Of a stretch of DNA of 64,000 nt, positions 1 to 64,000 are shown piece after piece. Every line of letters starts with the position of its first letter. Position 1 is the first letter of the stretch. The stretch comes from Octopus vulgaris. Taxonomy: Eukaryota. Below the pieces are notes generated by a model. It was not told the DNA's origin. It was given only the letters and a program-made list of their open reading frames with translations, and ran no database searches. The stretch is from contig OX597815.1 of assembly GCA_951406725.2 (NCBI GenBank), positions 95,852,001-95,916,000 on the forward strand. Reading direction: 5' to 3'. Made by a program: the position numbers and the translations under genes.

Positions 1-964
1 CAATATCATGAGGTTTGGTAAAGGAAAACTTAAAACAAGATATTAGCTGATAATTAAAGGGGTCGCACACTAGCAGACCATTGATAATGAAACACGGGAA
101 GCCTTATCATGTAGTACTACAGTTAATTATTTTAAACAATGTTGCTATATTTTATACAGTTTAGGGTTATTCAAAGGATAATTAAAAAGAATATTATAAC
201 AAAAAGATAGAAATCTATGAACACTTTTGAGTATATACCCAACTTTTACCACAATAGAGGGAGGAAAAGAAATTATCCAGAAATAGTTTAATATGCATAC
301 TAGACTTAAATATTAACTCATCAGATATTGGTATTAATAAAGGAGTATTGAGGTAAAGGAACATGCTAATTATAATTATAATCTAAGCAGTAGTTCCTTT
401 TATAAATATTGAATATACCAGTATAGTTTTATATAAGCTAAGTATGAATTTATAGAGATACAAAAATTAGATTAATTTTATAAATAAATAAAGTCTAAGT
501 AGAAATAATAAAGAAATAAAATAAACTAATCAAGTAGGGCAGAACACCATAGAAAAAGGAAATAAATTGGCTTAATTACTAATACTATGGTAAAGTATAT
601 GTAGCTTTATAACACCAATAGATAAGATTTTTAGAAAAATTATAATAATTCAAAATATATCAGACTAAAAATTATATGTTTACATATTTTGCTAATATCA
701 ATAAAAGACTGATGTCTGATATCGGATAAAAGGATATTTAGGGTAGAGCATCAGAGAAAAGGAATAAAAACAGCCTAATCACTAAAAACCATAATAAAAT
801 ATCCATATCTTATTAATTTCAATAGCAAGTATATATATAAAATGTATAATAATTTAAGTTTTATGAGCTACAAATTGTTAATTAACTTATTTAGCGTATT
901 ATAATCAGAACTGAAACCCGGTATCGGTTAAAATAATAACGCTGGTCAACAAAGTGAAACTATT

Positions 965-1800
965 TTTAATCATCAGAGTTGCTGATTGACTTTTCTGGGT
1001 TAATGTTTGATGCTGATTACAAATCTGGAATCCGAATTCATCTATCAGGTCAAATTTTCATGTTAATGATACTTGCTGTTTTAACTTATAGGATACGTAA
1101 AGAATGTCTATATAAAATATATTGAACAAAAGATACGATAATTTCATTAAAGTTATTGTGTACAAAAAAGTTAGAATACACTCAAATGCATAACAACTTA
1201 AAATCTTTGAGGTTTGGACATTCTATGGCGTTTTATCTCAGGTTCATCCCTGTATAACATCCGCTAACATTCCAACTAAACTCTAGAGATCTCACAGAGC
1301 CATTTGAAGGATTCCCAGGCTTTAAGCTCAGTCTCATCAAGTGCTGTGAAGAAGTGGTTGTCCTTCAGGAGTTCTTTTATGTGCGGACCTATGAATACGT
1401 CCTCCTTCAGTTTTACCTCGGTGATTTTTGGAAATTTGACCTTCAAGTATTCAAAACCTTTTGAGCTTTTTCTGGCAAGTGTCTTCACAAATTGTTTTAT
1501 GAGGCCAAGCTTTATGTGAAGAGGGGAAGAACATTTTTGGGGGTTAAAAGTGGCTTATTCTGGACGCTAGAGACTCCCGGCTCATCTGATTTTCGCTAAT
1601 TCCACTCTGATTGCACATAGTGCTTGCTAGTTGCATGACTGTCCCATAGGCATAAAATGCAACAATATTTAATGAACCCAGATTGCATTCCCATCAACAT
1701 CCAGTCAAGTCTCCACATATTTTCCAGCTGTAGTTTGTATACTTTATGGCATTGAGGAGTAATGAAACGATGCTCATATGCATGCAAAGACCAACTCTTA
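965..1800 (-). mobile_element. Decayed DNA-transposon transposase, Chapaev3/CMC-like
   Basis: Minus-strand frameshifted motifs KYTNYSWKICGDL, MGMQSGFIKYCCILCLWDSHA, PLHIKLGLIKQFVKTL and FPKITEVKLKEDVFIGPHIKEL. Superfamily assignment is from recalled motifs. Confidence 0.65.
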
Positions 1801-2034
1801 ATCAATCGCATGATGCTTAAGAAGTGTCATAACAACTGCAGAAAATCTTAGTTTCGAATGGATTGATCATAGATCTTGAAATCGCTGGATATCTTCAAAA
1901 TTTCTCCTGTGATTTCTAACTCCCTGAAGCACACGCCAATGTGGAATATCATACTTCAATTATACCACAATAATGGAGTACTAACCACAAAAAATATTTA
2001 TATCAACTGCGGCATTTTCCAAAGTGATTTATTT

Positions 2035-3415
2035 TCACCATTTGCATAGCCTAATTAACCCATAGAAGTGAACTTAACAGAACAGGGTATGGTATAAAAT
2101 CGGTGACAAGAAAGTAAGTCATCTTTTTTATATGAATGATTTAAAACTCTGTGGCAAAGATGATGATGCGCTTCAAAGACTACTTAGAATTCTAAACGCT
2201 TTCATTGATGACATCGGGATGGGATTTGTTCTAGATAAATGTACCAAGGCCGCTTTCCAGAAACCTCACTTTCAGTGGTGTTGGATGTTGACACAGTCGT
2301 AAAAGAACTCGAGCAGGAGCAAACTTACAAATACCTCGGAATAGATAAGGGCTCTGGCATTCAGCATGCAAGCATGATAGAGAAGATCAGAAAGGAATGT
2401 TAGAGGAGAGTTCGGGGAGTCCTAAAATCTGAGTTAAATGCGCGTAACAAGGTTAGCTATAAACTCCTTAGAATTTCCATTTGTTATTTACAGTTTCGAT
2501 GTGTTGAACTGGAATATATCCAAAGTAAGGAAGATTGACAAGAAAATCCATAAGCTGACTTGAAATAAGATGCACCACACAATGGAAGACGCAGAACGTT
2601 TTTACCTAGCCAGAGCTCATGGAGGCCGAGGCTTGATCCAATTTGTAATCTCTTACAAAACCATCACAATTGGACTGGCAAAATATCTTGAAACATCTAA
2701 AGACTGGATCCTGAATCTCGTCGAAAATCATGATGGTTGGGACAAAACTTCTGCATGGCAAATATGTGGCCCTTAGCAAACAAGCTGAAGTAGAAAAAAA
2801 GCACACCCATCTCAACCTCCATGGCGTGATTACATGGTACATCTAATTTGCAAATCAGGATGTCGGTGTCAGAGAAATCAAGAGAAAAAAAGAAGGAGAA
2901 GGTACATAGATACACACACTCACACACACATATAATTATATATATATAGATATATGTGTGTGTGTGTGTCTGTCTGTGTGTGTGCGTGTGTGTGAGACTA
3001 TAGGTTCCTCAAGGAAGTGTACTGCGAACCATGGTGTATGTAGTGGCCCTCTCAGATATGCCCCTAGCCATATAGTTAGCTACCCTCACCTGTTAAACTG
3101 ATGATACAAATATTTCACAGCCGGTCAAGGAGACTCATGACATATTTAAACTACAAAACAGCCTGAATGCAACATACAGATGGGCTGATGAAAATCGCTC
3201 AGGGCGCCGATACATCAACGATATGATTGAAATAGTGGACCACTAATCTCTGGGTGAAGAGTTATAACACATGTAGAGTACAAATCAAGATAAGACAGAT
3301 TTGGCCAATACCTACATTGGATAATGTGTTGGCATTATGAAATCAAAACTGCTGACAAATGGTACAAGCACCACTCAGAAACTGTAAGTGATGAAGAAAA
3401 TGTCACGATTCTTGT
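2035..3415 (+). mobile_element. Decayed R4/Dong-like non-LTR retrotransposon fragment, interrupted at 2813-3195
   Basis: SHLF-YMND-LKL RT motif, ELNARNKV and RFYLARAHGGRGLIQ; after 3195 it resumes with GQYLHWIMCWHYEIK..WYKH..ENVTIL. Confidence 0.8.
2813..3195 (+). repeat. 383-bp direct repeat, copy 1 (partner 4533-4915)
   Basis: CAACCTCCATGGCGTG...GGGCTGATGAAAAT; about 2 mismatches seen between copies. Confidence 0.95.
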
Positions 3416-3767
3416 ATATAGCTGAAGGATAAACTACTGGAATCAGCATAATTAGTTACACTATAATGCCATCAGTCACCTCTCTCCCCTCTGCCAATGA
3501 GAATCTACAAACGTTGTTTTACAATCATGAATCATATGTCGCAATGTGTCAGAATAGCTACAATTGATGTAAGCTATATCTAGTAAGATTAAAGAATCAC
3601 CTGCTTTCTAACAAATATATATATTATACAATACGTATAAAGTACATATAGAACTTGTAAATTAAATGATTTATAGAAGCACAAACATACCCAAGAGATA
3701 AACGGAATGTATTTAAATATAATAACGTAAACATTGTAATGTATGTTGGTATAAAATATTTTATATC

Positions 3768-4148
3768 ATTACCTCCGCCTTTGCGAAGGCGGAGGTATTG
3801 TTTTTCAGTCGTGTTTGTTTGTTTGCTTCTTTGTCCGTGGGCAAGACAGCTAAAGTACCGCTGGATGAATTCGGATGAAACTTTCATGTATATTTGGCCT
3901 CGTGACTGGTACGAGTTGATTAGATTGTGAGATCGATCCAGTACCGGACAAGGATTCTGGATTATTTTCGTGCGTTTTTTTTTTACTAAATTTTTGAGAG
4001 GGGTCGAGTTCCTTTTTAGCATTCTCGTTTGTAAGAGCAGTTGAGTTTATTTCAGCTATTCTCATTTTAAAAATCATCTTTGGCCAATCGTTGAGTGGAC
4101 TTTAGTGTTGCATTGGCGGAGGTTTGTGCTCTCTGGGTGCTCTTGTTT
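3768..4148 (+). mobile_element. DINE-1/HINE-like non-autonomous Helentron, complete
   Basis: 5' hairpin TACCTCCGCCT-TTGCGA-AGGCGGAGGTA, (GTTT)n, 3' subterminal GGCGGAGG, small stem-loop and T-rich end; second copy at 5549. Confidence 0.7.
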
Positions 4149-4252
4149 TATTTAATTCCACGAATGTTCATTTGCACTAAACATCTATATTAATATATTA
4201 AACAACATTTCTCTGCATTGATCTTATTATTATTCTATGCTAGCAACAACTG

Positions 4253-4336
<84 letters not shown>

Positions 4337-4350
4337 CCTATCTACCTATC
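4253..4350. repeat. (TCTA)n microsatellite
   Basis: Seen directly. Confidence 0.95.
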
Positions 4351-4532
4351 TATATACATACATACAAACTTACATATGTATGTGCATGTGCTTTCATGTG
4401 CGTGTTCTTACCTGTGTGTGTGAATTCATTTAATATATAAAGCATAAAGATACGAGAAACTAATAATTTCTTGCTTTGCCAAAGCGGGTCTAGACAGGTT
4501 TTAATAAAACACGACTTGCCTTTCTCTCCAAG

Positions 4533-4915
4533 CAACCTCCATGGCGTGATTACATGGTACATCTAATTTGCAAATCAGGATGTCGGTGCCAGAGAAATCA
4601 AGAGAAAAAAAGAAGGAGAAGGTACATAGATACACACACTCACACACACATATAATTATATATATATAGATATATGTGTGTGTGTGTGTCTGTCTGTGTG
4701 TGTGCGTGTGTGTGAGACTATAGGTTCCTCAAGGAAGTGTACTGCGAACCATGGTGTATGTAGTGGCCCTCTCAGATATGCCCCTAGCCATATAGTTAGC
4801 TACCCTCACCTGTTAAACTGATGATACAAATATTTCACAGCCGGTCAAGGAGACTCATGACATATTTAAACTACAAAACAGCCTGAATGCAACATACATA
4901 TGGGCTGATGAAAAT
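4533..4915 (+). repeat. 383-bp direct repeat, copy 2 (probable donor)
   Basis: Same sequence; here the embedded LINE fragment continues past the repeat end (MQFNVTKFQALQY). Confidence 0.95.
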
Positions 4916-5095
4916 TACATGCAGTTTAATGTTACGAAGTTTCAAGCACTCCAGTATTGGCTCACAAATAAATCATACTTGGAATAAATAGGACCAGAAG
5001 TTAGTGTAATCCCAAAGTGAGACACAGTGCGTGAGCTAGGACTCTACATAAGTAACAATGCTATCTTCCCTGTGTGTATTACCACGATAGTAGCA
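4720..5095 (+). mobile_element. CR1/L2-group LINE RT fragment
   Basis: VPQGSVL, VALSDMP, DDTNISQ, MQFNVTKFQAL; same family as 14715-16290. Confidence 0.7.
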
Positions 5096-5231
5096 CTGGC
5101 TAGGGATTGTGAGAGCATTGTGAATCAGGAAGAAGGATGACATGCTGCTTAGTCGTACCGAATGCAGTCAAGTTAGCGCGTGAAACTGATGGCAGAACTG
5201 GAGGTACGCGGGCGCACATACACAAACACAC

Positions 5232-5276
<45 letters not shown>

Positions 5277-5887
5277 AACACACACACGCAATCACGTACA
5301 CATATATGTATATTGCAGCTAGTGTTAGGGTCGCGTGTATTTTGCGTTATTTCTTTTAACCTACTTCTACTGAAGTCTGATAGATCTGAGAAGTTAACAG
5401 GCATTCGCGTTAATCGTGTTAATGAAAAATTTAATTATATGCATTGGATGCAGATTTTAAATTATCTAATGTCATAATGATGGTTGATGCCATTTTTATA
5501 TTCAACTGTGATTGTTCCGTTTAATATTAAACTGTGATAGTTTCGTATTTACCTCCGCCTTAGCCAGGGAGGAGGTATTGTTTTCAACCGTGTTTGTTTG
5601 CTTGTTTCTCCGTGGACAAGATATCTCAAGAACAGCTGGATGGATTCAGATGAAATTTTTGAGGATGTCGGGCCTCGTGACTGGTATGGACTGATTAGAT
5701 TTTGGGATCGATTCGGTACTGGACATGGATTCTAAATTATTTTTCCAGTTTTTTTATTTAGTTTTTGAGAGCGGTCGGGTTCATTTTTAGTATTCTCATT
5801 TGTAAGAGCAGTCGAGTTTATTTCAGATTATCTCCTTTTAAAAATCATCTCTGGCTAATCGTTGAGAGGACGTTAGTGTTGTATTTG

Positions 5888-8451
5888 AATCAGTTCGATG
5901 CGTGTACGCTTCATGTGAATACTGTCGCTTTTAAACTGTTATTTACGGAATTGTTGGATTTTGTTACCTGAAATTTCTGAAGCTGTTATTATCGGTTTTT
6001 AAAAATTTTCGGATCTTTTCAATTCTGAAGCCAGGACCACAGATCTTTCTACTTAACTAAATGTTCTGAAACTTCGTATGCTGATAGAGTCTAGCAAAAC
6101 AAGACACAGGTTGGAACTAGTTTATTTGAGAAAAATCTATTTTATGACTTTAATCGTAGATTAAAACTGCGAATTTTAACCAATCAGATTGTTTGTTTTC
6201 ATGTGTAAAACTTGACTGCATTCTATTAGTGTGACGTAGAAAGCGCTTTTGTGACGTACTAACGTTCGGAAAACTGTAAACAAACACAGAACGTAACGGC
6301 AGACGAAATACGGCTACGCATTTCGCCCGGCGTGCTAACGTTTCTGCCAGCTCTTTGCTTTTTTAATATTAAATTTCTTGCCTTTTGCACAAATAAATAC
6401 AATAAGTGAAATGAAACGCATTAGCTTAGAAACGAAATCTTGTTAGAAGCCTCGTCACTGAGATGCCACTTCTTAATAGCAAACGAAAGCAAGTACTAAC
6501 AGAATGGAAACATTTTCAATTTAATACATGTGGCTTATTAACTAGTTTTAAATATTGTTATTAGAAGGTGGCTGACTATAGGATCCTGGAAACATGAGTA
6601 CGTTAAATAATTAGAAGGAGATTTCACGGAGACATGCGGCTTGTTTACATTTAAGATGTTTAATACGTCACCAAATTGGTGGTCGAGACGGAGTAAATAA
6701 AATAAAGCCGAATGACGGAATATCATTGGTTAAAATTCTAATTATTAAACAACGTTAAACTTAGAAGTTACAATTCCGTTTTCATTCTGGTTTACAATTA
6801 AGTTTACTTTTGACACATTCTACCAGTATACGAAGTTTCAAATTGTTTGGTTCAGTAGGAAAAATTTGAAAAAACTGGCTTCAGAATTGAAAAGATCCAA
6901 ATTTTCTTCCCCATTTATAGGTGAAGTTGTGAACAATATTCTTATGGAATGTACACCAGTGCAAGCGGGCAGTTATGATGCGGTGACTGGCAAAAGCCTG
7001 TCAGCAGAGGTACTGCAAGTTAGAGAAGTTGAATTAAAGGAGAAAAGCTTTATAAAAAACGAAGATTTATTGAGAAAGGAGGCTGATAGCCTGACGTTGA
7101 CGCCTCCCAAGGAAATGATAAAAATTAAAAAGTGGAGTGTCTTATAGTTTCCTCTTCACTCACGAAGCGTACTTCCACTGTGCCGCTTTCCTGTGGTGTA
7201 GTACATCGTTAGATCTTTGACTTCTCTCAAGCATTCTTTTTGTTGCCAACGTGCGGCCAGAGTGAGGATTGGTAGAGTGGCAGCCACAGAGGAGGACACC
7301 AAAATACCGAAAATTACATGAACTACGAAGGTGAACCGCTGGGGATACGGACTGGAAATATCGGGTCACATCAGTTTACCAGAACTCCACAAAATGGCAG
7401 AGGAATTGGTGTTGCATGACGAGATGACGTTGAGAGTTGTAGCGGAAGGAAGACCACCTGTATGCTATCAATGTGGATTAAGGGGACACATGAAAGCTAC
7501 GTGTCCCCAGAAAAACGAACAGGAGGAGATAGAGAAAGAACATCAAGAAGAAGAGGGCTGAAACGTAGAGGAGCAAAAAATAGAAGAAGAAAATACAGTG
7601 GTGAAGAGGAAGAAAAATAATACGGACTCAACACCAAAAAGTCCTAGGAAGTAAAGAAAGAGAAGTGGAGAGGAGACGCAGAGTGGAAAGCAAGGAAAAG
7701 CGAACGAGCAGAGAAAAAATGAAAGGTCAACAAATGTGACAAAATCGAGGAGCAAACGCAGAGACCGTTACCATCAACTAGCAAGAAGGATAAAGTACAG
7801 AAGAAAAGGGTAAATGAAAGAGAGATGATAGGAGCAAAGAATGAGTGACATCTAGAGATAGGAATACCAGCAACAGTAGAAAAGATTGGTAAGGAAAACA
7901 GAGAGTAATACCAAAAGGAAAAATATAAGAACTATGATACAATACACAAAAAGTGTAGAGATAGAAAAAATATTGCGAAGATGAAAAAGGTAATTAGAAT
8001 TAAATTGCCACCCATAGAGTACAATGAAGGTATGAAAGCTGTTCTGCTGGAAAGAGAAAGATGAGAAGGGTTGGAGGAATTATTTGGGGAAAAGATAGAT
8101 GTGACAATGATACAGTTTCGTTTCGATGAGTCGCAGCCGGTGGCCGGTTGTGGCGTTCGAAGATTTATTGGATTATATGGTGTACATAGTGACTTTGTAT
8201 TAATTTGAAAAAAGAAAAAGGAAAAAAAGGAAAACAAATACAAGGCAGGATATTGAAGTGTTAGTAAAATTGTATTTAAAAACAGTAAAATGAAACTGTC
8301 TCCTTATGGGGAGCAGGTAAGTCATTCCATCCTCATTTTTCATTGTATCAATAATTTCATACGATATGTTTTTTTATGTACACCATTGTATTGTTGTGTC
8401 TGTTTTTTGTGTTGTCCCATCTTTATAGAGGCGTTGTGCCTAATAAAAGAA
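5888..8451 (+). mobile_element. ORF1/Gag-only retroelement copy A (decayed; MITE in 5' UTR)
   Basis: Starts AATCAGTT; ATG at 6944 (MECTPVQAGSYDAVT); VVAEGRPPVCYQCGLRGHMKATC knuckle at ~7463-7504; charged linker; AATAAA at 8442; no RT. Confidence 0.75.
6011..6898. mobile_element. MITE with 24-bp perfect TIRs and 8-bp TSD (Merlin-like)
   Basis: TIR GGATCTTTTCAATTCTGAAGCCAG / CTGGCTTCAGAATTGAAAAGATCC; TSD AAATTTTC on both sides. Confidence 0.9.
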
Positions 8452-10287
8452 ATCAGGACGTTGATGTTGCTTTGGTGGAGGTTTGTGTCACAGGCGGTTT
8501 GAGTTGTTTTTTGTCATGTAATTCTTCGTGTTAAATATTTGTTTCAGTGATTGTTACTGTTCGAATTGTTGCTAGTGTTATTTTGAATTGTTGTTTTTTC
8601 CCCATTGTGGGAAAAATAGAGAAAACGCCAGCAGGTGGCCATAGTTAAGCGGCTGCAACTCGTAAATGGATAGATGTGGAAACGCTGGAGTTATGGGAAA
8701 TAAAAGCTGAACCGCGAAAAATGGAGGAATGCGCGAAGTTGCTGGAAAGACGGGAATACACTGAAATTAACGCCGCCTGTGAAACTAACAACCGATGTAA
8801 TGGAAAGAACGGTGATATATAAAACAATGGAGATAGCAACTAGAAAATAGAAATAGCAACAATAGAGGCTTTTGAAGAATGTTTGAAGAATATAAAAAGA
8901 CTAACTACATTTATAACACGAGGGAGAAAGTACGGTACTGTGGTGGTGCGTTTTGCATCAGAAGAGGAAGAAATTAAGCCCTCCACAGAGGGAATAAGAT
9001 CGGAAGAATGGGTACTTTTGACATCGTGTGACCAGGGTGCAAGTTGGCAAAGTGCCCCCAGAGCTGAAAAAAGTATGGAAGATGACAGCCATAATGTATG
9101 ACATGAATGAGGAGGCTAAGATACTGAAGGCCACAAGAACCCAAAGAGTTAACTACAAGGGATATGGAATAGAGTTAACCGTTCAAGCGACAGTGGAAGA
9201 TATAAACAGAATTATCGTAGAGATAGTGCTGCCCGATGACGTAAGATTGAGAGTGATGGTGGAGGGCAGGCCGCCTATATGTTACACATGTGAGGAAAAG
9301 GGCCACATGAAAGGCGTGGTGCTCCCAGAGGGAACAACAGATAGATCAGACGGATAGGGAGGAGAACATGGATCAGATGGTAGGAGTTGAGATCAATGAG
9401 AAAGCAACAGAGGAGGGGTTCACGGTGGTTAAAAGATAAAAGAGAAGTAAGAGAGTGTGCTCACCGCTGGAGTAGCAGAAAAAGAAGGAAGCGATAAAAA
9501 AAGGAGGATACCAGAAGGAAGGAAGACGAAATGGTGATGGATAAAATAAGCGAAAAGGAACTTGAAGTGTTCAAGGGGGAGTTGCATAATGAAGAAACAT
9601 TGGTGAAGACAGCAGCTGTTCCAGTGGAGAAAGAATATCTAGAAACACAAGTGGAGAGACTGTTCAGAGCGGTGGAAGAAAAGAAGAAGCTACCAGGAGA
9701 GGCGCAGGAAAACAGTAATCTAATAAGAAAATGAAAATTTCGATGGAATTTTGTGACGTACGCAAAAAGCAAAGAAACTGAAAAGAAAGTATTAAAGTTT
9801 AAACATATTATAAGAGTAAAGTTCCCCACGGATGTGTAATCCGAGAATGTGAAGTCCATCGTGGTTGACAAGGACACCTACAACAGACTAAAAGACATGT
9901 GTGGAAAAGGGATTGACTAGCCAGGAGTGATGATGGAATTCGATGAATTGCCACCTGTAGTGGCGCTAAAGGATTTAGAACCTTTCATGAGATATTAAAA
10001 AGGAAAAAAAAATAGGTAAAATTGTTTTATTGAAGAAAGAAGAAAAAAGTAAAATTGTTTCATTAAAAAAAAAAGAGAGGATAAAACAAGATTAAGAAAA
10101 ACAATAAGATAATAGAACGATTGTAAATAGCTTATATAAACGTTCAAATGATAAGCCGGCCTTTTCATTTTTCATTTTTATATAACATCTCATTTTCATT
10201 CGTTCATGTTTTTGTCCCCACTGTGGTGTTGTGTCTGTGTTTGTAGTGTCCCCTCTGTGTTGTGGCCGTAATGCCAAAATAAAGAAA
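8452..10287 (+). mobile_element. ORF1/Gag-only retroelement copy B (decayed)
   Basis: Starts ATCAGG; TRGRKYGTVVVRF, RVQVGKVPPE, MVEGRPPICYTCEEKGHMK, HIIRVKFP; AATAAA at 10278. Confidence 0.75.
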
Positions 10288-10689
10288 CAGAGGTCTGTGC
10301 TCTCCGAGGGCTCTTGTTTATTACTATTTTCAGTTTAGAGAAGTAGAAAAAAAACGTTTTTACAACTTTTAGACTGGAAACCAACATTTGACAAAGTACA
10401 TTTCTATAGAGTACTGAAATATTCTCGGAAATGTTCTATTTTCACATATGCCAGTTGAATGTATTAACTAAATGATTTTAAAATGAGTTTTGAGTGGATT
10501 AATCCAACACAATATGTTGAGAGGCGATATACCCAGCAACCCAGCTGCAATTAATATTGATGCAAATATATATTTAGGTATATTTATATATTAGCTGTGT
10601 TGTGCAATTCGAACCCCTAATGATTACTTTATATTTTATACTTCAGTTTTTTTCGAGGAAAGCATTACTTATCACTTTTAAGATCATAA

Positions 10690-10875
10690 TTCTTATCACG
10701 TCAGTCAATTTGATTAGCAGTATTTCGTTCTGTGGTTAAAATCGGCGAGGTCTTCTATGTCTTTCAAACATTCTGGGTCGATAAAATAAGAAACAGTTGT
10801 GCTCTGGCGTCTATGAAATCGACTATCTCCTTCCCACAAAAGTTTAGACCTTGTACCTATAGTAGACAATCATTA
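10690..10875 (+). mobile_element. Decayed SINE, same family as 29880-30088
   Basis: TTAGCAGTATTTCG...GAGGTCTTCTATGTCTTTCA...GGGTCGATAAAATAAG. Confidence 0.6.
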
Positions 10876-11700
10876 TTTTGCCAATTCTTATATTCACATT
10901 ACTCGAGAACTTAAGTGACGTTTAACATTCCAATTTCTAACATTTTTCCAGAAAATTCTTTTTTAAATTACCTGTACTAAAACTAGTATATCAGCATTGT
11001 GGAAGCCATTGTTAGGGTTGTGCATGAGTATTAGAGTCAGTTTAATGTTAGACCATCGTTTAGCGATTAGAGTTAGGTGTTACAGTATGTGTTTTGTGTT
11101 AGATGTATTTGAGAATGGAATAAGCGAAACAATTCGAATTTAAAGTTTTATTTAAACAGTAAAACCTAAAAAAGTCTAAATTGATAAAACAATTTAAAAT
11201 GTTATGTGTGAATGAATATTATTGCACAAGTCAACCATATCTTGTATATATGTATACGCTCATACACTTTCTCTCTCTCTCACACACCCACACACAAACA
11301 TACTCATTTTATTTAGATAAATATTTCATATACTGTTATATATATTAAAAATACATGCATTGGAATTTTCAATTATTTATTTTTACACTAGATATTTCAA
11401 ACGTGAGCAATAGTTTATACTTAGAATATGAGTACCCCTTCGTTATATATTTTCCACACTTATGTTCGCAACAATAAATGTAGAATTACGATGATTCATG
11501 TTAATCATGTTACTCGAAATTGCATGTTATATTGTGAGGGCAAGCGTTGGCAATTTCCTCGCTTCGATTGCTGGGCGGGGGACGCATTGTTAACCAGTGC
11601 CATATCTCAATGCATCTTCTTTAATAATTAGTGAGTAGCGAGCAAATATTTCATTTCTTTAAAAAATGTGGTTCCTGTTTTGCATTATTGGAGAGAATAT

Positions 11701-11916
11701 GAATCTCTACCTTTTGACCTACAGTTTCATTGATTGGTTCAAATTACCGAAATACGAGAACTTTAACGTGAAATAACTTCGTAAATATAAGTTTTTCTCA
11801 AAAATGCTAAGAGTAAAAGATGTTTTACATGACACATTCAACCAGTGTCCGAAGTTTGAAAGTGTTTAGTTACAAAAAAATATTTTTTAAATTTGTAGGT
11901 CAAAAGGTAAAGATCC
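11701..11916. mobile_element. MITE with 23-bp TIRs and 8-bp TSD (Merlin-like)
   Basis: GAATCTCTACCTTTTGACCTACA / TGTAGGTCAAAAGGTAAAGATCC; flanks GAGAATAT / GAGAATAC. Confidence 0.85.
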
Positions 11917-14338
11917 GAGAATACTTTTAAGCTAGCTTTGTTAAGACTTTACAAATATTGTGAAATAAACGTGTACGTTTATAAACATTAATTCTTCAAA
12001 TAGGCATGGGCAAAATGAAGTATACACAGGACAGAAATAGAAAATATGTCCCACTAATGTATTTTCATCTCAACACGCACATTCAACCTGGTCATCATTT
12101 CATCCGTCACTTTTGGAAGAAGGGAATCAAAACATTCTAGAATTTGTATACCTGGACACAGGTAGCACTCTCCACTTGCAATTCCGACAAAAAGTAAACT
12201 ACTTACAGTTTATGGTACTTTAATATGGTTCATATAATGAAAATATCACAAACTTTAACGACATTAAGCCTTTTCTTTTGTAACACATCACACATGTTGC
12301 TAACTTACGTTTTGCTATATTACAAAACAATACAAAATATATACATATATGATAAGGTTTCTAAGAGTAATCAATTGGATTTCGGTGAGTTGGGAAATAT
12401 TTACTTTCATGCGGACGTTTCCGTAACTTGTGGGTATTCAACTGGTAGACTGGAAGCTTTTGTAAATATCTTTGGAGCTGGCTGCTTCTATTAAATATAA
12501 TATACATCTATCATGGATTCTGATCATATTAGGTAATTTATAAGCTGCACATACAGGAATATGTGTGGAATATAAAATTGGCATTTACGAAAATGCAACC
12601 GGGTAAACAAGCGATCCCCACAATACTATTAATGTAGAATAAGAACGATGCATAACTTCTTGAATTATATTTGATTAACGCCTGAAGGTAATCAGGCATT
12701 CCAAATTAACAAGATACATTGTTACATAATTATGTCATATACCACTTATTAATTGCTGATGTGGAGTTATTGTTGACTGGAAATACTAATGTTATGTTAT
12801 TATTATCAGCCGGGTACATCATAACATTCCCACATTGGGAAATAAATTTTGAAATGATGGATGATATAGTTAATCATTTTTCTATTTGGCTATTTTGTTT
12901 TACAATCAACACATTAATTGTAGCTTTATTTATTTATTTATTTAAAAGCCTATAAATTTAGCTAACTGATCATTAATAATTCATGTCATAACTATATTTC
13001 AAATATTTTACTGTGTATTGACAACAGTTTCACTTTTCAAGTCTTGACTTGAGGCGAACCATAATATCAATAAAAGATCCTTTGAAATATGCAGTAGCTT
13101 CGAAGAAAGTAGCTTTCAGCTTGAACTAAGTGCTGAAATGTTTTATTTATGTATTGAAGTTTCAGGAGTGTGAAAAATAAAATTGATTATTGCTAACTTG
13201 AAAATAGACCAAAAAACAATAGGAAATGAAGAATGGGACATATTTTCAATACTTTGTATTACTGTTTGTAAATACTGATATTTCTATTATAAAAGATATA
13301 TAACACTGATGTAATATGAAACACCTTCAAATTTTGAAAAGATGCAGCTCTTGAAAAGCCATGCCAATGGCAATATAATTTTTCATCTAGGTAGAAACGA
13401 TTTAATTCACAGTGACTGACACATTTTTAAAGGAAATTTTATAACAGTACCATAAGTTATATTATTCGTCATTAACCTGATATTTGGAGCAATTATTAAA
13501 ACCAAATGGGGAGTATATTCTTATCACAGTGCGATAAAGTGCAAAAGTATTCACTATTGAAACCATTAAGAAGAAAGTTATTTTATCGAAAAAGCATTTC
13601 TATCTACGTGACTATACTTAAATTTCGCCAATATTGGTATTAAATTAATAACGAGGTTTATACTACACATTGGTACTTATGAAATAAATAGACGCTGGCC
13701 CATCATTTTAATCTTCTGGAGAAAGTGTGTTTACTCTCATCATATTACAGCATCAAATAATTTAGATTATGAATAATTTAGATTATGAAAGCAATAATTT
13801 TAGCGTGAAATTGAAAGTATTATATATTAAAGTTGCTGGTCAATAAAATTTTAATCTTTAATTATATTAATTAGGTTTGATTGGTTTTTCCTACGAAGAT
13901 TTGATAAATAGGTAAACTTGTTATGGAGATATTTGAAAATATAGGGCCACATGTCTGTGACAAATGTGTGAATCTCTCTAGAACACCATATCGAGATATG
14001 GTTTTTCGTGTGTTTATAAGAGAGGATGTTACATGTTTTTCATAGCTTGCTTCCTGGTAGATTTTACGGCCAGCACGAAAGGAAAGCCCACTTAAAAACA
14101 GAATTAACTGCGCTCTCTATACATACATACTTACAACACACAGACGCGCGCACACTCACATGTTCATATACATATATATATGTACCAAACATTTCTCGTC
14201 TATTAAGGATATAAGAAGTGTTTACTTTTATGCACCGTTATTCCATTTCAGAGTTCCTCTCAATGTAAATAGCGCAGTATTTTGTAATCTAACCCTATAT
14301 CCTATTTAAGTTAGCGATAAAGATTATCTCCTCATAGT

Positions 14339-14380
<42 letters not shown>

Positions 14381-14714
14381 TAAGGGTAGAAATTGATATT
14401 TATCAATTAAGACCAGTGGTCTAGCATATTAAAAAAAGAATCCGAAGATTAAAATATTTATATATACCAATTAAGAATATAATCTTTTGTGGTGAATGGC
14501 GATTTGACGTCTATATCTAGCATGTTGACTGTCCACTTTTCGTGTTCAGTCCTTAATTGGTATATATATATATATATATACACGTATATTTATCTTTCTG
14601 TGACGCGCTCTCTCTTTCTCCCTTTTTATTTATATGTGTGTGTGTATTTACATTATTTTTTGTAGTTTCAGCTCAAAGCTGTGGCCATGCTGGAGCACTG
14701 CCGTTTTGTTACAC

Positions 14715-16290
14715 TGTTATTACTGAGATGCTCCTCTAATATGTCGCACTTGGTGAAGAATGGAGTTTGATGTAGCTACCCTCATTTGCACCTCTTGCTG
14801 TGCGGTAGGTTCGTCTGGGACTCTCAACAGGAAGTGGTCTAGCCTTGATTTTAAAACGTCTACATCTACTTGTGCATGTCCCTCAGGGGATCTTTGTCGA
14901 TTTGAACGGCAGTTTTTTCTAGCGGTGTCATATGAAATTGTCACCCATAATTATGACCCTAGTAACGATCTATTGCATTTCAATCTGTTTTAGGATTAGG
15001 GTTAGTTAGGGTTAGGGTTGGGGGGAAGGGTGTCTTTTTTTCTTCACAAATGTAAAGAAGCCCAATCTGTTTCTCAAACGAGAGACATATTCATACGGCA
15101 CAGAAAATTTTCAGCTCAGTAGACGTAATATGTTTGGTTGAAATTGCAGAAATTGAAGAAAAAACAACAAATATCTTACAAACTATAGAATTTTCTCAAT
15201 AAAGCCAAGAGAAAAAAGATGTTTTATAAACACATTCTGTCAGTATACGAAGTTTGAAATCTTTTAGTTACCTAGAAATTACGTTAAAAACTGCCGTTCA
15301 AACCGAAAAGATCCCCCTCAGGCTCTTTGGGATAATATTGAAAAGCTGTGGGCCCCTGAAACACTGGCTGTTGCAGTAACTGGTCCTAAAGCGCAATGGC
15401 ATTGCTGGAATCTTTGCCACTGTACAGTGCCGACCCGTGCTGGCATTGGTATAGCTTTCAATGCCATATTTTGGCACAATATCTTCTAGGATCTTCCAGA
15501 TGTATATTACTGCATACCTCTCCCGCCTTCGCTCCAGGGAATAGAGTCTTAGCTGTTTCAGTCTTTCCCAGTAGCTGAGCTGTTGCAAAGAGATGATCTT
15601 CTCTGTGAAGCTTCGCTGGATTGCTTCAAGGTCCGCTGTTAATTTTACACTGTTGGGTGACCATAGCCGGGGGCAGTAATCCAGGCGGCTCAAGGCGAAT
15701 GTCCTGCAGAGGCCCATCATGGTTTCCTTATCTCTGGTTCTGAATGTTCTTAGGATCCATCAAGCCAGTCGTCTGCACTTTGTTGCCATCCTGGTAACGT
15801 GCACTTGGAAAGAGGTATCACCACTCCTGTCAATAACGATGTGCCTCACTGATTTCGGCTCGGAGATTGTAATTCCCTGTGGACCAGCGTACCCTGTAAG
15901 TTTCATATTCAGTTTTGGACACTGGTAGCGCAGGGCCTAAAATTGTTCAGCATTGAATTGAATATTATCTTCAGCACATCTGTAAATTGAGTCCAACCCC
16001 TGCTGCAGATGTGCAACGTCGTTGGGGTTTTGTATTTTTTGTGAGACTTTTGTACTGTCTGCGTAGCTAGCAAGGGTGGCTATCCGGGCAGTTGAGGGCA
16101 TATCTGAGAGGGCCACTATGAAATGCAGTGGTCTCAAGACAGTTCTCTGTGGAACACCGCTCAATGAGGCGGCTCCATTGACCACTACTGCCTGACTTCT
16201 ATCTTTCAGAAAGTCATGTAACCACTCTCTAAGTTTTCCAGTTATGCCGAGATCACACAGTTTGTGGCATATCATACTATGCACTTCACT
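14715..16290 (-). mobile_element. CR1/L2-group LINE, 5'-truncated RT and 3' end, interrupted by a MITE
   Basis: WLHDFLKDRSQ, SGVPQRTVLRPL, ASYADSTK, LSRLDYC, YWERLKQLRLYSLERRRERY, KSRLDHFLLRVPDEP. Confidence 0.85.
14888..15314. mobile_element. MITE with ~30-bp TIRs and perfect 8-bp TSD (Merlin-like)
   Basis: GGATCTTTGTCGATTTGAACGGCAGTTTTT / AAAAACTGCCGTTCAAACCGAAAAGATCC; TSD CCCTCAGG at 14880-14887 and 15315-15322. Confidence 0.9.
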
Positions 16291-19200
16291 CTATGATGCG
16301 AATACAAAATATATCAAAACAATCTTCTAGATAATCTAGTGTCTATGGTGAGTTTTACATCGCACCTTTTTCTGTAAATCTTTATATTTATGCTTATAAC
16401 AAAATTTGTATAATGTTTTAATCGAGTATCGGTACCATTATTACCAATACCTTTCATGTTTATCTACTTCCTCGTTCACACAATGATCTAAAATAATAGG
16501 ACGCTCAGGAATACAGGCCACATGTTATATAATTCTAGAGAGAAATTTCTCTTGATGAATGACAGCATACTAAATAGCTATATAATCACTTCCAGTAATA
16601 TTAATTGATCGCTGCATTAGCAGATACTTCAGTAACATATCCTGAGCATATATGAACATTTAGTTGTGTTCTTTTAGATTTCTAGATTCGAGGTAGACTA
16701 TATACACTCCTTCGGTTGCTATAAAATAATGTATTAGAGAAATACTGCATTGTATTAAAACGATTAATTGAATGCAAATGTGTTTTAAACCAGAAGCAAA
16801 GTTTGAGATTCCAAAACGTATTATATCAATATTCCTTACGTTCTAAGTGTAAGAGTGTTTGTAAACAGAAACACATTGTTAATGTGAGTAGATGCGACCT
16901 TAGGTATTGTTCACTTTGAAAGACATAATCTTTCACACGTTATATAAATAACAGTATTACTGACATATGTGGTATGTGTATCACTGTAGTCGAAATACTC
17001 GACAAAAAGAAAAAAAAGAAATAATATTTGTTTAATGCCACAACTTCAAAAGAATAGAGTTGTAACAGTATGTGCCGAAAACCCACATGTGTAACAAGAA
17101 AAGTACATCGCAATATCGTTGGAATGGCAGACTATATTTAATATATAATGTAAGCATGAAACATTTTCATCTACAATCCAGTGATTTACATCTACAGTAT
17201 ACATCTACAATTCCATTCAGTATGGAATATTATTTTATCAGTTAACGCATCCGTTCGTCAGCTGTTGTAATTTCAATTTTTTTCATATTATATTACTGGT
17301 TTTTAAATGTTTCAAATTTTACTTCTGTATGACTTTTAAAAGTTAATTAATTAATAGCGACTGCAGTAGTATTAATAACAAACTGTGTATAAAAATTGTC
17401 TTTTTTAATTATCGTTAATACCAATATTAACGACAGAGAATCTTCACGTACATATAAAGATATCCACCAAAACCTGTTAAGTAGCTAAACTACAGTTCTT
17501 CATTTGGAACCGTTCAGCATTTCGTTGAAATTTCTTGATGTTTTCTCTTGTAATAGACGCATACGATAGCATACAAGCGGCAATGGCAAATTCAATAAAG
17601 TTATACCCGATTTTTCCAGGAAAATTCAACTTCTCTATGTAGGCGTCTCATAGTTGGAATCAGATGTTGAATGCTTATGTGGAACATAACACTGTTAAAC
17701 ATTTACAATGAAAATTTATTTTAACCAATTTAAAATAGAAGTAGCAAGTTCCTTCGATCGTTTGCATAAATGCAGACATCAACAAATGCATTATATATTG
17801 ACAACTCTACTTTTGTTGTTTGGCTTCATGCCAGATTTGATACAGCAAACCTATGATGAAAGGTTTTCTAGCTTTGAACCTCCTGATTTTGCTTAAAGCG
17901 TACTGTAGCATCGACTAAATTATATAATGTCTTTAGGGACATTTCGGTATTATTTGTAGTAAAGCACATAGAGATTAATACAACATAAATTAATTACGTA
18001 TGTATAGTTTCATTCTGCATTATAATGTGTATTGTAAGACATAAGACCACCTCAGAATCATTTTGTATGCAACATATACGTGTGTATTTTTAAGGGGATA
18101 CTAGAGACACGTCATTTAGAGATGTGGTAAGTTTCTTGCATATACAATGCTGACAGCTGAAACATACCTTCAACATATTTTAATCACCTTTATGTTGAAC
18201 ATATGAATAATATCTACTATTATGAGTGCCAAATATACTTAAGATGTGACGAGGTCAAATAAAGCTTACTTATACGAATCGTCACATGTTTTCTGAAAAT
18301 GCCGTAAAAATATCTACATGGCGGAGCAGTCTCTATTCTGTTTCTACGTTTCAACGCGAAGAGGGTAATTTTAAAATATTCTTTGTGTTTCTTGGAAAAG
18401 CTATCTGAGATGGAAAAGTTGTGAACCACTGTTTAGTGTAAAAATATGTCCCTTGATTCTGTTACCTCACCGAAAGGGTCATCGGGAACATCTATACCAA
18501 CTACGTACAACCTGTTGCAACGGCATTCGCAAGTATCATCAAATAATTTTTTAGCAGATAAGGCCATTGTTTTGCTTGTGTAGTTTGGCTACTATTCAAC
18601 ACTGGTAAATACCATTCCAATTGTGACGATTGCACCGTTATTAAGGGTATATGAACCGATTACATTTACTAAACCACTTCCTAATTTAAGAATGTAATTT
18701 GAAGAAAATTTGATAACTGTTACTCACAGGCGTATGTAATTCTTGAGGCTATGGCAACCATTAAACGGCGTTGATTAATGGATCTGAAACGCAACATGAA
18801 ATGTTTAGAATTTAAGGAAATTATGAAATTCATATCATATCGGGACATTCAAAAGACATGACTTTAAACGAATATGAAGTATCCTCCATATGACAGCAAT
18901 GTTGAAGATAATACCTTCAGTGTTTAAATTAACTCTTCATTCTCTCGGCTGTATTAGTGTTTCTGAAAGACATGCTTACATCATTTCTCAATATCTATAG
19001 TGTATGATATACACAAAATAACTAATTCAGGGGTACCTCTAAAGCTTATGCATGTGTGAATATTTATTTATATAATACATATAGAAATCATAATTTGTAA
19101 TTTACTGATATCAAAATCTCCTTTGCTAATGAGGTAGAAACTCACATATGTAATACAGTGCAAGATAACGTTTTAGAAATCTAAAATTATCATTAATTAC

Positions 19201-19934
19201 ATAATCATTTAACTACTAATTATTCAATTCTTAAACCGAAACATATTTTTCTTTATTTCAAAAAAAAAATACACACACACACACATTCGTAACACTCACA
19301 TATGCATACACTCAAAGAAATTATTCAAGCTTCAAAAGCATATCGCAGCATGTAAATAATTTAATATACTTTTAGAGCAATAATCAAGCAAGTATAATCG
19401 AGGAAGTATAACAGGAACATAAAATACAAAAGTGTTCCTGTTTATACTCGAACAATGCAAATCTTCAACAAAGCAATTTTCCATATTGAATCACATATAA
19501 ATGGCGTCTACTAGGCTGATAAAAATTATGTCTCGCAGAATTGAAGATGTTAAAATATATAAAGGAAAATATTACTTCTCCAGTATTTCATTAAAAATAA
19601 GCATTTCGATAAAGAAAATGCATGTTTTGATAGGCATAACAAGACATAGATTCAAACTAATATTATTTCGAAGGGTTCATAGAAACTGTTCTCATTTAAA
19701 TTCACTCAGTTGAAATATAGCTGAGAGGCATTGTTCAAAAACCATCTCACAAGTTCAAAATCAATTAGCACATGATACTGAACACAAACTAAATCAAGGC
19801 TTGAAAGATGTTCATCTTAAAGATATGTGGAAACTATCAATTGATGCAATCCAATATCACAAAATTGAACAACAACGGCAACCACCACCACAATAAAAGC
19901 AGTGGCAATGTCAGGAACAGCAATGCCTACTTAT

Positions 19935-20322
19935 TCTTTTATTCTTTTATTCGATTCAGTCATTTGACTGCGGCCATTCTAGAGCACGGCCTTTAGTCGA
20001 ACAAATCGACCCCAGGACTTATTGTTTGTAAGCCTTGTACTTATTCTATCGGTTCCTTTTGCCGAACTGCTAATTTACGGGGACTGAACTCACCAACATC
20101 GGTTGTCAAGCGATGGTGGGGTGACAAACACAAACACATAAGCATATACACAGATATATATATATATATATACATATACACGACGGGCTTCTTTCAGTTT
20201 CTGTCTACCAAATCCAATCACCAGGTTTTGGTCGGCCCGAGGCTATAGTAGAAGACATTTACCCAAGTTCCCACGCAGTGGGACTGAACCCGGAAACATG
20301 TGATTGGTAAGCAAGCTACTTA
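19935..20322 (-). mobile_element. tRNA-derived octopus-type SINE with internal TA/CA microsatellite
   Basis: Closely similar to 38130-38535; head has a GGGTTCAGTCCC B-box-like motif. Confidence 0.85.
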
Positions 20323-21448
20323 TTTTTTAAAAAAATTACCATAAAGGCATGATACAGAGTAGCTTGCGGGCTGGACAGAAACTTTGATGAGAGTAATGAT
20401 GAAATAAAATGATATAAATGGGAGAAGACAAAAAAGGCCCGCCGACTTTTTGCTTCTCTAAAACAATATTTTTTACAGAAAAAACAAACCGAAGTATTGA
20501 ACCTTTTACTTCCGTTTTACAATTATTGAACTTAATAGTCCATTTACAAATTGAGGTGCTGAGCTTCTTACACACGTAAACATTGTAACACTGAGGTTTT
20601 TCAACCTCTCACATCACTTGTGCCCGTATACTCCGCCATTACCCACGTCTCGTTTAAAACCAAAGTGGGCTTCGAATCGGCGTCGCCCGGCCACAAGCGA
20701 TATTCTTCTGTAAGTACCTCCAGCCTACGTATCACGGGCAACGTTATGACCTCCATAGCTATCTGCGGAGGTCATTCGGATTCCCGTGTGTAAGTTAAAG
20801 GTATTCCTTTATAGTGTTTTTCCACCACCCTTTCTACCTCTCCACCTCTGTAGAAGAAGATCAATAATTTGTCTTCTTGCGGGGTCGAGGTAGTCAATTC
20901 TATATATATATATATATATATATCCAATCAAGATGAAATTCCTCTTACACTCCTTGGAGCAGTATATTGCAGAATGTATTAGTGTGTCAGACGAGGTAGT
21001 TGCCGTATGTTTACCCGCACTGAGCATTCTGAATTCAAATACTATTTTGTCTCCAAAAGATGGAGCTGCGATTAAAAAATAGAAGAGAAAAAAGTTTCGA
21101 AATATAGCTTCTTATAATTAGCTATTTATACTTCACCTCCACACATCGTGACTAATCTTTTGCCAAAAATGCAAAGTCGGACGCAAATGCAAATGTTCGG
21201 AATATCATTTATTTTTTAATACTTGTTTTGTTCATTCAGGAGGAATAAACATTTGGCATGAATATTTACAGATAGTTGCATTCAATTTAACGTCATAGTT
21301 AATATGAATCGCAAGGTGTGAATTGACACTATAACATCGGATAAAATTGTTTCCGATACCTGTTCGATGAAAACATTATTTAACATAGAGTCTAAAAACA
21401 GAAATCATGCATACAAAATATTGGCCATTGGAAGGATAAACAAAAATC

Positions 21449-21479
<31 letters not shown>

Positions 21480-22022
21480 GTTTCTACATCCATAATTGCA
21501 ATAAATATATCATATCACATTTAAGTTAGTTTAAATTTTAATTACGTTTAATGCACAAGAAAACCTGCCAACAGAGAATATCTTATAGAATTATTATGAA
21601 TACCATAGTATGAGGTAGTAGCGGTCAAAATATAGTAAAATTATTTTTTGCTAACGTCACCGAGAAAAATCATGTTTTCAGACATTCATTTCCCATGCAG
21701 TGTAACTTTAAGATTACTTAAAAATTCATCAACTAAGGCTTATTCGATATACATAACTGTACTGTGAGACTGTTAGCAAAAGTACTTCAATTTATTCGGT
21801 TTGCCGAAGTTGCATTTCCATACAACAGTGCTTCATATTCGTCTCTTTTCTCTTTTCTCAATATGATTGCTCATCTTAGTAAGATGTAACGCTTCTACAT
21901 GTTTTCAAGCCGGTGACTATTTACCTCTACGCGACCATCTTAAGGGAGAATACTATAGCAAAATATGGTATATATAAAACACACACACACACATACAAAC
22001 ACACACACAAACACACACACAA

Positions 22023-22076
<54 letters not shown>

Positions 22077-22579
22077 GCATACATATACTGCAATGTTTAT
22101 GTTCATATTACATTGCTAATTCAGACAGTTATTGCGGCTATTATGTATGTGACTTACAAGCAGTACATTTCGATATACATCTAAAATTATTCTAATCTCA
22201 CTATCTACCATTTAGACTCTAAATAGACTAATTGATTCCATAAAGAAAGAAACAAACAAACCAAAATAATCAATTTGGTCCCTTCGTCCAGTTATCACAA
22301 ACGTCGAGATAGAATGTCAGAGATTTACCATTTGAGGAACAACAACACTGAATATAAGATTAATATTCATGGGAAGAAATTTATAAATCCACATTGGAAA
22401 ACCTGAAATACTATATGCATATATACGGATATTTGTACAAACAAATATACATCTTTAACCTATATAAATAAATGTCCACACAACCCTCTCAAAAGTAAAT
22501 AGGAACCATCACCTTTTTAGATATAAAAACACATTAATTCCATTCTATGCATTTGAATACATAATGTAGTATTTTGTAG

Positions 22580-23460
22580 ACTTGTCTTGTGCAGTTTTAA
22601 ATTGTGTAACCCGATCAGGAATCATACTAATGATTTAAGAAATTGTGTTCTGTGGAATTTCTGCTCAGGCTGAAATAACATGTTGAAAAAAATCTTACAC
22701 CGAAGCTGGTTTTCATGGCTTTTGTCGCACTACTCCGTGCAGTGTGTCCGAAAGGATTTCAATGGCGTTCATAACAAGAGGCACATTGGGACAAGGAACT
22801 TCTGTTTATAGTATTATCTTTCTTTCTGCCAGTCGCTTATTTTTTTTTATTTTGGCTTGATGACAAACATTCGTAATTTTGGTGATATCCTCTTCGAAGA
22901 ATAACGATATATTTCCCCCAAGTTTATGCTGTCAAGATAACGGAACAATTGCGAACGACCTATACTACAGATTTCCTCCCTCTCCCAAACTGAAAAAACT
23001 GCCTTGTTTCACAGTTGGTTGCAACATATTTAAATCAAACTCTCAATTGGGTAGTCCTCAGACCCTAATATGTTCGCAGTCTGGAGGTAATGCAGCTCTC
23101 GATTCATCCGAACCTTATGTGTTCCAGTACCATCTCATTTATTAACTCCTTTCTTTTATGAATATTTGCTAGTCGGAGAACAGTTTGGCTTCCACTTGCT
23201 AAATTATTTTGGCCAAGTTGGTCGGCATTCATTCTCAGAAGTACTCTGAGTAATTTAGATTTGGTCTGAGATATTAGCGGTCTTACGACTGAGATTATTT
23301 TCAGCAAGACCCTTGACAGATCGAAACACTTACCAAAGAACTGACGTCGACCTGAGCATAATATTGTCGATTACGTTTTGGTTTGGTGCTCCAGTCAGCT
23401 GAATGTCGCAAGAGCAATCCAGGAGTTTTGTGATGTTTTACGCTGGTTAAGTCCACCGTC
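22580..23460 (-). mobile_element. Highly decayed Tc1-like transposase remnant
   Basis: Minus strand SDES and LQPTVKQG (cf. PTVKHGGG); the C-terminal part (NPIRNH, SERISMAFITRG) appears on the plus strand. Confidence 0.45.
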
Positions 23461-23634
23461 ATATTGCTTCATAATACATTCTCTTCGAATGTTAGAAAAA
23501 TCTTAATGGTACTGGTTTGTTGATAATATACAGAAACCAATCTGAGATAATACACATATAAATACATACATATATACATACACACATACATACATATATA
23601 TATACATACATACATACACACACTCGCACACACA

Positions 23635-23694
<60 letters not shown>

Positions 23695-23752
23695 CGTAAG
23701 TTTGAAGGATAGATCAAAGATAAAACTGTATAGCGATAGGTTCCTATTTCCT

Positions 23753-23799
<47 letters not shown>

Positions 23800-23838
23800 T
23801 ACATATATACGTGTAAACATGTATGTTTATTACGTAGG

Positions 23839-23881
<43 letters not shown>

Positions 23882-24905
23882 GTGTAAACATGTATGTTTA
23901 TTACGTAGATATGTTTATTACGTAGATTCATGTATATATCTTTAGGTGAATATTTTCGTTTTCGTGTGTGCAAATGTAAACAGAAATACATTTTGAAAGC
24001 ATGCCTCATGATGGAAATTTCAGTTTGAAATGTGTATTATTAGAAAAGGTGATATTTACTGGAAGACGCAAACGTTATCAGTGAAAGTCCGCAGCTTTAT
24101 TCTATATCAAACTTCCCCAGATACACTGCGCCAGTAAATAATGGCATAAAAGTTCAACGCACTGAATTACAATGATTCCACTTCCATATTACGCAGTTGT
24201 ATGTCTATGAAGAATACTAGCTACTAACATGTGAAAACAACTGAATTACGCCTATTTGAAATTGACAGTTGATATTTTAAAATTACGTTTCACACATAAT
24301 TACGCACACATTTAAACAATTAGACATATTCATAAATATGCACATCCGCCTACGAATATCTTAATGTCACACTTTGCTTGTACTTAATTCATTCCACAGA
24401 AACACATTTAAAGATGATGGTGTAGAATGTTGCCATAGAAATCTTGCAAAACATGCCTGGCAAATGAGAATTTTCGTCATGAAAATTACCGCAGCTATTT
24501 CGCTTCTTAATACGGTGTAATGTAACCGTTTTATCAGATTAAGTAAATAAGAAAAGGCCAAAATTTCCGGTATTAAGTAATTTACACGGAAGTAGAGGCG
24601 AAATGGTTACCGGGAAAGTGGGATATATTACTCATGTAGAACGTAACAAGTGATAGGTTGACAGCTTTAGAAAGCCAAAAGTGTTGACCTTGAACATTTA
24701 AACTGTAGTGCCAGCAAACTAACTTCCGGACTGTTGTTGGTTTTACCGGAATTTAACGTGGTTTATTTCCGATAAACTCACGAGGAATGCGATATAAGAA
24801 CATCTAATCTGCATTGAATGTAATTCGTATGCTTAGTAACTTTAGACATAGCCATGCCTCAAGAATAATTGAGTGCCACCAAGAAATAAGTGGTAGCTCA
24901 ATATA

Positions 24906-24945
<40 letters not shown>

Positions 24946-25197
24946 GTAAGTTTCAAACGACGAAAATGAGTGCTCAACAACGCATTGGTGGATGTAATTT
25001 CAGTTATTTGTGAATGAATGCTACCATTCTCCATATGATTGACTTGAAGAATGTTTCCTAGGACATTTTCCTACTTTTCTTAATATGAAACGAATGTAGC
25101 CGTAATTCGCACACACACACATACATACGCGCACAGATGCACGTACGCACATGCACCCACACATATTTATATATGATATAGTATACATGCATACATA

Positions 25198-25245
<48 letters not shown>

Positions 25246-25247
<2 letters not shown>

Positions 25248-25516
25248 GGCACAATAGCCCAGTGGTCGTAGGATCACGGTTTCGATTCTCAGGCCGGGCG
25301 TTGTGAGTGTTTATTGAGCGAAAACACCTAACAGCTCCACGAGGCTCCGGCAGGGGGTGGATTCTTTCACTACTCTTTCTCCCATTCTTTCTTCTCTTGG
25401 TCTGCTCGCTTAGCCAGCTGTGTGGGGTCATTCAAAGGCTAAAACAATGCGAACGCATTGTGACCAGCGATCTGTAACTACATCTGATGGACTGGTCGGT
25501 CACATGATCACGTGAT
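25246..25516 (+). mobile_element. tRNA-derived SINE (distinct family)
   Basis: TAGCCCAGTGG A-box and GTTTCGATTC B-box; flanked by (TA)n. Confidence 0.6.
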
Positions 25517-25543
25517 ATATATATATAAATATATATATATGTC

Positions 25544-25576
<33 letters not shown>

Positions 25577-25578
<2 letters not shown>

Positions 25579-25910
25579 GGTAAAGACCCCCTTCGGTCAT
25601 GAATGACCATGGGATTGCACCTAGAAAGTTACCCTCCTAGACACAAGTCCGGGCAAGGTTGTTTATGGAAGACCAGCAGTCGCCCATGCATACCAGCCTC
25701 CCTCTCCACGCCACCAGTGTTATCCAAGGGAAAGACAAAGGTCGATACAGCTTGGCACTAGTGACGTCGCAACTCATTTCTACAGCTGAGTGAACTGGAG
25801 CAACGTGAAATAAAGTGCCTTGCTCAAGAACACAACACGCAGCCCGGTCGGGATTCGAGCTCACAACCTCACGATCGTAAGCTCGACGCTCTAACCACTG
25901 AGCCATGCGA
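25577..25910 (-). mobile_element. tRNA-derived SINE with CORE-like domain
   Basis: Minus: TGGCTCAGTGGTTAGAGCG...GAGCTCGAATCCC then GTTCTTGAGCAAGGCACTTT...CAGCTGTAGAAATG. Confidence 0.8.
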
Positions 25911-26055
25911 TACATATATTTAAAGCGTAGGAGATTGCTTTTTACCTACATGGTTCCAGGTTTTCCAGGTTTAGTTCAACTGCATGGCACCTTGAGCAAG
26001 TGTCTTCCACCATAGCTCGGGCTCACCAGTGACTTGTGAGAAGGCCGTTCCTACA

Positions 26056-26111
<56 letters not shown>

Positions 26112-26437
26112 AATCTGCGTGTTGTGTGTGTGGCTTTACATATATGTACCTGTGTAATTTTTGGAAAAAATAGTAAAGCATATGCTACAGGCGGAGATAA
26201 AAGTGATACAAATCTTAAATGTTATGAAAGAATAAAAGTAACCAACACGAAACACATACATATCCGCACGCACGCATATAACGCATACATAACTCTAGTG
26301 CTGTGAGCAGTGAATATTGATTATTTTATCTCCGAAAGTCCATACATTTACTGCCCGTTCGCAAAATAGTATCTATTTCAGTATACACGTATATATATAT
26401 ACATGTATGAATTAATGCATGCGTGGCATTATTCAAT

Positions 26438-26487
<50 letters not shown>

Positions 26488-26494
26488 TATGTAT

Positions 26495-28213
26495 AAGAGA
26501 GGAAAAATCATACGGCAGAATGCTAAATTGAAAGTGAATTTTGATAAAGATGGGTGTATGAAAAATAAAAAAAAATAATAAATTAAACAGGTTTTCTTTG
26601 CAAGGCAAATTTTTAAGACTTGGAAGGGGAAAAATGTTTTTTTTTAAATTGAGGAAGGAGAAAAAGAAATGTATAATGCTTTTTTCAAAAAAAATAATAA
26701 TACATATATACAAAAATTAATAAATAAGTTTTGCAGTCTTTATGCTTTTAGAGTTCAATAATAGTCCTTGGAAAAACTTCTTTGGAGTATTAGGATGCAT
26801 GTGTTTTAAATGTAGTCTATATTTTGAAAAAGAAGGGTGATTGTTTGTCAATACAGGAAATTGCGTAGGAGTTACCCAGTTCCTATGAGTAAGGGGAGAC
26901 AATTCTCTGAATTTTATGCTCTTTCATTGGAATGGAATTTTTGTCAGACAGGATGCTTATATCAATTGTTTGTCAGATACAACGCTGGAAAAATGATTAT
27001 GGTCATCGTGGAGTTTGCATATTAAGACGCTTTTGGAATTTTTCAATAAAAAGATTTTCCTTGTTGATTCTTTCTTGTGTAGAGAATCTGTCTTTACATT
27101 GGCAGAAAGGGAATATGTGAAATTTGGGATTTTTATCTCTACGGCAAGAGACTATGTGGCTACTAAGTGGAATTTCATGGTATTGTGAGATATTTATTTG
27201 TTCTTTATGGACTGCTACTCTTCTGCGTAAAGGAAGGCTCGTTTGTCCAACATAATTGTGTTGGCAACCGGCGCATGTGAGAACGTAGATGAGGTTCTCG
27301 GAAGAGCAGAAGTTGGTCTCGATTTTAAACTTTGTTCCTTGTTTGAAAGTAAATTCAAAGCCTTCAAATAGGAAGGGGAAGGTACCACAGTTAGGGTGTG
27401 CACATTTTTTAACTGATCAGGGTGGATGTGGTGAGTGAAGTTTGGCATTTGTTAAGAGGTTTTTCAAAGATTTATGTTGCCTTTTGCATTGAAGGATTTT
27501 GTGTATTGATAATTTTATTCATTTTTGGGTCAGTGGATGTTTTTTATGATTGTGGTGTATGCTTCGATGTTTTATATGATTGTGGTGTATGCTTCGATGT
27601 TTTGTATGATTGTGGTGTATGCTTCGACGCTTTTGGCATTGTGGGTGGAAATGTATGGAAGTATTTTGAGGTTGGGTGTATTACTGTGTTGGGTAGTTTT
27701 CAGTGTATTATTGTCTAGTTCTTTGGCACGTTTAATTCCATAGTCTATAAGTGTGGAGGGATATTGGCGTTGTAATAGTCTTTTTTGAGGTATTGAAAGC
27801 GTATTTTTGGAGTTTTTGGATCCGAGACAATGGTGCATACCGTTTTAGCTAAGTTGAAAGGGATATTTATCTCTGTGATAACACGTCAGAAATTTGGACA
27901 CCTTTTCCACATCTACCCAATGGAAAACTGGAAAATATACCTAGATGTTTGTTTCATCATATTGAAAGAATCTTATGAAAAACTTCTGGAATTCAAAACC
28001 AAATTGAACAACATACATCCAAACATTCAATTCACTATGGAATTCAGCAAACATCATCTCCCTTTCCTTGATCTCCTTATTATAAAAACAAACACCTAAC
28101 AACCAAATCACAACAGACGTCTACCACAAAAATACAGACTCACAACAATACCTGCTCTTCAGTTTATGCCACCCAAAACACACCAAGATAAATATCCCTT
28201 TCAACTTAGCTAA
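26495..28213 (-). mobile_element. Penelope-like element remnant with 5' inversion
   Basis: Plus 27872-28213 encodes the PLE RT C-terminus (HPNIQFTMEF..LPFLDLLI, TDSQQYL..CHPKHTKINIPF). Minus 27871-26495 continues RQYPSTLIDYGIKRA toward a decayed endonuclease region. Confidence 0.8.
27540..27632. repeat. 30-bp tandem repeat x3 inside the PLE
   Basis: TATGATTGTGGTGTATGCTTCGA occurs three times at a 30-bp period. Confidence 0.9.
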
Positions 28214-28489
28214 TATTGGAAATATTGGTGATGCAAAAACGTCTCATTGCTTTCAGGTGATATACTTCACTGCATGTGTCATTTATTTATACACCCTTAA
28301 AAGAGTGAATAATAACTTTGAGAGTGACAGTTCCACAACATTTGATCATGCTGGCCAAAGTCCTGTTCTCTACGTCAACATGAATCAGAAATGCTGAGTT
28401 ACACAATATCCAGCTATAGAGAGGGAGACCGGAGTATTCTACTCTCTGATTTTCTTCTTGAGACATAATATTACCTTTGCTGCTGCATC

Positions 28490-28790
28490 TACCTTTGTTG
28501 CTGTCCCCACCACTACGACCAACACCACCAACACTACCAGTCCCAGGCCCAGCACGAGCACAACCACCACCCACACTAGTACCAGCACCACCATCAGCAC
28601 CACCTCTACCACTACCACCAACGCCAGCACCATCACCACCACCACGAACAACAACGCCAGCACCACCGCCACTACCAGTACTAGCAGCAGAAGCACTAGC
28701 ACCAGCAACGTCAGCACCAGCACCAGCAGCATCATCATCATCAGCAGCAGCAGCACACCACCACCACGACGACCACCACTACTACTACTG

Positions 28791-28843
<53 letters not shown>
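28490..28843. repeat. Compound trinucleotide repeat (CCA/CAG/CTA)n
   Basis: Seen directly; accounts for the spurious poly-T/L/Y ORFs. Confidence 0.9.
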
Positions 28844-28844
<1 letters not shown>

Positions 28845-29879
28845 TTTAGTAGTCAAACCGTCCATTTATATTAGCACATGCTCACATATCCAGTTTTTCT
28901 GCCAAGTGGCTGTCAGCTAACATATAGGGAATAGTGACAATACCATATATTCTACTACTTGGCAGAACGACGAGTATAATCGTCTGATCAATTAGATCTT
29001 TCAAAAGAATATTTCTTTTTAAAGATTACCACTTGAGGAACGATGTCATCTAAGACGAATAAATATAAAAAATTATACCAAATGGGCTAAATTTAACTGT
29101 GCATCACGGATGAAGGAAGAATATTGGCAAACTATCCTTAGTTTATAGGCCCTTTGAATGATGGCAAAACATCGCTTTTTAGATGCAGAAGATTTTAATG
29201 AAAGGCGAAAAACGAAATCATGCTATCCTGGTCAAGAATATGGGGAAAATCCATTGCTCTGTTACATCATTTGGTACATGGAATGGAAACAAATAAATAT
29301 ATACACAGCCTGCTCCCATAGAGGGCAAAGTAAGATAGAAAGTATCCTTGGTGATACGAAAAAGAAACGGTTAGGGTTAAATGTTAACCGACCAGAAGTC
29401 TTCAAAGACACGTGGTAATCGATTAATATCGCAGCACATCATTCACGGCAGGATGAAGAGACATAAAAGAAGAAAAAGACTATAATGAGAATAAAATGAG
29501 AGAACAGGGTGGCTATTTGAATTCAGCAATCCAATATATTTTCTCTGTATCAAACGTCAGTTATAGACATAAACAGTGTGACCAAAGAAACCGTCGTCCA
29601 GAAACCTTATGAAAAGAAAAGACCTATGAAATGGATGATATTGTGCCACACTGGTACAAAGCATACATTTTTACAGACAGTGTCATATTGACTTTTACCA
29701 AAAGTGGTTACATAAATATAGTAAACTGGTATTTGATGGTGATACAAAAAGTACTACTCTAAAACGTGCTCAGTAATGGCGTGCCAGAGTAACACACATA
29801 GATGTATACTCAGTATCTAAACCATTTCCCCAAAGATTACTGTGATACTACTACTACTACTACTACTACTACTAGTGAT

Positions 29880-30088
29880 TTGAAATTTTATCCCATAAGG
29901 GCAGCTTTGGGGAAGGGATTAGTCAATTACTTGGACCCCAGTGTTTCACTGGTACTTAATTTGTCGACCCCGAAAAGATGAAAGGCAAAGACGACCCCGG
30001 CAGAATTTGAACTCAGAACATATCGACAGGCACGAAATAGCGCTGGGCATCCTGTCCAGCGTGCTAAGGATACTGTCAGCACGCCGCC
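29880..30088 (-). mobile_element. Abundant octopus-type SINE
   Basis: Minus: GGCGGCGTGCTGACAG...GAGTTCAAATTCTGCC...GCCTTTCATCTTTTCGGGGTCGACAAATTAAGTACCAG. Confidence 0.85.
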
Positions 30089-30130
<42 letters not shown>

Positions 30131-30131
30131 T

Positions 30132-31160
30132 AGATTGAGTATTGTGTTTTGAAGTTTGTGAAAGGGAAGAGGAGAATAGACTAGCTTGGTATGTCAAGTG
30201 GAGTAAAGAACGAATCATTGAAACACTGAAAATGCAGGGAACCTTGAAAGTGAATGAAGCCGTAGATCCAACACAATTTAAGAAAGACCAGAATGAAGGG
30301 ATGAATAAAATTTAGCAGGACAATAAAACACAACCTCAGTTCTTGATGAATAAAGATAAGATTGATTGGAATATAACCTGGTAATGGTTGCAGAAGGGAA
30401 ACATAAAAGGGTCCACTGAAGCATTAGTGTCCAGCGCTCAAAAACAAGCTCTCAGAACAAACTAATCCAAGTATTACATTGATAAAAGCACTAACTCTCC
30501 ACAGTGCAGGATCTGCTCTGAGAAGGGAGAAAGTATATGATATATTGTTAGTGAGTGATGTAAGCTCGCACAACGTGAATATAAAAGAAGACATGACAGT
30601 GTGGCCAGATATGTCAACTGGCTGTCGTGCGGTAAAGCAAACCTCGAGAGAGAGCTAAACAATGGTATGAGCAAAGATGAGAGGGAATAATGGAAAACGA
30701 ATGAAAATACTCAAGGATTTTACCATGCAGTACAACCAAGTCCTAGATGCGAGACGACCAGATATCGTGTTCATCCCTGAAAAAGAAGTGAAGATAATGG
30801 ATGTTGCAATACCAGCCGATAGGAGGTGAAATGTAAGGACACAGAAAAGATTGAGAAACACCAGTGCGACTGCGGGACGAAATAAGAAATTTATGGGCCT
30901 TAAGGGAAGTAATGGTGATACCATTGGTAATTGGAGCATTAGGAACAGTTTCCAAGGGCTTTGAAAAACATATTAAGAATATTGGAAACGCTGTCAAGCT
31001 CGAGGTGATCCCGAAGACAGCATTGTTGGGTACAGCTCGCTTTCTAAGGAGAGTATTGTATCTTTGAGCCACAGGAAAAGGTACTACTTGAAACCTTTGG
31101 TGATTTTTTGTTGACTGCTTTCAAGTAAAATTAAGAGCTATCCGAGATTCTTTCATGGTA
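30132..31160 (+). mobile_element. R4/Dong-like LINE 3' fragment (CCHC + RLE)
   Basis: CRICSEKGES, YKRRHDSVA, ARRPDIV..IMDVAIP, VIGALG, TALLGTARFLRRVL; (AAT)n on both sides. Confidence 0.85.
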
Positions 31161-33035
31161 CTAATAATATTAATAATAATAATAAGAATAAGAATAATGA
31201 CATCAATAATAAATAAATAGCATGGACCTGGTCGTCACAGAAACAAATGCCAATATGACCAAGCTAAATGATATAATATATACAGCAGCCGTTGTGGCCA
31301 TGGAAGAAGCTGGATACTCCATCAAAACCATCCAAACAGGAGTACTATCAGCCAAACCCTCCCTGTGGAGAAATAATATTCAGACAAAATAGAAAACAAG
31401 AGAAAGATCTGTCATTTCTTAATGAAACTTTTAGACGATCAGCAGTACTAAACAAGAAGAGGAGAAGAAAAATACTCTGTAAATACAAAATTACGGAACA
31501 AGGTATACCCGAGGTAAAAGAAGAGCTAAAGGAAGACATTCTCGCCAAAGCACAAAGAATCCACCGGTATTACAAACGCCAACGTTTCTTTGATCAAGAC
31601 AAACAGTTCAACTTCAACGCCAAAAGACTCGGCCAAGAACTTAACAAAAACAAAATAGAGATCAATGCAGCACCAACAGCAGAAGTGCAAAATTTTAGAA
31701 AGGAAATATGGTCGGCAAAGGAACAACCTCAAAAAAGTTGTACCGTAACAATGAATTCAGCACCTGAAGAACACTGGGCTCCTATAACAACTGAAGAGGT
31801 CACCCAGGCTCTGCAAAAACTAAGTAACTGGAAAACACCCGGTTACTATAAGGTCCTCAACTTTTGGTTAAAATACGTGACAGTATCACATAAAAAACTG
31901 GCTGAGAAATTTAATGAAATACTTGCAGTGACAATTCCTGAATGGCTCACGGAAGAGAAAACTATCCACATCCCCAAATACACTGATACAGAAAGCTACA
32001 ACAGCACAGAGCGATAACTGGTCTCCCTACAATTTACAAAGTCTTTACTGCAATAATATCGCAGAAAATGAGCAAACATCTGGAAGAAACCAACCTGTTT
32101 CCAAAAGAGCAGAAGGGATACTGCAAGGGCTCATATGGCTCTAAAGTTCAGTTAATGATTAGTAAAGACATAACTGAAGACAGCCGCAGAAAGAACGTCC
32201 TAAGTATGGTCAGGATCGATTACCGAAAGGCTCTTGATAGTATTACCAACACATGAATCATAAAAACACTAGCCATGAACAAGATAGCATCAGTAATCAG
32301 AAAATATATAACACATTCCACGAATAAATGGCAGACAGTGCTACAGCCCCAGACAAAGGAGGGATTCATAAAAATCAAAGCTATCCACATTTGAAGAGTA
32401 ATATTCCAGGGGGACATTCGTTCTCCACTACGTTTCTGCTTGGCACTGTCACCTTTATCTGATACGCTAAACAGAACTGGATGTGGATACAACTGCTACA
32501 ACAAAACCATCAGCCACCTCTTATATATGGATGATCTAAAACTGTATGCCACGAATGACAGAATGAGCTCGAAACATTGCTACAGAAAGAACATGGATTT
32601 ACTAAAACGAATAAACATGAAATTTGGCTTAGAAAAATGTGCCAAAGCAACCTTGAAAAGAGGAAACCTAGTTAAGAGCAGCAACATCACACTAGATGAA
32701 AACAAATGAAATAAGAGAATAAAACCACAGCCAGAGATACAAATAATTAGGTATCAAGGAACCATATACGATACAACACACACAAATGAAATAACAAAAA
32801 TACAAAAAAGAATACTATAGACGAGTTAGATTAATCACGAAAACAGAGCTCTATGCGAATATTAAGATAATACGTATCAACAGTCTAACTGTCCACTTAT
32901 AAGTTACAGCTACAATAGCCTCCACTGGACACTAAATGAACTAATCAAAATAGACAGGAAAACAAGAAAATTAATGACAGAAAACTAATGATTTAAGATG
33001 TACCATTCGAAATCTGACATAGAAAGATTAATATC

Positions 33036-33193
33036 TACATTATTTACATTTGACGGATATTTGTCCACATCGTGCTTGTTGTTAACACAACGTTTCGATT
33101 GATATACCCTTCAGCCTTTATCAGGTGTCTTGGGGAAATTTCGAACCTGGGTTCTCATTCCTAAGGTATCTTTCGATGTTATAATTGTTGTTA

Positions 33194-33290
<97 letters not shown>

Positions 33291-33540
33291 CATTATTATT
33301 ATATTATTATTCAGGTCACTGCCTGGAATCGAAATCGGAATCTTGGGGTTAGTAGCCCGAACTCTTGACTACTACGTCATATGGCCATGAACTTATTTCT
33401 TCAAGACACCTGATGAAGGCCGGAGGGTATATCAGCCGAAACGTTGTGTTAACAACAAGCAAGATGATGACAAATATCCGTGAAATGTAAATAACGTAAA
33501 TGATGTACATACTTCCTCATCTCTCAAATATAGAACTGTA
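33036..33540 (-). mobile_element. Non-autonomous element with tRNA-like head, (AAT)n and hammerhead, plus an inverted partial copy
   Basis: Arms 33036-33132 and 33402-33498 are inverted copies; tRNA-like segment at 33311-33386 on the minus strand. Confidence 0.75.
33405..33450 (+). ncRNA. Minimal type I hammerhead ribozyme motif
   Basis: GACAC-CTGATGA-a-GGCCG..CAGCC-GAAAC-GTT-GTGTT; stem III has no loop, as in dimer-dependent PLE hammerheads. Confidence 0.65.
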
Positions 33541-34657
33541 TCGAAGGGTTATATATACAACGAATGGAAGGTGGTAGAGTCCTTGTATAGCTAGAAAACG
33601 GTTACAGTATAACCACCATAGGACTGCAATAATACATACTTCAGAAGAAAGGGAAACTAATATAAATAGCCGCAATCATGAACAAAACAAAAACGGTTAT
33701 CTGTCTTTAAGGAAGCTGAAAAATACAAAAAAGAAGCCATAGTATCTAACAGCTATGAAGAAAAGAAGAAACAACAAAAGCTGTAAAACAAATAAAATCC
33801 AAACTAAAACTGGAACAGTAAAGGCTCATGCTAAAACGATGGCAAGAAAAGTTCCTTCATGGCAAATACTGGGTTAAATGAAACGCAAAAGAAATAATCA
33901 AAGCAAAATCCCAACAATGACTGAGAACCTCAGGATTAAAAGGAGAGATTGGAGGATTTTTAATTGCAGCACAAGACCAAAGCCTCCTCACCAGATATTA
34001 CCAAAAACATATAATGAAAAGAAACATAGGTAACTGCAGAATATGTGGAGGTGGACAAAAACAATAAACCATATTGTCTCTGGCAGTCCAGTCCTGGCTA
34101 AGAAGGAATATATTCACAGACACGCCAAAGTTGGGATCTATATGCACTAGAAGCTATGCCAAAACTACGGAATATCAACAGAATAGGTCAACGAAAATGA
34201 GAAAGCAACCATACTATGGGATATGTCAATACACACAGATAGAGTAATTAATGTCAATAGGCCTGATGTAGCTGTCAGAGATCATCAAGAAAAAATGCTT
34301 TCTAATCGATGTATCAATAACAACAGATGACAACGTTTTTCTAAAAGAAGTGTAGAAGCTATGAAAATACAAAGACCTGGAAATGAAGATAACTCGAATG
34401 TGGAGCCTAAAAACAGAAACGGTTCCTATCATAATAGGTATGATAAAAACTATTCAGACAAAAACATAACAAAAGCACCGGCACCAACAAGCATGTATAA
34501 CACACAGAAAACAATACTACTAGGCACCGCCCACATCCTACGTAAAACACTTTCAATAGATAACAATAAGTGTATCACAACAAACCACAGCACATATCCA
34601 AGGCACACAGAACTGCGCTCGGTAATACATTGAAAGCACGCGATGAAAATAAGACTA

Positions 34658-34763
<106 letters not shown>

Positions 34764-35142
34764 TCACCATTGCTGAAAACGCAACTTGAAAATGAGATGT
34801 GGTGAGGAAGGAAAAACTGGTCAAAATTAATTAGATGAATTAGAGGAATGCATTTGAAACCGTAACCCGCGTGAAGGACCTTGGAGTTTCCGCAGTTCTT
34901 GATACCCATATCGAGGCCAGAAATGCCTGACTACATTCTGGGACACTATTCTGTAGCGAAAGGGTGCTATTGTTCCTGAAACAAACAGAATCACAAGGTG
35001 ACAGTGTCTTTATGATTTTGTATACACTTTCAGGATTTACAATAAATCAATTTCACCGGAGAAGGTGTTTATAAGCCATTTAAGAAACATACCACAATAG
35101 ATTCACTTCAATATTTAAATTAAACTTGTCAAAATATTTTCG

Positions 35143-37020
35143 GTTTTTTATTACCTATTAACAGGCGTACATCGAAATCTTTAAGACAAATATAACGTGT
35201 ACTGAAAATACACAACGAGACACAATATAAAATCGGGGAACAAAAATAATAAAAATAGGCATTTGAAAAAAGAAGTAAAACCAAAAGAAAAGAATGAATT
35301 TTGAAAAAGATGATACAATGAGCCGGAATGCCCTCTCGACCCCGAAGTCGAGTTGTTACATTTAGACAGTTTTTTCTCTTCTTTTTCACAACACATTCTC
35401 GAACGATCTTTTCTCTCATTCCATCCCCCCCTCCGCCCTTCGTTTTTTCACAACATATTCTCGAAAAAAATTCCACAATTTTCTTCTGAACAGAAAAAGT
35501 TCACATTTTTTCCCACCAAATTATTTATTCCAAATTTATTACCTCTCTCTTGAAATTTTCCAGCATTGTATAGTCCACAACCAGCGGCCTTCTATTATAG
35601 TACACAGGCCCATCCATTCCAGCCATAAACTCTTTGTAATGTCTTCACAGTTCGTTGCTCGCTGACTCACTCACTATCACACACCTTTCCTCCTCTGGGA
35701 ACCTCCACTTAGGCAGTTTCACTCTCACCAAATTTTTCCACTTTGATATTTTCTTCTCTACCTATATTGGTTTCTTGTAAAGAATCAGGACTCCTTTATG
35801 CTCACTTTTAAACTCACTGGTCTTTGCACCTTCTCGTCTTTTCTCTTCATGTGTTTCAGACAGCTCTATATCATTTATGTCCGTCTTCTCTGCTTCTGCT
35901 GTCGCTTTCTGTAACACTTCCTTTGATTTTGCCTTCTTCCTTCTCTTGGGGCTGACGACTCCATCGCTCCCCTCGTTTGTCGCTTTTGTTTCTTTCTCTA
36001 TATCTTCCTTTTCTAGCTCACAGTTTTTATTTATTATCTTTTCTGTTTCTCTCTCCATCCTTCCTTGCGTCTCCATTCATCTCTCTTTCACTTCTTTCAC
36101 GTTCTGTATCCTCTCGTTCTGTTTATTTATATATTGCGGGCACTTCAATTTCATATGTCCCCTTTCATCGCAGATGTGGAAATTGGGTCCGCGACCCTCT
36201 ACTATTACATTCAGGGAATTTTCCCCTTCAATATCTGTTTGGTAGGGAAGCCTCTCTATATCTTCAAATGTGACGCAGAGCCACATCTCAACTCCGCTTT
36301 CCCACCAATTGAGCATGTCTGTTCTCCCAACCTCTGTGAGATCTGGCCTATCTTCGGTGGTCTTTATGATGGCTACTATCAACCATTCCGTCATCATATC
36401 AGGTGGCACCCTTGCTATCCTGACCCGGACGTGGCACCTTCCCTTATACGTAGGTAACAGCACCACCTTTTCCGATCTCAGGACTGCTGCGAAGTGTGAG
36501 GCCGCTTCTTCTTTTGTTGCAAACCTCACCTCCACCGTGCCATATCTCCTTCCTCTGCTTACGAATGTTTCCTTTTGCATTATGCTTTCTAGGCATCCCT
36601 CCACGTCTTCCTCTGATAATTTTTCAATTTTATTTGCGGTGACCGCTTGCGTGTAGTACACCAACGTTTTCTCAATCTACTCTTCAGTAAACTCTTGAGG
36701 AGAGACCACCTTAATTGCGCCATCCTCCTTCTTCACCAAGCTCAACCCATTCGTTATTTCTATTTTCCCAGTATGCACCTTTCTGGCTTCTAACGGTGTA
36801 GCTGCCTTTGCCGCAGCCGTTTTCGCGTAGCTTGCCATAACGCTACGCCACTCCTCACACCCAATGGGGAGAAAAAGGAACAAAAACAACAGCAGCAAGT
36901 AACAACACGCGCGAGACACTTCAACAATAGTATCAACAGGAAAAAACAACAACAGTTCTCACCTTCTTCGCACAAAAAATCACCTTCTTCTCATAAAAAT
37001 CACACTAATTCGCCAAAAAT
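35143..37020 (-). mobile_element. ORF1/Gag-only retroelement copy C, apparently full length with TSD
   Basis: TSD TTGTCAAAATATTTTCG / TTGCCAAAATACTTTCG; ends AATAAAAAA on the minus strand; single ORF. Confidence 0.8.
35525..36838 (-). pseudogene. ORF1/Gag-like CCHC nucleic-acid-binding protein (~437 codons, 4 in-frame stops, no frameshift)
   Basis: ORF-track pieces 36677-36952, 36077-36664 and 35762-36076 share one frame; MASYAKTAA, SRGRRYGTVEVRF, RVRIARVPP, VEGRGPNFHICDERGHMKLKCP, LVRVKLP. Confidence 0.8.
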
Positions 37021-38129
37021 TTGCCAAAATACTTTCGTCGCTTTGAGACTGCGACCAGTTCACTGACAAAATTCCGTGCTGCATGGAATTTTGTCATTGA
37101 ACAGATCACTGTCCCAAAGCGACGAAAATATTTTGACAAATTAAATTTAAATGTTCAAGTGAATCTAACGGCGTTTGTGTGTTTCTTAAATGGATTATAA
37201 ACACCTTCCACGCCGCAATTGTTTTCGTTCCAGCATACGATCTCAGATCAGGTCACTTGCTATGCAAGTACATCTCCGTAAATACAATAAATGTTATTGA
37301 GGAAATTCTTAAATAGTTGTAACGTTCTCCAAAAATATATGGATGGACGTGTTCAGGTTAAATATACGCACAAAGCAAGTAAGTAATATACGCTCATCTC
37401 GAACATTCATGTCAGTGGATTGATCATTTTTGTGATATCTGATTAGGAATAGATGAAAATATTTCCTAAGATGTAGCATCTAACATGCCACGTATTAAGT
37501 ACAACGAGGATAAACAAAATGTCCCTCTGACATTTCTGCATGCAATAAATCAGTAGCCTCAAATTTGTCTGTCATGCCGGACAGAATATAGCTTTTGAAA
37601 CGCCTTGTTTTTACTGTAACTTGCTAAATACAATCTAGAGGAATTTGACGCTACATGGGGAGAAACAGAATATATTTTGCTCAAGATATGGATAAGCTTT
37701 AGACTACGTCGATTGCACTGTAGAAGACACTATCACTGACACAAGCTAATCTGTTAGCGTTAGACACATACTTTTTCTCAATTTTTACGAAGGTATTGAA
37801 CACTACCCTTTTAGTGTCAGTGATTATAGGTTATGCAATCTCAAATGGATCGACCTAAATATTATGTTCCTTTAAATATTATGTTCCTTTAAACATATGT
37901 ACATTATATATATATATATATATATATACGTGTATATATATGTGTGTGTGTGTGTGTGTATGTATGTGTGTGTGAGAGTGGGCGTGTGTGTAATTATACA
38001 TTTGCAACTTATCATGGATGCTTTCTTAGAAAACTGAATACAAGACAACCGACTTATATTGGATACGAAGTTTACCTTTTGATATTAATACTTCTTGCTA
38101 ATAATTGATATATATATATATATATATAT

Positions 38130-38531
38130 TCTTTTACTATTTTACTTGTTTCAGTCATTTGACTGCGGCCATGCTGGAGCACCACCTTTAGTCGAGAAAA
38201 TCGACCCCGGGACTTATTCTTTGTAAGCCCATTACTTACTCTATCGGTCTCTTTTGCCGAACCGCTAGGTGACGGGGACGTAAACACACCAACATCGGTT
38301 GTCAAGCAATGCTAGGGGGACAAACACAGACACACAAACACACACATACATATATATATATACATATACACGACGGGCTTCTTTCAGTTTCCGTCTACCA
38401 AATCCACTCACAAGGCATTGGTCGGCCCGGGGTTATAGCAGAATAGACTTGCCCAAGATGCCACGCAGTGGGACTGAACCCGGAACCATGTGGTTGGTTA
38501 GCAAGCTACTAACCACACAGCCACTCCTGCG

Positions 38532-38535
<4 letters not shown>
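38130..38535 (-). mobile_element. Full-length tRNA-derived octopus-type SINE
   Basis: Minus: GGCGCAGGAGTGGCTGTGTGGTTAGTAGC...GGGTTCAGTCCCACTGCG...CAAATGACTGAAACAAG; flanked by (TA)n. Confidence 0.9.
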
Positions 38536-38565
<30 letters not shown>

Positions 38566-38580
38566 TATATATGTATTTTT

Positions 38581-38653
<73 letters not shown>

Positions 38654-40349
38654 TATATATATGTGTGTGTTTGTATGAGTGTGTAAACATGCATGTATAT
38701 AAAATGTCTGTTCGACTTTGCTTTTCTCTGGACAAAAACAATCAAATATGTAGCTATACTTCATATACCTCCAGTTCATGAATATTAATTCTCTGTTTCC
38801 AATAAGCGCATTTTACAGTATAAAATGGCCAGAATTTTCTTTCCCCATGTGCAATAATTTCATGTTTGCAACTGATATTTTACTGGCAATAAAATATCCC
38901 TATGCAATTGTCAGAGTACTGCAAGAGGCACGACTGCCATACTTACCTGAATATATTCCTCTCGAAATTTAGTATTCATGAGCTTCTTTTACGTATTTAT
39001 TTATTACTTGGTATATATTATTGTCTGTTAAAGATGCATTGAATATAAATCTTGTAAATCAGGTTATTGCTTATCCATATTCAATACATTATAGTTTATA
39101 GATTTGTATTTACTTGGCATTCACCTAAACTCAGGAAACGTACGCATATGCATCACTGTCCTATGTATTATGGGAGCATTTTAATGGCTATGTAACACAT
39201 TACAGACTAACGTGTTATTTCAAATATAGTAAGTATTCGTTTATAATACGAAATAGTTTGGATGCAAAACACGAAATCAATGCAAACAAACATTAATTTA
39301 ATTCAAACCAAAAAACATTTGAAAATATAGTTTTGAAATATCAATGTACTACTATTTATTTATATCGCCAAATCTATTCAAAGCTTACAAGTAAATTCTT
39401 ATCTTGGATTATTTCGTTATACCGAGCTAACTATGACTGCTGTTTGTTGCATGAAGTCGATGTATATTATTTGGCTTGCATAAATTTCCTCAATCATTGG
39501 GCGTAACATACTTTAGATTTCTCCTTGTCTTAGAATAAGACTAAATTTCCCCTGTCAACCGGCAGAATATATCTTCTGAAACGAGAATAATACAGGAAAT
39601 AAATATTAATAACACGGCTTACATTTGATGGAAATTGCTGAAGTATTTATGAAGAGTTTCGTTCTTGGCATTTTACTCACAAAGTTACCGTGTATAATCT
39701 AAAATTTGTGTCAGCTAAATCATTAGGACTTATTGATTTTTGTTTATGGCATGTGTTATGCTACCGCACAAACATGGCAGATTTAATAAACTTCAGTTTA
39801 TTATTCAAATCTCCTATAATACGTAACGAGCCATATAAAGCAAACGCAATAATATTCGTTTGCTATTTTCCCTTCTGCTTAAAACTGTTTTTTATCACAA
39901 ATATTCAAATTAATTTTGGAAATATGCTGGATGTTTGGCATAAAACTAAATTGCATTAACTAACACACTGATAAAGAAATAGCTAATCTAATATATTACG
40001 TAATGAATATTGAAATATATTTATAATATCTTGAACGACACAATTTTCTTTTACGTTTTAATCTCCTACAAAATTCCCTCTTTATTTGTTTAACTATACA
40101 TTTCTCTTTCTCCTTCTGGTTTTGTTGAATTCCGTTACATTTCAATAGCTTACTTTCATAACCATATGTATAATGTATCATCCTTGAAGATGCTTATTGT
40201 TTAATTCTAGTTTTTGTTTTTGAAAATAGCCATCTGGGTTAAAACCGGATATACAATTAGACATTATTGTATCCCTTTTATTCCATACCTACTTCAAATA
40301 TAATTGTAAAGCCATATAATAATTCGATTATCAATATTTGTCAACCGTT

Positions 40350-40500
40350 ATGGTTGCGAGCTAAAAGAATCGTTAGCATTTTGGGAAAAATGCTTAGCGG
40401 CATTTCATCCGCCTTTACGTGTTGAGTTCGAATGCTGCCAAGTTCGACTTTGCGTTTTATCCTTTATAGGTCGATAAAATAAGTGCCAGTTGCATTCAGG
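40350..40500 (+). mobile_element. SINE, same family as 29880-30088
   Basis: GAATCGTTAGCA..ATGCTTAGCGGCATTTC..GAGTTCGAATGCTGCC..GGTCGATAAAATAAG. Confidence 0.8.
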
Positions 40501-43099
40501 GAGTACCCGTTGAAAGAGATTTATTTTTAAAAGGTAGAATCTCTTAAAAGTTGGATAGCGTGCATTATCATTATCTCATTTCAACGCATATATGGACTCT
40601 TAGTACATATCAACTATTTTCATTACTATTAAATTACTGTATGCTGATATATTGGAAACACGTTTCCTATCAGCAGGCTTTTAAACTATTACATAATGAG
40701 ACAATAAAAATATCTACTATGTATTATAATAACATCATTTTACTCTTGAACAGCACCCTGCGTTTACAAAGATATGACTGCCATTTCTAGCATGTGGTGA
40801 TATTGCATCAAATTTCTTTATGCGCTCGTGATTGAAATCTTGTTTATGTTGCTGCAATCGAGATTGATGGCGCATTTCATTAATCACCTTCTGTTCGTAC
40901 TGCTCACATTACAGTAGTCAATTCCGCCAATGCTAATTACGATACTAAGGGTCGGTAATGATATTTGTTGTTGTGGTGCTGTTCGCCTTGTTCAGGCAGC
41001 TTCAGCAGTGTTCTGACTAGACATTCGTGTTTTTACTGATATAGATTTTAGTAGAATTTGTGTATAATATGTTGACAATGATATTACAGTTACAAGAAAT
41101 ATTTAAATTATTATCACCAATGCTCTGGCCAGAGTATTAGTTTGTCATCTTCGTTCATGAGGTCTTACTTCTTTTGTGGTTGACGGAGGAATGCAGGAGA
41201 GTCACGTTGAAGTTTTGCATTTCTGCATTAAACTTTCGCAGAAAACTATCGTTTAAAGTCTAGCATAATATTCTGGTTTAATTTTTCAAAAACTAACGTC
41301 GAAATTTCGAACCCAAAAGTTAAGATTTTTGGGAGCTGCATTTTACTTAATTTCCAAATTACATATAGAACTAACACCAATACAACTGATATAATTGATG
41401 ATGATAATTATACCTTATCTTATCTATTTTATTTATGACAAATTAAATCAAAGAATTATCTGGACCAATTTGGTGATTTCTCTTTTGTTCAGTTTTGAAA
41501 AGTGACCGGTGAAATAAAATTAGAATGAACTATGAAACTGAATTTAATTTCTAAGTCAAAAGAAATACATAGGCTTGTGCATAACATTTGTACTCATTAG
41601 GAAGCAATAATTTTTTTGTAGTGATAACCCTAATTATATTATGATGCGTAATGAAAACAATAGGTCCAAATATTGTCATATATTCGTTTGACGTTGAGAA
41701 TGTCAATACATTCAAATACGGAGATAAGTTATATACATTTTTGTGTTCTATTGCAATACATTTTAGTGTTTTGTGCATCATATTAAAATACAGCTATGTA
41801 AATGATGTGTTAAGAGAAGTCACATGAGATTTTAATCAGTGAGAAATGGCAATGACTGCTTTGTGAATATATTGCAATTTAATATTAATATATTGTGTCA
41901 GCAAGAACAATTCAACGTTACTCCTCGTTATTAATTTAGGCCGGAAAATTTTCACGTGAATGATTTATTGCTAGTTGAAGCATATTTTACAGTAAAACAG
42001 GGATGATAAGAGTAAAGGGGAAAAACGAAAGAAATGAGCAGGGATCTACATGTAACATCCATATATATTGTGATGATAATTCAACAATGCACGAAAGGCA
42101 ATTTTTAATGCCTGTTATAGTTTATGAATTAATACTTTTCATCAGTAAGAACGCAAATAAGAATGTCAGCTTTAAAAAGAATAATGCACGTGTTCGCAGC
42201 TACGGACATTTGGAGAATGATTGCTGGCTTTGAATTAAAGACGAAAGAGAATTTATATAGATATGTATGTATAGAAAACATATAGGTGAAATATTCCTGA
42301 ATAAATCACTCGTGTTGTTATAAATATTCCAAATAAAAGCTAACAATGCATTCGTAGTTTGGTCCTATGTTGCACAGAGGAACAGACCTAGCAAACTTTG
42401 CTAAAAAATATAAGATACTTCTCCATTTTAACTGTTTAATATATTAGATTATGTCAGTTTAAATGTATCAGAAAAACGAACAGCGAATAAAAATAACTGT
42501 GTATATTACATTAAATACTTGTAACATGCACTTCGTTACTTTATTTAAAGGGGCAATTAAGATAGCATGGGTGAGTGACACCTGTAAATAATACTAAAAA
42601 GATGCAACATTACAACTGCATAGAGTGGAGAAGTGTCTGATAAATGGTGAAAAAGAGAAACTAAAACGTTATAAACAGCAAGAATATGGAAGTGTGAGAA
42701 TGAAAAGCCTAAAAAGATACAAGAAGGAAGGTTTTGAAAAATATGTGCGTATCAAGAGTAATGTAATGTGTTGGATAATATGTTCCAACGTAGAGAATGT
42801 TTGAGAAATAAAATATTCAGAAATTGTGCTCATATACGCTACATATCAATTGCTTCTGAGATTTCATATACGTATTTTTTTCTATGCAGTAAATAGTACA
42901 ACATGTAAGTCTTAATGAATTCTCTTGAGAATGATTCATTAGCATCTATTCTTAGTAGAAAATTAGATGAATAAATCTGCATATTGTGCAAGTACATTTA
43001 CCTTCCCTCTATACGCGCATTCCAGTGCATAAATGTAAGTTTCTCGCATGTAGAAGGTCATGAATAACACCCCCTATCGTTATTATTGTTATTATTATT

Positions 43100-43287
43100 A
43101 TCATTATTATTTTGGTTCGGATCCGGTTCGGTCACATTCCTGGTAGAATTTATATGGGTGGCAGGTTGCTACCTGTAACCTTAGTTATCCGCAAGTTTTT
43201 CAAATCTTTCAAGAGCTTAGAACACTCATGATAATCCTAGCAGTCCCTAAGAGGCAAACTTTGTGTAGATCTACCCAGCATTTTATT
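43100..43287 (-). mobile_element. R4/Dong-like LINE extreme 3' end
   Basis: Minus KVCLLGTARIIMSVLSS*, then UTR and (AAT)n. Confidence 0.65.
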
Positions 43288-43420
43288 CCTTCTTCTTCTT
43301 CTTCTTCTTCTTCTTCTTCTTCTTCTTCTTCTTCTTCTCCACCTGCTCCTCCTCCTCCTTCTTCTTCTTCTTCTCCTCCTTCTTCTTCTTCTTCTTCTCC
43401 TTCTTCTTCTTCTTCTTCTT

Positions 43421-43492
<72 letters not shown>
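43288..43492. repeat. (CTT/CCT)n plus (ATT)n microsatellite
   Basis: Seen directly. Confidence 0.95.
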
Positions 43493-43495
<3 letters not shown>

Positions 43496-43780
43496 TAATT
43501 TTTTTTTATAGCGTGCTTTCACTTCACTACCGAGCGCAGCTCTATGTGCATTTGGTATGTGCTGTGTTTTGTTGTGATGCTCTGATGGTTACTGTATTGA
43601 AAGTGTTTTGCGTAGGATGTGGGCAGTGCCCAGTAGTGCAATTTTCTGTATGTTATATGTGTTTGTAAATCCTGGTGTTTTTGTTATATATTTGTCTTAA
43701 TATTTTTTACCATGCCTAATGTACCTACTATGATAGGAATTGTTTCTGTTTTTAGATTCCAAATTCGAGTTACCTCTATT
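43493..43780 (-). mobile_element. R4/Dong-like LINE 3' fragment
   Basis: Reverse complement of ~43960-44250. Confidence 0.9.
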
Positions 43781-43818
43781 ATAATTATAATAATAATAAT
43801 TTTAATAATAATAATAAT

Positions 43819-44250
43819 AGAGAAATTAAGGCCAACAGACCAGATATAGTTGTCAGAGATCATGAAGAAAAAAAATGCTTTCTAATTGATGTGTCAATAC
43901 CGGCAGATGACAACGTGTCTCTAAAAGAAATGGAGAAACTCTCAAAATACAAAGACCTGGAAATAGAGGTAACTAGAATGTGGAACCTGAAAACAGAAAC
44001 AATTCCTATCATAGTAGGTGCATTAGGCATGATAAAAAAATATTCAGACAAATACATAACAAAAACACCAGGACTTACAAACACATATAACATACAGAAA
44101 ATTGCACTACTAGGCACTGCACACATCCTACGCAGAACACTTTCCATACAATAACCATCAGAGCATCACAACAAATCACATCACTTCCCAAGGCACACAG
44201 AGCTGCGCTCGGTAGTGAAGTGAAAGCACGCTATAAAAATAAAACTACTG
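43819..44250 (+). mobile_element. R4/Dong-like LINE 3' fragment with open RLE frame
   Basis: REIKANRPDIVVRDHEEKKCFLIDVSIPADD..EKLSKYKDL..LLGTAHILRRTLSIQ*; ends ACTACTG(AAT)n. Confidence 0.9.
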
Positions 44251-44319
44251 AATAATAATAATAATAATAATAATTATTATTAATAATGTTGTATTATTAT
44301 TATTATTATTGCATTTCTG

Positions 44320-44347
<28 letters not shown>

Positions 44348-44350
<3 letters not shown>

Positions 44351-46650
44351 TAGTTTTATTTTTATAGCGTGCTTTCACTTCACTACCGAGCGCAGCTCTT
44401 GACCTGTGCCTCTAGGTATGTGCTGTGATTTGTTGTGATGCTCTGATGGTTATTGTATGGAAAGTGTTCTGCGTTCTATGTTGGCATAGCTTCCAATGTA
44501 TGTAGGTTCCAACTCTGTCATGTCTGTGAATATATTCCTTCTTAGCCAGGACTGGGCAGCTAGAGATAATATGATTTATTGTTTCTTGTCCATCTCCCCA
44601 TATTCTGCAGTTACTTGTTATATTTCTTTTCATTACATTTTTTTGATAATTTCTGGTGTGGAGGCTTTGGTTTTGTGCTGCAATTAACAATCCCTCTGTC
44701 TCTGCTTTGAGTCCTGAGCTTCTCAACCATTGCTGGGATTTTTCTTTGTCTATTTCTTTTGCATTTAGTTTAATCCAGTATTTGCCATGAAGGGGCTTTT
44801 CTTGCCGTCGTTTGATCATGGTTCGTTGCTGTTCTAAGTTTTAGTTTGGATTTCATTTGTTTTATAGCTTTTGTTGTTTCTTCATCATCTTCTTCTTCTT
44901 CTTATTTATTAGGTGGTATGATTTCTTGTTTGTATTTGTCAGCTTCCTTAAATACTGAGAACAGTTTTTTGTTTTGCTCGTGTTTTGCCGCTATTTGTAT
45001 CAGGTTTCCTTCCTTCTGAAGTAGATATTTTTGCAGTCCTATAGTGGTTATTTTATAGTTTTTTCCAGCTGTATAAGGCCTCTACCACATTCTATACGTT
45101 GTATATATAGTCTTTCTATGTCAGATTTTGGGTGATGCATCCTAGATCCTGTCATTATTTTTCTTGTTTTCCTATCTATTTTGGTCAGTTCATTTAGTGT
45201 CCAGTTAAGGATATTGTAGCTGTAACTTATAACTGGGACAGCTAAAGTGTTAATACCTATTATCTTGTTTTAAGCATTGAGCTCTGTTTTTAGTATTGAT
45301 CTAACTCGTCTATAATATTCTTTTTTAATTTTCTCTTTCATTTGTGTGTGTTGTGTCTTATCTAGTTCATGGATTCCTATGTATGTGTAAGTTTGGCTTT
45401 GGTCTAATTCTTTTATTTCATTGGTTTTATCTAGTGTGATGTTGCTACTCTTAACTAGTTTTCCTCTTTTCATGGTTACTTTGGCGCATTTTTCTAATCC
45501 AAATTTCATATCTATTTCTTTAGTAAATCCATGAACTGTCTTTAATAGTGTTTCCAGATGTTTGTCATTTGCAGCGTATAGTTTTAGGTCATCCATATAT
45601 AAAAGGTGGCTGATCGTTTTGCCGTAACATTTATATCCACATCCAGTTCTATTTAGCATATCCGATAGAGGTGACAGTGCCAAGCAGAAAAGGAGTGGAG
45701 AGAGCGTGTCTCCCTGGAATATTCCTCTTCTAATGGGGATGGCTTTGGTTTTCATGAGTCCCTCTTTTGTTTGGAGCTGTAGCACTGTTTGCCATTTATT
45801 CATAGAGTGCTCTATGAATTTTATAAGGGTTGGTGCTACTTTGTTAATGGCTAGTGTTGCGAGGATCCATGTGTGGGGGATGCTATCAAACGTCTTTTTG
45901 TAGTCGATCCAGGCCATACTGAGGCCTTTCTTCTTTCTGTGGCTGTCTTCAGTTATGGCTTTATTAATCATTAGTTGATCTTTACAGCCATATGAATCTT
46001 TGCGGCATCCTTTCTGCTCTTCTGGAAACAGGTTGTTTTCGTCCAGGTGCTTGTTCAACCTTTGCGATATCACTGCAGTAAATGCCTTGAACATTGTAGG
46101 GAGACAGGTTATTTGTCTGTAGTTTTCTGGTTTTGCTGTCTCATTTAATTTGGGAATTAAGATGGTTTTCCCTTTCGTGAGCCATTCATGCATTGTCTCT
46201 GGCTCTGCTAGTATGCTGTTAAAGTTTTCAGCCAGCTTTTTGTGCATTCCTGTTAAATATTTCAACCAGAAGTTGGGGATCTTGTCATGCTCATGTGCCT
46301 TCCAGTTGCTTAGTCTTTGCAGTGCCTGGGTGACCTCTTCAGTTGTTATGGGGGTGCAAAGTTGCTCAGATGCTGAGTTTGTTGTTTTAATACTCCTTTT
46401 TGTTTTTGGTTGTTCGTTCGCCGACCATATTTCTCTCCAGAATTCTTCCACTTCTTCTGCCGTTGGTGCTGCAGTGATTTCTATTTTATTTTTGCCAAGT
46501 TCTTGGTAGAACTTTTTGGGGTTGGAGCCGAACTTTTTGTTTTGTTCAAAGAAGCGCTGGCGTTTCTCGTACCGTCGGATCCTTTGTGCTTTGGGAAGGA
46601 CATCTTGCTTCAGCTTTTCTTTTATCCCAAGTAAATCTTTTTCTGTGATG
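44348..46650 (-). mobile_element. Young R4/Dong-like LINE, 5'-truncated, RLE domain deleted
   Basis: 393-aa open RT frame; (AAT)n at both ends; jumps from HWKLCQH directly to the 3' terminus near 44476. Confidence 0.92.
45270..46451 (-). pseudogene. Non-LTR reverse transcriptase ORF fragment (R4/Dong-like)
   Basis: NYRQITCL, EQKG, WIDYKKTFDSIPH, RGIFQGDTLSPLLF, HLLYMDDLKL. Confidence 0.9.
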
Positions 46651-46728
<78 letters not shown>

Positions 46729-46929
46729 CTTTCACTTTTGCTTTGTATTTGTATTTGACTTATCTCACCCCGAGACCTGAAGAGACAAGTTAAACGTTCA
46801 AGTTAGTGTTATGCCTAGGATGTCATATATTTGGTTTTGCACATATTATGGTCCTATAAAATGTTTAAGATAAGAAAATTATAATTTTTTCTTTTAAATT
46901 TGAGATTACGTAGACAGTATTTTACGTAG

Positions 46930-49800
46930 TTGTTATTATTATTCTCCTTTAGCTCCTCTTTAGCCCACTTCCGAATTCTAGCGCCATACTGGACTACTGC
47001 GACGGCACGCGAGCTCATTGCCGAAATTATAATTCTTGCATTCAGTTTTGAAGTCAATATTTTTCTAACTCGCCGCAGGTACTCTCTATTTGTCTTTTCC
47101 CTCATGTCGTGGTGTTTGATCCCATCTGCCTCAAGTATTTCCAGTTATTTATAGCTGGAATGAGTTTGAATTGCCATCATCATTTTACCACTTAACAAAC
47201 AATATGCCTTCTGTCCTGGCATGCTTTCCTCGTCTCATCACAATCGTAGCACATTTTGAGTGCCCATCTTAATATCAATCTTTTGAATCTCCATCTTAAT
47301 ATCAATGGACAAACTCCGCGAACACTGAACTAGGCTGTCCAGTTCTGCCTCGGGTTTTATGAATAGCTTCATGTCGTTCATGAATAGCAAGTGGTTTAGT
47401 CTTCCCTTACCTCTTCGCGGATCATACCTTAACTTTGTTTTCTGCAGTATTTCACTCAAGGGGATCAATCATTCCCAGCGCGAATATCAGTAGGGACACA
47501 TTGTTTCCCTGAAAGATTCCACTCTCATTTTCACCACTCCTAACTCTTGATTCCCTGCTTTCAATTCCTTTCTCCTACATTTCATGCTATTCCTTATAAG
47601 GTTTCTCATATTATCTGCTACGCCATACATTTCCATTGTTCTTATCAAGAAGTGTAGTGTGATATCGTATGCTTTGCTATAGACAACCCATGCCATGCGC
47701 AGGTTTGTATGTCTTCTCTTGCAGTTCCTGATAATTAGATTATCAATTAAGAGCTGACACTTCGTTCCCTGCTCCTTTTTCGGCACCCTTTCTGTTTAAC
47801 GAATAGCAGCCCACATTTTTACAAGTATCTGTACAGTTCACCGGCCAAAGCCCTTAACGTTAGTTTCCACATTAGCGGAAGACATCTTAGTGGTCCAAAT
47901 TTCCATTTTCAGGATCCTTTGCACATAACAATGTCTTCCCTTTGTTATCCAGCTTTATACTCCGTCTTACTCCGCCTTACATTCATCTACCAGTTAGTGT
48001 ATCCTTTCATGTAACTCTCTCACTTCTTCATCAGGTAATCTTCGAACCCGCCCGGTCCTGGGTTCTTCCAATTTCGAATTTTCTTGTTTTTTTTATTAAT
48101 CATTTCTGTAGTTATTTTTATGTCATCTTGTACTTCTATATTTCTTAACCTATTTTGGATTTCATGTAACCAACTTCGCTTCATCATTATGCTCTACAGG
48201 TTTGTCCCAGATCCCTCTTCAGAATGACTTGCTTTACTCTGCATCTTGTATCATTGTTATGTGTATTTGCCCATCTATGTCCTGAAACAGTTTCTTCTGA
48301 TTTACTTCAAACAATGCATTTTGCCTTACCTGTCTTTTTCTATTGTCATATATTTCCAGTTTTGCATTGATTGCTACTACTCTTTGTTTCAGTTCTTCCA
48401 ATGTAACATCATAACTTTACCTCTTATTCTGTATGTACTTTCCATCATTATTCTTATGCTTTGTTTGGCAATTCCCTTCTCAATCTATCAATTTGTCCTA
48501 ATTATATTTTTAACTTCGTCATACATTCGTCTACGCCAGTATGCTTCTTTACGTTGTGTTTGTTTTTTTCGTTTGTACCTAACTCTATCTGCAGCAACCA
48601 TAGCTGCAGCCTAAATAATCTTGTTAATTTCCGTCATATTTCCCCTCTGAAATAGCCCAAGAACCGAATAAGTCTTTTGGGTTTCAACTCGTGCCTTCGT
48701 CGATCAATGTACCTCAGGTTGGGGGGGGGGCTTGATCCTAGTCTTTTCTAATATATCGGTACAGTGTCCGCACTATGTCTTGTTGGTCCACATCGTATTC
48801 TTTTGATATAGCTCTTCTTATTACTTCTGCTTCATTTTCTGAGAATGCATTTATATTTACACATTTCTCTACGTCTTCACTGCCGCCTTTAATTTTTCTT
48901 TTCCCACGGAGCATATTATCTTTTGGTGAAATATTATTTCTATCTTCTACTTGCCTTTTTATCTCTTCTATTTCAATATATGTTAACCATCTATATGCTC
49001 TTATTGCTCTTGCCTGGTCGGTTAAACATTGCTCACTTGTTTTGAAAAGTGCTATCTCATTCCATTTTGCTTTCATTCGTTGTCGGAATCCACTTCTACC
49101 TATTTCACTCTTGACCCAGCATTCAATCACCGTTCGTTTTGCCTCCTTGTCTCACCTTCTACTCTGCCACTGGCCTTGGGTACAAGCAGTCTCTAGATGA
49201 CGAACGGGCTTGTGCTGCCCAACCACAGGGCACCTGCCGGCCGAAAGATATTCACCTTTGACTCCAGCCTCATTAACACCGTTATTTGATACGTTTATAT
49301 TAGATATTTTCACTCAACATCGTGATATCTTTTCTAAGTTTAGCCACCGACCGATATTTTTATCGAGATACCATCTGTAGTAAGATTGTCAACCAAGACT
49401 GCAGAGCTCTTACTACTCATAAGTTGGGCCTGTTCCCTTCGTATTTCTGTGTGTTGGGGATTATGACCGTAATTCACACTAGGAGACATGCCAGCGTCAT
49501 CCGAATAATGTTCCGGAGTTAAGTTTATTCGCCATCCCAGGCATGGAGACGTTGGACACTGACACGTTGTCACTACTTTAACTAAGGAGTCCTATCTACT
49601 CCAGTTTTAAATCAGAGTGTTCCTTCTCCTAGACAGACGGCCAACGAAGGCACACGAGTTCTGTCTACCTGTTTTCGGAATTGCCATTGACTCTTCTGAG
49701 TTCCTCTGCTCTTTGTCGGGATTTGCTCTTAATTCTGCAGGGTGTTGAATATCCACCCTCCTCAAGAAGCAAGCTCAGTGGGGTTTCCGGTTTAGTCGCC
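46930..49800 (-). mobile_element. Older R4/Dong-like LINE, 5' region and RT
   Basis: SEQCLTDQARAIR..WL N-terminal motif, MAWVVYSKAYD, NHLLFMNDMKL, EYLRRVRKILTSKLNA. The 5' boundary is approximate. Confidence 0.8.
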
Positions 49801-50344
49801 ACTTGTTAATCATGGTAGGTAATTATTCACTTGTTCACTATCATAATTTCAGTGTTACTACTATAATCTCTAACTTTTACACTTGTTTACTACTATAGTT
49901 TCACAATTATTATTATACCTGTACTATACCGAAAACCCATTGGAAGAGGTGATGGAGAAGAGAAAGGAGGGGAGGGGTATTTTAATTATTGCTATTATTA
50001 TGTAGTCAGCTCGGTGGCCAGCCGGCACAGTCATCAGCACGAAGGACAAAATTTCTTGGCTGCATTCATTTCGGCACCCCATTCTGAGTTCAAATTCTCA
50101 CATTGCAAATAACATGTAATATTCCGTTCAAAACTTGTCTACAGTCGTTAGGCCCTTCGTTCTATAGTTACAAACAATTATTGATGAATTAGTGTCTAAA
50201 GAACAGGATGTTATTCATAATATATTTGTTGTTGTTTGTTTTGCTTGTTTCGCTGTAGCATTTCTACATCAGCTTTGATTCAGTTATTCACTACCTCTAG
50301 ATATCAAACCACTTCCGTTACATTGCTGTTTGCAATATTGGATT

Positions 50345-50480
50345 GAAATTGTGGCACACAGCCTGCAATTTCGGGGAAAGAGGCAAGTCAATTACATCGA
50401 CCACAGTGCTTGAATTGTACTTATTTTATCGACTATGAAAGAATAAAAGGCGAAGTCGACCCTATTCGAACTCAGGCGAA
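50345..50480 (-). mobile_element. Decayed SINE fragment, same family as 29880-30088
   Basis: GTACTTATTTTATCGACTATGAAAGAATAAAAGGCGAAGTCGACC..CGAACTCAG. Confidence 0.65.
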
Positions 50481-52402
50481 ATTCACCTAGGCTTATTTCC
50501 TTTAAATGGTACCGATAATTGTTCTCAGTCCCTCCATAATGAACTAGGTCTCCTTTTTTTCAAATTAACTCCCACTTATAGTACTACATCCATATACGCT
50601 CATACACACACATATATCATCCAGTGGTAAGGTATATCATATAATCTTACAAGGGAATATTTAATCTGTTTTATAATATATGCAAAGAAAATATCTGTAT
50701 TACATGAAGTAATGTTTGGTTGTCACCCTCAATCCCTCCTTTACATAATAGTGGTGATTTATTTATCTAGCTTTCATTCTCGTATAAACTTATTCGATCA
50801 GTTTCTGATATCGATTATCTCGCTAAAGTATGCATTCCATTTGGTTAGGAGTTCGATTCGATCCCTATAAAAGAATGTTCCAAAGATGCTATGACATAAT
50901 TCATCTGGACCCAATCTTTTATATTCAAACGTAGTCTAATTTCCCCAAATAGCAACGTCCACAGCCATTAATTTCCATGGCAGAATATGGTTTTTGCTCT
51001 TATGTAAATGGTCATGAATATATTTCGATTTATTTATTTTATGTTTATAATCTTTTACACTTCTTTCGAATCCTTTTGCTAACATGATAATCTTTTTCCT
51101 ATGCTTGAAAACCAACGGAGATATGTTGTCAAGTATTTTGTACAGTCTACACTATAAATGTGATTCTCAATACCGTAATAAGTATGGCATTAATGAATTA
51201 TTTAATCTGTGATAGGGTAGAAATATATCTCCCCGCATTGCATCGTTTAATGTTGATATTTATATTTTTTATATATTTGTTGCGGATATTGCGTTTGAAA
51301 TTCAATGAGTAGTATTCTGATGTTAATTTCATTTTAGTTAGTTTAAGTTTCTCATATTGAAACTGCAGTCGTGGCTGGGATACATGTACATTTAGTGTTT
51401 TTAATATTCATTATTTTGAAATCCGAAATTATATTCCGAATTCTTTTTGATATTTACTCTTTTGCTATAGTCGATTATAAGGTTTCCTTCCTTGCTTTCT
51501 TCCATTTTCAAATAAATATGTGTATTGATATCTCTGTTTGTATTCCCATATTTCAGTATATGGATTTAATATGATAGTTTCCGTTGTAATTAATTTTCAA
51601 TTTTTACCACATTTTTTAATGTAGCTGATTAATCTTGATATATTTTCTTTTTTAATTAATTTTTTGGTTATTTACTCTGTATTCAGCATATACACCATCG
51701 AATCATACATAAAGAGATGCTTTACAATTTACGTATAGAATTCAATACAACTGATGTTTTGATAGCAGAAACCCCTTACTTTTGTCAGAGCTACATAGAA
51801 AGTATTGACAGAGAATTGATTCTAGCTGGTAGAAATTGGAACTTACTGAGAGAAACTCAGTTTATATTTTATTTACCTTTTACCTCGATTTGTCTTTTTA
51901 TGTTTTAGATTTCTGCAAATAAAGTTGATAGATTCACTGACTTAATCTTGGACTTTCATGATATACTCTCTTACTATCTGCAATCTATACAGTAACCCTA
52001 AACTTTGACATTATGATGTTGAATGTCATTTAACAATCGGTCCATGGCTTTGCTTAGCAGTGTCTTTTGTTCTGCTATATTTTGTAACTTTCCCATTTAT
52101 CAATATTTGTTACTTACACCCACATATATACTTTCAACAACAATATTTTACTTCATTTGATAAGACACCTTTATCTTTTAGATGAGTAAGTAATTCTTGG
52201 AGATTATACATGTCCAAATATTATCCTACAGCTTTGGAGCTCTCAACAGTTTTATTACATTTAGAATTCATATAATTTTCTTTCTCTATTAATTAGTCGG
52301 CTGTCGATTTTGATCTCTGTAATAATTCAATATATAGTATATGAATACAAACATACGAACAGAACTATACCGATCCACAAGCACAGACACTCATACAGAC
52401 AC

Positions 52403-52680
<278 letters not shown>

Positions 52681-53126
52681 TACACACGTGCAGACACACA
52701 TATATGTGTAAATAGTTTAGCTTAAAATTAGTGACTTTATTAACCTGGAGACATTCTATTGCATTTAATTTTGATGGTGTTATTAAATTCCTCACAATTT
52801 ATTCTATGCTATTTCTTCCTCTTATTTCTTTCCTTTGCAATTACTCTCCTTTATTTTCGTCGCTCATATTTTGATTTTATTGTTCCGGTTTTAATGGAAC
52901 TTGTTTTATTGACATTACAGCAGCCTATTCTATAATTTACAACTGGTGTTGCGGCTGCCGAGTCGAGATAGAGTTATGAAGTTTATTTCCCTATAATAAT
53001 AAATAATAAACACACGGTGTTTATATCAAATATTTAGACTTTCTGAGCATTTCACATTCGAATAATTTAATTGAGGTTGACTATATTTGGGGAAGATGGA
53101 ATACACTGTTGGTTTTTGATTTTAGT

Positions 53127-53289
53127 CAGGAGCGGCTATGTGGTAAGTAGGTAAGTAGCTTACTAACGAACCACATAGTTCCGGTTTCAGTCCCACTGCA
53201 TGGCATCGTGGACAAGTGTCTTTCACTTTAGCCTCGGGCCGAACAAAGTCTTGTGAGTAGATTTGGTAAACGGAAACTGAAAGAAGACC

Positions 53290-53383
<94 letters not shown>

Positions 53384-53956
53384 GATGAAAGTTGAACATA
53401 ATATCATTATTTCTAAACTTAATTCGAAACGTACGTGTGGGACTTAAATTGTATGATAGATTGCCGTATTCTTGCCGTCTGTGTTTGCTCATGCTGTATG
53501 AATTCCTTATAGAAGATATAATATATATATAACCTATTAGTATTACAAATAATTAAATCGAAATAAAATTTCAATTTGTATTATATATATATATACACAA
53601 AATCAAAACAGAACAAAGGATATCGCGGTACACTTGTTTAAAGCTTTATAAACGATCTGTTCTTACATCAGTGTATAATAGATATAAAATATGGTTTAAA
53701 GCTCTCTTCAACCGCGTATATTGTTATTCCAAAGAGTTACATCAGACTACAAATAAGAGAGCTTTAAACCATACGTTATATCTATTATACACTGATGTAA
53801 GAACAGGTCGTTTATAAAGCTTGAAACACGTGTACCGCGATATCCTTTGTGTTCTGTTTTTGATTTTATTTGATTATATTCTCTCTCACCTCTTCCACTA
53901 TCCGGCGTATACAGGTGCTTACACTTACCAAGTATTCACCCTAAATTTGCAGTACC

Positions 53957-54017
<61 letters not shown>

Positions 54018-54245
54018 TGTATATATGTATGTGTGTATATGTTTGTGCGTCCGTGTTTGTCCCCCCAACATCGCCTGACAACCAATGCTGGTGTGTTTAC
54101 GCCGCCGTAACGTAGCGGTTCGGCAAAAGAGACTGGTAGAATAAGTACTAGGCTTGCAAATAATAAGTTCTGGGGTTGATTTGCTCGACTAAAGCGGTGC
54201 TCCAGCATGGTCACGTTCAACTGACTGAAACAAGTAAAAGAGTAA
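53127..54245 (+). mobile_element. Octopus-type SINE split within its internal (TA)n
   Basis: Head 53127-53292 and tail ~54045-54245 match the two halves of 38130-38535. Confidence 0.8.
53599..53867. repeat. Inverted repeat with ~110-bp arms (PLE-like palindromic element)
   Basis: 53599-53708 is the reverse complement of 53755-53867. Confidence 0.9.
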
Positions 54246-56984
54246 TAAATATGTAGAATTAATAGATTTCACAATCTAATATGCATGTTAAAACTTAAAT
54301 TGGGTGCAGTTGTTGATTTGCAATAGTAAGAATTTTATAGTGAAATACGATTATCGTAAGCACAATGATTTTGTTTTACGGTATCAGCCACCTAACCATG
54401 GAAAGGCGAGACGACGCTGAGCAATATGATCAAATGCTTAAAGCGATGCCCATTGCATCTTTTAAGTTGCTAGTATATTATACACCGGATGATATTACGC
54501 ATTGAGCCATTCTACATATAAACTTGTCATGGTGTCTTTAGATATATTTGATTCTTCGTTGATATTTCTATCGCAACGTGTGACCATATTGGTACTCCAT
54601 GACTGACTCAAAATTTAATAAGTATCTTACTAGATTTCTTACGAAGGATAATAAATTCACATATGGACCCAGCACACTTGGTAATGTTTAATTCTTAAAC
54701 ATATTTCAGTTATTGAAATGCACCCAGGTTTGGTGAAGTATCGTAGTTGATGAAATAGATCCTGGTGTCCACCTTGTTAAAGTCCGGTTTTTATCGTACA
54801 CGTTACTTCGTGCTGCACCTATAACCTATGAAAGACATAAAGAAACAATCATAAACGATTGGCATGTAGTGATACAAAGAGGAAAAGGACACACACATAT
54901 TTCTTCAAATGAGAGTCTGCCTTCTACGGGACGTAGTAATGGCATTAATTATTATACATTAGGATATTTCTCAGAGCCGATTTGATAATGACAATATAAC
55001 TTAAATCCGTATTATCCGATTGAAGCCCTTAACGAACTTTATTAATGATGATTATCATTTCTAAACGATATCAACTGATTTTGCATAAGATTCAGTAGAT
55101 TATATTCTCCTTATAATGGCATCTAATCCAACATAAGTTTTCAATCGTTTGCGAGCGCTACAGATTTCTCAAGACACATCTAACTGAGCTGATATTATCT
55201 GCGAAGTTTCAGTAATTGCAAGAATAAAACTGAATCGATAAAAGTTTACGTCCATTACTATCATGAATTAAACGAATTTCTTATTTTCTTTCTTATGGTT
55301 AACAGTAGTGCGTCTTGTGGCAATTTTATTTTTATCTATTTCAGCTCAAACTAATATGAATTCAAATGAAATATGTGGTTAAAACCATTTTTATTTCTCG
55401 TCTAAGATATGTTATTATTCAATTTATCGCCAAAACAAACGTTACATTGCATGAGGAAATGACTACATCGTGACATTTGTGTCTTTAACATTAGCTTGAT
55501 TCAGTTCTTCATCAAAATAAAAGCTAACGTATTCCAGGAAATAATCGTATTGTAACATTTGAAAACGTTTATGAAAACGGAGTTTGCATTCAAAAGCAGA
55601 TGGTAAAAAATCATAAAGTTAATGATCACATTGAGAAGCAGCGAAGCAAATATTTATATTCTGTTTCACTCACAGAATAAGGAATATTGCGATTTTAAAA
55701 TTTCGTTAACTTAAAGTATTAAGATTCTTCCTATAAGAACATCTCTTCTAGTTGAAAAGTAGGTTTAAGATTTGCAGGATAAGAGAATAAACCAGAGTAA
55801 GGCAGAATAACAATATAAAAATTGGCGATTATAATTATACTATTTGAAAAAATGGTAATGCAATCTATAAAATTAGAGCAGTTTGACAGTGTTACTCGCA
55901 TTTCAATATGTCACAGTGTGCACACCTACTTCAGGACATCTCTGGAAACGAACTTGATATCGGCTTCGTGCTTCTCTAATCTGTTATTAACATGGTGTGT
56001 AGATCGTAATTAGTGCCTCTTTATTTTCAAGTTTTCCGTGTATATTTTCTATAGCTTCAATCGGAACTTGTATGTTGTATTTCTGTAGATTTTGTTGTAT
56101 TCTTTTAGTGATGAAATATTAGCATAAAGTTGATCTTTAATCTGTATGCATTAATATCCTGATGCTACTTTCGATGTAGAATGTACTACATATGTTATGA
56201 GTGATTTTATGCATAAAGCAGCACAACCAACATATATGATCATGTTTGAGCTGAAAAGTAAGAACACTTCTATGCACATAGTACCCCAATCGATATAACT
56301 TCAGAAATTCTATACCCACGAAATCTAGCTTGCCGTTGAATCAACAGAAACAAAAGAAATTTGGAAACTTAAGAATGAACGTATATTTTTTAATAAACAT
56401 ATACCACATATTAGTAGATCAGAGTTGCTGAAGGTAGATTGGTTACTCTAATAAAACATGCCGAACTCACATACTGCAAGACAGAGAAGTCAGCGAATAA
56501 CAAATGTCTCCTAATATTTCCTGACGAAGGAGTCCTAACCTGGAAATATTGAAATACTATCTAGATATAGCAGCCTGTTTTATCTGTTATAAATTGTATT
56601 GTTTTAGCATGAAAATATAATTTACAGCATATATACGAGGCAATACTCCATGAAAACTATACTACTTAAATAAATATATGAAATAACAAACATTCGAGCT
56701 CAAGGAATCTTAGAAAATCTTTTTACTAAAATGAACGTTTATTTGTAGGAGCAATAGAGAGTCGTTTGCTAATACAATTAGTGTAGAGATAGTTATAGCC
56801 GTTGCTGTATTATGACAGCAGTCGTTTCATTAGATTTCTATTAAATTTTCCTAATTAGGCAAGCTAATTCTGTGTTGATTGTAAAAATGTTATTATGTAC
56901 CTATATATCGAAATATTCTTCGAGGGCAATATTATACGTTTAATATATACACATAGATACATACATAAATACATACGTACATAT

Positions 56985-57027
<43 letters not shown>

Positions 57028-58341
57028 CACATACATATATGCGTACATACCTACAAAATACATACGTACGTACATACATACGTACATATATATACAAGCA
57101 AAAACACACGCACACACATATATATTTACATATATATATATATGTGTGTGTGTATGTGTGTATATACATAGTGGGTAAGGGTTATATATGCTCCAGCAAG
57201 ATACAAATCACGTAGTAATGCTCAAATGAATTTGAACTTATACTAGAATTCATTGTCCAGGCTCAGCTGTGCAGCGTTAAGTGTGGCTAGAAGAGAAATC
57301 CACGACGAGCTGGATATATTAATGCAGATAAACAAAATCAGACGCCACACACATACATACATAAAATTACAGAATAATAGGAAGGAAATACAAAACATTT
57401 TAACTCTGCAGCTGTTTTGGGAAGTGCGGTGTTATGTAATAATCGTAATATTAATATTAATAACGATATCACCTCTGGTCTTCTCAAAAGCTTTGGACCA
57501 CATGAATCACTTCAGCATAGAGATGATCCTAACCCCAACCACAATGGTAAATCTGTAAATCTGTAATTGTAGTTTCCGAAATATGCATAGGTTTTAGATG
57601 TTTCTTTTGTGTTAACGCTTTTTTGTTAGCATTTAATGGCTTCATTCATAATCTGGCTTTTGTGGATTTCCGGAAGGATCAGAATTCTATTTTAAACAAG
57701 GGCAAAAATTCAAAATTAAATCTAATTTCACTTGCACCTCTGAAAACCTCATTTATGTCCTAAGATGCTTGGCCTATCATAAATACTATATAGGTCCCAC
57801 ATAAATGTTCCTTGGACGTAGTTCACAGCCAACACATCTCTTCCCCACAATATCGTCAAATACATCTCAGTGAGCACATTGACAGATGTGCAGAACAATT
57901 TCAACCATAATTCCTAAACTTACCATTATATCAATGTGCTATTTTTAACTCGGCACAAGTTCATCTAAAGTCAGAGGTCTCATTCATCGCAAATTATAAG
58001 CCAGAACTTAATATAAACTCATTCATGATTACAGATTTCTCCTTTTAGTAAAAAATATTTTGGATACCAATTATCCGCCACTAACAAAAAATTTCTCATT
58101 TCGAATTACATCTAACACGCAAAATTGAAAAGCTTCAGCGAAACCGGCCACTTTATTAGAGGAAAAATATTATTTGTATAATGTTCTACAATACATTTGC
58201 CATGACAACTTAAATATATCATTTAGTCTTGTTAAACACATCTTATGTGTTTTATCTTCATATTTCTTTCCTCATATATATACGTACATATATTAATATA
58301 CATATATATATATGCACGTATATATATATATATATATATAT

Positions 58342-58789
58342 ATACTTATAAATTTAGGATATAATCATTAACATGATAATATCAGTGACTCACGTATAGA
58401 AAAACAACATATCGTTAAAATTAATTTTTAAGTACATAATTATAAGTATATAATTATAACAAATATGATTATAAATAACTTCAGGACAGTGGAATGTCAG
58501 CGCCTATACCGTAGACATAGATATCAAATATCTGCAATCCACTCTCAATTTGTTCTCTATATATAAACCATTCGACCTTCGATTATAAATAGAGATTATA
58601 GGTATTTGACATCTACTTCTCGCGTATAGAAGCTGATCTTCCAGTGCCCTTAATTATAATTATATTTTTATATTTACATGCTTAAAAAGTCTTTTTTACC
58701 GATATGATCATTTTTTATACGCTAGCCATTGATATAATCATGTTAATGATAAAATCATATTAATGATAATATCCCCAATTTATAAGTAT
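58342..58789. repeat. Decayed long inverted repeat next to (TA)n
   Basis: ATACTTATAAATT / AATTTATAAGTAT, ATCATTAACATGAT / ATCATGTTAATGAT, TAGATATCAAATA / TATTTGACATCTA. Confidence 0.7.
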
Positions 58790-59197
58790 AAATAATGTTG
58801 TCCTCTCGAGTTATTATATCATACTGCGTACTGTATTTACCCCGTATGATTTCTGACATTAATAACATAGCAAAGATGGGTGATTAGATGTAATATATAC
58901 GCGGAAGATGCATGTATATATTGGTATATGTACGCAAACATTACTCTGTGTATATATGTATATTTTGCTTATATATTATACGTTTATCGCTACTGAGGTG
59001 TCCAGACCATTGTAATCATCAATACAGAGCACGAAATCTTAAGATAGAGGATTATCCGAAATGTGTAAATCTTCTTGCTCATTTCCTCACATTCGGTCTT
59101 GTGTTATAAATTTGATGTGGATTGTTGGTATTTGACATTTATATCTAGTGAGACCTTAATTAGAATCATATTTCTATAATTGCATACTTTATATATA

Positions 59198-59237
<40 letters not shown>

Positions 59238-60196
59238 GTATATACGTATATATATGTATATACATATATATATACATATAATAACATATATGTATGTATA
59301 TATATCTGTTTGTATAAATATATATAGAGATAAATAGATAGATAAACACGTGCGTGCGTACGTATATATATATATATATATATATTTGCACACACGTACA
59401 GATATATCTATGTTTACTACTATGATTGTAAATCAGAAATTGTACAGTTGGCCAGAAGCGGTCACGTTGTTCTCAGGATGGCATGGGATTTGTACTTCTG
59501 CATATATTCCTCTGTTTAATAATATGTTCCCTTTGTCTAAACTAATTCGAATTTTTACTGTTTGTAGTAGTTATTTTGTGGGCTCAGCAGGAATATCTGT
59601 TATTTGGGATGCACTTTTAAGTGCAAAATAAGACACTATACATATTCATGTATCTCACATTTCCAAATATTCTTCCCTTCTAACTAATTTACTTTGTTTG
59701 CATGTATTTGTTGTTTGACTCATTTCGTATTTCTAGATCTTGGCGTTTTATTGTGCTTAGATGAAATGCCAAATCAGGTTAAGTTGTGCCCATGATAAAC
59801 CTCAAATATATTATTCATGCACCGTCGTTGCTGTGTCTTTTTTGTTAGCCAAGTATAGAACATATAATTACCATAAATAACTTTGCAAATATGTTTTTTT
59901 TTTATGTGATGATTATGATGTAGCATTTCCGTAATTCTCATAGTAATGTGATGTTTGTGGTCGTATTCTGTTTTTATTGTGATTGTTTCCTCTGATGCGT
60001 CTGCTTTGTTACTTCCAAGATTCAAAATTGGTTTTCATAGACACCAGTGTAAATACGTTCTTTGTGGGACCCATTTCCTATTCTATCTAAATAACGCCGG
60101 AGTATTTCTGCAGCAATGTCTCGAGAATTATAGGATGTTATCTTCGTCTTTAGCTGATGTATATGCTATGGAACTATGAGAAATATGTACAACTCC

Positions 60197-60555
60197 GTAA
60201 AATAAATTGCAGGTTCCGCAATAGTTAATTTTGTAATCTACATAGGCTTAAAAGATAGGTTACTATCCCGTACATTGTAGCATTTCATACGTTGATGGTG
60301 AATTTATTTTGTATTAGTAGTTGGCACAAAACCATAGGTAAAATAGAAAGCATGCAAAGGGTTTCATATATTTTGTGGTAAAATAAATTGCAGGTTCCGC
60401 AATAGTTAATTTTGTAATCTACATAGGCTTAAAAGATAGATTACTATCCCGTACATTGCAGCATTTCCTACGTTGATGGTGAATTTACATTGTATTAGTA
60501 GTTGGCACAAAATCATAGGTAAAATAGAAAGCATGCAAAGGGTTTCATATATTTT
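60197..60555. repeat. 181-bp tandem duplication (2 copies)
   Basis: GTAAAATAAATTGCAGG...GGGTTTCATATATTTT at 60197 and 60378, few mismatches. Confidence 0.95.
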
Positions 60556-60699
60556 AAGGTACATTTGTTCATAGATTGAGGTTAAGTTTAGTTCGAAAGT
60601 TGAGATGGCGATATTGTGGCTTAAAAATGACATGGATTACCGTTTTATGAGTCTGTGTGGCTTGTATGTAAGAGACGCGTGCCTATATAATGTTTATAT

Positions 60700-61410
60700 T
60701 ATGGGGAATGTTTTGCACTTCAACATTGTTCATGAATTAACCAAAGCAGATGTTCAACGACGGGTGGCCATTTGCAGAAAACTGCTAGTAAATCATCGAG
60801 ATGACTATTTGGGAATCGAGTTGTAACTGGAGATGAGAAATGAAGCTATTTTTGAAATCCTAATCAGAGAAATCTGCATCTACATTTCGGCAAGGCTTTA
60901 GACTGTGTTAAAAACAAACAATAAATTAACACAAAACAGAAAACACAAAGCCGTATGACAGAATTTTATATTTTGTATTTGCGGGTATTTCGAAGTGTAG
61001 CAATACGAATATGCACCATACGAATTTATGGTCAAAAAACTCACCGAGGTTATGATGCTTAATAAGTCCGATAGTCGGCATGGACCAATCGAAGACACAC
61101 ACTCCTACAGCATGACAATAAAAGCACACACACTGCCACTGTAACCAGACGTAAACCTGAAGAAATTGACAGGTTGGAAACGTTCCCTTACCCTGCACAC
61201 AGCCCCGAACATAGTTCCATCAACTCACCACATATTTCAGCCACAGATCTTCACCTGCACAGGTGAAGGTTCAAGACTGTAGATGAGATTGAAATGCAAG
61301 GAAAGTTTTGCTTCTAACCAAGCCAATTCATGCAATCGTCGAACGGAGCACCTGGCACAATGATGGAAACAGACAGGAAAATATGTCCAGATATATTTTG
61401 ATGAATAAAT
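60700..61410 (+). mobile_element. Decayed mariner transposase
   Basis: HELTKADVQRRVAICRKLL, VVTGDEK, LLQHDNKSTH and YPAHSP motifs with stops and frameshifts. Confidence 0.8.
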
Positions 61411-61471
61411 GCATGCAGTTGGTCTTCAGTCTTTTTGATCACTTAATTACTGTCTGAAATACAAAAGTATG

Positions 61472-61528
<57 letters not shown>

Positions 61529-63065
61529 GTATATATATGTGTATGTATAAATGTATATATATATATATGTATATATATATGTATGCACACAAGCGCATAA
61601 TGCGTGCACACACATATACACACGCATATATATAATATAGCTTCAAGGTAAGTTCAGTCTCATGACATTTCCTTTTCAGAATGTCTTTGAAAAAATAAAA
61701 ATGAAGACTTAAAAAAAGATCTAATATTTCTTTACATTAAGTTGTAATAAAATGTAACGTATACGATTGTTGTAATAATTTGTAATTGATTGATGACAAA
61801 AAAGAAGCTATAAACGAACAACTTACTGCAGCTCACTTTATAGTTAAGATTCGAAACTTTTTTCTTCTTTTAATTTTACAATTTGAAGATGAAGCGAATT
61901 CAACGGGGAATATCCAGCAGATCTTTTGTACGAATGAAATTCAATTTACTTTTCGTAATATCTCTGCTTTTATGCCTTATCGAATATCGGAATATAGCCT
62001 GGGACAAAGGTATTTCGGTTTTTTCTTATATTATACCAGTATGTAGTTTGAGGTTTAAATTGATATACATATATTAGGGTCGTGTCTTGTATTTTCTTGT
62101 ATCTCACTTCGTCATTTACGTTCAAAAAGAATATCACAGTATGTGATTGACTCTGAGAGAAGTATTACCATTGTGAATCTCGTCTCTGATCTATAACAGT
62201 GGGGCCCCGACATTAGAAATTTAATTTCTTCCGTATATCCGTGCATCTGTAATATCTGTGCATATATATACTAAAGTATGTATCTATATATCTCCATTAT
62301 CTTATATCAATATGTCAACACACCTATACATCTATCTATGTGCATCTTCAACATTTATATGTGATTATATATATATATATATATATATATACATGCATAT
62401 AAATAAAACAAATGTATGCGCTTCTATGAGTGTACTTATTTGCCTCTACATGTTTGTGAGAGTGCGCGCACGCTTTTGTGTGCACATTTTCTACAACATG
62501 TATATTACTTGAATTATAATGTCTTAAAATGGCATTGTATATATCACATCCACATTTTTCGAACGCGATATGAAGTGTAGTAAACATATTTGAGAAAAAG
62601 TTGGAGGAACTGTCATAGTCTTCAAAGTGGTTGGGAAAATTTGAATTCTTATAGTGAGGATTTTCCTTAAGATGAAAGGTCGTTGCATATTTCAACGAAA
62701 TTATCGCAACTAAATTTCATCAAGTTTTCGTTTTCTTGTTTTCAATGTCTTGGCGTGCAGTAAAGAAAACGTTAACATATTGCGCATTTTTACACACGCG
62801 ATTATGTTTCACTATTTTGTCATCACCGTGAACAAATAATTAAGGAGTAAGGAATTGCAAACTTCAAAATAATACTCAAATTTAATTTTCTACATCTAAT
62901 CAGTTGTTTATAAACATATTTTGCCCTGTCGCTCACTGTGTAGCTTGGTACATACGTCGTTGTAGGATACATTCCAGGAGAAGAATTTTACCTGTGTTAT
63001 AAGTCTAGTTACAAATTCGCTAATATATTGCATGTATTCTATTGAAGGAAATAATCCAATGCACG

Positions 63066-63119
<54 letters not shown>

Positions 63120-63550
63120 CTTTTAAATTGGTTTAAAGGAAACATTTTTGAGCTCCTGTCATTATATCGAGTAGAACTTAGTGTTAGAGATTTGAAAGTC
63201 CTGTGGAGTTGTACTGAAGTTTTACGAAATAGTTTTATGACGTAGTACTGGGCTATGTCGATATAATTTAGGATAGTTATAGTAATAGCAATAATAATCC
63301 ACAGCTGGAATCTATAAATGTTTTAATGTATCGCCATGCGTCTTACCACACATGACAAGGTTATTACGATCATAGTCATTAATCCTGAAGTGATTACAGT
63401 ATATTCCATAGTAACCATGGACATAGGATAGATCATAGTTCATGTGTTCATTTCATCGGCGGATGCATAAGCAAATACATATAAACGTATATACATTACT
63501 TATGTATATATATATTCACTCGCCCAAATAAACAGACACACGACATTTAC

Positions 63551-63612
<62 letters not shown>

Positions 63613-63694
63613 TAAATATTAGGGAATAAATCCAAATTTACAGGGAAAAAAATCAGATTTAGGATTAAATCCAATTTTATAGTAAAATATTATA

Positions 63695-64000
63695 AAATAT
63701 TATTAGAGACAAAACCACTATTTTGCAAAACAAACAAGGAAAGACTTAATCAATACATAAAATTTTAATAAATAGTCAAAAAACCGCCACTACAATCGTT
63801 TCTTGTCTTGATCGACAATCTTCAGGTGGACTTCAATAAGTCAGTTTCAAATTATGAAGTATTTGAAACTGACTTATTGAAGTCCACCTGAAGATTGTCG
63901 ATCAATGGCGTTTTTTTGACTATTTATTAAAATTTTATGTATTGATTAAGTCTTTCCTTGTTTGTTTTGCAAAATAGTGGTTTTGTCTCTAATAATATTT
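63695..64000. repeat. Near-perfect long palindrome (young PLE-like element), runs off the window end
   Basis: 63695-63852 is the reverse complement of 63861-64000 except for one ~18-bp deletion. Confidence 0.92.
63787..63829 (-). ncRNA. Type I hammerhead ribozyme motif with complete core
   Basis: Minus: CCAC-CTGAAGA-TTGTC-gatcaa-GACAA-GAAAC-gatt-GTA-GTGG. Confidence 0.8.

Follow-up and report, generated by a model that had tools for sequence, protein, structure and literature searches.

ORF1-only retroelements of octopus: a family probably copied by an L1/Tx1-type LINE, with preferred sites in repeats and head-to-tail arrays

Closest described systems

ORF1-only derivatives of LINEs have been described mainly from mammals, as HAL1 (the primary paper is reportedly Bao and Jurka 2010), and from Drosophila telomeres. 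HAL1 is a non-autonomous LINE derivative that encodes ORF1p alone, and several independent origins have been reported for it (PMC5753468). HeT-A and the other ORF1-only lineages of Drosophila telomeres need the ORF2 of another family and form mixed head-to-tail arrays (PMC13534243). Passages of that paper also state that these elements give rise to further ORF1-only families, and they report ORF2 loss as absent from non-telomeric Jockey elements. Xenopus Tx1, crocodilian Tx1-Mar and SINEU-3 prefer a site in a non-autonomous DNA transposon; in these Tx1 systems a non-autonomous partner uses the same target, and tandem SINEU-3 insertions sandwich a TSD (PMC4494074). In Drosophila rDNA, new copies of R1 enter the TSD that lies 5' of a copy already in place, which is the accepted route to R1 arrays, and a table note places the tandem R1A copies of one species all upstream of R1B (PMC2718515).

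The octopus family described here works like HAL1 and like the Drosophila telomeric elements and is a strict member of neither. It likewise consists of non-autonomous LINE derivatives that encode ORF1p alone, but mammalian HAL1 has a type II ORF1 (Transposase_22; PMC5203782), whereas the octopus protein is predicted to be of type I, with RRM and CCHC domains. It also differs from HAL1 in being invertebrate and site-specific, in having no long poly(A), and in its head-to-tail arrays and very young copies. The Drosophila elements are of the Jockey clade and telomeric, whereas the octopus arrays are mostly internal and, unlike those of the HeT-A type, have TSD copies between the units and DNA-transposon-like repeats as sites. 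The preferred site in a DNA-transposon-like repeat, the partner with the same target and the TSD-sandwiching tandem insertions are found in octopus as in the Tx1 systems. R1, with which the octopus family has insertion at the 5' end of an existing copy in common, is unlike it autonomous and targets 28S rDNA.

To judge from the sequences, these elements are ORF1-only derivatives of an L1/Tx1-type LINE that are likely copied in trans by an intact LINE and have preferred sites in repeats, a reading to which we give a probability of roughly 0.87. It is a variation on the HAL1 theme, HAL1-like in an invertebrate lineage of putative Tx1 type, with insertion possibly coupled to the helper. The case is young, under selection and non-telomeric, it comes from a mollusc, and both an intact helper and a defined target are at hand; this makes it possible to test why elements that are not autonomous retain ORF1 and how they evade cis preference. 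Its ordered arrays are also a record of insertion order. The ORFs of the family are annotated as uncharacterised Octopus genes, and masking them is advisable. We found no description of the family in the literature, where passages of PMC13282606 and PMC8967140 mention L1-Tx1 as a class alone; Repbase, Dfam and the consensus library of PMC13282606 may already list it.

Copy C and the family to which it belongs

The window is the whole 64,000-nucleotide stretch of Octopus vulgaris DNA that was analysed. The initial annotation had counted three divergent copies in it, and all three (A, B and C) are real; A and B, however, are broken, lie head-to-tail on the plus strand, and have protein pieces of 29-48% identity. 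The sequence TCCCCATT, which was said to precede the start codon in each of them, is indeed found upstream of ORF1 in all three. The features are:

35143..37020, minus strand: ORF1-only retroelement, copy C, the whole unit between the TSDs (relatives end at the same 3' position)
36839..37020, minus strand: GT-rich 5' UTR with TCCCCATT and a 21-bp near-tandem repeat (sequence)
35525..36838, minus strand: ORF1, 437 codons, four in-frame stops, no frameshift (translated frame)
36191..36700, minus strand: two RRM-like domains (approx. aa 47-216), placed by alignment to an intact relative (AF2 pLDDT 91.5, tandem-RRM matches)
36140..36181, minus strand: degenerate CCHC knuckle, first Cys = Phe (intact in relatives, PF00098 in 4)
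35528..35803, minus strand: C-terminal domain, predicted alpha/beta sandwich (common to the copy B type and O. bimaculoides proteins)
35335..35352, minus strand: conserved hairpin in the 3' UTR (covariation weak, with a single compensatory pair)
35143..35155, minus strand: 3' terminus GGTAATAAAAAAC, the family end motif (sequence; other family 3' ends)
35126..35142, no strand: TSD, 3' copy (same site at 7/19 other 3' ends)
37021..37037, no strand: TSD, 5' copy, 15/17 identical (sequence)
35061..35142, no strand: palindromic MITE-like target repeat, outer portion of the arm that is interrupted (palindrome; 35-mer matches)
37021..37208, no strand: palindromic MITE-like target repeat, centre and second arm (palindrome; 35-mer matches)
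6800..8452, plus strand: copy A, an ORF1-only element that is broken and has an inversion inside it (approximate 5' limit)
8453..8485, plus strand: target-derived spacer between A and B (same junction at loci L193 and L211)
8486..10287, plus strand: copy B, broken ORF1-only element of another subfamily (sequence)
10288..10316, plus strand: right half of the target repeat of the B subfamily (sequence)

Copy C runs from 37020 to 35143. The proposed ~1.88-kb unit with a ~17-bp TSD measures 1,878 bp, with a TSD of 17 bp that has two mismatches. ORF1 starts with the ATG at 36838 and ends with the TAA at 35527-35525; its length and its motifs (MASYA, RGRRYGTVEVRF, RVRIARVPP and EGRGP) are as first described, but the frame is not open. 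Since four in-frame stops interrupt it (codons starting at 36679, 36079, 35764 and 35647) and the first Cys of the knuckle reads Phe, copy C is dead. The AATAAA that had been noted is present at 35147-35152, inside the last 10 nt of the unit, and is followed by a short A run alone, with no long poly(A) tail. Covariation as high as that of the 3' UTR hairpin was obtained in 34 of 500 shuffles. The TSD sits within a palindromic repeat formed by both flanks, called MITE-like from its shape alone, and a 35-mer of this repeat has 2,566 exact matches genome-wide.

The nearest relatives of copy C differ from it at 107 of 1,356 and 140 of 1,464 aligned bases. At 0.0036 substitutions per site per million years, the rate given in PMC13282606, and with the distance divided between the two copies, these differences would correspond to roughly 11-14 million years.

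Copy C is one member of a large, old octopus family of ORF1-only retroelements, whose copies have TSDs of 12-17 bp. At least 150 protein matches were found in its own 2.8-Gb genome (G000; 12,409 candidates), and a piece of copy B used as the query gave at least 150 further matches there. The initial annotation had spoken of an old, diversified cephalopod lineage. Size and age bear this out, but the relatives with names come from three Octopus species (O. vulgaris, O. sinensis and O. bimaculoides, among 20 of the at least 150 representatives listed) and are not cephalopod-wide; an Argonauta protein is a more distant named relative.

Probable helper LINE, target repeats and the order of arrays

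An intact LINE with an ORF1 and an APE-RT ORF2 (PF03372 and PF00078) is present at locus L044, and the ~45 nt at its 3' end are nearly identical to the end of the ORF1-only element directly behind it. Many LINE copies have an open ORF2 of 1,132 codons, which, where intact, encodes a C-terminal cysteine-rich motif (CPRC...HAIVHC). A 22-nt end motif common to the ORF1-only and LINE classes has 388 exact matches, as against 0 for the control. Because the 3' ~45 nt and the target are common to this LINE and the young subfamilies, it is likely the helper of the young ORF1-only members; its APE and RT domains, its cysteine-rich motif and its type I ORF1 would make it an L1/Tx1-type LINE. Its ends lie on one target site in 46 cases and on other family members in 8 (junction types counted). 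By the measure used in PMC4494074, where a preference means more than 20% of flanks in one repeat, this is a target preference.

The idea of a LINE that shares the 3' end therefore holds for the young subfamilies, for which an autonomous one exists, but not for copy C's own subfamily, where no LINE with the exact end was found (0/8 pattern matches). The same is true of the copy B subfamily (0/23 ends, one of them with an unrelated ORF2 piece inserted upstream). Hence the helper of these two subfamilies is assumed; the terminus of the copy C subfamily is a diverged version of the young shared end. The 2026 annotation of O. vulgaris gives 13 recently active L1-Tx1 families with 421 insertions, and the helper LINE may be among them (PMC13282606). 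We found no mention of ORF1-only elements, their targets or arrays in part of its text, and one supplement has no match to ORF1, HAL1 or non-autonomous.

Another subfamily of the autonomous LINE, 87% alike in the endonuclease, forms tandem runs of its own with a spacing of ~5.3 kb and many open ORF2s:

G000:C27:32965857-32987752: tandem run
G000:C30:10437077-10448348: tandem run
G000:C22:14225903-14242275: tandem run

Neither target specificity nor arrays had been mentioned in the initial annotation, and both were found here. Each ORF1-only subfamily has one preferred site in a DNA-transposon-like repeat. In the copy C subfamily, 8 of 20 distinct 3' ends lie at one MITE site (7/19 without copy C), and in two cases both arms of one palindrome are occupied. 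In the copy B subfamily, 12 of 23 ends lie at one site and two more nearby in the same repeat, of which an empty copy is present in the window at 4115. The young subfamilies and the LINE have a common target site in a 1.2-kb repeat with a 3' hairpin, a CTAG end of the CTRR kind and a GTCY-like microsatellite near the 5' end (by eye, three copies), which may be a non-autonomous element of the Helitron/Helentron type. An Rfam scan of this target gave low-complexity matches alone, all below the gathering scores. The repeat carries a captured, frameshifted ORF1 fragment of the same superfamily (L165, L169 and L175; G000:C1), and the young insertion site lies inside that fragment.

The largest arrays contain up to 22 ORF1-only units of mixed subfamilies, followed by a LINE. 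It is in these arrays, in their strong helper-first polarity and in a partner that is protein-coding and under selection that the octopus system differs from the Tx1 systems and SINEU-3. Array positions are mostly internal (for example, G000:C7 at 100.1 of 128.6 Mb and C1 at 64.2 of 225.7 Mb), and among the arrays listed a few, on C19 and C32, are near contig ends. Within one array, copies are 0-76 bases apart over 1.7 kb. There are also identical blocks in some arrays, which tandem duplication may have produced. The head-to-tail joint is present in contigs of all four public runs, which bear three organism labels; joints that recur in independent contigs rule out the arrays as assembly artefacts.

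Every array junction examined contains a piece of the target, and always the local variant, also where the variant is rare or the site is off-target. With rows paired by hand and two further junctions that are altered at this position left out, the junction and the local target variant were concordant in 15 of 15 arrays (C-variant 4/4, A-variant 11/11; p 7e-4). The observations fit arrays that would grow by repeated insertion into the 5' target copy, the route described for R1 and SINEU-3. Co-transposition of ORF1-only elements and LINE from a master locus is rejected for most arrays, whose internal junctions have the local target variant, off-target as well. [quoted passage not shown] Examples are:

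G000:C17:56764486-56770190: altered 5' target copies
G000:C1:64242811-64257125: altered 5' target copies
G000:C9:94209214-94214617: altered 5' target copies

The units of an array follow a polarity. In genome-wide counts of exact patterns, which are lower bounds and omit 5'-truncated LINEs and the LINE subfamily with its own tandem runs, the 5' end of the LINE is preceded by an ORF1-only element 41 times, by a LINE 6 times and by the left half of the target 13 times; before the right half of the target there is an ORF1-only element 8 times and a LINE 46 times (54 filled right junctions, as against 852 empty targets). The odds ratio for this polarity is 39, the junctions not all being independent. 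The youngest ORF1-only subfamily is preceded by an ORF1-only element 57 times, by the left half of the target 28 times and by a LINE 0 times, and a LINE stands before another ORF1-only subfamily twice. The pattern tags were correct in all of the loci checked (71/71, 23/23 and 16/16).

We would picture the cycle as follows. The ORF1-only RNA would be translated, and the ORF1p, with its two predicted RRMs and CCHC knuckle, would coat its own RNA in cis. The ORF2p of the helper would nick the target and prime on the shared 3' end, and each insertion would regenerate a target copy on its 5' side, to be taken by the next one. In the young family, the ORF1-only RNA might also ride with the LINE particle, and ORF2p fresh from a LINE insertion might re-prime at the regenerated site 5' of the new LINE. 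This is the most speculative step, and we offer it tentatively, at about one chance in three; it would explain the retention of ORF1. Serial insertion is given this much weight because open LINE-promoter chromatin alone would raise LINE-before-LINE junctions too, and that rise is unclear (6/60 before a LINE vs 46/906 at the target right half, p 0.13). It is unlikely, though a little less than a third of our belief goes to it, that the full proposal holds, in which long-lived octopus ORF1-only parasites would keep their RNA-binding protein to board the helper particle, with the passengers inserted serially, helper first. If true, a helper-first serial mode would build ordered internal arrays and would answer why half-LINEs keep ORF1.

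The same family and the same helper could also produce the arrays with no coupling, each element inserting independently and the site 5' of a full-length LINE being more accessible, through open promoter chromatin, or a better substrate. This alternative concerns the mechanism of the polarity alone, is compatible with the main classification, and comes close to an even bet. Re-insertion into the 5' TSD is accepted for R1 (PMC2718515) and for tandem SINEU-3 (PMC4494074), altered 5' target copies are inherited in several arrays, which implies rounds finished one by one, and the old subfamilies insert without an adjoining LINE. On the other hand, the same enzyme should favour the site for LINE RNA too, where the shares just given show no clear difference; it is instead the ORF1-only share that is raised, at 41/60 before a LINE vs 8/906 at the target right half. 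The copies of both classes are young, at 3-37 and 0-76 differences in 1.7 kb, so that age order alone is insufficient. Whatever its weight in the young family, coupling to an adjacent LINE is not general, since copy C and most copies of the B type sit directly on the target with no LINE behind them and the downstream LINE is missing at 6 of 14 young loci, the first ones examined, which had been chosen by eye.

That the units are not retrotransposed at all, but multiply as passengers of the Helitron-like or MITE-like repeats or through tandem amplification of the satellite type, is very improbable. The units do lie inside such repeats, the young target has its 3' hairpin, CTAG end and captured ORF1 fragment, and identical array blocks occur. 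Against this, most targets are empty (852 vs 54); the subfamilies, sites, truncation points and local TSD variants differ; in several arrays a copy has its nearest relative on a different contig; and the target repeat is not part of the array unit.

ORF1 and the independence of the family

The initial annotation had used the label Gag, which does not apply: the protein of the family is a LINE type I ORF1, with two predicted RRMs and a CCHC knuckle, and not a capsid-type Gag. An AF2 model of the ORF1 of an intact natural relative (pLDDT 91.5) has two RRM-like domains followed by the knuckle; it gave 15 Foldseek matches at E<=0.001, with tandem-RRM proteins on top, and a best VIA match with Z 8.9, rmsd 2.6 and 81 aligned. 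Type I ORF1 has been linked to the Tx1 clade in non-mammalian animals (PMC5203782). In Pfam, PF00098 was found in four intact relatives and zf-CCHC in 20 of 57 aligned members, with no Transposase_22 in those 57 and no domain in the copy C peptide. A PDB sequence search with ORF1 matched zinc knuckles alone, and no phage match was found. The C-terminal domain had no Foldseek match at E<=0.001, and its best VIA match (Z 5.5) would indicate only a common alpha/beta arrangement.

ORF1 is under purifying selection between the ORF1-only subfamilies. By pairwise Nei-Gojobori estimates on the ORF1 core, in which 8 of 18 pairs were saturated, dN/dS was 0.10-0.15 in five pairs drawn from intact ORF1-only subfamilies; in three pairs with decayed ORF1-only copies it was 0.22-0.28, and in two pairs of LINE ORF1s 0.07 and 0.15. 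In the youngest subfamily, 4 of 49 copies are open for at least 450 codons, and an early frameshift is common to its copies. This frameshift is probably a homopolymer error of the assembly, because contigs of all four public runs depart from the assembly by a single base within this homopolymer.

A quick tree of 52 ORF1 rows has a main ORF1-only clade of 30 rows (SH-aLRT 93), made up of 27 ORF1-only elements, one unclassified row and two database proteins, one of them from O. bimaculoides. Copy C groups with the O. bimaculoides protein (support 98). None of the LINE ORF1s, sampled from three LINE lineages, falls inside this clade, and three ORF1-only rows fall outside it. A single origin of the ORF1-only elements is not rejected (p-AU 0.24, with 11 long or redundant rows dropped). 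Another ORF1-only family (L146:2-1387 and L164:1684-3027), whose 3' UTR is short and whose C-terminus differs, lies in the same arrays and outside the main clade; it is possibly a second origin.

These results leave very little room for the view that the elements are dead LINEs, cut short at the 3' end or deleted internally, that lead no independent existence. The ORF1 is homologous to that of APE-RT LINEs, with motifs in common and 27-31% identity, copy C is dead, and two or three ORF1-only rows are near LINE rows in the tree. However, the elements form a clade of their own, in which synonymous divergence is saturated and dN/dS is low, their 3' UTR and C-terminal domain are unlike those of the LINE, and their ends are reproducible and have TSDs. 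The claim that they are ORF1-only rather than truncated LINEs is upheld by the 60 best loci (the best 30 for the copy C query and the best 30 for the copy B piece, self matches included). None of the 60 has a same-strand endonuclease within 1.5 kb after ORF1, and 46 reach the family 3' UTR 0.7-1.4 kb past the match; the other 14, without a detected family 3' UTR, either have an interruption or escaped the set of tails used. The ORF2 pieces near these loci are one 5'-truncated ORF2 inserted downstream and two on the other strand.

An origin from a host RRM-CCHC gene (ZCCHC3-like), whether as its processed pseudogenes, which the initial annotation had named as a refuting outcome, or as a multigene family, is scarcely credible: a language-model search did rank a ZCCHC3 RNA-binding-domain cluster ninth (score 0.90) and annotated Octopus proteins exist, but the elements have TSDs, site-specific insertion, a terminus shared with a LINE and no long poly(A), they fall into many divergent subfamilies with their own UTRs, the full relatives closest to them are ORF1s that lie upstream of APE-RT ORFs, and no intron-containing single-copy parent is among the at least 150 plus at least 150 matches listed.

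Some further repeats deserve mention. Loci L085, L095 and L110 have the same terminal motif followed by GATA, two of them being ~30 bp long with TSDs of 16-17 bp, pointing to a sister family with another target. An A-type element followed by a B-type element is found at three loci (window 8453-8485, L193:900-960 and L211:980-1040); either this order recurs or the pair moved together. In the window, 31277-34028 and 43552-46802 are inverted fragments of another LINE, ~80% alike, with an RT, (ATT)n runs and a restriction-like endonuclease motif, presumably Dong/R4-like by its motifs. GIY-YIG-like and RT-like frames at window 27003-27416 (minus strand) and L216:2-1144 (minus strand) we take, again by motifs, to be Penelope-like. 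A perfect 300-bp direct repeat (2813-3112 and 4533-4832, 1,720 bp apart) is either a recent duplication or an assembly duplication, and at 60197-60558 a 181-bp unit is present in two tandem copies that are 96% identical.
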